From NCBI GenBank assembly GCA_964016885.1, contig OZ024745.1, forward strand, positions 97,960,001 to 98,024,000: DNA of 64,000 bases, written 5' to 3'. A model generated the notes under the pieces. The model was not told the DNA's origin. It did not search any database and was given only the letters and a program-made list of their open reading frames with translations. Origin of the DNA: Eledone cirrhosa. Taxonomy: Eukaryota. Of the stretch, positions 1-64,000 are shown in pieces. How positions within the stretch are numbered: position 1 is the first letter of the stretch; the number at the start of each line of letters is the position of its first letter. The translations under genes and the position numbers were made by a program.

Positions 1-3000
1 TTAGTGTTTAGTGAAGGTGTTTGTATTAGTGTTTAGTGAATGTGGTTGTATTCGTGTTTAGTGAATGTGGTTGTATTAGTGTTTACTGAATGTGGTTGTA
101 TTAGTGTTTAGTGTAGGTGGTTTTATTAGTGTTTAATCAAATTGGTAGTCTTAGTGTTTAGTGAAGGTGGTCGTATTAGTGTTTTGTGTAGTTGGTTGGC
201 TTAGTGTTTAGTGTAAGTGGTTATATTAGTGTTTAATCAAAATGGTAGTCTTAGTGTTTAGTGAAGTTGGTTGCATTAGTATTTAGTCAAGGTGGTTGTA
301 TTAGTGTTTAGAGTAGGAAGTGGTTATATTAGTGTTTAGTGAAGGTGGTTGTATTAGTATTTAGTGAAGATGGATGAATTAGTGTTTAATGAAGGTGGTT
401 TTATTAGTGTTTAGTGTAAGTGGTTGTATTAGTGTTTAGTAAAGGTGGTAGTATTAGTGTTTAGTGCAGGTGGTTGTCATAGTGGTTTGTGAAGGTCGTA
501 GTAATAGTGTTTAGTGAAGGTGGTTGTATTAGAGTTTAGTGAAGGTGGTTGTCTTAGTGTTTAGTGAAGTTGGTTGTATTAGTGTTTAGTGAAGGTTGTT
601 GTATTAGTGTTTAGTGTAGGTGATTGTATTAGTGTTTACTGAAGGTGCTAGTATTAGTGTTTAGTGAAGGTGGTTGGATTAGTGTTTAATGTAGGTCGTT
701 GTATTAGTGTTTAGTGAAGGTGGTTGTATTAGTGTTTAGTAAAGGTGGTTGTATTAATGTTTAGTGTAGGTGGTTGTATTAGTGTTTAGTGTAGGTGATT
801 GTATTAGTGTTTACTGAAGGTGCTAGTATTAGTGTTTAGTGAAGGTGGTTGGATTAGTGTTTAATGTAGGTCGTTGTATTAGTGTTTAGTGAAGGTGGTT
901 GTATTAGTGTTTAGCGAAGGTGGTTGTATTAATGTATAGTGTAGGTGGTTGTATTAGTGTTTCGTGAAGGTAGTTGTATTAGTGTTCTGTGAAGGTGGTA
1001 TATTAGTGTTTAGTGTAGGTAGTTGTATTAGTGTTTAGTGTAGGTAGCTGTATTAATGTTTAGTGTAGGTAATTGTATTAATGTTTAGTGTAGGTAATTG
1101 TATTAATGTTTAGTGTAGGTAATTGTATTAATGTTTAGTGTAGGTAGCTGTATTAATGTTTAGTGTAGGTAATTGTATTAATGTTTAGTGTAGGTAATTG
1201 TATTAATGTTTAGTGTAGGTAGTTGTTTTAGTGTTTAGTGTAGGTAGCTGTATTAATGTTTAGTGTAGGTAATTGTATTAATGTTTAGTGTAGGTAGTTG
1301 TATTAGTATTTATTGAAGATAGTAGTATTAGTGTTTAGTGAAGGTGGTTGTATTAGTGTTTCTTGAATGTAGTTGTATTAGTGTTTAGTGAAGGTGGTTG
1401 TATTAGTGTTTAGTGAAGGTGGTTGTATTAGTGTTTAGTGAAGGTGGTTGTATTAGTGTTTAGTGAAGATGGTTGTATTAGTGTTTAGTGAAGGTGGTTG
1501 TATTAGTGTTTAGTGAAGATGGTTGTATTAGTGTTTAGTGAAGATGGTTGTATTAGTGTTTAGTGAAGGTGGTTGTATTAGTGTTTAGTGAAGATGGTTG
1601 TATTAGTGTTTAGTGAAGGTGGTTGTATTAGTGTTTAGTGAAGGTGGTTGTATTAGTGCTTAGTGAAGGTGGTTATATTAGTGTTTAGTGAAGGTGGTTG
1701 TATTAGTGTTTAGTGAAGATGGTTGTATTAGTGTTTAGTGAAGATGGTTGTATTAGTGTTTAGTGAAGATGGTTGTATTAGTGTTTAGTGAAGGTGGTTG
1801 TATTAGTGTTTAGTGAAGATGGTTGTATTAGTGTTTAGTGAAGGTGGTTGTATTAGTGTTCAGTGAAGGTGGTTGTATTAGTGTTTAGTGAAGATGGTTG
1901 TATTAGTGTTTAGTGAAGATTGTTGTATTAGTGTTTAGTGAAGGTGGTTGTATTAGTGTTTAGTGAAGATGGTTGTATTAGTGTTTAGTGAAGATGGTTG
2001 TATTAGTGTTTAGTGAAGGTGGTTGTATTAGTGTTTAGTGAAGTTATTGTTTTAGTGTTTAGTCAAGGTGATTGTATTAGTGTTTAGAGTAGGAAGTGGT
2101 TATATTAGTGTTTAGTGAAGGTGGTTGTATTAGTATTTAGTGAAGATGGATGAATTAGTATTTAATGAAGGTGGTTTTATTAGTGTTTAGTGTAGGTGGT
2201 TGTATTAGTGTTTATTAAAGTGGTAGTATTAGTGTTTAGTCAAGGTGGTTGTATTAGTGTTTAATAAAGATGGTTGTATTTGTGTTTACTGAAGGTGGTT
2301 TTATTAGTGTTTAGTGAAGATGGTTGTATTAGTGTTTAGTGAAGATGGTTGTATTAGTGTTTAGTGAAGGTGGTTGTATTAGTGTTTAGTGAAGATGGTT
2401 GTATTAGTGTTTAGTGAAGGTGGTTGTATTAGTGTTCAGTGAAGGTGGTTGTATTAGTGTTTAGTGAAGATGGTTGTATTAGTGTTTAGTGAAGATTCTT
2501 GTATTAGTGTTTAGTGAAGATGGTTGTATTAGTGTTTAGTGAAGATGGTTGTATTAGTGTTTAGTGAAGGTGGTTGTATTAGTGTTTAGTGAAGTTATTG
2601 TTTTAGTGTTTAGTCAAGGTGATTGTATTAGTGTTTAGAGAAGGTGATTGTACTAGTGTTTAGTGCAGGTGGTTGTATTAGTATTTATTGAAGGTGATTG
2701 TATTAGTGTTTTGTGTAGGAGGTAGTATTAGTGTTTAGTGAAGGTGGTTGTCTTAGTGTTTAGTGAAGGTGGTTGTATTCGTGTTTAGTGAACGTGGTTG
2801 TATTAGTGTTTAGTGAAGGTAGTTGTATTAGTGTTTAGTGTAGGTGGTTTTATTAGTGTTTAATCAAAGTCGTAGTCTTAGTGTTTAGTGAAGGTGGTCG
2901 TATTAGTGTTTTGTGTCGTTGGTTGGCTTAGTGTTTAGTGTAAGTGGTTATATTAATGTTTAATCAAAATGGTAGTCTTAGTGTTTAGTGAAGTTGGTTG

Positions 3001-6000
3001 CATTAGTATTTAGTCAAGGTGGTTGTATTAGTGTTTAGAGTAGGAAGTGGTTATATTAGTGTTTAGTGAAGGTGGTTGTATTAGTATTTAGTGAAGATGG
3101 ATGAATTAGTATTTAATGAAGGTGGTTTTATTAGTGTTTAGTGTAGGTGGTTGTATTAGTGTTTATTAAAGTGGTAGTATTAGTGTTTAGTCAAGGTGGT
3201 TGTATTAGTGTTTAATAAAGATGGTTGTATTTGTGTTTACTGAAGGTGGTTTTATTAGTGTTTAGTGAAGATGGTTGTATTATTGTTTAGTGAAGATGGT
3301 TGTATTAGTGTTTAGTGAAGGTGGTTGTATTAGTGTTTAGTGAAGATGGTTGTATTAGTGTTTAGTGAAGGTGGTTGTATTAGTGTTCAGTGAAGGTGGT
3401 TGTATTAGTGTTTAGTGAAGATGGTTGTATTAGTGTTTAGTGAAGATTGTTGTATTAGTGTTTAGTGAAGGTGGTTGTATTAGTGTTTAGTGAAGATGGT
3501 TGTATTAGTGTTTAGTGAAGATGGTTGTATTAGTGTTTAGTGAAGGTGGTTGTATTAGTGTTTAGTGAAGTTATTGTTTTAGTGTTTAGTCAAGGTGATT
3601 GTATTAGTGTTTAGAGAAGGTGATTGTACTAGTGTTTAGTGAAGGTGGTTGTATTAGTATTTATTGAAGGTGATTGTATTAGTGTTTTGTGTAGGAGGTA
3701 GTATTAGTGTTTAGTGAAGGTGGTTGTCTTAGTGTTTAGTGAAGGTGGTTGTATTCGTGTTTAGTGAACGTGGTTGTATTAGTGTTTAGTGAAGGTAGTT
3801 GTATTAGTGTTTAGTGTAGGTGGTTTTATTAGTGTTTAATCAAAGTCGTAGTCTTAGTGTTTAGTGAAGGTCGTCGTATTAGTGTTTTGTGTCGTTGGTT
3901 GGCTTAGTGTTTAGTGTAAGTGGTTATATTAATGTTTAATCAAAATGGTAGTCTTAGTGTTTAGTGAAGTTGGTTGCATTAGTATTTAGTAAAGGTGGTT
4001 GTATTAGTGTTTAGAGTAGGAAGTGGTTATATTAGTGTTTAGTGAAGGTGGTTGTATTAGTATTTAGTGAAGATGGATGAATTAGTATTTAATGAAGGTG
4101 GTTTTATTAGTGTTTAGTGTAGGTGGTTGTATTAGTGTTTATTAAAGTGGTAGTATTAGTGTTTAGTCAAGGTGGTTGTATTAGTGTTTAATAAAGATGC
4201 TTGTATTTGTGTTTACTGAAGGTGGTTTTATTAGTGTTTAGTGAAGATGGTTGTATTAGTGTTTAGTGAAGATGGTTGTATTAGTGTTTAATGAAGGTAG
4301 TTGTATTAGTGTTTAGTGAAGATGGTTGTATTAGTGTTTAGTGAAGGTGGTTGTATTAGTGTTCAGTGAAGGTGGTTGTATTAGTGTTTAGTGAAGATGG
4401 TTGTATTAGTGTTTAGTGAAGATTGTTGTATTAGTGTTTAGTGAAGGTGGTTGTATTAGTGTTTAGTGAAGATGGTTGTATTAGTGTTTAGTGAAGATGG
4501 TTGTATTAGTGTTTAGTGAAGGTGGTTGTATTAGTGTTTAGTGAAGTTATTGTTTTAGTGTTTAGTCAAGGTGATTGTATTAGTGTTTAGAGAAGGTGAT
4601 TGTACTAGTGTTTAGTGAAGGTGGTTGTATTAGTATTTATTGAAGGTGATTGTATTAGTGTTTTGTGTAGGAGGTAGTATTAGTGTTTAGTGAAGGTGGT
4701 TGTCTTAGTGTTTAGTGAAGGTGGTTGTATTCGTGTTTAGTGAACGTGGTTTTATTAGTGTTTAGTGAAGGTAGTTGTATTAGTGTTTAGTGTAGGTGGT
4801 TTTATTAGTGTTTAATCAAAGTCGTAGTCTTAGTGTTTAGTGAAGGTGGTCGTATTAGTGTTTTGTGTCGTTGGTTGACTTAGTGTTTAGTGTAAGTGGT
4901 TATATTAATGTTTAATCAAAATGGTAGTCTTAGTGTTTAGTGAAGTTGGTTGCATTAGTATTTAGTCAAGGTGGTTGTATTAGTGTTTAGAGTAGGAAGT
5001 GGTTTTATTAGTGTTTAGTGAAGGTGGTTGTCATAGTGGTTTGTGAAGGTGGTTGTAATAGTGTTTAGTGTAGGTAGTTTTATTAGTGTTTAGTGAAGGT
5101 GGTTTTATTAGTGTTTAGTGAAGGTGGTTGTATTAGTGTTTAGTGAAGGTGGTTGTATTAGTGTTTTGTGAAGGTGGTTTTATCAGTGTTTAGTGAAGGT
5201 GGTTGTATTAGTGTTTACTTTAGGTGGTTTTATTAGATTTTTGTGAAGGTGGTTGTATTAGTGTTTAGTGAAGGGGGTTGTATTAGTGTTTAGTGAAGGT
5301 GGTTGTATTAGTGTTTACTTTAGGTGGTTTTATTAGATTTTTGTGAAGGTGGTAGTATTAGTGTTTAGTGAAGGTGGTTGTATTAGTGTTTAGTGAAGAT
5401 GTTTGTATTAGTGTTTAGTGAAGGTGGTTGTATTAGTGTTTAGTGTAGGTGGTTGTATTAGTGTTTACTGAAGGTGGTTGTATTAGTGTTTAGTGAAGGT
5501 GGTAGTATTAGTGTTTAGTGTAGGTGGTTTTATTAGTGTTTAGTGTAGGTGGTTGTATTAGTGTTTACTGAAGGTGCTAGTATTAGTGTTTAGTGAAGGT
5601 GGTTGTATTAGTGTTTAATGTAGGTGGTCGTATTAGTGTTTCGTGAAGGTGGTTGTATTAGTGTTTAGTGTAGGTAATTGTATTAATGTTTAGTGTAGGT
5701 AGTTGTATTAGCGTTTAGTGAAGATGGTAGTATTAGTGTTTATTGAATGTAGTTGTATTAGTGTTTAGTGAAGGTGGTTGTCTTAGTGTTTAGTGAAGGT
5801 GGTAGTATTAGTGTTTAATGAAGGTGGTTGTATTACTGTTTAGTGAAGGTGGTAGTATTAGTGTTTAGTGTAGGTGGTTTTATTAGTGTTTAGTGTAGGT
5901 GGTTGTATTAGTGTTTAGTGAAGGTGGTTGTATTAGTGTTTAGTGAAGATGTTTGTATTAGTGTTTAGTGAAGGTGGTTGTATTAGTGTTTAGTGTAGGT

Positions 6001-7269
6001 GGTTGTATTAGTGTTTACTGAAGGTGGTTGTATTAGTGTTTAGTGAAGGTGGTAGTATTAGTGTTTAGTGTAGGTGGTTTTATTAGTGTTTAGTGTAGGT
6101 GGTTGTATTAGTGTTTACTGAAGGTGCTAGTATTAGTGTTTAGTGAAGGTGGTTGTATTAATGTTTATTGTAGGTGGTCGTATTAGTGTTTAGTGAAGGT
6201 GGTTGTATTAGTGTTTAGTGTAGGTAATTGTATTAATGTTTAGTGTAGGTAGTTGTATTAGCGTTTAGTGAAGATGGTAGTATTAGTGTTTATTGAATGT
6301 AGTTGTATTAGTGTTTAGTGAAGGTGGTTGTCTTAGTGTTTAGTGAAGGTGGTAGTATTAGTTTTTAATGAAGGTGGTTGTATTACTGTTTAGTGAAGGT
6401 GGTAGTATTAGTGTTTAGTGTAGGTGGTTTTATTAGTGTTTAGTGTAGGTGGTTGTATTAGTGTTTACTGAAGGTGCTAGTATTAGTGTTTAGTGAAGGT
6501 GGTTGTATTAGTGTTTAATGTAGGTGGTCGTATTAGTGTTTAGTGAAGATGGTTGTATTAGTGTTTAGTGTAGGTAATTGTATTAATGTTTAGTGTAGGT
6601 AGTTGTATTAGCGTTTAGTGAAGATGGTAGTATTAGTGTTTATTGAATGTAGTTGTATTAGTGTTTAGTGAAGGTGGTTGTATTAGTGTTTAGTGAAGGT
6701 GGTTGTATTAGTGTTTAATGTAGGTGGTCGTATTAGTGTTTAGTGAAGGTGGTTGTATTAGTGTTTAGTGTAGGTAATTGTATTAATGTTTAGTGTAGGT
6801 AGTTGTATTAGCGTTTAGTGAAGATGGTAGTATTAGTGTTTATTGAATGTAGTTGTATTAGTGTTTAGTGAAGGTGGTTGTCTTAGTGTTTAGTGAAGGT
6901 GGTTTGTCTTAGTGTTTAGTGAAGGTGGTTGTATTAGTGTTTAATGAAGGTTTTTGTCTTAGTGTTTAGTGAAGGTGGTTGTATTAGTGTTTAATGAAGG
7001 TTTTTGTCTTAGTGTTTAGTGAAGGTGGTTGTCATAGTGTTTAGTGAAGGTGGTTGTATTAGTGTTTAGTGAAGATGGTTGTATTAGTGTTTAATGAAGG
7101 TGGTTGTCTTAGCGTTTAGTGAAGGTGGTTGTCTTAGTGTTTAGTGAAGGTGAATGTTTTAGTGTTTAGTCAAGGTGGTTGTATTAGTGTTTAGTGAAGG
7201 TGGTTGTATTAGTGTTTAATGAAGATGGTTGTATTAGTGTTTAGTGAAGGTGGTTGTCTTAGTGTTTAT
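1..7269. repeat. 25-bp satellite array (consensus TAGTGTTTAGTGAAGGTGGTTGTAT), ~290 copies, truncated by the window start
   Basis: 25-bp periodicity is directly visible (e.g. 1381-2040). The + strand is almost C-free. Rare variants recur at 976-bp spacing (AAGTTATTG at 2592/3568/4544; TAGGAAG at 3041/4017/4993). Confidence 0.98.
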
Positions 7270-7272
7270 GCG

Positions 7273-7416
7273 AGGAGAAAGTTGATTAAATCGACCATGT
7301 AAGAATAAAAGGCAAAACTAACCTCGGTGAGATTTGAATTTAGAACCTAAAGAGCCGTAACTCTATGTTGCAAAGCATGGTGTCCGATGCTCTACCGATA
7401 CTGCCAATCCACCGCT
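7273..7416 (-). mobile_element. tRNA-derived SINE, family 1 (partial)
   Basis: The reverse complement reads GCGGTGGATTGGCAGTATCGGTAGAGC...TTCAAATCTCACCGAGGTTAG..., homologous to the copies at 55061, 60634 and 63164. Degenerate A/B boxes. Resembles octopus SINEs (recall). Confidence 0.85.
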
Positions 7417-7427
7417 CTAATATTAAT

Positions 7428-7623
7428 GGTTTCTTATATAGACCCTAGGCCAGTAATATGGGGGACGGGGATAGTCGATTAAATCGACCCCAGTACGTTA
7501 CAGGTACTTTATTTTATCGACCCCGTAAGCCTCGGCAGGATTTGAAATCAGACCTTAAAGAGCCGTAACTCTATGCTGCAAAGCTGGCGTCCAACTCTCT
7601 ATCGATACGGCCAATCCACCACC
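7428..7623 (-). mobile_element. tRNA-derived SINE, family 1 (second tandem copy)
   Basis: Same head and body as 7273-7416, plus the GGGGTCGATAAAATAAAGTACC...CTGGGGTCGATTTAATCGAC block. Confidence 0.85.
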
Positions 7624-7632
7624 CTCATCGCC

Positions 7633-7634
<2 letters not shown>

Positions 7635-7667
<33 letters not shown>
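7635..7667. repeat. (AAT)11 microsatellite, 3' flank/TSD of the Tx1-like LINE
   Basis: 33 nt of perfect AAT; same length as 13664-13696. Confidence 0.95.
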
Positions 7668-7669
<2 letters not shown>

Positions 7670-7929
7670 TTTCTTTATTAACCACAAGGGTTTACATAAA
7701 GTAGACATTAAGGACAGTGCAGGACAATGCAGGACGGTACAAATGGGCATTTCTGCGTGTAAAAAACAAAAACAGAGGATGTAACAAAAAATAACAATGA
7801 AAATAACAATGAAAAATTCCCCAATAGGGGGGAGACTTCGGAGGAACATTTGTGGAGAAAGCCCAGTAAAAAGCCACAATGACCCTGACCACCAAGGCAA
7901 GTGCCCTCTCCCAGTTTTCCACCTTTAAT

Positions 7930-8631
7930 TTACAGATATATACTCAGAGTAGGCCCATTCACTCGAGCCATTCTTGCTTCTCTCACCCATCTTTCAACAA
8001 AATGCTGGGAAGAGAGCACTTCCCTCTCTACTCTGATTTTCCTTTTCAAATGAAATTTGAAAAAGTCAATCAGAGCATCACCGAAGAGGTAAGTGCTCGT
8101 CTTCAGCCCTTTCAAACGTGTCCACCATACTATCTCTTTCGCCGTGGCCACCAGACAGATAAAAACTGCCTGCCCTTCCCGGCTAAAGGAGGAGGGTGGG
8201 GCAATCCTCACGATGGACTCAGATGATAGCCGGATCCGTCCTAAACGCGACAGCAGGTGTTCGACATAAACCCACAAGTCAGCAATTTTCGGACACTGGA
8301 CGAGTGCGTGCAGGACGGTTTCGTCGCCCTGCGCGCATCTCGGACATGCCCGGCTGACGGCACCTCCATGCCTGTAGAGTTTATCCCGAACTGGCAAGGC
8401 TCCTCGGTAGCACTGCCAGGCCAGAGATTTCTGGAAGTTGTCCATAGGCCCCGGCCCGAAAGTTCTTCCGAAGAGATTGGCTAGTTGATTTTCGTCGACG
8501 CCTAGAGTTTCCCCAAGTACGTCGTCGCTCTTACTCTCCACTAATCCTCTATAGAACGCCGAGGTGGAGTTTCCACCGATCACATTGCCCGATTGGTCGA
8601 GGGCTGTGAGCGCCTGAAGACATTCCGGTCT
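7930..8631 (-). pseudogene. C-terminal continuation of the LINE polyprotein (zf-RVT-like), cut off by one in-frame stop
   Basis: Same frame as 8632-13449. Hand translation across the stop gives GSA*RPECLQALTALDQSGNVIGGN..., consistent with TGG>TAG. Contains CPRCAQGDETVLHALVQCP. Confidence 0.9.
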
Positions 8632-11600
8632 CTAAGCGCTCCCTCTCGGTATTCCCTTGACCCAGGACTGCAGCTCCGTCAAGGAAACGAGCTGGGGAAA
8701 TACGCGCCTAGCAAACGGCGACCACACCTGATCACCGTCGAGGAAGAGGTGGAGATGTCGTAGCCTGAGCGCGTGCCTGCGCATCATCAGCCACGGCATG
8801 CCCAGCCCTCCACGTAGCGGGTGTTGACAACAGATGGACCGCCTGACCATCGGAGCACGTCCCTTCCACAAAAAGCGAAAAAGCAAACGCTCCAGCGCAG
8901 TCAGGCGAGGCTTAGGACAAGGTACGACGGTCAGGCGGTAGCAGATGACAGACGCGATGTACGCGTTAGCCACCTCCGCTCGACCTTTCAGGGATAGCTT
9001 CCTCTCCGCCCATTTCTGGGTGAGAGAAGCCACCCTGCTCGTCACCTCGTCCCAGTTTTTGTCCGTCTGGAGGTCCGGACCGAACCAGACCCCTAGCAAT
9101 TTAACCGGTCCGTCCGTCCAGCGTCCGACGACGCTGTTGGACGGCATGGACCTGCCTCTCCAGGTGCCGAGCTGCAGGCCCACTGACTTTTCCTGGTTGA
9201 TCATTGCTCCTGTCACCGCTTCGTATTCTCTTAGTGTAGTGCCGATCGCCTCGATGTGTTTGGCGTTCGACACCACTACGGTGACATCGTCCGCATATGC
9301 TGACACGGATCTTCCGCATCCTAGTTCGCGCGGGACTCCCCTCAACGTCTCCAGTTTGTGCAGTAATGGCTCGAGAGTCAATACGTACAAGAGGGACGAG
9401 AGGGGACATCCTTGGCGGACCGAGCGCATGATGTTGAACGGTTCCGACAGGTGACCGTTCACTCTCACCACAGAGCAGATGTCGCTGTGCATGGCAGCGA
9501 TCCAGCCTCTGAAGACGGGCCCAAAGCCAGCCGCCCTCAGGACTGCCGCTAGGTAACGATGGTCGACCCTATCGAAAGCTTTCGACTGATCTAAATTGAT
9601 CAAGGACCCACCCGTGCCAGGTTCCTTAGCTACCCTCTCTATGATGTATCGCATGAGGTGGAGGTTGTCGTGGATGGATCTGTCGGAAATGGCGCATGTC
9701 TGCGCCTCTCCCACCAGACCACCAACGACAAGCGCCAACCTCTTTGCTAGCACCTTGGCCAAAATCTTGAACTCTGTGTTTAGCAGAGTTATGGGCCGGA
9801 AATTGTCTATGTTATCCCCCTTGTTCGGATCCTTTCTCAGCAGTGCCACCGCTCCTCGGCTCACAGAACTGGGAATTCTCCCGTTCTGTTGCCAGTTGCA
9901 GTAGACGTCCGCCAAGAGGCCTCCGAACAAGTCTGGCATCTGTACGTAAAGTTCATAGGGCAGACCATCCAAACCAGGCGATTTACCCCTTGTGCAGCCA
10001 GTCATTGCCTCCCTTACTTCAGCGGCTGTTATCGGCTTTTCGCAACACTTCGCCTCAGTGGCCGAGAGCCGCGGCAGTCCGTCGAGGTAGACACTAAAGT
10101 CCATCCCTCTACCCGGCCCACCGCTTCCCCCGAACAGCTGAGCGAAGTGTCGCTGAAAAGCTTCACACATTTGCCCGGGATCGAGTAGCATGCGCCCGTC
10201 GTGGTCCACCAAAGACCGGATCGTGGCTTTGTTGCCACGACGCGCCTCCGCCACTCGGGCCCATTGAACGGCTTTCATCCCCTCGTGTCTGAGAGCACGC
10301 ACCCTTGCTCTGACAACGCAGCCTTCGTGCTTTGCATTGAAGAATTGGTCAAGGGCCAATTTCGCCGCAAGCACGTCGGTCGCAATGCCTTTGCTAAGCG
10401 CCTCGTCTAATTTTCTAACTAGTTCTCCCTCTGCTCTATTTTTCTCTATTGCTAAAGCCTTACTAAACCTAATCGATTCTATTCTAATCGCTCTTTTCAG
10501 AGCAAACCACCACTTGTTGTTGACGATGGCCCCCGTCAACGCCCGCTTAACTAGTTCGCTAATCCGGTCTCTGTAGGCCTTGCGCGCTGGTAAGGACGCG
10601 TTTAGCTTCCAGTAGCCGGGTCCTCGTCTATGAAGCCTATCTAAGTCAAGCACACAGATCACGAATTTGTGGTCCGTGTAGCTGACTATCTTGAATTGTG
10701 GACAGCCTATGCTAGACCTATCTATTTCCCTACAAAATACTCTATCTAGATATGATCTGGATGACCCTATGCGGTTTGTCCAAGTCCACATTGGCACATT
10801 CGGGAAATCCAATCGGTACCTGTCAGACAGTTCAAAACGCCTGAGCAGGTTGGTGAGGCTCTTGCACCCTCCACCCCTATCCGCTAATCCCACACAGTCC
10901 CAGCATGCATCTAAGATCCCGTTCCAGTCGCCCACTAACACTAAAGAGCGGGACGTTCCAAGAAAGGTCTCCAGACGCCGGAAGAAATCAGGCCGCCCTG
11001 CTCCTGTCGGGGCATAGACGGCCACTAGCCTGAAAGCTTGCCCGTCTCCGCTGGTCACGTCCAGCACCACCAGCTTACCCTCTGGGTCCAGGAAGATGGC
11101 CCGTATGGCGAGATCCAAACCTCTCCGAAAAAGCACAGCAACTCCTCCACCCGATCCAGGACGGCTGGGAGATGCGTACACATCGTAGCCGCCGAAGATC
11201 GGTGCGAAGGCCCGTGCTTCGGAGATTCTGGTCTCGCTGATGGCCACTACATCTATGTTTAGTGACCTGAGGTCGTTGAGCAGGTGACCCTGCTTCCATG
11301 ACGACCCCAAGCCACGCGCATTTATGCTGCCTATTCTGAGTGAGGTCATGTTTAAAATAGAGTGGAAAAGATGGGAAAGACCACTTACCGTACTTTTGGT
11401 AGAGGAGGGATGGTTTTTACATCCCTTTTCACTTGATCGTCTGGTGAAGGGACCGTTGAATCGTCCCTTCGGCTGGTCTGAATATACTCTTCGATTGATG
11501 GTTCCTCCTAGGTCCCTGAAATCACCAACTGCGTTGGGGAATTTCGTTTTAATGTTTGTGTATTGTTTCTGTGCTATTTTTAGCAGTCTTATGTTAGTTG

Positions 11601-13449
11601 GCGTTTTGATTGGTGCTGGTATTATGTAGTCCTGTTGTGAAATGTCTGTGTGTTCAATTATGTAAGTCATTAGTTTCTTGTTGTGTGTATTTATTGCCGT
11701 GCATTTGTTTTTCTGGGGGTGGGGTGTGGTTCTGCTATTTTCTTGTCGTTGTTGCTGGGTGTGTGTATTTTGTTGTTGTGTTTGCGATGTTGGTGCTTGT
11801 GGTGGTGGTGTTGAAGGTGTTGTTGGCGGTGGGGTTGTCGCCGGTGGTGTGGGTGGTGATGGTGTTGGTGGTGTTGCTGCTGTGGGTCTCTTTGCAGTAG
11901 ACTTTACCCTTTTCTCATTTCTTTCCTCCCTTTTCAAAGGCGACGATGCGCTGCTTCTGCGTTTGTGCCTTCTTACGACCTTTTGCCATCCCTCTCCCAC
12001 CTCACACTCCATGTCTGATTCTGTGAGGTCGGGGAGGGGTACCAGCTCCACTCTTTCACTTGTTGTTGTTGGTGATGTTTGCACTGGAGTCTCTGTTGCA
12101 GCTGCATTTGGTATTGCTGTTGTTGTTGTTAATATTTCCACTGCTGCTGCTGTTTTTGATTTCCGTGGAGTGGGTATGGGTGCCACGGACCTATCGTTCC
12201 TGGTTGCCGCTTGTCCTGTTGCTGGTAGCCGTGGAGCCGGATTCGGAAGGAGGGGGGGTTTCTCCTTTCTCAGGGTCTTCTCGTTGCAGTAGGCCCTGAG
12301 GTGAGTCTTCGATCCACAGCGAAAGCATTTCGGGCGTTTGCCCTCAACACTTATGGGCAGTTGAGTGCCGTTATCGAAGTCTATCACATCCGGGATAGCT
12401 TCGATGCACTCCTGGTTGGTTTGGATTAGCATTTCAATGGAGGTGCCTACCCAATCTTCTCTTACTTTTTTCTGTACTTGCAGTACAGTTGTTTTGTCCT
12501 CGATTCCGACGAGGACAGACGCGGCCAGCCAAGAAGGGGCCATTCCGGGGGGGACGTGGGTCAGTTTGACCCTCACAATTTTTTTCCCGCAGTAGGAGGG
12601 CACCAACACCATTTCCTCGCTCCTTAGGGTCACTACTGATTGGGCCTTTGCCTCCTGGGGTGTGGCAAAAAGTACGTCTACGGTGGCATATTTTTTGCCT
12701 CGGGTGATGTGCGTTTTCCGCTGCCACACAGACCCCAAGGCTTTTTGTATTTGGGCCTCTGTGGCTCTTTCCACCCTACGGGATTTTGTACTTACTGTAC
12801 GGTACGTGACCGTACAGTGCTCTTGGGTATCGAAAAATTTTTCCGCTGCCTTGCAGATTGCTCGGTGTCCATTCTTTGTCACCATCTTCTTCGCTTCCTC
12901 TAATTCCTCATTTGTTATGAGGATTGTTTCCAAGTTTTTCGCAATACCTGCAAATGAGATTGGTTTTTCTCTGCTGCTGCTGTTGTTGTTGTCGTCAGAG
13001 CTGCTGGTACTTTTGTTGTTGCTGCAGGTACTACGACTACTGCCTCCGCCGCTGTTGCTGTGGTTGTTGTTGGTGTTGCTGCTGCTAATGCTGTTGTTGT
13101 TTATGCTGCTGGTGATGCTGTTGCGGCTGCTACTGTTGTTTTCATTGTCACTGTTGCTGTTGTTATTACGGCTGCTACTGCTATTATTCCTGACGTCAGA
13201 CGAATGAACTGGGTTTTCGTATTTCCCGCACACCTGTTTCGTCGCTGTCGTCGTCGTCGTGGAGAAACCTTGCACGCTTTGCACGAGACTTTTCTTTTCT
13301 TTCGTCACTTGCGAAAGAGAAGGGAGGGAGAGAGACACATTTAAAGAAGGGAGGGAGAGAGACAATCTTCTCTCTGCTGTAGTGATGATTGAGGAAGAAG
13401 AAGACGGAATGAGTGGGAGTGACGTATGAAATTTCTTTTTCGTAGCCAT
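8632..13449 (-). CDS. LINE polyprotein: ORF1-like region in frame with APE endonuclease and reverse transcriptase (1605 aa, ends at a premature TAG)
   Basis: Knuckle CFRCGSKTHLRAYC; APE motifs SINARGL, AISETR, VAVYAP, LVGDWNG, SYLDRVF, TDHKFV; RT motifs KSPGLDGL, NFRPITLLNTEFKILAK, LDQSKAFDRVDH, VRQGCPLS, AYADDV, KLLGVWF. The ORF2-like Met (MTSLRIGSIN) is at 11349, codon 701. Confidence 0.93.
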   Translation of the reverse strand: MATKKKFHTSLPLIPSSSSSIITTAERRLSLSLPSLNVSLSLPSLSQVTKEKKSLVQSVQGFSTTTTTATKQVCGKYENPVHSSDVRNNSSSSRNNNSNSDNENNSSSRNSITSSINNNSISSSNTNNNHSNSGGGSSRSTCSNNKSTSSSDDNNNSSSREKPISFAGIAKNLETILITNEELEEAKKMVTKNGHRAICKAAEKFFDTQEHCTVTYRTVSTKSRRVERATEAQIQKALGSVWQRKTHITRGKKYATVDVLFATPQEAKAQSVVTLRSEEMVLVPSYCGKKIVRVKLTHVPPGMAPSWLAASVLVGIEDKTTVLQVQKKVREDWVGTSIEMLIQTNQECIEAIPDVIDFDNGTQLPISVEGKRPKCFRCGSKTHLRAYCNEKTLRKEKPPLLPNPAPRLPATGQAATRNDRSVAPIPTPRKSKTAAAVEILTTTTAIPNAAATETPVQTSPTTTSERVELVPLPDLTESDMECEVGEGWQKVVRRHKRRSSASSPLKREERNEKRVKSTAKRPTAATPPTPSPPTPPATTPPPTTPSTPPPQAPTSQTQQQNTHTQQQRQENSRTTPHPQKNKCTAINTHNKKLMTYIIEHTDISQQDYIIPAPIKTPTNIRLLKIAQKQYTNIKTKFPNAVGDFRDLGGTINRRVYSDQPKGRFNGPFTRRSSEKGCKNHPSSTKSTVSGLSHLFHSILNMTSLRIGSINARGLGSSWKQGHLLNDLRSLNIDVVAISETRISEARAFAPIFGGYDVYASPSRPGSGGGVAVLFRRGLDLAIRAIFLDPEGKLVVLDVTSGDGQAFRLVAVYAPTGAGRPDFFRRLETFLGTSRSLVLVGDWNGILDACWDCVGLADRGGGCKSLTNLLRRFELSDRYRLDFPNVPMWTWTNRIGSSRSYLDRVFCREIDRSSIGCPQFKIVSYTDHKFVICVLDLDRLHRRGPGYWKLNASLPARKAYRDRISELVKRALTGAIVNNKWWFALKRAIRIESIRFSKALAIEKNRAEGELVRKLDEALSKGIATDVLAAKLALDQFFNAKHEGCVVRARVRALRHEGMKAVQWARVAEARRGNKATIRSLVDHDGRMLLDPGQMCEAFQRHFAQLFGGSGGPGRGMDFSVYLDGLPRLSATEAKCCEKPITAAEVREAMTGCTRGKSPGLDGLPYELYVQMPDLFGGLLADVYCNWQQNGRIPSSVSRGAVALLRKDPNKGDNIDNFRPITLLNTEFKILAKVLAKRLALVVGGLVGEAQTCAISDRSIHDNLHLMRYIIERVAKEPGTGGSLINLDQSKAFDRVDHRYLAAVLRAAGFGPVFRGWIAAMHSDICSVVRVNGHLSEPFNIMRSVRQGCPLSSLLYVLTLEPLLHKLETLRGVPRELGCGRSVSAYADDVTVVVSNAKHIEAIGTTLREYEAVTGAMINQEKSVGLQLGTWRGRSMPSNSVVGRWTDGPVKLLGVWFGPDLQTDKNWDEVTSRVASLTQKWAERKLSLKGRAEVANAYIASVICYRLTVVPCPKPRLTALERLLFRFLWKGRAPMVRRSICCQHPLRGGLGMPWLMMRRHALRLRHLHLFLDGDQVWSPFARRVFPQLVSLTELQSWVKGIPRGSA

Positions 13450-13663
13450 GTTGTTTTTTGTTTAAAATGAATATTGGGTACAAAACCCCAATAACTGGTT
13501 ATTTAACCCCGAAGGGCCAAATAACGGACAGAAAGACCCCTCTCACGAGGAGGAGGGTGTCTTTATCAACAATTTGGTTCAAGTTTTAAACAATTTACAA
13601 TTGTTTTAACGGTTAAAAATTACTATACCTTACAGAGCCGAGCCTCCGTCAACCATGGCATTC

Positions 13664-13696
<33 letters not shown>
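13664..13696. repeat. (AAT)11 microsatellite, 5' flank/TSD of the Tx1-like LINE
   Basis: 33 nt of perfect AAT. Confidence 0.95.
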
Positions 13697-13701
<5 letters not shown>

Positions 13702-13729
13702 TTTAAAAAAACAAACAAAAAAGAAAACC

Positions 13730-15379
13730 CCGCTTTTATTCTGCATCGCACTTATACCATTAAGTAAAATGCTCAATGAAACAAAACATGGATATAAAGT
13801 CTATGACAAAACCATTAATCACCTGTTCTACATGGATGACCTGAAACTATTTGCAAAAAATGATGAACAATTGAAAGGGCTATTATCCACTGTGGAGCAG
13901 TTCAGTGATGTCATTAAAATGGAGTTTGGACTAGATAAATGCGCCAAAGCAACGTTCACCAGAGGAAAGCTGCTGAAGAGTTCAGACATTAATCTTGATC
14001 GGGGGAACGTGATAAGAGAACTTGATCAAGAAAAAACTTACAAATATCTAGGTGTTTGTGAAGGAGACGGAATCAAGCACTCGACAATGAGGGAAAGGAT
14101 AAGGAAGGAATGTTACCGCAGAGTAAGAGCAATCTTAAGAACGGAATTGAATGCAAGGAATAGGATCGATGCCATAAACACGCTTGCCATACCAGTAGTA
14201 ACCTACAGTTACAATGTCATCAACTGGTCAAGCACAGAGATCCGTAGGCTCGATACAAAAATTCGAAAATTCTTAACCATGCACAGAATGCATCACCCTA
14301 AGGCAGATATAGATAGAATATATCTCCCTAGGAAAGAAGGAGGACGTGGGTTAATCCAGTTAGACATTGCGTTGAAAACTGCAACAATTGGATTATCTAC
14401 ATATCTAAGGGAATCACATGATTGGATGATCAAACTCGTTTTGAAACACGAAAGCATCAAAAGATCATATTCCATTACAAAAGATGCACAAAGATACAGT
14501 AATGGACTACAAATTTCAGAAGTCCCATTTACTGCTGAAATGGAAAACACAGAAAAAGCAAAGCAGGTAAAAGTAACTGCAAAGAAAGAACTGTTACAGA
14601 AACTGGCTAAGAAATGGCAAGAAAAGCCTCTGTATGGAAAATACCCAGAGCGAGCTAACAATCCTGATGTTGACAAAACTTTAACCCATCAGTGGTTGGC
14701 ATCCTCTGGACTGAAATCGGAGACTGAAGGACTGATTATATCAGCACAAGATCAGTGTCTGCCAACAAAAAATTACCAAGCCAACATAATAAAAAATGGA
14801 TGCAGCCCATTATGCCGTGTATGCAAAAAACAACCAGAGACCATTGACCATATAATTTAAATGTGCAGTCCTATAGCTCCAACCGAATACCTAAACAGGC
14901 ATGACAGAGCTGCACAATACATACATTGGATAATGTGTAAGCATTTTGACCTGCCCCATCAAAAGAATTGGTGGGAGCATCAACCACCTCCCATACTTGA
15001 AAAAGATCACATCTCAATCTTGTGGAACTTTAGCATCCAAACAGACCGAAAAATAGATGCAAATAGACCTGATATAATATTGAAGGACTTTCAAAAGAGG
15101 GTATGCCTGCTAATTGATATGTCTGTTCCAATAGACAAGAATGTATCTATAAAAACATTTGAAAAATTGAGCAAGTATAAGGACCTGGAGATAGAAATTG
15201 GAAAAATGTGGAAATTGAGAACTAAAACAATACCAGTGGTTGTAGGCGCTCTGGGAATGATACTTAAGGGGTCTAATGATTACATATCGCAAATCCCAGG
15301 AAACCCGCGTATAGGAGAAATACAAAAGATAGTACTAATGGGAACTGCCCATATACTAAGGAAGATTCTGTCAATATAA
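13730..15379 (+). pseudogene. RT (partial) + zinc finger + restriction-like endonuclease; one in-frame TAA at 14858-14860
   Basis: PLLFCIAL, HLFYMDDLKLF, YKYLGV, RIYLPRKEGGRGL, CRVCKKQPETIDHII*MC, RHD, NRPDIIL...LIDMSVP...EKLSKYKDL. ORFs 13655-14860 and 14861-15379 are contiguous and in the same frame. Confidence 0.9.
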
Positions 15380-15529
15380 GTACATCACAAGTCTAAACAC
15401 TAAAGATGCATGTGTGAATATGTATGTTCTTTCTTGAACATGGCGGACCTTGTTGTCTCTTGAGCTTGAGGTCACTGGTTGTGACTTGGTGATAACTCGT
15501 ATGAACATAAAGCAAGATAAATGCAACTA
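13730..15529 (+). mobile_element. 5'-truncated RLE-type non-LTR retrotransposon, R4/Dong-like
   Basis: Starts mid-RT, runs through CCHC and PD-(D/E)xK endonuclease motifs, then a ~150-nt 3' UTR and (TAA)7 at 15530-15550. Confidence 0.9.
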
Positions 15530-15987
15530 TAATAATAATAATAATAATAAATTAATAATAATTTCATTCTTCACGCAATGCTCACATTAACTAACCACTC
15601 ATGATAATAACAATTTAAAAAACAAAAAAAAAGAAAACCGCGGCCGGCGGGGAATAGCCGTGTCTCTAGGAGAGGACGACTCCTCTAGTCTTGGTTGACA
15701 CTCGTCCTAGAAGTGGTAACAAGAAATGATTACCCCCTTGGCGGTTAAGGATAAAACGCAACAAAATAAAGTAAATGTCAAATGATAAAATCTCATACCG
15801 GATCGGCTGGCAGCCGGGTCAAAATAGGCCTCGTCCATCAGATAGGAACCAGACAGGGGTCGAAAAATAAGTTAATGGTTCAAATCTTCCCATCACTTCG
15901 GAACTCCTACTGTTGGACCTCCATGCTCACCACCAAGAAATGCAAAGAAAAAGAGAGAAAAATAGTCAAGGGAAGACAATAAAGAAG

Positions 15988-18900
15988 TCAGCCAGTACTT
16001 GAGTAGAACTTACTTTATAGTGTGTGGAGGTGACCCCTCAGCTAGTACTAGACAAGAACTTTTTTTATAGTGTGTGGAAGTGTCCCCTCAGCTAGTACTA
16101 GACAAGAACTTACTTTAAAGTGTGTGGAAGTGACCCCTCAGCTAGTACTAGACTAGTACTTACTTTATAGTGTGTGGAAGTAACCCCTCAGCCAGTACTA
16201 GACTAGTACTTACTTTATAGTGTGTGGAAGTAACCCCTCAGCCAGTACTAGACTAGAACTTACTTTATAGTGTGTGAAAGTGACCCCTCAGCTCGTACTA
16301 GAGTAGAACTTACTTTATAGTGTCTGGAAGTGACCCCTCAGCTAGTACTAGACTAGAACTTACTTTATAGTGTGTGAAAGTGAGCCCTCAGCTCGTACTA
16401 GACAAAAACTTACTTTATAGTGGGTGGAAGTGACCCCTCAGGCAGTACTTGAGTAGCGCTTAATTTATAGTGTGTAGAAGTGACCCCTCAGCTAGTACTA
16501 GCCTAGAACTTACTTTATAGTGTGTGGAAGTGTCCCCTCAGCTATTACTTGACTAGAACTTACTTTATAGTGTGTGGAAGTGACCCCTCAGTCAGTACTT
16601 GAGTGAACTTACTTTATAGTGTGAGTAAGTGACCACTCAGCCAGTTCTAGACTAGAACTTACTTTATAGTGTGTAAGTGACACTCAGTTAGTACTTGAGT
16701 AGACCTGACTTTTTAGTGTGTGGAAGTGACCCCACAGCCAGTACTTTGAGTAGAACTTACTTTATAGTGTGTGGAAGTGACCCCTCAGCCAGTACTAGAC
16801 AAGAACGAACTTTATAGTGTGTGGAAGTGACCCCGCAGCCAGTACTTGAGTAGAACCTACTTTATAGTGTGTGGAAGTGACCCCTCAGTCAGTACTAGAC
16901 AAGAACTAACTTTATAGTGTGAGGAAGTGACCCGTCAGCTAGTACTTTTCTAGAACTTACTTTAAAGTGTTTGGAAGTGACCCCTCAGTCAGTATTATTC
17001 TAGAACTAAGTTTATAGTGTGAGGAAGAGAACCCTCAGCTATTACTTGTGTAGAACCTACTTTATAGTGTGTGCCAATGACCCCCGAGCTAGTACTTGAG
17101 TAGAACTTACTTTATAGTGTGTGGAAGTTACCCCTTAGCCAGTACTTGAGTAGAACATACTTTATAATGTGTGGAAGTGACCCCTCAGCCAGGACTTGAG
17201 TAGAACTTACTTTATAGTGTGTGGAAGTGACCCCTCAGCCAGTATTTGAGTTGAACTTACTTTATAGTTTGTGGAAGGTACCCCTCAGCCTTACGTTATA
17301 GTGTGTGGAAGTGACGCCTCGGGCAGTACATGAGTAAAACTTACTTTATAGCGTGTGTAAGTGACCTCTCAGCCAGTACCTGAGTGAACTTAAGTGACCC
17401 GTTAGCCAGTACTAATGATATCTCAGGAAGTACTTGACAAGAACTTACTTTATGGTGCGTGGAAGCGCCCCCTCAGCCAGTACTTGAGTAGAACTTAATT
17501 TATAGTGTTTGGAACTGATCCCTCAGCTAGTACTTGAGTAAAACCTTCTTTATAGTGTGTGGCAGTGACACCTCAGTCAGTACTTGAGTAGAACTTACTT
17601 TATAGTGTGTGGAAGTGACCCCTCAGGCAGTACTTCAGTAGAACTTACATTATAGTGTGTGAAAATGACCCCTCAGCCAGTATTTGAGTTGAACTTACTT
17701 TATAGTGTGTGGAAGTGACCCCTCAGCTAGTAGCGGAGTAGAACTTACTTTATAGTGTGTGTAAGTGACCCCTCATCAAGTACATGAGAAGAACTTACTT
17801 TATAGTGTGTGGATGTGACCCTCAGCCAGTACCTGAGTGAACTTAAGTGACCCGTTAGCCAGTACTAGACTAGGACTTACTTTATAGTGTGTGGAATTGA
17901 CCCTTCAGCCAGTACTTGAGTAGAACTTCCTTTATAGAGTGTGGGAGTGACTCCTCAGCTAGTACCAGAGAAGAACTTACTTTCAGGTGCGTGGAAGCGC
18001 CCCCTCAGCCAGTACTTGAGTAGAACTTACTTTCTAGGGTGTGAAACTGACCGCTCAGCTAGTACTAGAGTAGAACCTTCTTTATAGTGTGTGGAAGTGA
18101 CCCCTCAGCCAGTACTTGCGTAGAACTTACTTTATAGTGTGTGGAAGTGACCCCTCAGCCAGTACATGAGAAGAACTTACTTTATTGTGTGTAGAATACA
18201 CCTCAGCTAGTATTAGAGTAGAACTTACTTTTTAGTGTGTAGAAGTGACCCCTCAGCTAGTACTAGAAAAGAACTTACTTTATAGTGTGTGGACGTAACC
18301 CCTCAGCCAGTGCTTGAGTAGAACTTACTTTACAATGTGTGATAGTCACCCCTCAGTCAGTACTAGACAAGAACTTACTTTATAGTGTGTAGAAGTGGCC
18401 CCTTAGTTATTACTTGTGTAGAACCTACTTTATAGTGTGTGCAAATGACCCCCTAGCCAGTACTTGAGTTGAACTTACTTTATAGTGTGTGGAAGTGACC
18501 CCTCAGCTAGTACTTCCGTAGAACTTACCTTATTGTTTGTAGATGTGATCCCTCAGCCAGTAGTAGAGAAGAACTTACTGTATAGTGTGTGGAAGTGACC
18601 CCTCAGCTAGTACTAGACTAGAACTTACTGTATAGTGTGTGGAAGTGACCCCTCAGCTAGTACTAGACTAGAACTTACTTTATAGTGTGTGGAAGCAACC
18701 CCTCAGCCTGTACTTGATTAGAACTTACTTTATAGTGTGTGGAAGTGACCCTCAGCAAGTACTATTCTAGAACTTACTTTATAGTGTGTGGAAGCAACCC
18801 CTCAGCCAGTACTTGATTAGAACTTACTTTATAGTGTGTGGAAGTGACCCTCAGCAAGTACACTTGTAGAACTTACTTTATAGTGTGTGGAAGCAACCCC

Positions 18901-21900
18901 TCAGCCAGTACTTGTCTAGAACTTGCTTTATAGTGTGTGGAAGCAACCCCTCAGCCTGTACTTGATTAGAACTTACTTTATAGTGTGTAGAAGCGATCCC
19001 TTTTATAGTGTGTGGAAGTGACCACTCAGCTCGTACTTGAATAGAACTTACTTTATATTGTGTGGAATCGAAACCTTTTATAGTGTGTGGAAGTGACCGC
19101 TCAGATAGTACTTATTTTATAGTGTATGGAAGTGATCCTTCAGCTAGTACTTGAGTAGAACTTACTTTATAGTGTGTGGAGGTGACACCTCAGCTAGTAC
19201 TTGAGTAGAACTTACTTTATAGTGTGTGTAAGTGTCCCCTCAGCTAGTACTATAGAAGAACTTACTTTATATTGTGTGGATGTGACCCCCTTAGCTAGTA
19301 CTAGACTAGAACTTTCTTCATAGTGTGTGGAAATGTCCTCTCAGCTAATACTAGACTAGTACTTACTTTATAGTGTGTGGAAGAGACCCCTCAGCCAGTA
19401 CTTGAGTAGAACTTACTTTATTGTGTGTGGAGCTGATTCCTCAGCTAGTACTTGACTAGAACGTATTTATAGTGTGTGGAAATGACACCTCAGCTAGTAC
19501 TTTAGTAGAACTTACTTTATAATGTGTTGAAGTGACCTCTCAGCCAGTACTTGAGTGAACTTACTTCATAGAGTGTGTAAGTGACCCCTCAGCCAGTACT
19601 AGACTAGAACTTAATTTATAGTGTGCGGAAGTGTCCCATCAGCTAGTACTAGATTAGAGCTTACTTTATAGTGTGTGGATGTGACCCATCAGCTAGTACT
19701 TACTTTATAGTGTGTGGAAGTGACCCCTCCGCGCGTACTAGACTACAACTTACTTTATAGTGTGTGGAAGTGATCCCTCAGCAAGTACTAGACTAGAACT
19801 TACTTTACAGTGTGTGGAAGTGTCCCCTCAGTTAGTACTAGAATACAGCTTACTTTATGGTGTATGGAAATGACCCCTCAACTAGTACTTGAGTTGAACC
19901 TACTTTATAGTGTGTGGAAGTGACCTCTCAGTTAGTACTTGCGTAGAACTTACCTTATTGTTTGTAGATGTGATCCCTCAGCCAGTAGTAGAGAAGAACT
20001 TACTGTATAGTGTGTGGAAGTGACCACTCAGCTAGTACTAGACTAGAACTTACTTTATAGTGTGTGGAAGTGACCCCTCAGCTCATACTAGACTAGAACT
20101 TACTTTATAGTGTATGTGAATGTCCCCAGCTAGTACTAGTCTAGAGCTTACTGTATAGTGTTTGGAAGTGATCCCTCAGCTAGTACTTGAGTAGAACTTA
20201 CTTTATAGTGTGTGGAAGTGACCCTCAGCAAGTACTTGTCTAGAACTTACTTTATAGTGTGTGGAAGCAACCCCTCAGCCTGTACTTGATTAGAACTTAC
20301 TTTATAGTGTGTGGAAGTGACCCCTCAGCTAGTACTTGAGTAGAACTTACTTTATAGTGTGTGGAATGACCCCTCAGCCAGTACTTGAGTAGAACATACT
20401 TTATAGTGTGTGGAAGTGACCCCTCAGCTAGTACTAGACTAGAACTTGCTTTGTAGTTTGTGGAAGTGACCTCTCAGCCAGTACTTGAGTAGAACCTACT
20501 TTATCATGTGTGGAAGTGACCCCTACGCCAGTACTTGAGTAGAACTTACTTTATAGTGTGTGTAAGAGACCACTTAGCTAGTTCTTGAGCAGAACTTACT
20601 TTATTGTGTGTGGAAGTGATTCCTCATCTAGTACTTGACTAGAAGTTACTTTATAGTGTGTTGAAGTGCCCTCTCAGCCAGTATTTGAGTGAACTTACTT
20701 CATAGTGTGTGTAAGTGACCCCTCAGCCAGTACAAGACTAGAACTTACATTATAGTATGTGTAAGTGATCCCTCAGCTAGTACTTGACTAGAACCTACTT
20801 TATAGTGTGTGGAAGTGACCCTTCAGCTAGTACTAGAGTAGAACTTACTTTATAGTGTGTGGAAGTGACCCCTCAGCTAGTACTTGAGTGGAACTTACTT
20901 TATAGTGTGTGGAAGCGATCCCTTTCATAGTGTGTGGAAGTGACCACTCAGCTCGTACTTGACTAGAATTTACTTTATATTGTGTGGAAGCGACCTCTTT
21001 TATAATGTGTGGAAGTGACCGCTCAGATAGTACTTATTTTATAGTGTATGGAAGTGACCCCTCAGCCAGTACTTGAGCAGATCTTACTTTATTGTGTGTG
21101 GAGGTGATTCCTCAGCTAGTACTTGACTAGAACTTATTTATAGTGTGTGGAAATGACACCTCAGCTAGTACTTCAGTAGAACTTACTTTATAGTGTGTTG
21201 AAGTGACCTCTCAGCCAGTACTTGAGTGAACTTACTCCATAGAGTGTGTAAGTGACCCCTCAGCCAGTACTAGACTAGAACTTAATTTATAGTGTGCGGA
21301 AGTGTCCCCTCAGCTAGTACTAGATTAGAGCTTACTTTATCGTGTGTGGAAGTGACCCCTCAGCTAGTACTTACTTTATAGTGTGTGGAAGTGACCCCTC
21401 CGCTCGTACTAGAATACAACTTACTTTATAGTGTGTGGAAGTGACCCCTCCGCTCGTACTAGAATACAACTTACTTTATAGTGTGTGGAAGTGATCCTTC
21501 AGCAAGTACTAGACTAGAACTTACGTTATAGTGTGAGGAATTTTCCCCTCAGTTAGTACTAGAATACAGCTTACTTTATAGTGTATGGAAGTGACCCCTC
21601 AACTAGTACTAGACTAGAACTTACTTTATAGTGTGAGGAATTTTCCCCTCAGTTAGTACTAGAATACAGCTTACTTTATAGTATGTGGAAGTGACCGCTC
21701 AACTAGTACTAGTCTAGAGCTTACTTTATATTGTTTGGAAGTGACCACTCAGCTAGTACTTGAGTAGAACTTACTTTATAGTGTGTGGAAGTGACCCTCA
21801 GCAAGTACTTGTCTAGAACTTACTTTATAGTGTGTGGAAATGTTTCTGCAGCTAGTACTTGACTAGAACTTACTTTATAGTGTGTGCAAATGAACCTTCA

Positions 21901-24900
21901 GCTAGTATTTAAATAGAATTTACATTATAGTGTGTGGAAGTGATCCCTCAGTTAGTACTTAAGTAGAACTTACTTTATAGCGTGTGGAATGACCCCTCAG
22001 CCAGTACTTGAGTAGAACATACTTTATAGTGTGTGGAAGTGACCCTTCAGCTAGTACTAGACTAGAACTTGCTTTGTAGTGTGTGTAAGAGTCCACCCAG
22101 CTAGTACTTGAGCAGAACTTACTTTATTGTGTGTGGAGGTGATTCCTCAGCTAGTACTTGACAAGAAAATACTTTATAATGTGTTGAAGTGAGCTCTCAG
22201 CCAGTATTTGAGTGAACTTACTTCATAGTGTGTGTAAGTCACCCCTCAGCCTTTACAAGACTAGAACTTACATTATAGTATGTGTAAGTGATCCCGTAGC
22301 AAGTACTTGACTAGAACTTACTTTATAGTATGTGGAACTGATTCCTCAGCTAGTACTTGACTAGAACCTACGTTATAATGTGTGGAAGTGACCCTTCAGC
22401 TAGTACTAGAGTAGCACTTACTTTATAGTGTGTGGAAGTGACCCCTCAGCTAGTACTTGAGTGAACTTACTTCATAGTGTGTGTAAGTGACCCCTCAGCC
22501 AGTACTAGACTAGAACTTAATTTATAGTGTGTGGAAGTGTCCCCTCAGCTAGTACTAGATTAGGACTTACTTTATAGTGTGTGGAAGTGACCCCTCAGCT
22601 AGTACTTACTTTATAGAGTCAGGAAGTGACCCCTCAGCTCGTACTAGACTTGAACTTACTTGATCGTGTGTGGAAGTGATCCCTCAGCAAGTACTTGACA
22701 AGAACTTACTTTATAGTGTGTGCTAGCGACCGCTCAGCCAGTATTGGCGTAGAACTTACCTTATAGTTTGTAGATGTGATCCCTCAGCTAGTAGTAGAGA
22801 AGAAGTTACTTTAAAGTGTGTGGAAGTGACCCCTCAGCTAGTACTAGACTAGAACTTACTTTATAGGGTGTGGGAGTGTCCCCTCAGCTAGTACTAGAGT
22901 AGAGCTTACTTTATAGTGTGTAGAAGTGACCCCTCAGCTAGTACTTGAGTAGAACTTACTTTATAGTCCGTGAAAGTGACCCCTCAGCAAGTACTTGACT
23001 AGAACTTACTTTATAGTGTGTGGAAGTAACCCCTCAGCTAGTACTTGACTAGAACTTACTTTATAGTGTGTGCAAATGAACCCTCAGCTAGTACTTAAGT
23101 AGAATTTAGATTATAGTGTGTGGAAATGACCCTTCAGATAGTACTTGAGTAGAACTTACTTTATAGTGTGTGGAAGTGAATCCTCAGCCAGTACTTGAGT
23201 AGAACATACTTTATAGTGTGTGGAAGTGACCCCTCAGCTCGTACTAGACTTGAACTTACTTTATAATGTGTGGAAGTGATCCCTCAGCAAGTACTTAACT
23301 AGAACGTACTTTATAGTGTAAGCGACTCCTCAGTCAGTACTTGAGTAGAACTTACTTTATAGTGTGTGAAAGTGACACCTCAACTAGTACTTGAGTAGAA
23401 CTTACTTTTTTGTTTGTGGAAGTGACCCCTCAACTAGTACTTGAGTAGAACTTACTTTATAGTGTGTGTAAGTGACCCCTCAGCTAGTACTAGAGAAGAA
23501 CTTACTTTATAGTGTGTGGATGTGACCCCCTTAGCTAATACTAGACTAGAACTTTCTTTATAGTGTGTGGAAGTGTCCCTTCAGCTAATACTAGACTAGT
23601 ACTTACTTTATAGTGTGTGGAAGTGACCCCTAATCCAGTACTTGAGTAGAACTTACTTTATTGTGTTTGGAGGTGATTCCTCAGCTAGTACTTGACTAGA
23701 ACTTACTTTATAGTGTGTGGAAATGACACCTTAGCTAGTACTTTAGTAGAACTTACTTTATAGTGTGTTGAAATGACCTCTCAGCCAGTACTTGAGTGAA
23801 CTTACTTCATAGAGTGTGTAAGTGACCCCTCAGCCAGTACTAGACTAGAACTTAATTTATAGTGTGTGGAAGTGACCCCTCAGCTAGTACTTACTTTATA
23901 ATGTGTGGAAGTGACACCTCAGTCAGTACTAGACTAGAACTAACTTTATAGTGTGAGGAAGTGACCCCCTCAGCTATTACTTGTGTAGAAACTACTTTAT
24001 AGTGTGTGGAAATGACCCCTCAGCTGGTACTTGTGTAGAACTTACTTTATATGTGTGGAAGTGACCCCTCAGCCAGTACTAGACTAGAACTACTTTTATA
24101 GTATGTGTAAGTGACCCCTCATCCAGCACTTGACTAGAACTTACTTTATAGTGCGTAGGTGTGACCCCTCAGCTAGTACTGGACTAAAACTTACTTTACT
24201 TTACAGTATGTGGAAGTGACCCCTCAACCAGTACTTGATTAGAACTAACTTTGTAGTGTGAGGAAGTGACCCCTCAGCTAGTACTTTTCTATAACTTACT
24301 TTATAGTGTGTGGAGGTGACCCCTCAGCCAATACTTGAGTAGAACCTACTTTATAATATGTGGCAGTGACCCCTCAGCCAGTACGTCAGTAGAATTTATT
24401 TTATAGTGTGTGGAAGTGACCCCTCACCTAATACTTGAGTAGAACTTACTTTATAGTGTGTGGAAGTGATCCTTCCGTTAGTACTACAAAAGAACTTACT
24501 TTATAGCGTGTGGAAGTGACCCCTCAGCTAGTACTAGACGAGAACTTACTTTATAGTGTGTGGAAGTGTCCCCACAGCTAGTACTAGACTAGAGCTTACT
24601 TTATACTGTGTGGAAGGGACCCCTCTGCTAGTAATTTAGTCGAACTTACTTTATAGTGTGTGGATGTGATCCCTCAGCTAGTACTAGACAAGAACATATT
24701 TTATAGTGTGTGGAAGTGACCCCTCAGCCAGTACTGGAGTAGAACTTACTTTATAATGTGTGGAAGTGACACCTCAGTCAGTACTAGACTAGAACTAACT
24801 TTATAGTGTGAGGAAGTGACCCCCTCAGCTATTACTTGTGTAGAAACTACTTTATAGTGTGTGGAAATGACCCCTCAGCTGGTACTTAAGTAGAACTTAC

Positions 24901-27900
24901 ATTATAATATGTGGAAGTGACCTCTCAGCTAGTACCGGAGTAGAAGTTACTTTATAGTGTGTTGAAGTGACACCTCAGTTACTATTTGAGTAGAACTTAC
25001 TCTATAGTGTGTGGAATTGACTCACTCGGCCAGTACTTGAGTAGAACTTACTTTATAGTGTGTGGAACTGACCCCTCATCTAGTACTTGAGTCGAACTTA
25101 CTTTATAGTGTGTGGATGTGATCCCACAGCTAGTACTAGAGAAGAATTACTTTATAGTGTGTGAAAGTGACCCCTCAGCTAGTACTAGACTAGAACTTAC
25201 TTTATATTGAGTAGAAGTGACCTCTGAGCTAGTAATAGAAAAGAACTAACTTTATAGTGTGTGGAAGTGACCCCTCAGCCAGTACTTGAGTAGAACTTAC
25301 TTTAAAATGTGTGGAAGTGACACATCAGTCAGCACTAGACTAAAGCTAACTTCATAGTGTGAGGAAGTGACCCCCTCAATTAATAATTGTGTAGAACCTA
25401 CTTTATAGTGTGTGAAATGACACCTCAGCTAGTACTTAAGTAGAACTTACATTATAATGTGTGGAAGTGACCCCTCAGCTAGTATCGGAGTAGAACTTAC
25501 TTTATAGTGTGTGAAAGTGACCCCTCAGCCAGTACTTGAGAAGAACTTACTTTATAGTGTGTGGAAGTGACCCCTCAGTTGGTATTTGAGTAGGACTTAC
25601 TTTATAGTGTGTGGAAGAGACCACTCAGCTAGTACTTGAGGAGAACTTCCCTTATAGTGTGTGGAAGTGATCCCTCAGGAAGTACATGACACGAACTTAC
25701 TTTATAGTGTGTGGAAGCGATCCTTCAGCCAGTACTTGAGTAGAACCTACTTTATAGTGTGTGGAAGTGACCCCTCAGCTACTACCGGAGTAGAACTTAC
25801 TGTATAATGTGTGGAAGTGACCCCTCAGCTAGTACTAGACTAGAACTTACTTTATAGTGTGTGGATGTGATCCCTCAGCTAGTACTAGACTAGAACTTAC
25901 TTTATAGTGTGTGGAAGTGAGCCTCAGCTAGTACTAGACTAGGACCTGCTTTATATTATGTGTAAGTGATGCCTCATCCAGCACTAGACTACAACTTACT
26001 TTATAGTGCGTAGAAGTGAACCCTCAGCTAGTACTAGACAAGAACTTACTTTACTTTATAGTGTGTGGAAGTGACCCCTCAGCCAGTACTTGAGAAGAAC
26101 CGACTTTATAATGTGTGGAAGTGAACCCTCAGCTAGTACTTGAGTAGGACTTACTTTATAGTGTGTGAAAGTTTCCCCTCAGCTAATACTAGTCTAGAAC
26201 TTACTTTATATTATGTGTAAGTGATCCCTCAGCCAGTACTAGACTAGAACTTACTTTATAGTGTGTAGAAGTGACTCCTCAGCTATTACTAGAGTAGAAC
26301 TTACTTTATAGTGTGTGGAAGTGACCACTTAGCCAGTACTTTGTAGAACTTATTTTATAATGTGTGGAAGTGACCCCTCAGTCAGTACTAGACAAGAACT
26401 AACTTTATAGTGTGTGGAAGTGACCCCTCAGTAAGTACTAGACAAGAAAGAACTTTATAGTGTGAGGAAGTGACCCCTCAGCTAGTACTTTTCTAGAACT
26501 TAGTTTGTTGTGTGTGGAAGTGACCTCTCAGTCAGTACTATTATAGAACTAACTTTATAGTGTGAGGAAGTGACTCATCAGCCAGTACTTGAGTAGAACT
26601 TACTTTATAGTTTGTGGAAGTGACCACTTAGCTAGTACCGGAGTAGAACTTACTTTATAGTCTTTGGTGGTGACGCCTCAGTCAGTACTAGACAAGAACT
26701 AACTTTATAGTGTGAGGAAGTGACCCCTCAGCTAGTACTTTTCTATAATTTACTTTATAGTGTGTGGAAATGACCCTTCAGTCAGTACTATTCTAGAACT
26801 AACTTTATAGTGAGAGGATGTGATCCCTCAGGTAATACTAGTCTAGAACTTACTTTATAGTGTGTGGAAGTGACCCCTCATCTAGAGCTTGAGTAGAACT
26901 TAATTTATAGTGTGTGGAAGTGACCCCTCAGCTAGTACTTGAGTAGAACACTACTTTAGAGTGTGTGGAACTGACCCCTCAGCGAGTACTCGAGTAGAAC
27001 TTACTTTATAGTGTCTGGAAATGACTCCTCAGTCAGTACTTGAGTAGAACTTACTTTATAGTGTGTGGAAGTGACCTCTCAGCCAGTATTTGAGTAGAAC
27101 TTACATTATAGTGTGTGGAAGTGACCCCTTAGCGAGTACTAGAGTAGAACCTACTTTATAATGTGTGGAAGTGACCCCTCAGCCAGTACGTGAGTAGAAT
27201 TTACTTTATAGTGTGTGGAAGTGACCTCTCAGCTAGTACTTGTGTATAACTCACTTTATATGTATGGAAGTGACCCCTCAGCTAGTACTAGACTCGAACA
27301 TTCTTTGTAGTGTGTGTGGAAGTGTCCCCTCAGCTAATACTTGTCTAGAACTTACTTTATATCATGTTTAAGTGACCCCTCAGCCAGTACTAGACTAGAA
27401 CTTACTTTATAGTGTGTGGAAGTGACAACTCAGCCAGTACTTGAGTAGAACCTTCGTTATAGTGTGTGGAAATGACCACTCAGCCAGTACTTGAGTAGAA
27501 CTTACTATATAGTGTGTCCAAGTGACCCATCAGTCATACTATACTAGAACTTACTTTATAGTGTGTGGAAGTGACCACTCAGCCAGTTCTTGTGTAGAAT
27601 TTACTTTATAGTGTGTGGAAGTGACCCCTCAGTAAGTACTAGACAAGAACGAACTTTATAGTGTGAGGAAGTGACCCGTCAGCTAGTACTTTTCTTGAAC
27701 TTACTTTGTTGTGTGGAAGTGACCGCTCAGTCAGTACTATTCTAGAACTAACTTTATAGTGTGAGAAAGTGACACATCAGCCAGTACTTGAGTAGAACTT
27801 ACTTTATAGTGTGTGGAAGTGACCCTTCAGTCAGTACTATTCTAGAACTAACTTTATAGTGTGAGGAAGTGACCCTCAGCTATTACTTGTGTAGAACCTA

Positions 27901-30900
27901 TTTTATAGTGCGTGCAAATGACCCCTCAGCTAATACTTGAGTAGAACTTACTTTATAGTGTGTGGAAGTGACCCTTCAGCCAGTACATGAGTAGAACTTA
28001 CTTTATAGTGTTTGGAAATGACTCCTCAGCCAGTACGTGAGCAGAATTTACTTTATAGTGTGTGGAAGTGACCCCTCAGCTAGTACTTGTGTATAACTTA
28101 CTTTATATTATGTGTAAGTGACCCCTCAGCCAGTACTAGATTAGAACTTACTTTATAGTGTGTGGAAGTGACCACTCAGCCAGTACTTGAGTAGAACCTT
28201 CTTTATAGTGTGTGCAAGTGACCCCTCAGCCAGTACTTGAGAAGAACTTACTTTATATTGTGTGGAAGTGACCCCTCAGCTAGTAGTAGACTAGAACTTA
28301 CATTATAGTGTGTGGAGTGACCCCTCAGCCAGTACTTGAGTGAACTTACTTTATAGTGTGTGTAAGTGTCCCCTCTGCCTGTACTAGACCAGAACTTACT
28401 TTATATTGTGTGTAAGTGACCCCTAGGACAGTGCTAGACTAGAACATACTTTATAGTGTGTTGAAATGACCCCTCCACTAGTACTAGACAAGAACTAACT
28501 TTATAGGGCATGGAAGTGACCCCTCAGTCAGTACTAGACTAGAACTAACTTTATAGTTTGAGGAAGTGACCCCTCAGCTAATACTTGTGTAAAACTTCCA
28601 TTATATGTGTGGAAGTGACCCCTCAGCCAATACTAGACTAGAACCTCCTTTATATTATGTGTAAGTGACCCCTCATCCAGCACTAGAACTTACTTTATAG
28701 TGTGTCGAAGTGACCTCTCAGTCAGGATTTGAGTAGAACTTACTTTATAGTGTGTGGAAATGACCCCTCAGGCAGTACTTGACTAGAACTTACTTTATAG
28801 TGTTGGGAAATGACTACTCAGCTAGTACTTGAGTAAAAATTACGTTATAGTGTGTGGAAGTGACCACTCAGCCAGTACTTGTGTAGAACTAACTTTATAT
28901 GTGTGGAAGTAAGCCTCAGCCAGTAATAGACTAGAACATATTTTATAATGTGTGGAATTGACCCCCTTAGCCAGTACTAGACATAAACTAACTTTATAGT
29001 GTGAGGAGGTGACCCCTCAGCTAGTACTTTTCAATAACTTACTTCATAGTGTGTGGAAGTGACCCCTGAGTCAGTACTATTCTAGAACTTACTTTATAGT
29101 GTGTGGAAGTGACCACTCAGCCAGTACTTTGTAGAACTTATTTTATAATGTGTGGAAGTGACCCCTCAGTCAGTACCAGACAAGAACTAACTTTATAGTG
29201 TGTGGAAGTGACCCCTCAGTAAGTACTAGACAAGAAAGAACTTTATAGTGTGAGGAAGTGACCCCTCAGCTAGTACTTTTCTAGAACTTAGTTTGTTGTG
29301 TGTGGAAGTGACCTCTCAGTCAGTACTATTCTAGAACTAACATTATAGTGTGAGGAAGTGACTCATCAGCCAGTACTTGAGTAGAACTTACTTTATAGGT
29401 TGTGGAAGTAACCACTTAGCTAGTACCGGAGTATAACTTACTTTATAGTCTTTGGAAGTGACCCCTCAGACAGTACTAGACAAGAACTAACTTTATAGTG
29501 TGAGGAAGTGACCCCTCAGCTAGTACTTTTCTATAATTTACTTTATAGTGTGTGGAAATGACCCTTCAGTCAGTACTATTCTAGAACTAACTTTATAGTG
29601 TGAGGATGTGATCCCTCAGGTAATACTAGTCTAGAACTTACTTTATAGTGTGTGGAAGTGACCCCTCATCTTGAGCTTGAGTAGAACTTAATTTATAGTG
29701 TGTGGAAGTGACCCCTCAGCTAGTACTTGAGTAGAACACTACTTTAGAGTGTGTGGAACTGACCCCTCAGCGAGTACTCGAGTAGAACTTACTTTATAGT
29801 GTCTGGAAATGACTCCTCAGCCAGTACTTGAGTAGAACTTACTTTATAGTGTGTGGAAGTGACCTCTCAGCCAGTATTTGAGTAGAACTTACATTATAGT
29901 GTGTGGAAGTGACCCCTTAGCGAGTACTAGAGTAGAACCTACTTTATAATGTGTGGAAGTGACCCCTCAGCCAGTATGTGAGTAGAATTTACTTTATAGT
30001 GTGTGGAAGTGACCTCTCAGCTAGTACTTGTGTATAACTCACTTTATATGTATGGAAGTGACCCCTCAGCTAGTACTAGACTCGAACATTCTTTGTAGTG
30101 TGTGGAAGTGTCCCCTCAGCTAATACTTGTCTAGAACTTACTTTATATTATGTTTAAGTGACCCCTCAGCCAGTACTAGACTAGAAATTACTTTATAGTG
30201 TGTGGAAGTGACAACTCAGCCAGTACTTGAGTAGAACCTTCGTTATAGTGTGCGGAAATGACCACTCAGCCAGTACTTGAGTAGAACTTACTATATAGTG
30301 TGTCCAAGTGACCCATCAGTCATACTATACTAGAACTTACTTTATAGTGTGTGGAAGTGACCACTCAGCCAGTTCTTGTGTAGAATTTACTTTATAGTGT
30401 GTGGAAGTGACCCCTCAGTAAGTACTAGACAAGAACGAACTTTATAGTGTGAGGAAATGACCCGTCAGCTAGTACTTTTCTTGAACTTACTTTGTTGTGT
30501 GGAAGTGACCGCTCAGTCAGTACTATTCTAGAACTAACTTTATAGTGTGAGAAAGTGACACATCAGCCAGTACTTGAGTAGAACTTACTTTATAGTGTGT
30601 GGAAGTGACCCTTCAGTCAGTACTATTCTAGAACTAACTTTATAGTGTAAGGAAGTGACCCTCAGCTATTACTTGTGTAGAACTTATTTTATAGTGCGTG
30701 CAAATGACCCCTCAGCTAATACTTGAGTAGAACTTACTTTATAGTGTGTGGAAGTGACCCTTCAGCCAGTACATGAGTAGAACTTACTTTATAGTTTGTG
30801 GAAGTGACCCCTTAGCTAGTACCGGAGTAGAACTTACTTTATATGTGGAAGTGACCCCTCAGCTAGTACTAGAGTAGAACTTACTTTATAGTGTGTGGAT

Positions 30901-33900
30901 GTGATCCCTCAGGTAATACTAGTCTAGAACTTACTTTATAGTGTGAGGAAATGACTCCTCAGCCAGTACGTGAGCAGAATTTACTTTATAGTGTGTGGAA
31001 GTGACCCCTCAGCTAGTACTTGTGTATAACTTACTATATATTATGTGTAAGTGACCCCTCAGCCAGTACTAGATTAGAACTTACTTTATAGTGTGTGGAA
31101 GTGACCACTCAGCCAGTACTTGAGTAGAACTTACTTTATAGTGTGTGCAAGTGACCCCTCAGCCAGTACTTGAGAAGAACTTACTTTATATTGTGTGGAA
31201 GTGACCCCTCAGCTAGTAGTAGACTAGAACTTACATTATAGTGTGTGGAGTGACCCCTCAACCAGTACTTGAGTTAACTTACTTTATAGTGTGTGTAAGT
31301 GTCCCCTCTGCCTGTACTAGACCAGAACTTACTTTATATTGTGTGTAAGTGACCCCTAGGACAGTGCTAGACTAGAACATACTTTATAGTGTGTTGAAAT
31401 GACCCCTCCACTAGTACTAGACAAGAACTAACTTTATAGGGCATGGAAGTGACCCCTCAGTCAGTACTAAACTAGAACTAGCTTTATAGTTTGAGGAAGT
31501 GACCCCTCAGCTAATACTTGTGTAAAACTTCCATTATATGTGTGGAAGTGACCCCTCAGCCAATACTAGACTAGAACCTCCTTTATATTATGTGTAAGTG
31601 ACCCCTCATCCAGCACTAGAACTTACTTTATAGTGTGTCGAAGTGACCTCTCAGTCAGGATTTGAGTAGAACTTACTTTATAGTGTGTGGAAATGACCCC
31701 TCAGGCAGTACTTGACTAGAACTTACTTTATAGTGTTGGGAAGTGACTACTCAGCTAGTACTTGAGTAAAAATTACGTTATAGTGTGTGGAAGTGACCAC
31801 TCAGCCAGTACTTGTGTAGAACTAACTTTATATGTGTGGAAGTAAGCCTCAGCCAGTAATAGACTAGAACATATTTTATAATGTGTGGAATTGACCCCCT
31901 TAGCCAGTACTAGACATAAACTAACTTTATAGTGTGAGGAGGTGACCCCTCAGCTAGTACTTTTCAATAACTTACTTCATAGTGTGTGGAAGTGAACCCT
32001 GAGTCAGTACTATTCTAGAACTAACTTTATAGTGTGAGGAAGTGACCCTCAGCTATTACTTGTGTAAAACCTACTTTATAGTGTGTGGAAGTAACCCCTC
32101 ATCAAGTACTTGAGTAGAACTTACTTTATAGTGTGTGGAAATGACCCCTCAGCCAGTACTTGAGTAGAACTTACTTTATAGTGTGTGGAAGTGACCCCCC
32201 AGCTAGTGCTTGAGTAGAATTTACTTTATAGTGTGAAGAAATGACCCCTCAGTTAGTACTTGAGTAGAACACTACTTTATAGTGTGTGGAAGTAACCCCT
32301 CATCAAGTACTTGAGTAGAACTTACTTTATAGTGTGTGGAAATGACCCCTCAGCCAGTACTTGAGTAGAACTTACTTTATAGTGTGTGGAAGTGACCCCT
32401 CAGCTAGTGCTTGAGTAGAATTTACTTTATAGCGTGTGGAAGTGACGCCTCAGCTAGTACTTGTGTAGAACTTACTTTATATGTGTGGAAGTGACCCCTC
32501 AGCCAATACTAGACAAGAACTTGCTTTATAGAGTGTGAAATTGATCCCTCAGCTAGTACTAGAGAAGAATTACTTTATAGTGTGTGGAAGTGACCCCTCA
32601 GCTAGTACTAGACTAGAACTTACTTTATAGTGTGTGGAAGCGTCCCCTCAGCTAGTACTAGACTAGAGCTTACTTTATAGTGTGTGAAAGTGACCCCTCA
32701 GCTTATACTAGACTAGAACTTACTTTATAGTGTGTGGAAATGTCCCCTCAGCCAGTACTTAAGTAGAACTTACTTTATAGTGTGTGGAAATGACCCTTCA
32801 GCCAGTACCTGAGTAGAACTTACATTATAGTGTGTTGAACTGACACCTCAGCTAGTACTTGAGTATAACTTACTTTATAGTGTATGGAAGTGACCCCTCA
32901 ACTAGTACTTGAGTAGAACTTACTTTTATAGTGTGTGGATATGATCCCTCAGCTAGTACTTGAGTAGAACTTACTTTATACTGTGTGGAAGTGATTCCTC
33001 AGCTAGTACTTGAGTAGAACTTACTTTATAGTGTGTGGTAGTGATTCCTCAGTTAGTACTTGGGTAGAACTTACTTTATAGTGTGTGGAAGTGATCCTCA
33101 GCCAGTACATGAGTGAACTTACTTTATAGTGTGTGGAAAAAATCCCTCAGCAAGTACTTGAGTAGAACTTACTTTATAGTGTGTGGAAGTGTCCCCTCAT
33201 CGAGTACTGGAGTATAACTTACTTCATAGTGTGTGGAAGTGTTCCCTCACCTAGTGCTTGAGTAGAAATTACTTCATAGTGTGTGGAAGTCACCTCCTCA
33301 GCCACTACTTCAGTAGAACTTACTTTATATTGTGTGGAGGTGACCCCTCAGCTAGTACCGATGTAGAACTTAGTTTATAGTGTGTGCAACTGACCCCTCA
33401 GCTCGTACTAGACAAGAACTTTCTTTATAGAGTGTGGAAGAGATACCTCAGGCAATACTTGTGTAGAACTTATTTTATAGTGTGAGGAAGTGACCCCTCA
33501 GCTAGTACTTGTGTGAACTTACTTCATAGTGTGTGTAAGTGACCACTTAGCCAGTAGTAGATAAGAACTTGCTTTATAGTATGTGTAAGTGACCCCTCAG
33601 TCAGTACTAGACAAGAACGTATTTCATAGAGTGTGGAAGCGTGCCCTCAGCCAGTACTTCAGTAGAACTTACTTTATAGTGTGTAGCAGTGATCCTTCAG
33701 CTAGTACTTGAGTAGAACTTACTTTATAGTGTGTGTAAGTGACACCCGAGACAGTACTTGTGTAGAAATTACTTTATAGTGTTTGGAAATGACGCCTCAG
33801 CCAGTACTTCTGTAGACCCTACATTATAGTGTGTGGAAGTGACCCCTAAGCCATTACTTGAGTAGAACTTACTTTATAGAGTCTGGAAGCGACCCTTTAG

Positions 33901-36900
33901 GCAGTACTTGAGTAGAACTTACTTTATAGTTTGTGGAAGTGACCCCTCATCCAGTACTTGAGTAGAACTTACTTTATAGTGTGTGGAAGTGACACCTCAG
34001 CTAGTACCGGAGTAGAACTTACTTTATAATGTGTGCAAGCGACCCCTCAGCTCGTAGTAGACAAGAACTTACTTTATAGTGTGTGAAATTGACCCCTCAG
34101 ACAGTACTTCAGTAGAACATACTTTATAGTGTGTGGAAAATGACCCTTCAGCCAGTACTTCAGTAGAACTTACTTTATAGTGTCTGGAAGTGATCCCTCA
34201 GCTAGTACTAGAGTAGAACTTACTTTATAGTGTGTGGAAGTGCCCCCTCAGCTATTACCTGAGTAGAACCTACTTTATAGTGTGTTAAAGTGACCACTCA
34301 GCTAGTACTAGACAAGACCTTACTTCATAGTGTGTGGAAGTGCTTCCTCACTTAGTAATTGAGTAGAACTTACTTTATAGTGTGTGGTAGTGATTCCTCA
34401 GCTAGTACCTGAGAAGAACTTACTTTATAGTGTTTGGGAATTACTCCTCAGCTAGTACTTGAGTAGAACTTACTTTATAGTGTGTGGAAGTGATCTCTCA
34501 GCTAGTACTAGAGAAGAATTACTTTATAGTGTGTGGAAGTGACCCCTCAGCTAGTACTAGACTAGAACTTACTTTATAGTGTGTGGAAGTGTCCCCTCAG
34601 CTAGTACTAGACTAGAGCTTACTTTATAGTGTGTGAATGTGACCCCTCAGCGTATACTAGACTAGAACTTACTTTATAGTGTGTGGAAATGTCCCCTCAG
34701 CCAGTACTTAAGTAGAACTTACTTTATAGTGTGTGGAAATGACCCTTCAGCCAGTACCTGAGTAGAACTTACATTATAGTGTGTTGAACTGACACCTCAG
34801 CTAGTACTTGAGTATAACTTACTTTATAGTGTATGGAAGTGACCCCTCAACTAGTACTTGAGTAGAACTTACTTTTATAGTGTGTGGATATGATCCCTCA
34901 GCTAGTACTTGAGTAGAACCTACTTTATACTGTGTGGAAGTGATTCCTCAGCTAGTACTTGAGTAGAACTTACTTTATAGTGTGTGGTAGTGATTCCTCA
35001 GTTAGTACTTGGGTAGAACTTACTTTATAGTGTGTGGAAGTGATCCTCAGCCAGTACATGAGTGAACTTACTTTATAGTGTGTGGAAAAAATCCCTCAGC
35101 AAGTACTTGAGTAGAACTTACTTTATAGTGTGTGGAAGTGTCCCCTCATCGAGTACTGGAGTAGAACTTACTTCATAGTGTGTGGAAGTGTTCCCTCACC
35201 TAGTGCTTGAGTAGAAATTACTTCATAGTGTGTGGAAGTCACCTCCTCAGCCACTACTTCAGTAGAACTTACTTTATATTTTGCGGAAGTGACCCCTCAG
35301 CTAGTACCGATGTAGAACTTAGTTTATAGTGTGTGCAACTGACCCCTCAGCTCGTACTAGACAAGAACTTTCTTTATAGAGTGTGGAAGAGATACCTCAG
35401 GCAATACTTGTGTAGAACTTATTTTATAGTGTGAGGAAGTGACCCCTCAGCTAGTACTTGTGTGAACTTACTTCATAGTGTGTGTAAGTGACCACTTAGC
35501 CAGTAGTAGACAAGAACTTGCTTTATAGTATGTGTAAGTGACCCCTAGATCAGTACTAGACAAGAACGTATTTCATAGAGTGTGGAAGCGTGCCCTCAGC
35601 CAGTACTTCAGTAGAACTTACTTTATAGTGTGTAGCAGTGATCCTTCAGCTAGTACTTGAGTAGAACTTACTTTATAGTGTGTGTAAGTGACACCCGAGA
35701 CAGTACTTGTGTAGAAATTACTTTATAGTGTTTGGAAATGACGTTTCAGCCAGTACTTCTGTAGACCCTACATTATAGTGTGTGGAAGTGACCCCTAAGC
35801 CATTACTTGAGTAGAACTTACTTTATAGAGTCTGGAAGCGACCCTTTAGGCAGTACTTGAGTAGAACTTACTTTATAGTTTGTGGAAGTGACCCCTCATC
35901 CAGTACTTGAGTAGAACTTACTTTATAGTGTGTGGAAGTGACACCTCAGCCAGTACCGGAGTAGAACTTACTTTATAATGTGTGCAAGCGACCCCTCAGC
36001 TCGTACTAGACAAGAACTTACTTTATAGTGTGTGAAATTGACCCCTCAGACAGTACTTCAGTAGAACATACTTTATAGTGTGTGGAAAATGACCCTTCAG
36101 CCAGTACTTCAGTAGAACTTACTTTATAGTGTCTGGAAGTGATCCCTCAGCTAGTACTAGAGTAGAACTTACTTTATAGTGTGTTGAAGTGACCCCTCAG
36201 CAAGTACTAGACTATAACTCACTTTATAGAGTGTGGAAGTGTCCCCTCAGCTAGTACTAGACTAGAACTTACTTTATAGTGTGTGGAAGTGCCCCCTCAG
36301 CTATTACCTGAGTAGAACCTACTTTATAGTGTGTTAAAGTGACCACTCAGCTAGTACTAGACTAGACCTTACTTCATAGTGTGTGGAAGTGCTTCCTCAC
36401 TTAGTAATTGAGTAGAACTTACTTTATAGTGTGTGGTAGTGATTCCTCAGCTAGTACCTGAGAAGAACTTACTTTATAGTGTTTGGGAATTACTCCTCAG
36501 CTAGTACTAGAGTAGAACGTACTTTATAGTGTGTGGAAGTGATCTCTCAGCAAGTACTTGACTAGAACTTAATTTATAGTGTATGGAAGCGACGCCTCAG
36601 CCACTAATTCAGTAGAACTTACTTCATAGTGTGTGCCAGTGATCCTTCAGGTAGTACTTGACTAGAACTTACTTTACAGTGTGTGGAAGTGACCCCTCAG
36701 CTAGTACTTCTGTAGAACTTACTTTATAGTGTGTGGGAGTGATTCCTCAGCTAGTACTTGAGCAGAACTTTCTTTATAGTGTGTGGAAGTGACCCCTCAG
36801 CTAGTACTAGACTAGAACTTACTTTATAATGTGTGGAAGTGATTCCTCAGCTAGTATTTGAGTAAAACGTACTTTATAGTGTGTGGAAGTGATTCCTCAG

Positions 36901-39900
36901 CTAGTACTTGAGTAGAACTTACTTTATAGTGTGTGTAAGTGACCCCTTAGCCAGTAGTAGACTAGAACTAACTTTATAGTGTTTGAAAGTGACCTCTCAG
37001 CCAGTACTTGAGTAGAACTTGCTTTATAGTGTGTGGAAATGACCCCTCACCCAGTATTTGTGAAGACCCTACTTTATAGTGTGTGGAAGTGACCCCTGAG
37101 CCAATACTTCAGTAGAACATACTTTATAGTGTGTGGAAATGACCTCTCAGCAAATACTAGACAAGAACTCACTTTATAGAGTGTGGAAGTGTCCCCTCAG
37201 CTGGTACGAGACTAGAACTTACTTCATAGTGTGTGAAAGTGACCCGTCAGCTAGTACTTGAGTAGAACCTACTTTACAGTGTTTGAAAGTGACCTCTCAG
37301 CCAGTACTTGAGTAGAACTTACTTTATAGGGTGTGGAAATGACCCTCAGCCAGTACTTGAGTGAACTTAATTTATAGTGTGTGGAAGTGTCCCCTCATCG
37401 AGTACTGGAGTAAAACTTACTTCATAGTGTGTGGAAGTGATCCGTCACCTAGTACTTGAGTAGAACTTGCTTTATAATGTGTGGAAGTGACCCCTAAGCT
37501 ATTACCTGAGTAGATCCTACTTTATAGTGTGTTAAAGTGACCCCTCAGCTAGTACTAGACTAGGCCTTACTTTATAGTGTGTGGAAGTGATTCCTCACTT
37601 AGTAATTGAGTAGAACTTACTTTATAGTGTGTGGTAGTGATTACTCAGCTAGTACCTGAGAAGAACATACTTTATAGTGTGTGGGAATTACTCCTCAGCT
37701 AGTACTTGAGTAGAACTTACTTTATAGTGTGTGGAAGTGGTCTCTCAGGAAGTACTTGACTAGAACTTACTTTATAGTATATGGAAGCGACCCCTCAGCC
37801 ACTAATTCAGTAGAACTTACTTTATAGTGTGTGCCAGTGATCCTTCAGTTAGTACTTGACTAGAACTTACTTTACAGTGTGTGGAAGTGACCCCTCAGCT
37901 AGTACTTCTGTAGAACTTACTTTATAGTGTGTGGAAGTGATTCCTCAGCTAGTTCTTGACTAGAACTTACTTTATAGTCTGTGGAAGTGACACCTCAGCC
38001 AGTACTTGAGTAGAACTTTCTTTATAGTGTGTGGAAGTGACCCCTCAACTAGCACTTGAGTAGAACTAATTTATAGTGTGTGGAAGTGTCCCCTCGGCTA
38101 GTACTAGACAAGAACTTACATTATAGTGTGTGGAGGTGACCAATTAGCTAATACTTGAGTAGAACCTACTTTATAGTGTATGGAAGTGACCCCTAAACTA
38201 GTACTAGACTAGAACATACTTTATAATGTGTGGAAGTGATTCCTCAGCTAGTATTTGAGTAAAACGTACTTTATAGTGTGTGGAAGTGACCCCTTAGCCA
38301 GTACTGGACTAGAACTAACTTTATAATGTGTGGAAGTGATTCCTCAGCTAGTACTTGAGTAGAACTTGGTTTATAGTGTGTGGAAATGACCCCTCAGCCA
38401 GTATTTGTGAAGATCCTACTTTATAGTGTGTGGAAGTGACCCCTCAGCTTGTACTAGACTAGAACTTATTCATAGTGTGTGAAAGTGACCTCTCAGAGAG
38501 TACTTGAGTAGAACTTACTTTATAGTGTATGGAAATGTCCCCTCAGCCAGTACTTGAGTAGAACTTACTTTATAGTGTGTGGAATTGACACCCTCAGCCA
38601 GTACTTGAGTAGAACTTACTTTATAGTGTGTGGTAGTAACCCCTCAGCTAGTACAGGAGTAGAACTTACTTTATAGTGTGTGGAAGTGACCCCTCAGCTA
38701 GTACAGGAGTAGAACTTACTTTATAATTTGTGCAACTGAACCCTCAGCTCGTACTGGACAAGAACTTACTATATAGTGTGTGAAAGTGACCCCTCAGCCA
38801 ATACTTCAGTAGAACATACTTTATAGTGTGTGGAAATGACCCCTCAGCAAGTACTAGACAAGAACTCACTTTATAGAGTGTGGAAGTGTCCCCTCAGCTG
38901 GTACGAGACTAGAACCTACTTTATAGTGTTTGAAAGTGACCTCTCAGCCAGTACTTGAGTAGAACTTACTTTATAGGGTGTGGAAATCACCCTCAGCCAG
39001 TACTTGAGTGAACTTACTTTATAGTGTGTTGAAGTGTCTCCTCATAAAGTACTGGAGTAGAACTTACTTCATAGTGTGTGGAAGTGACCCCTCAGCTATT
39101 ACCTGAGTAGAACCTACTTTATAGTGTGTTAAAGTGACCCCTCAGCTTGTACTAGACTAGACCTTACTTTATAGTGTGTGGAAGTAATTCCTCACTTTGT
39201 AATTGAGTAGAACTTACTTTATAATGTGTGGTAGTGATTCCTCAGATATTACCTGAGAAGAACTTACTTTATAGTGTGTGGGAATTAGTCCTCAGCTAGT
39301 ACTTGAGTAGAACTTACTTTATAGTGTATGGAAGTGATCTCTCAACAAGTACTTGACTACAACTTGCTTTATTTTGTATGGAAGCGACCCCTCAGCCACT
39401 AATTTAGTAGAACTTACTTTATAGTGTGTGCCAGTGATCCTTCAAGTAGTACTTGACTAGAACTTACTTTACAGTGTGTGGAAGTGACCCCTCAGCTAGT
39501 ACTTCTGTAGAACTTACTTTATAGTGTGTGGAAGTGATTTCTCAGCTAGTTCTTGACTAGAACTTACTTTATAGTCTGTGGAAGTGACACCTCAGCTAGT
39601 ACTTGAGTAGAACTTTCTTTATAGTGTGTGGAAGTGACCCCTCAACTAGCACTTCAGTAGAACTTATTTATAGTATGTGGAAGTGTCCCCTCGGCTAGTA
39701 CTAGACTAGAACTTACTTCATAGTATGTGGTAGTGACCAATTAGTTAATACTTGAGTAGAACTTACTTTATAGTGTATGGAAGTGACCCCTCAGCTAGTA
39801 CTAGACTAGAACTTACTTTATAATGTGTGGAAGTGATTCCTCAGCTAGTATTTGAGTAAAACGTACTTTATAGTGTGTGGAAGTGATTCCTCAGCTTGTA

Positions 39901-42900
39901 CTTGAGTAGAACTTACTTTATAGTGTGTGTAAGTGACCCCTTAGCCAGTACTGGACTAGAACTAACTTTATAGTGTTTGAAAGAGACCTCTCAGCCAGTA
40001 CTTGAGTAGAACTTGGTTTATAGTGTGTGGAAATGACCCCTCAGCCAGTATTTGTGAAGATCCTACTTTATAGTGTGTGGAAGTGACCCCTCAGCTTGTA
40101 CTAGACTAGAACTTATTCATAGTGTGTGAAAGTGACCTCTCAGAGAGTACTTGAGTAGAACTTACTTTATAGTGTATGGAAATGTCCCCTCAGCCAGTAC
40201 TTGAGTAGAACTACTTCATAGTGTGTGGAAGTGACCTCTCAGCTAGTACCTAAGTAGAACTTACTTGATAGTGTGTGGAAGTGACCCCTCAGCTAGTACA
40301 GGAGTAGAACTTACTTTATAGTGTGTGGAAGTGATCCCTCAGCAAGTACAGGAGTAGAATTCACTTTATAATTTGTGCAACTGAACCCTCACTTTGTAAT
40401 TGAGTAGAACTTACTTTATAATGTGTGGTAGTGATTCCTCAGCTAGTACCTGAGAAGAACTTACTTTATAGTGTGTGGAAGTGATCTCTCAACAAGTACT
40501 TGACTACAACTTGCTTTATTGTGTATGGAATCGACCCCTCAGCCACTAATTTACTAGAACTTACTTTATAGTGTGTGCCAGTGATCCTTCAAGTAGTACT
40601 TGACTAGAACTTACTTTACAGTGTGTGGAAGTGACCCCTCAGCTAGTACTTGAGTAGAACTTTCTTTATAGTGCGTGGAAGTGACCCCTCAACTAGCACT
40701 TGAGTAGAACTTATTGATAGTGTGTGGAAGTGAGCCATTAGCTAATACTTGAGTAGAACTTACTTTATAGTGTGTGTAAGTGACCCCTTAGCCAGTACTA
40801 GACTAGAACTTACTTTATAGTGTTTGAATGTGACCTCAAAGCCAGTACTTGAGTAGAACTTGGTTTATAGTGTGTGGAAGTGACCCCTCAGCTAGTACAG
40901 GAGTAGAACTTACTCTATAATTTGTGCAAGTGAACCCTCAGCTCATACTAGACAAGAACTTACTTAATAGTGTGTGAAAGTGACCCCTCAGCCGATACTT
41001 CAGTAGAATATACTTTATAGTGTGTGGAAATGACCCCTCAGCAAGTACTAGACAAGAACTCACTTTATAGAGTGTGGAAGTGTCCCCTCAGCTGGTACGA
41101 GACTAGAACTTACTTTATAGTGTGTGAATGTGACCCGTCAGCTAGTACTTGAGTAGAACCTACTTTATAGTGTTTGAAAGTGACCTCTCAGCCAGTACTT
41201 GAGTAGAACTTACTTTATAGGGTGTGGAAATGACCCTCAGCCAGTACTTGAGTGAACTTACTTTATAGTGTGTGGAAGTGTCCCCTCATAGAATAATGGA
41301 GTAGAACTTACTTCATAGTGTGTGGAAGTGATCCGTCACCTAGTACTTGAGTAGAACTTACTTTAAAGTGTGTGGAAGTGACCCCCTCATCTAGTACCGG
41401 AGTAGAGCTTACTTTATAGTGTGTGCAACTGAACCCTCAGCTCGTACTAAAAAAGAACTTACTTTACAGTGTGTGGAAATGACCCCCTCAACCAGTACTT
41501 GAGTAGAACTTACTTTATAGTGTGTTGAAATGACCCTTCAGCCAGTACTTGTGTAGAATTTACTTTATATTGTGTGGGAGTGACACCCGAGGCAGTACTT
41601 GTGTAGAAATTACTTTATAGTGTGTGGAAGTGATCCCTCAGCTAGTACTTGGGTAGAAATTACTTTATAGTGTGTGGAAGTGATTCTTCAGCTAGTATTT
41701 GAGTAGAACTTACTTTATAGTGTGTGGAAGAGACTCCTCAGCTAGTACTTGTGTAGAACTTACTTTATATTGTGCGGAAATGACACCTCAGCTAGTACTA
41801 GACTAGAACCTACTTTATAGTATGTGGAAATGACACCTCAGCTAGTACTAGAATAGAACCTACTTTATAGTGTGGGGAATTGACCCTCAGCTAGTATCGG
41901 AGTAGAACTTACTTTATAGTGTGTGGAAGTGACCCCTCAGTTCGTACTAGAAGAGAACTTACTTTATAGTGTGTGGAAGTGTCCCCTCGGCTAGTCCTAG
42001 AAGAGAACTTACTTTATAGTGTGTGGAAGTGACCCCTCAGCCAATACTTGAGTAAAACTTACTTTATAGGGTGTAGAAGTGATTCCTCAGCAAGTACTTG
42101 ACTAGAACTTACTCTATAGTGTGTAGAAGTGACTCCTCAGCTAGTACCGGAGTAGAATTTACTTTATAGTGTGTGGAAGTGACCCTCAGCCCGTACCTGA
42201 GTAGAACTTACTTTATAGTGTGTGGAAGTGACTCCCTCAGCCACTACTTGAGTAGAACTTACTTTATAGTGTATGGAAGTGACCCCTCAGCTGGTACTAG
42301 ACTAGAGGTTACTTTATAATGTGTTAAAGTGACCCTCAGCTTATACTAGACTAGAACTTACATTATAGTGTGTGAAAGAGACCTCTCAGACAGTACTTGA
42401 GTAGAACTTACTTTATAGTGTGTGGAAATGTCCCCTCAGCCAGTACTTGAGTAGAATTTACTTTATAGTGTGTGGAAGTGACCCCTCAGCTAGTACTTGA
42501 GTAGAACCTACTTTATAGTGTGTGGAGTGACCCCTCAGCCAGTACTTGAGGAGAACTTACTTTATAGTGTGTGGAAGTGATCCCTCAGCAAGTACGTGAC
42601 TAGAACTTACTTTATAGTGTATAGAAGCGACCCTTCAGCCAGTACTTGAGTAGAACTTACTTTAAAGTGTGTGGCAGTGATCTTTCAGCTAGTACTTGTG
42701 TGGAACTTACTTTATAGTGTCTGGAAGAGACCCTTTAGCCAGTACTTGAGAAGGAATTACTTTATAGTGTGTGGAAGTGACACCTCAGCTAGTACCGGAG
42801 TAGAACTTACTTTATAGTGTGTGAAAGTGACCCCTCGCCCAGTACATGAGTAGAACCAACTTTATAGTGTGTGGGGTGATTCCTCAGCTATAATTTGAGT

Positions 42901-45900
42901 AGAACTTACTTTATAGTGTGTGGAAGTGACCCCTCAGATAGTATTTGAGTAGAACTTACTTTATAGTGTGTGGAAGTGACCCCCTCAGCTAGTACTAGAC
43001 TAGAACTTACTTTATAGTGTGTGGAAATGACCCCTCAGCCAGTACTTGTGTGAACACTCTTTATAGTATGTGTAAGTGACCCCTCAGCCAGTACTTGAGT
43101 AGAACTTACTTTACAGTGTGTGGAAGTGACCCGTCAGCTAGTACTTGAGTATAACTTACTTTTTAGTGTGTGGAAGTGATCCTTCGGCAAGTACTTGACT
43201 AGAACATATTTATAGTGTGTGGAAGCGACCCCTCAGCCAGTACTTGAGTAGAACTTACTTTATAGTGTGTGGAAGTGACACTCAGCCTGTGCTTGAGTAG
43301 AACCTACTTTATAGTGTGTAAAAGTGACCCCTTAGCTAGTACTGGAGTAGAACTTCCTTGATAGTGTATGGAAGTGACACCTCAGCTCGTACTAGACTAG
43401 AGGTTACTTTATAATGTGTTAAAGTGACCCCTCAGCTTATACTAGACTAGAACTTACTTTATGGTGTGTGGAAATGTCCCCTCAGTCAGTACTTGAGTAG
43501 AATTTACTTTATAGTGTGGAAGTGATCCCTCAGCAAGTACGTAACTAGAACTTACTTTATAGTGTATGGAAGCGACCCCTCAGCCAATAATTCAGGAGAA
43601 CTTAATTTATAGTGTGTGGAAGTGATCCTTCAGCTAGTACTTGATTAGAACTTACTTTATAGTGTCTAGAAGTGACCCCTCAGCTAGTACTTGTGTGGAA
43701 CTTACTTTATAGTGTGTGGAAGTGATTCTTCAGCTAGTTCTTGAGTAGAACTTACTTTATAGTGTGAGTAAGTGACCCCTCAGCTAGTACTTGAGTAGAA
43801 CTTACGTTATAGTGTGTGGAAGTGACCCTCAGCCAGTGCTTGTGTAGAACTTACTTCATAGTGTGTAAAAGTGACCCCTCAGCTAGTACTGGAGTAGAAC
43901 TTCCTTTATAATGTATGGAAGTGATCCCTCAGCTCGTACTAGACTAGAGGTTACTTTATAATGTGTTAAAGTGACCCCTCAGCTTATACTAGACTAGAAC
44001 TTACTTTATAGTGTGTGAAATTGACCTCTCAGACAGTTCTTGAGTAGAATTTACTTTATAGTGTGTGGAAGTGACCCCTCAGCTAGTACTTGAGTAGAAC
44101 CTACTTTATAGTGTGTGGAAATGACCCCCTCAGCCAGTACTTGAGGAGGACTTACTTTATAGTGTGTGGAAGAGACCCCTCAGCTAGTACCGGAGAAGAC
44201 GTTATTTATAATGTGTGCAAGTGACCCCTCAGCTCGTACTAGACAAGCTCTTACTTTATAGTGTGTGAAAGTAACCCCTCAGCCAGTACTAGAGAAGCTC
44301 TTACTTTATAGTGTGTGGAAGTGACCCCTCAACTAGTACTTGAGTAGGACTTACTTTATAGTGTGTGGAAATGACCATTCAGACAGTACTTGAGTAGAAC
44401 TTACTTTATAGTGTGTGGAAGTGATCCCTCAGCAATTCCTTGACTAGAACTTACTTTATAGTGTATGGAAGCGACCCCTCAGCCAGTAATTCAGTAGAAC
44501 TTACTTTATAGTGTGTGGCAGTGATCCTTCACCTAGTACTTGTCTAGAACTTACTTTATAGTGTGTGGAAGTGTCCCCTCAGATAGTACTTGTGTGGAAC
44601 TTACTTTATAATGTGTGGAGGTGATTCCTCAGCTAGTTCTTGACTAGAACTTTCTTTATAGTGCGGGGAATTGACCCCTCAGCCAGTACTTAAGTAGAAC
44701 TAACTTGATAGTGTGTGGAAATGACCCCTCAAATAGTACTTGAATAGAACTTGTTTATAGTGTGTGGAAGTGTCCCCTCGGCTAGTACTAGACTAGAACT
44801 TACTTTATAGTGTGTGGAAGTGACCCTTCAGCTAGTACTTGAGTAGAACTTACATTATAGTGTTTGGAATTAATTCCTCATCTAGTACTTGAGTAAGACT
44901 TACTTTATAGTGTATGGAAGTGACCCCTCAGCCAGTACTTGAGTAGAACTTACTTTATAGTGTCTGGAAGCGACCCTTTAGCCAGTACTTGAGTAGAACT
45001 TACTTCATAGTGTGTGGAAGTGACCCCTCAGCTAGTACCAGAGTTGAACTTACTTTATAGTGTGTGGAAGTGTCCCCTCAGCTCGTACTAGATTAGAACT
45101 TAATTTATAGTGTGTGAAAGTGATTCCTCAGCTAGTACTTCAGTAGAACTTACTTTATAGTATGTGGAAGTGACCCCTCAGCCAGTACTTCAGTAGAAAT
45201 TACTTTATAGTGTGCCGAAGCGTCCCCTGATCGAGTACTTGAATAGAACTTATTTATAGTGTGTGGAAGTGTCCCCTCGGCTAGTACTAGACTAGAACTT
45301 ACTTTATAGTGTGTGGAAGTAATCCCTCAGCCAGTACTTGAGTAAAACTTACTTTATAGTGTGTGGAAGTGATTCCTCAGCTAGTACTTGAGTAGAACTT
45401 ACTTTATAGTGTGTGCAAGTGACCCGCCAGCCAGTACTTGAGTGAACTTACTTTATAGTGTGTGGGATGATTCCTCAGCTATTACTTCAGGAGAACTTAC
45501 TTTATAGTGTGTGGTAGTGACCCCTCAGCCAGTACCTGACTAGAACTTACTTTATCGTGTGTGGAAATGACACCTCAACTAGTACTTGAGTAGAACTTAC
45601 TTTATACTGTGTGGCTGTGATCCCTCAGCTAATACTAGAGTAGAATTTATTTTATAGAGTGTGGAAGTGACCCCCTCAGCAAGTACTACTCTAGAACTTA
45701 CTTCATATTGTGTGGAAATGACCCCTCACCAAGTACTTGTGTACAACGTACTTTATAGAGTGTTGAAATGATCCCTCAGCAAGTACTAGACTAGAACTTA
45801 CTTTATAGTGTGTCGAAGCGTCCCCTCCTCGAGTACTTGAGTAGAACTTACTTCAGAGTGAACTTACTTCAGAGTGTGTGGAAGTGATCCTTCAGCTAGT

Positions 45901-48900
45901 ACTTGAGTAGAACTTATTTTATAGTGTGTGGAAGTGACCCCCTCTGCCAGTACTTGAGTAGAACTTACTTTATAGTGTGTGGAAGTGACCCCTCAGCTAG
46001 TACTTGAGTAAAACTTACTATATAGCGTGTGGAAGTTATCTCTCAGCAACTACCTGAGTAGAACCTACTTTATAGTGTGTGGAAGTGACACCTTAGCTAG
46101 TAATTGAGTAGAACTAAATTTTTAGTGTGGAATTGACCCTCAGCCAGTACTTAAGTAGAACTTACTTTATAGTGTGTGGAAGTGAACCCTCATCCAGTAC
46201 TTGAGTAGAACTTATTTTATAGTGTGTGGAAGTGAACGCTCAACTAGTACTTGAGTAGAACTTACTTTATAGTGTGTGGATGTGATCCCTCAGCTAGTAC
46301 TTGAGTTGAACTTACTTTATAGTGTGTGGAAGTGACCCCCTCAGCCAGTACTTGAGTAGAACTTACTTTATAGTGTGTGGAAGTGACCACTCAGCTAGTA
46401 CCGGAGTAGAACTTACTTTATAGTGTGTGCAATTCACCCTTCAGCTCGTACTAGACACGAACTTACTTTATAGTGTATGGAAATGACCCCCGCAGCCAGT
46501 ACTTGATTAGAACTTACTTTATAGTGTATTGAAATGGCCCTTCAGCCAGTATTTGAGTTGAACTTACTTTATAGTGAGTGGAAGTGACTCCTCAGCTAGT
46601 ACTTGCGTAGAACTTACTTTATAGTGTGTCGAAGCGTCCCCTTTTCGAGTACTTGAGTAGAACTTACTTCAGAGTGAACTTACTTCAGAGTGTGTGGCAG
46701 TGATCCTTCAGATAGTACTTGAGTAGAACTTACTTTATCGTGTGTGGAAGTCCCCCCTCAGCTACTACTAGACTAGAACCTATAGTGTGTGGAAATGTCC
46801 CCTCAACTAGTACTCGAGTAGAACTTATTTATATTGTCTGGAAGTCTCCCCTCAACTTGTACTAGAACTTACTTTATTGTGTGTGGAAGTGACCCTTCAG
46901 CTAGTACCTGAGTATAACTTACTTTATAGTGTGTGGAAGTGACCACTCAGCTAGTACTAGACTAGTTATTACCTCATGGTATGTGGAAGTGATTCCTCAG
47001 CTAGTACTTGAGTAGAACTTTCTTTATAGTGTGTGGTATTGAATCCTCAGCTAGTACTTGAGTAGAACTTACTTTATAGTGTGTGGATGTGACCCCTCAG
47101 CCAGTACTTGACTGAACTTACTTTATAGTGTGTGGAAGCGTCCCCTAATCGAGTACTTGAGTAGAACTTACTTCATAGTGTGTGGAAGTGATCCCGCTGC
47201 TAGTACATGAGTAGAACATACTTTATCGTGTGTGGAAGTGACCCGTCAGCTCGTAGTAGACTAGAACTTACTTTATAGTGTGTGAAAATGACCCCTCAAC
47301 TAGTACTAGACTAGAACTTACTTTATAGTGTGTGGAAGTGACCCCACAGCTAGTACTTGTGTACAACCTACTTTATAGTGTGTGGAAGTGACCCCTCAGC
47401 AAGTACTTGACTAGAACTTACTTTATAATGTGTGTATGTGACCCCTCAGCTCGTACTAGACAAGAACTTACTTTATAGTGTGTGGTAATGAGCCTTCAGC
47501 CAGTACTTGAGTAGAACTTACTTTATAGTGTGTGGAAGTGACCCCTCAGCTAGTACTTCAGTAGAACTTACTTTATAGTGTGTGGAAGTGATTCCTCAGC
47601 TAGAAATTGTCTAGAACTTACTTTATAGAATGTGGAAGTGACACCTCAGCTAATGCTTGAGTGGAACTTACTTTATATAATGTGTGGAAGTGAACCCTTA
47701 TCCAGTACTTGAGTAGAACTTATTTCATAGTGTGTGGAAGTAACCCCTCAACTAGTACTTGAGTAGAACTTACTTTATAGTGTGTGGATGTGATCCCTCA
47801 GCTATTACTAGAGTAGAACTTACTTTATAGTGTGTTGAAGTGAGCCCTCAGCTAGTACTAGTCTAGAACTTACTTTATTGTGTGTGGAAGTGACCCCTCA
47901 GCTAGTACCTGAGTAGAACTTACTTTATTGTGTGTGGAAGAGACCCCTCAGCTAGTACCTGAGTAGAACTTACTTTATAGTGTGTGGAAGTGACCCCTCA
48001 GCTAGTACCGGAGTAGAACTTCCTTTATCGTGTGTGGAAGTGACCCCTCAGCTCCTAGTAGACTAGAACTTACTTTATAGTGTGTGAAAGTGACCCCTCA
48101 ACTAGTACTTGAGTAGAACTTATTTATAGTGTGTGGAAATGTCCCCTCAGCTAGTACTAGACTAGAACTTACTTTATAATGTGTGGAAGTGACCCCTCAG
48201 CTAGTACTTGTGTAGAATCTACTTTATAGTGTGTGGAAGTGACCCCTCAGTCAGTACTTGAGTAGAACTTACTTTATAGCGTCTGGAAGCGACCCCTTAG
48301 CCAGTAACTGAGTAGAACTTACTTTATAGTGTGTGGAAGTGACCCCTCAGCTAGTACCGGAGTAGAACTTACTTTATAGTGTGTGGAAATGACCCCTCAG
48401 CTCGTACTGGACCTGAACTTACTTTATTGTGTGTGAAAGTGACCCCTCAGCCAGTACTTGAGTATAACTTACTTTATAGTGTGTGGGGTGCTTCCTCAGC
48501 TATTACTTGAGTAGAACTTACTTTATAGTGTGTGGAAGTGACCCCTCAGCCAGTACTACACAAGAACTTACTTTATAGTGTGTGGAAATGAGTCTTCAGC
48601 CAGTACTTGAGTAGAACTTACTTTATAGTGTGTGGAAGTCTCCCCTCAGCTAGTACTAGACTAGAACTTACTTTATTGTGTGTGGAATGAAGTCTCAGCT
48701 AGTACCTGAGTAGAACTTACTTTATAGTGTGTGGAAGTGACCACTCAGCTAGTACTAGACTAGAACTGACTTTATAGTATGTGGAAATGATTCCTCAGCT
48801 AGTACTAGAGTAGAACTTACTTTATAGTGTGTGGAAGTGATCCCTCTGCTAGTACATGAGTAGAACATACTTTATAGTGTGTGGAAGTGACCCCCTCAGC

Positions 48901-50633
48901 CAGTACTTGAGTAGAACTTACTTTATAATGTGTGGAAGTGATTCCTCAGCTTGTACTTGAGTAGAACTTACTTTATAGTGTGTGGAAGTGACCCCTCAGC
49001 CAGTACCTGAGTGAACTTACTTTATATTGTGTGTAAGTGACCCCTTAGCCAGTACTAGACTAGAACTTACTTTATAGTATTTGAAAGTGACCTCTCAGCC
49101 AGTACTTGAGTAGAACTTACTTTATTGTGTGTGGAAGTGACCCCTAAGCCAGTACTTGAGTAGAACTTACTTTATGGCGTCTGGAAGCGACCCCTTAGCC
49201 AGTACTTGAGTAGAACTTACTTTATAGCGTGTGGAATGACACCTCAGGCAGTACTTGTGTAGAACTTACTTTATAGTGTTTGGAAGTGACCCTCAGGCAA
49301 TACTTGAGTAGAACTTATTTATATTGTGTGGAAGTCTCCCCTCAGCTAGTACTAGACTAGAACTTACTTTATTGTGTGTGGAAGTGACTCCTCAGCTAGT
49401 ACCTGAGTAGAACTTACTTTATAGTGTGTGGAAGTAACCACTCAGCTAGTACTAGACTAGAACTTACTTTATAGTATGTGGAAGTGATTCCTCAGTTAGT
49501 ACGTGAGTAGAACTTACTTTATAGTGTGTGGTAGTGATTCCTCAGCTAGTACTTGAGTAGAACTTACTTTATAGTGTGTGGTAGTGACCCTCAGCCAGTA
49601 CTTGAGTAGAACTTACTTTATAGTGTGGAAATATCCCCTCAACTAGTACTTGAGTAGAACTTATTTATAGTGTGTGGAAGTGTCCCCTCAGCTAGTACTA
49701 GACTAGAACTTACTTTATAGTGTGTGGAAGTGACCCCCTCAGCTAGTACCTGAGTAGAACTTACTTTATAGAGTGTGGAAGTGACCCCTCAGCTCGTACT
49801 AGACTAGAACTTACTTTATCGTATGTGGAAGTGATTCCTCAGCTACTACTTGAGTAGAACGTACTTTATAGTGTGTGGAATTGACCCCTCAGCCAGTACT
49901 TAAGTGAACTTACTTTATAGTGTGTGTAAGTATCCCCTCGGCCAGTACTAGACTAGAACTTACTTTATAGTGTGTGTAAGTGACCCCTCAGCCAATACTA
50001 GACTAGAACTTACTTTATAGTGTGTGTAAGTGACCCCTCAGCCAATACTAGACTAGAACTTACTTTATAGTGTGTGGAAGTGACACCTCAGCTAGTACTT
50101 GAGTAGAACTTACTTTATAGTGTGTGGAATGACGTCTCAGCTAGTACTTGAGTAGAAATTACTTTATAGTGTGTGGAAATGACCCCTCAGCCAGTACTTT
50201 TGTAGAACTTACTTTATAGTGTGTGTAAGTGTCCCCTCAGTCAGTACTAGACTAGAACTAATTTTATAGTGTGAGGAAGTGACCCCTCAGCTATTACTTG
50301 TGTAGGACCTTCTTTATAGTGCGTGCAAATGACACTTCAGCTAGTACTTGAGTAGAACTCACTTTATCGTGTGTGCAAGTGACCCCTCAGCCAGTACTTG
50401 AGTAGAACTTACTTCATAGTGTGTGGAAGTGTCCCCCCTGCTAGTACTTTACTAGAACTTACTTTTTTGTGTGTGGAAGTGACACCTCAGCTAGTACTCG
50501 AATAGAACTTTCGTTATAGTGTGTAGAAGTGACCACTCAGGCAGTACCAGACTAGAACTTACTTTATGATGTCTGGAAGTGACACCTCAGCCTGTACTAG
50601 ACTAGAACTTACTTTATAGTGTGTGAAAAGTGA
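15988..50633. repeat. 50-bp satellite array (consensus TAGTGTGTGGAAGTGACCCCTCAGCTAGTACTTGAGTAGAACTTACTTTA), ~690 copies
   Basis: Uninterrupted ~34.6 kb of diverged 50-bp monomers, all in one orientation, with kb-scale internal duplications and no ORF in the supplied track. Confidence 0.99.
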
Positions 50634-50698
50634 AAATCCCTTGGATATGACCTGGGAGAAATATAATAAAATATTTGTTTCTTATACAGGCACAAGGC

Positions 50699-53288
50699 GT
50701 CCCCTCCAGTGATGTTCGCATTGTCGCTGGGGACTGGAATGGACGGACGGGGCCGGCTGATGATACAACACAGCATATTCTAGGACGCTTCGCCCTAGGC
50801 GTCCGCTGTGACAAGCTGAACGGCTCGTGTCCTCCGCGGATCCCAATGGTATTATCGTCACCAACACCCGGTTCCAACATCCTCGGCGTCACCTCGTCAC
50901 GTGGAGATTCAATGACGGAAGATCGGCCAATTAGATTGACTACATCCTGGACAGATCTCGGCGGATCAGCTCAGTGATGGACTCGCGTGCGTATCGGGGG
51001 GGGGGGGGCTGATACGGGCAGTGAGCATGGGTCAGACCATACTCTTGTTCGAGTAACCCTTCGTCTGCGGCTGCAGGCTAAACCTCCTCCCACCCACCAG
51101 AAAAGGATCGACATCTCCCGACTCAAGCTTGATGCTGGAAATGCTTTCCAGCTAGAGCTGCGAAACCGATTCCAAATACTGAGTAACGAAGTGGAACAGC
51201 AACCGGTGCAGGAGTGGGACGCGTTCAGGGCGGCGACGTTTGAGGTGGCCAGAGAGCATCTCGGGTCGACCCAAAGACGCCATCGGGACTGGATTTCTGG
51301 CAGCACTCTTGAACTCGCGGAGAGGGCGAGAGTGGCACGACTCGAGGGTGCACCCAATCTTCGAGATCTCCGACGTCGCACATCTCGGGCTATTCGGGCC
51401 GATCAGAATGCACACTGGCGCGAATTTGCAGAGCAGACGAAGAAGGCAGCAGCCTGTGGTGGCTCGCGCAAGCTCTACCAACTGGTGAAGCGGGCCAGCC
51501 AAAGCAGTACGGGTATCAGCGAGACGATCCGTGATCAGAACGGAGCGGTCATTACCAATCTTAATGACCAGCTAGTCCGATGGTGCGACCATTTCTCTGA
51601 GCTGCTCAACCACCGGCCACCACCCACGCCAACCTACGTGCAGCCTTCCTGAGAAGAATACGGGTGCAGCACTGCCCCTCCAACGGTAGAGGAGATACGT
51701 AGTGTCCTGACACATCTCCGGAACAACAAGGCGCTGGGCGAAGATGGCGCTCCAGCTGAGGTCTACAAGGCCGAGCCTGATGTCTTCGCAGCTTGGCTCC
51801 ATCGAGTCTTCTCCTTGGTGTGGGCGACGGAGCGGTTCCCTGGTGACTGGAGCAAGGCAACTCTCCTACCCTTCTTCAAAAAAGGCGACAGGGAACTGTG
51901 TCCCAACTACACGGGTATCAGTTTAATTGACGTTGCTGCCAAAACCTTCGCAATTCTTCTGCTGAAGAGTTTCCAGGCCATCCGTAATGTCCGTACCCGT
52001 CCTTCACAGGGCGGCTTCCGTCCGGGAGGGGGTGCATTGATCAAATCTTCATTCTCCGGCGTGTCCTGGAAAAACGGTGGGCACATCAACAGCCTGCCTT
52101 CTTCTGCTTCATCGACTTTGCAGCTGCCTTCGACTCGGTAGATCGGAGAGCCCTATGGCGTATAATGCAGGCGCACGGCATCCCAGTGAAGCTGCTTCAT
52201 CTCATACAAGGCCACTACCGGTCGATTCGGGCTCGAGTGAGGGTCTATGGTGGGGGGACGGAGTCGTTCGATGTTGGGACCGGTGTTTGGCAGGGGCGTG
52301 CGCTATCGCCAACTCTCTTTAACTACGCCATTGACTACACTCTCAACACAGCGCTCCGGGATTACCCGGGCGTAGAGGTCGGGAGCGGGGTCGTGGTGAC
52401 GGACCTGGCCTACGCGGATGACATCGTGCTGATAGGCGCTAACGCGACAGATGTACAGGGTGCTCTCGAAAGGGTGCACACTGTAGCCGCCGCTGTTGGT
52501 CTACGAATCAATGCCGCCAAGTCGAAAGTCATGACGTCACTGGTCTCGCCTGATGCCTGGCAGCCAATATCTCTCGGAGGCTTGGACTTGGAGGATGTGG
52601 AGTCCTTCGTTTACCTGGGCTCAACAGTGGTTCCAACGGGACAGGGCGCAGCCGAGGTCAAGCGTCACATAGGTGCTGCCAGATCTGCTTTTGGGCGCCT
52701 CCAGCGGTGTCTGTGGGACAGAAAAGAGATCAATCGGCGACCAAAGGGCGAATCTACCAGGCCGTCGTTCGCACTATCCTCCTCTATGGCTGTGAAACAT
52801 GGCCTATGAGGGTAGTCGATCAACGGGGGCTGGAGGTCTTCGACAATGACTGTCTCCGCCGCATTCTTCGCTGCCGACGCGTTGATCGGGTACCTACCAC
52901 CAGTCTTCGTCTTCGCCTGAATCTTCGACACCTTCCTTCAGTGCTTCTGCAACGGCGCTTGAAATGGTTTGGTCACGCAGCTCGGCGCCCTGAGGGTGAG
53001 CTGATCCGTGATGTTCTCCTCCCACCTCCACTCCCTAACTGGCGCAAGCGCGTTGGCGGGCAGCTGAAGACCTGGGCAACGACGATCAAGAAGGACCTCT
53101 CCGACTTCTCAGGTCCGCAGGAGGTCGGCCAGCGCCGATGGAACCGTAACTGGCTCGCTATCTCCAGTGACCTAGCCCGGGATCGTCATGCGTGGGCTGC
53201 CATGGTTCGGGATGCCGTCAGGACAAGGGAAGACGCCGGCTCAACCCATCCAGGGTGAATGTCGACACAAGTACAAGTACAAGTAAGT
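50699..53288 (+). mobile_element. 5'-truncated, frameshifted RTE-clade LINE with (CAAGTA)n tail and TSD ACAAGGC
   Basis: APE remnants (VAGDWNGRTG, LGRFALG, GSDHTLVRV), RT (NYTGISLID, QGGFRPG, GVWQGRALSPTLFN, LAYADDIVL, FVYLGS), RTE C-terminus (LYGCETW, RRLKWFGHAARR), stop at 53256-53258, tail CAAGTA repeats. ACAAGGC at 50692-50698 and 53289-53295. Confidence 0.95.
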
Positions 53289-53429
53289 ACAAGGCCAGCA
53301 ATTTTGTGGGAGGTGAATTCGATTAAATCGACCCCAGTAATTGACTCGTACTTTATTTTATCGACCCCATAAGGATGAAAGGAAAAGTTAACCTCGGCGG
53401 GATTTGAACTCAGATCATAAAGGGCCGTA
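53289..53429 (-). mobile_element. SINE family 1 (partial), interrupted by the RTE; the rest of its tail is at ~50672-50698
   Basis: ACAAGGCCAGCAATTTT...TCGACCCC...TTATTTTATCGACCCC...AACCTCGGCGGGATTTGAACTCAG matches the other copies. Confidence 0.85.
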
Positions 53430-53466
53430 ATATAATTAAATATTAAAAGGTCATTTAGTGTGGTAA

Positions 53467-53796
53467 CTGCATCACTTGCTTCTCCGCCATTTTGTGTGTG
53501 TATATGTGAGTATGTGTGAGTATGTGAGTGAGTGAGTGTGTGTGTGTGTGTGTGTCGAACTGCATCACTTGCTTCTCCGTGTGTGTATGTGAGTATGTGC
53601 GAGTATGTGTGTGTGAGTGTGTGTGTGTGTATGTGTGTGCGTGTGAGTGTGTGTGAGTGTGTGTGTGTGAGTGAGTGTGTGTGAATGTGTGTGTGAGTGT
53701 GTGTGTGAGTGTGTGTGAGTGTGTGTGAGTGTGTGTGAGTGTGTGTGTCTGTGTGGGACCGCATCACTTGCTTCTCCGCCATTTCGTGTGTGTTTA

Positions 53797-53828
<32 letters not shown>

Positions 53829-53872
53829 TGTGTGTGTGTGTGTGTGCTCGTGTGCGCGCGCGCGTGTGTGTT

Positions 53873-53936
<64 letters not shown>

Positions 53937-53945
53937 TGTGTGTAT
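53467..53945. repeat. Compound (GT)n/(GAGT)n microsatellite with three copies of GCATCACTTGCTTCTCCG
   Basis: Spacer motif at ~53469, 53561 and 53761, each followed by GT-rich tracts. Confidence 0.95.
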
Positions 53946-55060
53946 GTTGTGATTACCAGTAGTCACGAAAACAATCAAAGAAATCCTAATTGTCTGGCTG
54001 TCATTTTTACTAGATCGAATCTTGCATTTTTCTGAAACAAATCTTGGCAAGATTTTATTGGAATTTTTCCATTTACGATATCTCGTCTGATATCTTCTAA
54101 AAATAGATATATTTTATAGTGGAGGCTTAAATCCGTAGATTTTGACCTTAGTGACGTCTTTAACAAAATCTGGTCAAAAATTCACTAAATATTCTGAGAA
54201 TTTATGTGCGACTCCATAGCATACTTTACTTTCTCGCCAGATCTCTTCTGCTACCGCTTCTATATTGACTTATATGATATTAAATCTCTTCCATTTTAAA
54301 AACGCACTAGGCAGTAGTTTCTACTTTCTTTATTAATCGCTACTTGATAATCCCGTGTCTTATTTACACAGATTCGAATACAGTTCCGACTTTCTACTCC
54401 AATATTTTTCTGGATGGAAAAAATAATCAATATAATATTTTTTTTTTTTAATTCTACTTCTTTTTCCTTATCTTCTAAATTTTGCATAGTTAAAATTAGC
54501 CTCTAACCAAATTTTAATCTCGCATCTATAATAGTAACTATTGCTTTAAAGGTAGCTACTACTCTATTCTTTTTCAAACATTCCAAAAGGTTTTCATTTA
54601 GGAATTTGACCTAAATCACACGTTAAAAGGAAGCAACTAAAGCAGTTTTCGCGTTGATCGCAGAAATCAAGTGGCTCTAAGTAAAAACACTCCAAATTAT
54701 CTTTTGTAGTCATCGTATACAAAATTATTTTGACCTGAGGCAAATATAGAAACTTTTCATATTTAACATTCGATCAACACATTTGGTAAGATTATACAAT
54801 TAAATAAAAATATATTAAGCTGTTTGGGCGTGTTTTCAGATTTTAATGAATTCTAGATACGTCTAACGATATTTCTATCGAAATAAAGACTCTTACAAAT
54901 CAAATTTATGTTGACTTACAGCACTTGATTTCTCATTTCAATTATTCAAACGATTAATATATTATCAAGCGAGCATGATTAGAAGTGGTATACTTCTATG
55001 AATTAAAGGTAAACATGAATACTACATACAATGCCACTTGCTTCTTTCCGTTTGATTTAT

Positions 55061-55220
55061 GGCGGTGGATTGGCAGCATAGAGTTACGGCCCTTTACATC
55101 CTGAGTCCAATTCCTGCCGAGGTCAACTTTGCCTTTTATCCTTACGAGGTCGATAAAATAAAGTACCAGTAATGCACTGGGTTATTGCTGGCCTTGTGCC
55201 AAAAGTAGAAATAATTATTA
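55061..55220 (+). mobile_element. SINE family 1, with an internal deletion in the head
   Basis: GGCGGTGGATTGGCAG joined directly to CATAGAGTTACGG; tail TTGCTGGCCTTGTGCCAAAAGTAGAAATAATTATT. Confidence 0.85.
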
Positions 55221-55499
55221 TATTTTCTTTGAAAAAGTGACTTAATGGTGTGTGTAGTTGCGTTTATTTATAGACAAGGAAGGTGACTCTTTTAAATTAA
55301 GAGTAGTACAATTGTGTTAAAGAAGTCAAACCAATAGCTGAATTGATTTTTAGAATGCCAAAATTATTTGTTCGTAATCCAATACTTCATATAATTTTTG
55401 TTTTTCCTAATAGTAAACGGGCATGAAAAGGATAGGGATTATACCATGGGATCTCAAATACCTGTGAAATGATCCGCTTGGTGTTCAGTTTAAGCATTT

Positions 55500-55810
55500 G
55501 CAGATCAGCATATGTAGATTAACACCTGTAGATCAACATTGGTAGATCAACATCTGTAGATCAACATCTATAGATTAAAAACTGTTGATCAGACCTGTAG
55601 ATCAACATCTGTAGATCAACATCGGTAGATCAACATCGGTAGATCGACATCGGTAGATCAACATCTGCAGATCAACATCAGTAGATCAACATCTATAGAT
55701 TAAAAACTGTAGATCAAAATCTGTAGATCAACATCTGTAGATCAACATCGGTAGATCAACATCGGTAGATCGACATCGGTAGATCAACATCTGCAGATCA
55801 ACATTTGTAG
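55500..55810. repeat. 14-bp minisatellite GTAGATCAACATC(T/G), ~22 units
   Basis: Direct 14-bp periodicity (e.g. 55611, 55625, 55639). Confidence 0.93.
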
Positions 55811-55948
55811 TTCAAGGGAAAAGAATTCCAGATAAATCTAGTTCTTTAGAGTAATTATTAGATATGTTATTGAATGAGGGATCAGGGAGGTGAGACACAG
55901 TAGAGGCAAAGAGAAGAAGAGAGATATAGTCAGATAGATAAATAAATA

Positions 55949-55951
<3 letters not shown>

Positions 55952-56035
<84 letters not shown>
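55952..56035. repeat. (TA)n microsatellite
   Basis: Perfect TA tract. Further TA tracts lie at ~56510, 56735, 57994, 58785 and 60533. Confidence 0.97.
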
Positions 56036-56039
<4 letters not shown>

Positions 56040-56454
56040 ATACTTGGGGAGGGTCATATTTGCGTAATATTGCCAGAATTAATAACAGAACACACTCACT
56101 GTTTGGTTGGTTTTCGCTTCTCGCTGTCTTTTATTACATCTGCGATCTAACTTACTCGGTCCTCAATGTTGCCATTGACTGACCGGCGGTCAAAAATAAT
56201 ACAGATACAATATAGACACAAACACATATATATATATATAGTTTACATAATTTACATAAATCTTTCGTTGCACATCTGCAACATCGTCAGTGGTGTTATA
56301 TTCATTGTTCCTCCTGTTGTGTTGTATGTCTACGCCATTTTTTATTCAGTCTGTCTATATATTTATTTATTTATTTGCTTGTTTGTTTATCTTATTTTAT
56401 TTCTTAATTCTGGCAATATTACGCAAATATGACCCTCCTCAAGTATAACAATAT
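56032..56454. mobile_element. MITE-like element, ~420 bp, with 51-bp terminal inverted repeats
   Basis: 56032-56082 is the reverse complement of 56404-56454 with one mismatch. Non-coding interior; abuts (TA)n. Confidence 0.8.
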
Positions 56455-56509
56455 CTGTTTCGACATACGATTTCATATAAAAAACCTCGCAAAACTAATT
56501 CATCGCCGC

Positions 56510-56548
<39 letters not shown>

Positions 56549-56550
<2 letters not shown>

Positions 56551-56656
56551 GAAAATGTTAGACCCCGACGGAAGAGCTCAAGCCGTTTCGACGGGTATTT
56601 CTGGAAATAGCCGTCGAAACGGCTTGAGCTCTGTCGTCGGGGTCTAACATTTTCCT
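56549..56656. repeat. 108-bp near-perfect palindrome, probably a Penelope-type fold-back
   Basis: Arms of ~53 bp pair with about 3 mismatches around a 2-nt centre at 56602-56603. Confidence 0.9.
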
Positions 56657-56735
56657 ATTACCCACTCTACTACTCTAAGTATTGAGTACTCTGGTGCGGT
56701 ATGGTCCATCTGGTTCCTTACCACACCTCCTTCGT

Positions 56736-56778
<43 letters not shown>

Positions 56779-56781
<3 letters not shown>

Positions 56782-57986
56782 GCTATCCACCAGTTAATTT
56801 TATTGCTCATTTTTTGTCGATTCTATTGGGTGATGAATAGCTCCTGTTTTATTTTAACATGTCTATTGAGCACTCTTATTCGATATGTGTATTTCCACAT
56901 TTCCTCGAATAGTTTTCGCGGATGTAGAGGTTATCTCCCTTGCCGGATTCCATGTGCGTATTTCGCTTGTAGTTAGCCTCTTATCCGCTAGGAAAAAGCT
57001 CGTTGATGAAGTAAACTTCCATTCCGCTTGCTCCAGAAGTCTTATATATTTATATGTGAGCTGATGGAGTACAGTCTAAGGATTTACAGAAACCCAAGAA
57101 GCTAGATTTAACACCTTTCTAGTGGGTCCGGGTATGATTTTACATTCAGTTAAATTATTGATGTATTGTTTTATTGATATTTTTTATCTGATTGTCCCGA
57201 ATCTTCTATTATCGATTTTTTATCGTATGGTTGATTTTAGACTTGTTCTATGTGTGACGGTATTTTAACGATAGTTATAGCTCTGATTCATCTGAATTAT
57301 TGAGCCCTCTGCCGCTCATTTCGAATATTGTTTATCGTGAACTCGTGCGCCGATTTTTCGATACTCGATCTTTCTAATATTTTTAGCTCTGGACATAGCT
57401 ATCCACCAGTTAATTTTATTGTTCATTTTTTGTCGATTCTATTGAGTGATGAATAGCTCCTGTTTTATTTTAACATGTCTATTGAGCACTCTTATTCGAT
57501 ATGTGTATTTCCACATTTCCTCGAATAGTTTTCGCGGATGTAGAGGTTATCTCCCTTGCCGGATTCCATGTGCGTATTTCGCTTGTAGTTAGCCTCTTAT
57601 CCGCTAGGAAAAAGCTTGTTGATGAAGTAAACTTCCATTCCGCTTGCTCCAGAAGTCTTATATATTTATATGTGAGCTGATGGAGTACAGTCTAAGGATT
57701 TACAGAAACCCAAGAAGCTAGATTTAACACCTTTCTAGTGGGTCCGGGTATGATTTTACATTCAGTTAAATTATTGATGTATTGTTTTATTGATATTTTT
57801 TATCTGATTGTCCCGAATCTTCTATTATCGATTTTTTATCGTATGGTTGATTTTAGACTTGTTCTATGTGTGACGGTATTTTAACGATAGTTATAGCTCT
57901 GATTCATCTGAATTATTGAGCCCTCTGCCGCTCATTTCGAATATTGTTTATCGTGAACTCGTGCGCCGATTTTTCGATACTCGATC

Positions 57987-57996
<10 letters not shown>
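56779..57996. repeat. Tandem duplication of a 616-bp unit (two near-identical copies) bounded by TA tracts
   Basis: AGCTATCCACCAGTT at 56781 and 57397; only a few substitutions seen between copies. Confidence 0.95.
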
Positions 57997-58033
<37 letters not shown>

Positions 58034-58040
58034 TAGATAA

Positions 58041-58252
58041 CTTTCTTTTTATTTGCCACCAGGGCATCAAAAGTGGGACAAGTACAAAGAGGGGAGTTTA
58101 CATAACAAAGTGTCCTCAATAAGGAGGAGGCAATAACAAAATATAAAAATAAAATAAAATATAACAAAATTAATTTTATAACAAAATCCTCAATAGGGAG
58201 GAGGCGCCTTGGGGGGTCGCACACACCCCCGAAAAAAAGTGTGCAACCCTTT
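58041..58252 (-). mobile_element. 3'-UTR-only fragment of a Tx1-like LINE (sister family)
   Basis: TTCTTTTTATTTGCCACCAGGG...CCTCAATAGGGG parallels TTCTTTATTAACCACAAGGG...CCCCAATAGGGG of the 7668 element and the fragment at 58297. Confidence 0.75.
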
Positions 58253-58296
58253 TGAAAGAGAGATAGATAGATAGATAGTTAAATATAGATAGATAT

Positions 58297-58586
58297 GTTT
58301 CTTTATTAGCCACAGGGGCACAAAAGAAGGGGACAAATACAAAGGGGGAAGTTTACATACAATAAAAACGTGTAAAATGTTATCACAAATGCAATTTAAA
58401 AAATTAGTCGATTTTCCCCAATAGGGGAGACAGTTTATATGGGTAATACATACCCCCGAAAAAATGTGAAACCCTCATCTCCAGGAGTACGAAGAGTTTG
58501 TACTCCTTTCCTCCTCTGTTTCCTCAACCTACAGGCTGATATAGAGAGAAGGCCCATTCACTCGGGCTATTCTCGCCACTTTCACC
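58297..58586 (-). mobile_element. 3' fragment of a Tx1-like LINE (sister family) with the last ORF2 codons
   Basis: Encodes VKVARIARVNGPSLYISL* (stop 58529-58531), versus VREARMARVNGPTLSIYL* in the full-length element. Shared 3'-UTR blocks; flanked by AGAT repeats. Confidence 0.85.
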
Positions 58587-58781
58587 AGATAGACATAGAT
58601 AAATAGATAAATAGACGCTCTAAAGTACATTAAGAAGGGCGCCTGGTTATAGAAAACCAAATTCCAAACGACACGTGTGAGCAAGATATAGTCACATGAC
58701 ATGTCTATGATCACAACGTTACAACCCGTCTAACCAATGAAAGCATGGAAAATAGACGTTAAACGGGGATGGTGATGATTA

Positions 58782-58817
<36 letters not shown>

Positions 58818-58979
58818 TACTAGGGAGAGGATCAGGGGTGTATAACACTCCACTTATCCAGCAGGCAGTATAAGGTTAGCTCAATGTCTGAGGACAGAGC
58901 CGTGATATAATAAATAACAAAGAACGCCTATAGCATATGCATATCTTTACTTGCTAACATTGTTTCATCCGCACTATAA

Positions 58980-59938
58980 GTGGGACTCAATGGAGGTGTC
59001 GCGAATGGGAGGGTTCTAAATGCCGGTGGAATGAAGCAGCAGGGCACCATTAGTCTAAGTAATAGCAATAGAGGTGTCGCGAATGGGAGGTTTCTAGATG
59101 CCGGTGGAATGAACCAGCAGGGCACCATTAGTCTAAGTAATAGCAATGGTAGGCCTCGCAGCTCCCCGCATAGACTAGGTGAGCATAGGAACCGTAGAAA
59201 TAATAATGCTAATAATACTGATGGAAATAGAAAGAATAAAAAGAATAGAAGAAGATTGAATACATACTTCAACCCCCCTTTTAATTCTGAAGTGGCTATA
59301 AATATTCCTAGGGCCTTCTTCTCTGTGTTAGAAAGGAACTTCCCTCCTGGTAATAGGTACCACTCTATCCTCAATAAGAATGTTGTTAAACTTTCGTATT
59401 CTACAACCCAAAATCTGGCCTCTCATCTGGCCATTACTAATAATAAGAAAATAAAGGAAGGCCTGGACAACCTAAGCCTAGGGGAAAACACGGTAGTGGA
59501 CAGAGTGAGCAGAAACACAAGTGGTGATCATTCTGAGAATAGCATCACCAGAGGTTGTAACTGTAGAAGGGCTTCAGGCTGCCCCCTGAATGGTTTCTGC
59601 CTTGTTAGAAACATAGTTTATGCGTGTGATGTAGTAACTACGGCGTCCACTAAGACCTATATAGGATCAACCTCCACCCCCTTTAAGACCAGGTTTAACT
59701 CTCACCAATGCACTTTTAGACATAATAAACTGAGGAACTCCACCTCCTTGGCAGCGTACGTCCATAATTTAAAAAATGCACGAACACATTACACACTTAC
59801 TTGGCGGCAGGTTGCTAAATCCCATCCATATACTCTCCTCATAATAGAGTATGTAACCTATGCCTTGCCGAATCCCACTCTATTATATTTGCTAAATGCC
59901 CTCTACTAAATAGAAAGTCTGAAATATTTTCCTCTTGA
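58980..59938 (+). pseudogene. Penelope-like element 3' part: linker + GIY-YIG endonuclease, frameshifted near the end, no RT
   Basis: YFNPPF..., KLSYS, CNCRRASGCPLNGFCL, NIVYACDV...TYIGSTSTPFKTRFNSH, STSLAAYVHNLK. After a frameshift near 59830 it continues YSPHNRVCNLCLAESHSII...LLNRKSEIFSS. Confidence 0.88.
58993..59147 (+). repeat. 78-bp in-frame tandem duplication (26 aa x2) inside the Penelope-like ORF
   Basis: GAGGTGTCGCGAATGGGAGG at 58993 and 59071. Confidence 0.9.
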
Positions 59939-60041
59939 GTGTCAGCTAGTCTGTATGTAACCACACAGGCGGACCGGGTTTTAGAGTCATACGAGTTTTC
60001 AAGGAAACACATTTCCTCTATTCTCCAGAGGGCCAGACAGG

Positions 60042-60086
60042 AATATTGGACTAGTTTCGATGTTATTACATCTCATCAGCAATATT
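60042..60086 (-). ncRNA. Minimal type I hammerhead ribozyme (mirror copy in the left arm)
   Basis: Exact reverse complement of 60199-60243. Confidence 0.88.
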
Positions 60087-60198
60087 TACCCAATATTCAC
60101 GTTCTATGCAAATTAGTCTACCCACTACTAATTTTCATAGAAAAAGCATATAACGATATGTGCTTTTACAATTCTCCAGAGAAGCCGGAAGATGGGTA

Positions 60199-60243
60199 AA
60201 TATTGCTGATGAGATGTAATAACATCGAAACTAGTCCAATATT
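60199..60243 (+). ncRNA. Minimal type I hammerhead ribozyme
   Basis: Stem I AATATTG/CAATATT; core CTGATGA (60206-60212); stem II GATGT-aata-ACATC; GAAA (60227-60230); palindromic short stem III ACTAGT; GTC cleavage triplet ending at 60236. Confidence 0.9.
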
Positions 60244-60528
60244 CCTGTCTGGCCCTCTGGAGAATAGAGGAAATGTGTTTCCTTGAAAACTCGTATGACT
60301 CTAAAACCCGGTCCGCCTGTGTGGTTACATACAGACTAGCTGACACTCACTGTAAAGTGTCTAGTGAAAAGCTGAGTACATGTACATATGTATACATGTG
60401 TGTATTTATATGCATACTAATACTTCCGTATACATATGTAGATGTACACTTTAACTTAATTGTTTAAGCGTCAGTCATACAAAAGTGAGTTAGAAGCGAA
60501 ACGAAATTTAATTTCGTTTCGTTATTTG

Positions 60529-60597
<69 letters not shown>

Positions 60598-60633
60598 GGG
60601 TGGAGTAGTTACAGTGTTGAATATCGTTCATTT

Positions 60634-60820
60634 GGATTGGCAGTATCGGTAGAGGGTCGGACGCCATGCTTTGACGCAATTGAGTTACGGCCCTTGCCAT
60701 TCTGAGTTCAAATCCCGCCGAGGTTAACTTTGCCTTTCATCCTTACGGGGTCGATAAAATAAAGTCCCAGTAATGCACTGGGTGATTGCTGGCCTTGTGC
60801 CAAAAGTAGAAATAATTATA
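60634..60820 (+). mobile_element. SINE family 1, near complete
   Basis: TGGCAGTATCGG (A box-like), GAGTTCAAATCC (B box), GGGGTCGATAAAATAAAG body, AATTAT tail. Confidence 0.9.
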
Positions 60821-60883
60821 TCTACTTCGTAAGTTCAAATCCTGCCGGGGTCGACTTTATTTGACAGAATATATTTTGTTAGA

Positions 60884-61207
60884 GTGAAGGTGCGTGGCTT
60901 TGTGGTTAGAGTATTCGGCTCAAGATCATAAGATCTTGAGTTCGATTCCCGGTGGCACGCTGTGTCCTTTAGCAAGACCCTTTATTTCACGTTGCTCAAG
61001 TCTTCTAGGTTGACAAAAATGAGTTGTACCTGTAATTCGAATGGCCAGCCTTGTCACATTCTGTGTCACGCCGAATCTCCCTGAGAATTACGTTATGGAT
61101 ACGCGTGTTTATGAAATGCTTAGTCACTTGCACGTTAATTTCATGAGCAAGCTGTTCCGTGGAACGTATCAACTGGAAGATTCGTCGTCGTAACTGACGG
61201 AGTAACG
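60884..61207 (+). mobile_element. tRNA-derived SINE, family 2
   Basis: A box TGGCTTTGTGG, B box GAGTTCGATTCC, central TGTGTCCTTTAGCAAGACCCTTTATTTCACGTTGCTC shared with the copy ending at 62826. Confidence 0.85.
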
Positions 61208-61360
61208 CTACTGTTATTTTGTTGGAAGCCCCAGCAACGCACGCAGCAATGGAATGGGCTGACAAGAAATTCCAATACAAAAGATTCGAAATTAAGAAAT
61301 TTTATAGGCTGGTAGTGGGTGTAGCATGGGCGAATAGTTGGCTTCAAATATCAATATCGC

Positions 61361-61466
61361 AATTAATTATTTCTAAAATTGACACAAGGCCATCAATTTT
61401 GGGGAAGAAAACAGTTAATTATATCGACGCCAGCACTTAACTGGTACTTTATTTTATCAGCCCCGG
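61361..61466 (-). mobile_element. SINE family 1, 3' fragment
   Basis: CACAAGGCCATCAATTTT...ACTGGTACTTTATTTTATC matches the family tail. Confidence 0.75.
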
Positions 61467-61483
61467 AATATAATATGCCAATC

Positions 61484-61870
61484 TCGGGCGTACTTGGCCC
61501 CCGTACTGCCGAGCTCCTCAGCAATATCGGAGCGTCGGCGGCCCGTCTGAGGAGAAAGCACCACGAGTTTGGGTGGCTGTTGAGCAGGTGTCACTGGTCA
61601 TCGTCTGGGGGAATGCTTTTGCTGTCTTGTCAGCGGGGCGCAGCACTTCTGCTCTCTTACCCTAGGTCCAAAGCCCAATCACCCCCACCCCTCATTCACC
61701 CTCCCCTCTCTTCTGCGACACCAGAGCTCTTGACATCCCTTCCCCTTCCCGTTCTTTTTCTTCTTTCTTTCCCTCTTTTTTTCTATATTTCCCTATTCTT
61801 TCTTTCCTTTTCTTTCCTCCTTTTTTTTAATATTTCTTACAAATTGTAGATTGTCTCCTTTAATAAATTA
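61484..61870 (+). mobile_element. 3' fragment of a CRE-like RLE non-LTR retrotransposon
   Basis: SGVLGPRTAELLSNIG...HEFGWL, then in a shifted frame EQVSLVIVWGNAFAVL, resembling the ETxGxxG...SxAxxRGNA RLE end of CRE elements. Pyrimidine-rich 3' UTR and AATAAA at ~61862. Confidence 0.65.
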
Positions 61871-62210
61871 AACGGTATAGATATTAGTCACACATTTTTA
61901 CATATTTATAATGGCATGAGAGTGCCCTGGTATGGCTTCTTTGATCTAAGGAGTCATAAAACCAAAGATATACACAGAAAACTATGTTTGGATTGTTCAT
62001 GTATTTCCCCATGACATTTACTTAATGACTGAGTTAAGTGAAATAATTATAACGTGAAAACGAACCCACGTTCAATGTGACTTAACATTACAATCAACGC
62101 CTCGTGGTGGAATTGGCTACAATTTGCCATTGCCGTCGCACTGTAGTGTGATAAGAAGAATTGAGTAAAATAGGATATTTAGATAATTTACAAACTACAA
62201 CGGATTTTAA

Positions 62211-62403
62211 TAGACCTGTCAACTCTTCCCGTCCGACGGGGAGATCTCCCATCCATTTTGGGGTAGTTGAGAGATGTCTTCTCTTGTGAAAATGGGTTAG
62301 CTTTGATTATGTAAAATCTCCCCATTTTGCCTCATTTCTCCCCGTTTTGGGGTACTTTTTTCAAGGCACTACCTGTTTGGGTTTTTAGAGGTTGGCAGGT
62401 CTG
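62211..62403. mobile_element. Small MITE-like element (~190 bp) with short TIRs
   Basis: AGACCTGTCAAC ... GTTGGCAGGTCT (11/12 match); internal CTCCCC(A/G)TTTTG repeats. Confidence 0.55.
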
Positions 62404-62454
62404 TTCAAATCTAATCTACTTTGGTCGAGTTTACACTCGCAAATAAGAAGAACC

Positions 62455-62826
62455 AGGACCGCCCCCAGGAGCATTGGATTTGGTGTACTTCATATTTGTT
62501 TCGGTTGCTGGATACAATCAGAGGTCGCTGCTTCTCCTGAAGGTCAATAGTTCTCTTCTAACTCGAGCGGGAGCGCCTTTCCATTGTCAATTTGCATTGT
62601 TCAAAGACGCATTGTTCTCAGAGCCACTACACCAGTCTCGATGCGTGCAGCTGGAACTACTGCCACCCATTGATTTGGCAGGATTGCAACTCATTTCTAC
62701 AGCTGAGTAAACTGGAGCAACTTGAAATAAAGTGTCTTGCTCAAGGATACAACACATCATCCGGTCCGAGAATCGAACTCACAACCTTTCGATTGCAAGT
62801 CCAATGCTCTAACCACTAAGCCATGC
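62455..62826 (-). mobile_element. tRNA-derived SINE, family 2 head and core with a different tail (left boundary uncertain)
   Basis: Reverse complement GCATGGCTTAGTGGTTAGAGC...GAGTTCGATTCTCGG...TCCTTGAGCAAGACACTTTATTTCAAGTTGCTCCAG. Confidence 0.8.
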
Positions 62827-63163
62827 TGTTTTAATCCTTATAAAAATACAAGGTATATTTTATATGAGCTAACTCTTTGAAATCAATTCGTTACGAGTTT
62901 ATAATCGAAGTTTGATTTAAATTTTAAAATACTAAAAATGCCAGAAAAGGCAAAAGAAAGAAATATTTAGAATCGACGATATCGATTACATATAACATAA
63001 CTTTAATATTTTAGACAAAATCTATAATTGTTCCTCGTGAATTTGAAAGTATGTTACACGGCAGCGATGATTTGTAGATTTTCTCCCATAGAGACCTTAC
63101 TTTTTAGTTGGAGTATTTGAGGTCAATCATGATCAAAATTATTATTATTTGGTTGTCAGTTCT

Positions 63164-63350
63164 GGATTGGCGGTATCGGTAGCGGATCGGACACCATGCT
63201 TTGCAGCATAGAGTTACGACCCTTTGTGATCTGAGTTCACATCCCGGCGAGGTTAACTTTGCCTTTTATCTTTATGGAGTCGATAAAATAACGCACCAGT
63301 AATGCACTGGAACAATTGCTGGCCTTGTGCTAAATGTAGAAACAATTATT
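63164..63350 (+). mobile_element. SINE family 1, near complete
   Basis: Colinear with 60634-60820. Confidence 0.88.
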
Positions 63351-63630
63351 TAGTTGCCAGATTTAATTGCCAGGTCCACCCACTTTTTCAAGGAAAATAT
63401 ATTTGACTAATTTTATTTTGTGACACATTTTTCTAATTAATTCTTAATACTTTGTTTTATAACCCTTCATTCTTTATATGTACGTTGTCGTTTCTAAATG
63501 TAGAGAGTTACTTCACTTGATATATCTTCTATTTATACATTACAAAAACAATTTCTTCGGTTTCATTTCCCATTTTCCATTCTACACAGAAATGCTGTAG
63601 CTATTACATTGTTCTCTTTGGTGTGCGTTC

Positions 63631-63733
63631 ATATATATATATAGAGAGAGAGAAACATACATACATACACATATATATCATACATACATACATATATATA
63701 TATATATACAAACATACATATATACATACACAT

Positions 63734-63765
<32 letters not shown>

Positions 63766-63801
63766 CAAACATACATATATACATACACATATATATCATA
63801 C

Positions 63802-63832
<31 letters not shown>

Positions 63833-63865
63833 CATATGTATATATATATATATATATGTATATAC

Positions 63866-63925
<60 letters not shown>

Positions 63926-63933
63926 GTATATAT

Positions 63934-63990
<57 letters not shown>

Positions 63991-64000
63991 AATATATATA
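63631..64000. repeat. Compound (TA)n/(TACA)n microsatellite
   Basis: Directly visible; runs to the window end. Confidence 0.97.

What the first reader, a model, noticed from the sequence alone, without database searches (positions are those of the whole stretch)
7635..13696. Full-length Tx1-like LINE bracketed by exactly (AAT)11 on both sides: candidate AAT-microsatellite-specific retrotransposon
Seen: identical 33-nt AAT tracts abut both ends, and the 3' end has AATAAA but no poly(A), running straight into (ATT)n. Known: the Tx1 group includes sequence-specific APE elements (Kibi/Koshi in TC/TTC microsatellites, Keno in U2, Dewa in tRNA arrays). Inference: this family targets (AAT)n and the tracts are a target-site duplication. 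I do not recall a described cephalopod example but cannot check this.
Basis: partly seen in the sequence, partly recalled or inferred. Interest (0 to 1): 0.75.

Follow-up and report, generated by a model that had tools for sequence, protein, structure and literature searches.

The report
ATT-repeat-targeting Tx1-type retrotransposon family
This is a broken copy of a young jumping gene whose thousands of copies sit almost only in ATT repeats, likely because its own enzyme cuts there; the two equal repeats around this copy are a coincidence, and complete copies likely seal their front end by pairing with the repeat or with a neighbouring copy.

Summary
Confirmed: a 5,996-bp minus-strand LINE (7668-13663) lies between two exact (AAT)11 tracts. 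Targeting is supported genome-wide: 2291 of 2369 exact 5' ends follow (ATT)3 in register, and 2961 of 3568 exact 3' ends run into (ATT)3, against 0.03% of control positions. The reading of the tracts as a 33-bp target-site duplication is not supported. Tract lengths are uncorrelated (equal in 9 of 80). True duplications, seen at off-repeat truncated copies, are 8-19 bp, begin at Y^ATTA and show no added tail. Solitary full-length copies never mirror an irregular 3' flank upstream (0 of 28, versus 23 of 57 truncated copies), which points to an (AUU)n RNA leader, as in melanogaster-type R1. In 15 of 30 tandem pairs the whole 24-160-bp spacer is duplicated; there the 5' part is usually identical to the neighbour's, while 3' parts differ where seen. 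This copy is defective (23-bp deletion, premature stop). Microsatellite-specific Tx1 elements are known, but I found no ATT target in the papers searched; Repbase and Dfam could not be checked. This scan already noted the same family on other DNA of this genome.

The parts
7270..7634 (-). Two tandem SINE copies; the head of the nearer one starts at the end of the 3' ATT tract
   Evidence: Sequence; dispersed matches in control regions; no Rfam match
7635..7667 (.). (AAT)11 tract at the element's 3' end; read as pre-existing target DNA
   Evidence: off-repeat copies join the target directly with no tail
7668..13663 (-). Body of the Tx1-type LINE, 5,996 bp, about 1% from young family members
   Evidence: termini fixed by 3568 and 2369 exact matches
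7668..7929 (-). 3' UTR, with AATAAA at 7674-7679 and a weak terminal hairpin; last ~23 nt resemble the SINE 3' end
   Evidence: fold z -1.7 only
7930..11349 (-). ORF2, 1139 codons: APE endonuclease, RT, zf-RVT
   Evidence: Pfam PF03372, PF00078, PF13966; 29% identity over 980 columns to Xenopus Tx1L
8632..8634 (-). Premature TAG in ORF2 (Trp in other copies)
11385..13449 (-). ORF1 (about 700 codons in other copies) with one CCHC knuckle; here a 23-bp deletion near 11479 shifts it into the ORF2 frame, giving a 1605-codon fused frame
   Evidence: Atlas look-alikes carry zf-CCHC (12% of members in the best hit) and ZCCHC3-type RNA-binding domains
13450..13663 (-). 5' UTR of type A, beginning GAATGCC
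13664..13696 (.). (AAT)11 tract at the 5' end, in the fixed ATT|GAATG register
13697..15562 (+). Incomplete Dong/R4-like LINE facing the other way (short leader piece, RT C-terminal part, 3' domain, AAT tail)
   Evidence: RVT_1 hit; translation; about 98% to other copies; clade label from recalled motifs and Dong's TAA target (PMC3812793)
15563..15987 (+). 5' region of a second Dong-like element, cut off by the 50-bp satellite
   Evidence: 82% match to L191, where it leads into an RT frame

Best explanation
This is a defective full-length copy of a young, multi-thousand-copy L1/Tx1-type LINE whose copies sit in (ATT)n microsatellites, likely because its endonuclease nicks the (AAT)n strand and primes reverse transcription there. 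Shown: position at both ends, fixed orientation, and a duplication of 8-19 bp starting at a pyrimidine^ATTA site, with no tail, in truncated off-repeat copies. Inferred: (1) ORF2p nicks opposite Y^ATTA, and the second cut falls up to about 18-19 bp downstream. (2) The strong preference for long tracts over lone ATTA sites is likely added by pairing of read-through AUU repeats at the RNA ends. (3) Full-length copies likely close their 5' junction by annealing an (AUU)n leader of about six or more units to the upstream tract, which replaces or avoids the duplication. (4) When the nick falls just upstream of an existing copy, the cDNA likely switches onto that neighbour and copies its 5' part and the spacer, building head-to-tail arrays. 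The same machinery likely moves the abundant SINE. An unrelated Dong-like LINE uses the same tracts from the other strand.
For: Counts: 2291 of 2369 5' ends preceded by (ATT)3 in register; 2961 of 3568 3' ends followed by (ATT)3; background 123 of 399,224 positions in 20 arbitrary 10-kb regions; about 230-fold preference for tracts over off-repeat ATTA sites. A second 5' UTR/ORF1 type on the same ORF2 also follows ATT tracts (9 of 11 with (ATT)3 at the junction). At least 52 of the first 100 3' ends on C1 are followed, past the tract, by another element's terminus. Tandem neighbours differ by more than 2% in 10 of 24 pairs, so these are separate insertions. Duplications of 8-19 nt in 24 of 63 junction rows from off-repeat sites, the preceding base C or T in 24 of 24. 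The 5' run is at least 6 units in 78 of 80 full-length copies. An irregular 3' flank is mirrored upstream in 0 of 28 solitary full-length and 23 of 57 truncated copies (p 2e-5). Spacer duplicated exactly in 15 of 30 tandem pairs, 12 of these 15 with no difference in the first 340 nt, versus 4 of the other 15 and 5 of 400 random pairs; 3' parts differ where both are held. Precedent for leader annealing: melanogaster-type R1 (PMC2718515, section 15 read).
Against: Of 29 truncated copies in the positional sample (34 flagged, 5 dropped as chaining errors), only 10 abut ATT at the 5' junction by my reading. Of 16 others checked, 7 abut the body of a Dong-like element and 9 are unexplained; these could be later deletions, or insertions with a tail and no duplication. 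The 0-of-28 result could partly reflect mutation of the 3' tract after insertion, and the sets were chosen for irregular flanks. The tandem pairs include loci picked for irregular spacers and some segmental duplicates; for three key pairs (L419, L420, L430) the neighbour's 3' end was not seen, so plain tandem duplication is not excluded there. No RNA end and no enzyme activity was observed.
Confidence: 0.72

Rival explanations
1. One reading: the family targets (AAT)n and the flanking tracts are a plain target-site duplication (33 bp here); no RNA leader is needed.
For: A duplication of about 18 bp would by itself explain the floor of six units at the 5' side. SINE duplications in non-repeat DNA run 16-18 bp.
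Against: Tract lengths uncorrelated (rho 0.13, p 0.26; equal in 9 of 80); no measured duplication above 19 bp outside tandem pairs; 0 of 28 solitary full-length copies mirror an irregular 3' flank. An 18-bp duplication hidden inside pure tracts remains possible; a 33-bp one has no support.
Confidence: 0.17
2. The element carries (ATT)n as its own tail and leader, inserts loosely at ATTA-like sites, and creates the tracts; Dong and later copies then colonise them.
For: Most longer truncated copies have a 3' tract but no 5' tract. The likely partner SINE uses short ATTA sites: only 3 of 12 control-region SINE ends are followed by (ATT)3 (my reading).
Against: Copies at unique sites join the target directly with no tail. 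In the truncated copies I could read (part of that output was cut) none showed a unique duplication behind a tail. Truncated copies that cannot carry a leader still abut ATT in 10 of 29 cases against a 0.09% background.
Confidence: 0.08
3. Insertion is not sequence-directed; copies survive selection or are amplified by unequal crossing-over only in microsatellite-rich regions.
For: Arrays of near-identical copies with identical spacers exist (six listed ends at C1:441.10-441.13 Mb), so recombination may add copies.
Against: Base-exact register and fixed strand at thousands of dispersed sites, Y^ATTA at off-repeat sites, and divergent neighbours are not produced by selection or crossing-over.
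Confidence: 0.03

Closest known systems
Kibi (TC)n, Koshi (TTC)n and crocodilian (TTCC)n/(TTTC)n Tx1 families (PMC4494074: passages and section 15 read; PMC3812793: passages)
   Same: Two-ORF APE-type LINE of the Tx1 group sitting in a microsatellite in one orientation
   Different: Target is (ATT)n rather than a TC-rich repeat; host is likely an octopod; thousands of copies, about 60% full-length in the positional sample; relationship to Kibi/Koshi not tested
Tx1L of Xenopus (UniRef YTX2, P0113; PMC1950540 passages)
   Same: Best named and characterised ORF2 relative: 29% over 980 columns; sequence-specific APE nicking shown for Tx1L
   Different: Tx1L targets the Tx1D transposon; it falls in a different supported branch of the quick tree; ORF2 here lacks about 150 residues of the Tx1L C-terminal region
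Melanogaster-type R1 and R1 tandem arrays (PMC2718515: passages and section 15 read)
   Same: Precise full-length 5' junctions attributed to target sequence at the RNA 5' end, duplications in truncated copies, head-to-tail arrays at the target
   Different: R1 clade, 28S rDNA target; its arrays are explained by re-insertion into a 14-bp duplication, not by copying a neighbour's 5' part
Dong (R4 clade) in (TAA)n (PMC3812793 passages; PMC13282606 lists 5 active Dong-R4 families in Octopus vulgaris)
   Same: Same microsatellite; present next to this copy
   Different: Different clade and endonuclease type (restriction-like, PMC4640811 passage), opposite strand
Templated insertions of human L1 (bioRxiv 10.1101/2024.08.27.596794, passages)
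   Same: cDNA pairing with nearby DNA duplicates a local segment
   Different: There rare and usually under 250 bp; here the copied stretch appears to be a neighbouring element's 5' part, up to 2.5-2.8 kb

Membership tests
L1-group non-LTR retrotransposon | ORF1 plus ORF2 with N-terminal APE endonuclease, RT and C-terminal zinc motif | tested here: met
   Pfam; both frames open in 36 of 79 other full-length copies; best PDB match human L1 ORF2p, E 2e-52
Tx1 clade | RT groups with Tx1 members rather than L1 proper | tested here: inconclusive
   259 bits to Tx1L over residues 1-760 versus 181 bits to human L1; named hits are Tx1-type. The quick tree (42 rows, careful search unfinished) has no L1 outgroup and puts the query in its own branch with an Argonauta protein and unnamed proteins
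Tx1 clade | ORF1 with RNA-binding domain and CCHC knuckle (recalled feature) | tested here: met
   CX2CX4HX4C in the translation; Atlas features match CCHC/ZCCHC3-type clusters at 0.91-0.93; no Pfam hit above cut-off
Microsatellite-specific Tx1 (Kibi/Koshi type) | Over 20% of flanks in one repeat type (criterion of PMC4494074) | tested here: met
   96.7% of 5' ends and 83.0% of 3' ends
Microsatellite-specific Tx1 (Kibi/Koshi type) | Target (TC)n/(TTC)n-type repeat | tested here: not met
   Target is (ATT)n
Microsatellite-specific Tx1 (Kibi/Koshi type) | Common descent with Kibi/Koshi | not testable with these tools
   No labelled Kibi or Koshi sequence among the hits; Repbase and Dfam not available
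TPRT insertion | Short target-site duplication and 5' truncation | tested here: met
   24 of 63 junction rows with 8-19-nt duplications
Sequence-specific APE elements | Endonuclease nicks the target in vitro | not testable with these tools
   Needs purified protein

The most novel reading that the evidence does not exclude
An independently evolved Tx1 lineage gets its specificity in two tiers: a loose Y^ATTA endonuclease site, shared with its SINE, plus AUU repeats at both RNA ends that restrict full-length integration to long tracts. Beside an existing copy it finishes insertion by copying that neighbour's 5' end, so arrays grow as old-5'/young-3' chimeras and 5' UTR/ORF1 types are reshuffled onto one ORF2.
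Probability: 0.45. Interest if true: 0.68.

Novelty: new variant of a known kind. Interest (0 to 1): 0.5.

Why it matters
It adds an A/T-rich target to the known microsatellite-specific Tx1 elements, in an animal group where active L1-Tx1 families are counted (13 families in Octopus vulgaris, PMC13282606) but where I saw no target analysis. The second half of LINE integration (the 5' junction) is poorly understood. Thousands of near-identical, mostly full-length copies with irregular tracts as natural markers give an unusually large test set for it: truncated, solitary full-length and tandem copies show three different junction types. It also explains how Tx1, Dong and SINE copies stack at shared tracts, and why ATT markers in such genomes would be unreliable.

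Tried and rejected
(1) DNA search with the 184-bp 5' end returned nothing, not even the window itself; a longer query worked. (2) Search for empty-site paralogues among held loci gave only junctions between other tract-associated elements, so it was uninformative. (3) No RNA holder listed; laying four contig sets showed presence and variants only, no starts; neither bears on expression. (4) The metagenome scan returned only distant relatives (23-48% identity), none from the nearest branch; flanks not analysed. (6) A natural ORF1-ORF2 fusion was considered and rejected: the fusion comes from a private 23-bp deletion. (7) The first classification of the positional sample merged rows (72 of 100) and was redone by coordinates. 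(8) The 3' hairpin is weak (z -1.7) and the window's SINE end does not fold alike, so a shared hairpin is not claimed; only sequence resemblance. (9) Kojima and Fujiwara 2004 and a recalled paper on L1 chimeras were not held. (10) The careful tree did not finish; the quick tree is reported. (11) The codon tally failed to match (78 of 79 unread) and is not used. (12) Sister families said in earlier notes to sit in other repeats were not tested.
Full report
Observation. The window holds two exact (AAT)11 tracts at 7635-7667 and 13664-13696. Between them lies a 5,996-bp minus-strand LINE with APE endonuclease, RT and zf-RVT domains. It ends in AATAAA plus six bases, without poly(A). Left of it are two SINE copies and a 25-bp satellite; right of it an incomplete Dong-like LINE on the plus strand with an AAT tail, the start of a second one, and a 35-kb 50-bp satellite. 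The host is likely an octopod: the nearest named protein is from Argonauta at 73%. That is an inference.

This copy is defective. Relatives have ORF1 of about 700 codons, a stop, and ORF2 of 1139 codons. Here a 23-bp deletion near 11479, absent from 79 of 79 other full-length copies, shifts ORF1 into the ORF2 frame, and a TAG at 8632-8634 replaces Trp. It differs by about 1% from young copies, and 36 of 79 others keep both frames open (the set is enriched for young copies).

Targeting. Exact counts over the 3.0-Gb genome: the 3' 27-mer occurs 3568 times, 2961 followed by (ATT)3. The 5' 26-mer occurs 2369 times, 2291 preceded by (ATT)3 in exact register. In 20 arbitrary 10-kb regions, 123 of 399,224 positions follow (ATT)3 in register. 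Off-repeat 3' flanks of three types total 173 copies, while such sites outnumber (ATT)3 positions 1671 to 123 in control DNA: about a 230-fold preference for tracts. A second type with an unrelated 5' UTR and a diverged ORF1 on the same ORF2 also starts after ATT, so the habit follows ORF2. Among the first 100 3' ends on contig C1, 49 were full-length type A, 11 full-length type B, 34 flagged truncated and 6 open-ended. Past the tract, 20 met another copy's 5' end, 24 a Dong-like 3' end and 8 a SINE head; 48 were left as other. Ten of 24 adjacent pairs differ by more than 2%, so they are separate insertions.

Tail or target. I selected all 64 copies whose 3' end is followed by ATTA or ATTAT and then non-repeat DNA. 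In 24 of 63 junction rows an 8-19-nt stretch starting exactly at the 3' end is repeated at the 5' junction; 16 are 12 nt or longer, and lengths can include a few bases of microhomology. The base before it is C or T in 24 of 24. All 24 are truncated copies under 1.1 kb. So the element can join its target with no tail, and the duplication is at most about six ATT units. This set excludes tailed copies by design. SINE ends resemble the LINE end; 40 of 44 are followed by A plus ATTAT or ATTAA, with 16-18-nt duplications in several non-repeat sites, which suggests the same enzyme. Against a clean picture: of 29 truncated copies (5 of the 34 dropped as chaining errors) only 10 abut ATT at the 5' side by my reading. 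Of 16 others checked, 7 abut the body of a Dong-like element whose own tract lies 130-1037 bp upstream, and 9 are unexplained. Internal deletions are common in this family, so later deletion is a plausible but untested cause.

The tracts are not a simple duplication. In 80 full-length copies the 5' run has a floor (78 at six units or more, 17 at exactly six), the 3' run has none, and the two are uncorrelated (rho 0.13; equal in 9). Among 59 non-tandem copies 3 are equal, 2.3 expected, so 11 and 11 is coincidence. Where the first 18 nt of the 3' flank are irregular, 23 of 57 solitary truncated copies repeat the irregularity upstream but 0 of 28 solitary full-length copies do (p 2e-5). I infer that full-length RNA carries an (AUU)n leader whose cDNA anneals to the upstream tract. 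Melanogaster-type R1 shows the same split, precise full-length junctions and duplications in truncated copies, and is explained this way (PMC2718515, section 15); annealing of cDNA to upstream target is also reported for R2 (PMC11371274, passages), and 3' read-through pairing raises R2Ol activity (PMC6530143, passages). Mutation of 3' tracts after insertion is the main caveat.

Tandem arrays. In one array the top copy is identical to an older copy two places downstream for 563 nt and then matches the young subfamily, and a 42-bp irregular spacer is repeated. I predicted the same for other irregular spacers and fetched 20 loci. Of 30 held pairs, 15 repeat the whole spacer (24-160 nt) upstream; 12 of them have no difference in the first 340 nt, versus 4 of the other 15 and 5 of 400 random pairs. 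Where both 3' parts are held they differ: L422/L110 has 0 substitutions in 2539 nt and then 9; L428 has 0 in 1569 nt and 9 in the last 760. L419 and L430 have old-type 5' and young 3' halves, but their neighbours' 3' ends were not seen. The simplest account is that cDNA switches onto the neighbour and copies through its 5' end and spacer, like templated L1 insertions (bioRxiv 10.1101/2024.08.27.596794, passages). Unequal crossing-over may add to longer arrays.

Classification. ORF2 scores better to Xenopus Tx1L (259 bits on residues 1-760; 29% over 980 columns) than to human L1 (181 bits). A quick tree of 42 RT regions groups it with P0001 and the Argonauta protein (SH-aLRT 100), sister to 11 unnamed proteins (99), apart from the Tx1L branch; it lacks an L1 outgroup and labelled Kibi/Koshi. 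It works like Kibi/Koshi; descent from them is untested.

Literature. Known Tx1 microsatellite targets are TC, TTC, TTCC and TTTC (PMC4494074); TAA is listed for Dong only (PMC3812793). The 2026 Octopus vulgaris annotation lists 13 active L1-Tx1 families, and the word 'target' does not occur in its main text (PMC13282606: first of three parts and passages read). Searches showed no ATT-specific Tx1 (listings; one search returned no paper). The 2004 screen paper was not held, and figures, supplements, Repbase and Dfam were not seen; the target may be recorded there. Earlier unreviewed notes of this scan describe the same family, the Dong and SINE links and neighbour copying (seen after my own tests); they are not independent support.

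Verdict. Interest 0.5.

Noticed in passing
window 11385-11390 (minus) and L133, L135, L126: A splice-donor-like GGTAAGT overlaps the ORF1 stop and is followed by a pyrimidine tract; it is kept in sister types only 73-86% alike.
   Followed up: no
L136, L142, L183 and others, junction near element position 2265: Type B: different 5' UTR (GGCGACC...) and diverged ORF1 joined to the same ORF2 about 45 nt before the ORF1 stop; 11 of 100 copies in the positional sample.
   Followed up: partly
window 13692-13731 and 15604-15640: A 36-39-nt piece at the start of the incomplete Dong copy matches the leader of the next Dong copy downstream; either an internal deletion or neighbour copying by Dong as well.
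   Followed up: partly
L191 4620-4700, L119 7430-7500: The 5' region of a Dong-like family contains a SINE 3'-end fragment.
   Followed up: no
L144, L183, L203, L123, L180, L202: SINE copies recur at one ATTAAA site inside type B ORF1, with 17-18-nt duplications in the clearest cases; independent insertions or one inherited event.
   Followed up: no
many loci, e.g. L138, L156, L166, L188, L189, L198: Large internal deletions are frequent in otherwise young full-length copies.
   Followed up: no
G000:C9:6038000-6038328: Four 3' ends spaced 98 bp apart: a short tandem repeat made from the element's end.
   Followed up: no
window 1-7268 and 15988-50633: The whole LINE/SINE/Dong nest sits between a 25-bp satellite (290 copies) and a 50-bp satellite (695 copies).
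   Followed up: no
L105, L136, L143, L148, L328: (CTT)n runs directly adjoin the ATT tract at several insertion sites.
   Followed up: no
P0002-P0072: A large unnamed sister group at 41-45% ORF2 identity in ENA assemblies, with clusters of hundreds of members; hosts and targets unknown.
   Followed up: partly
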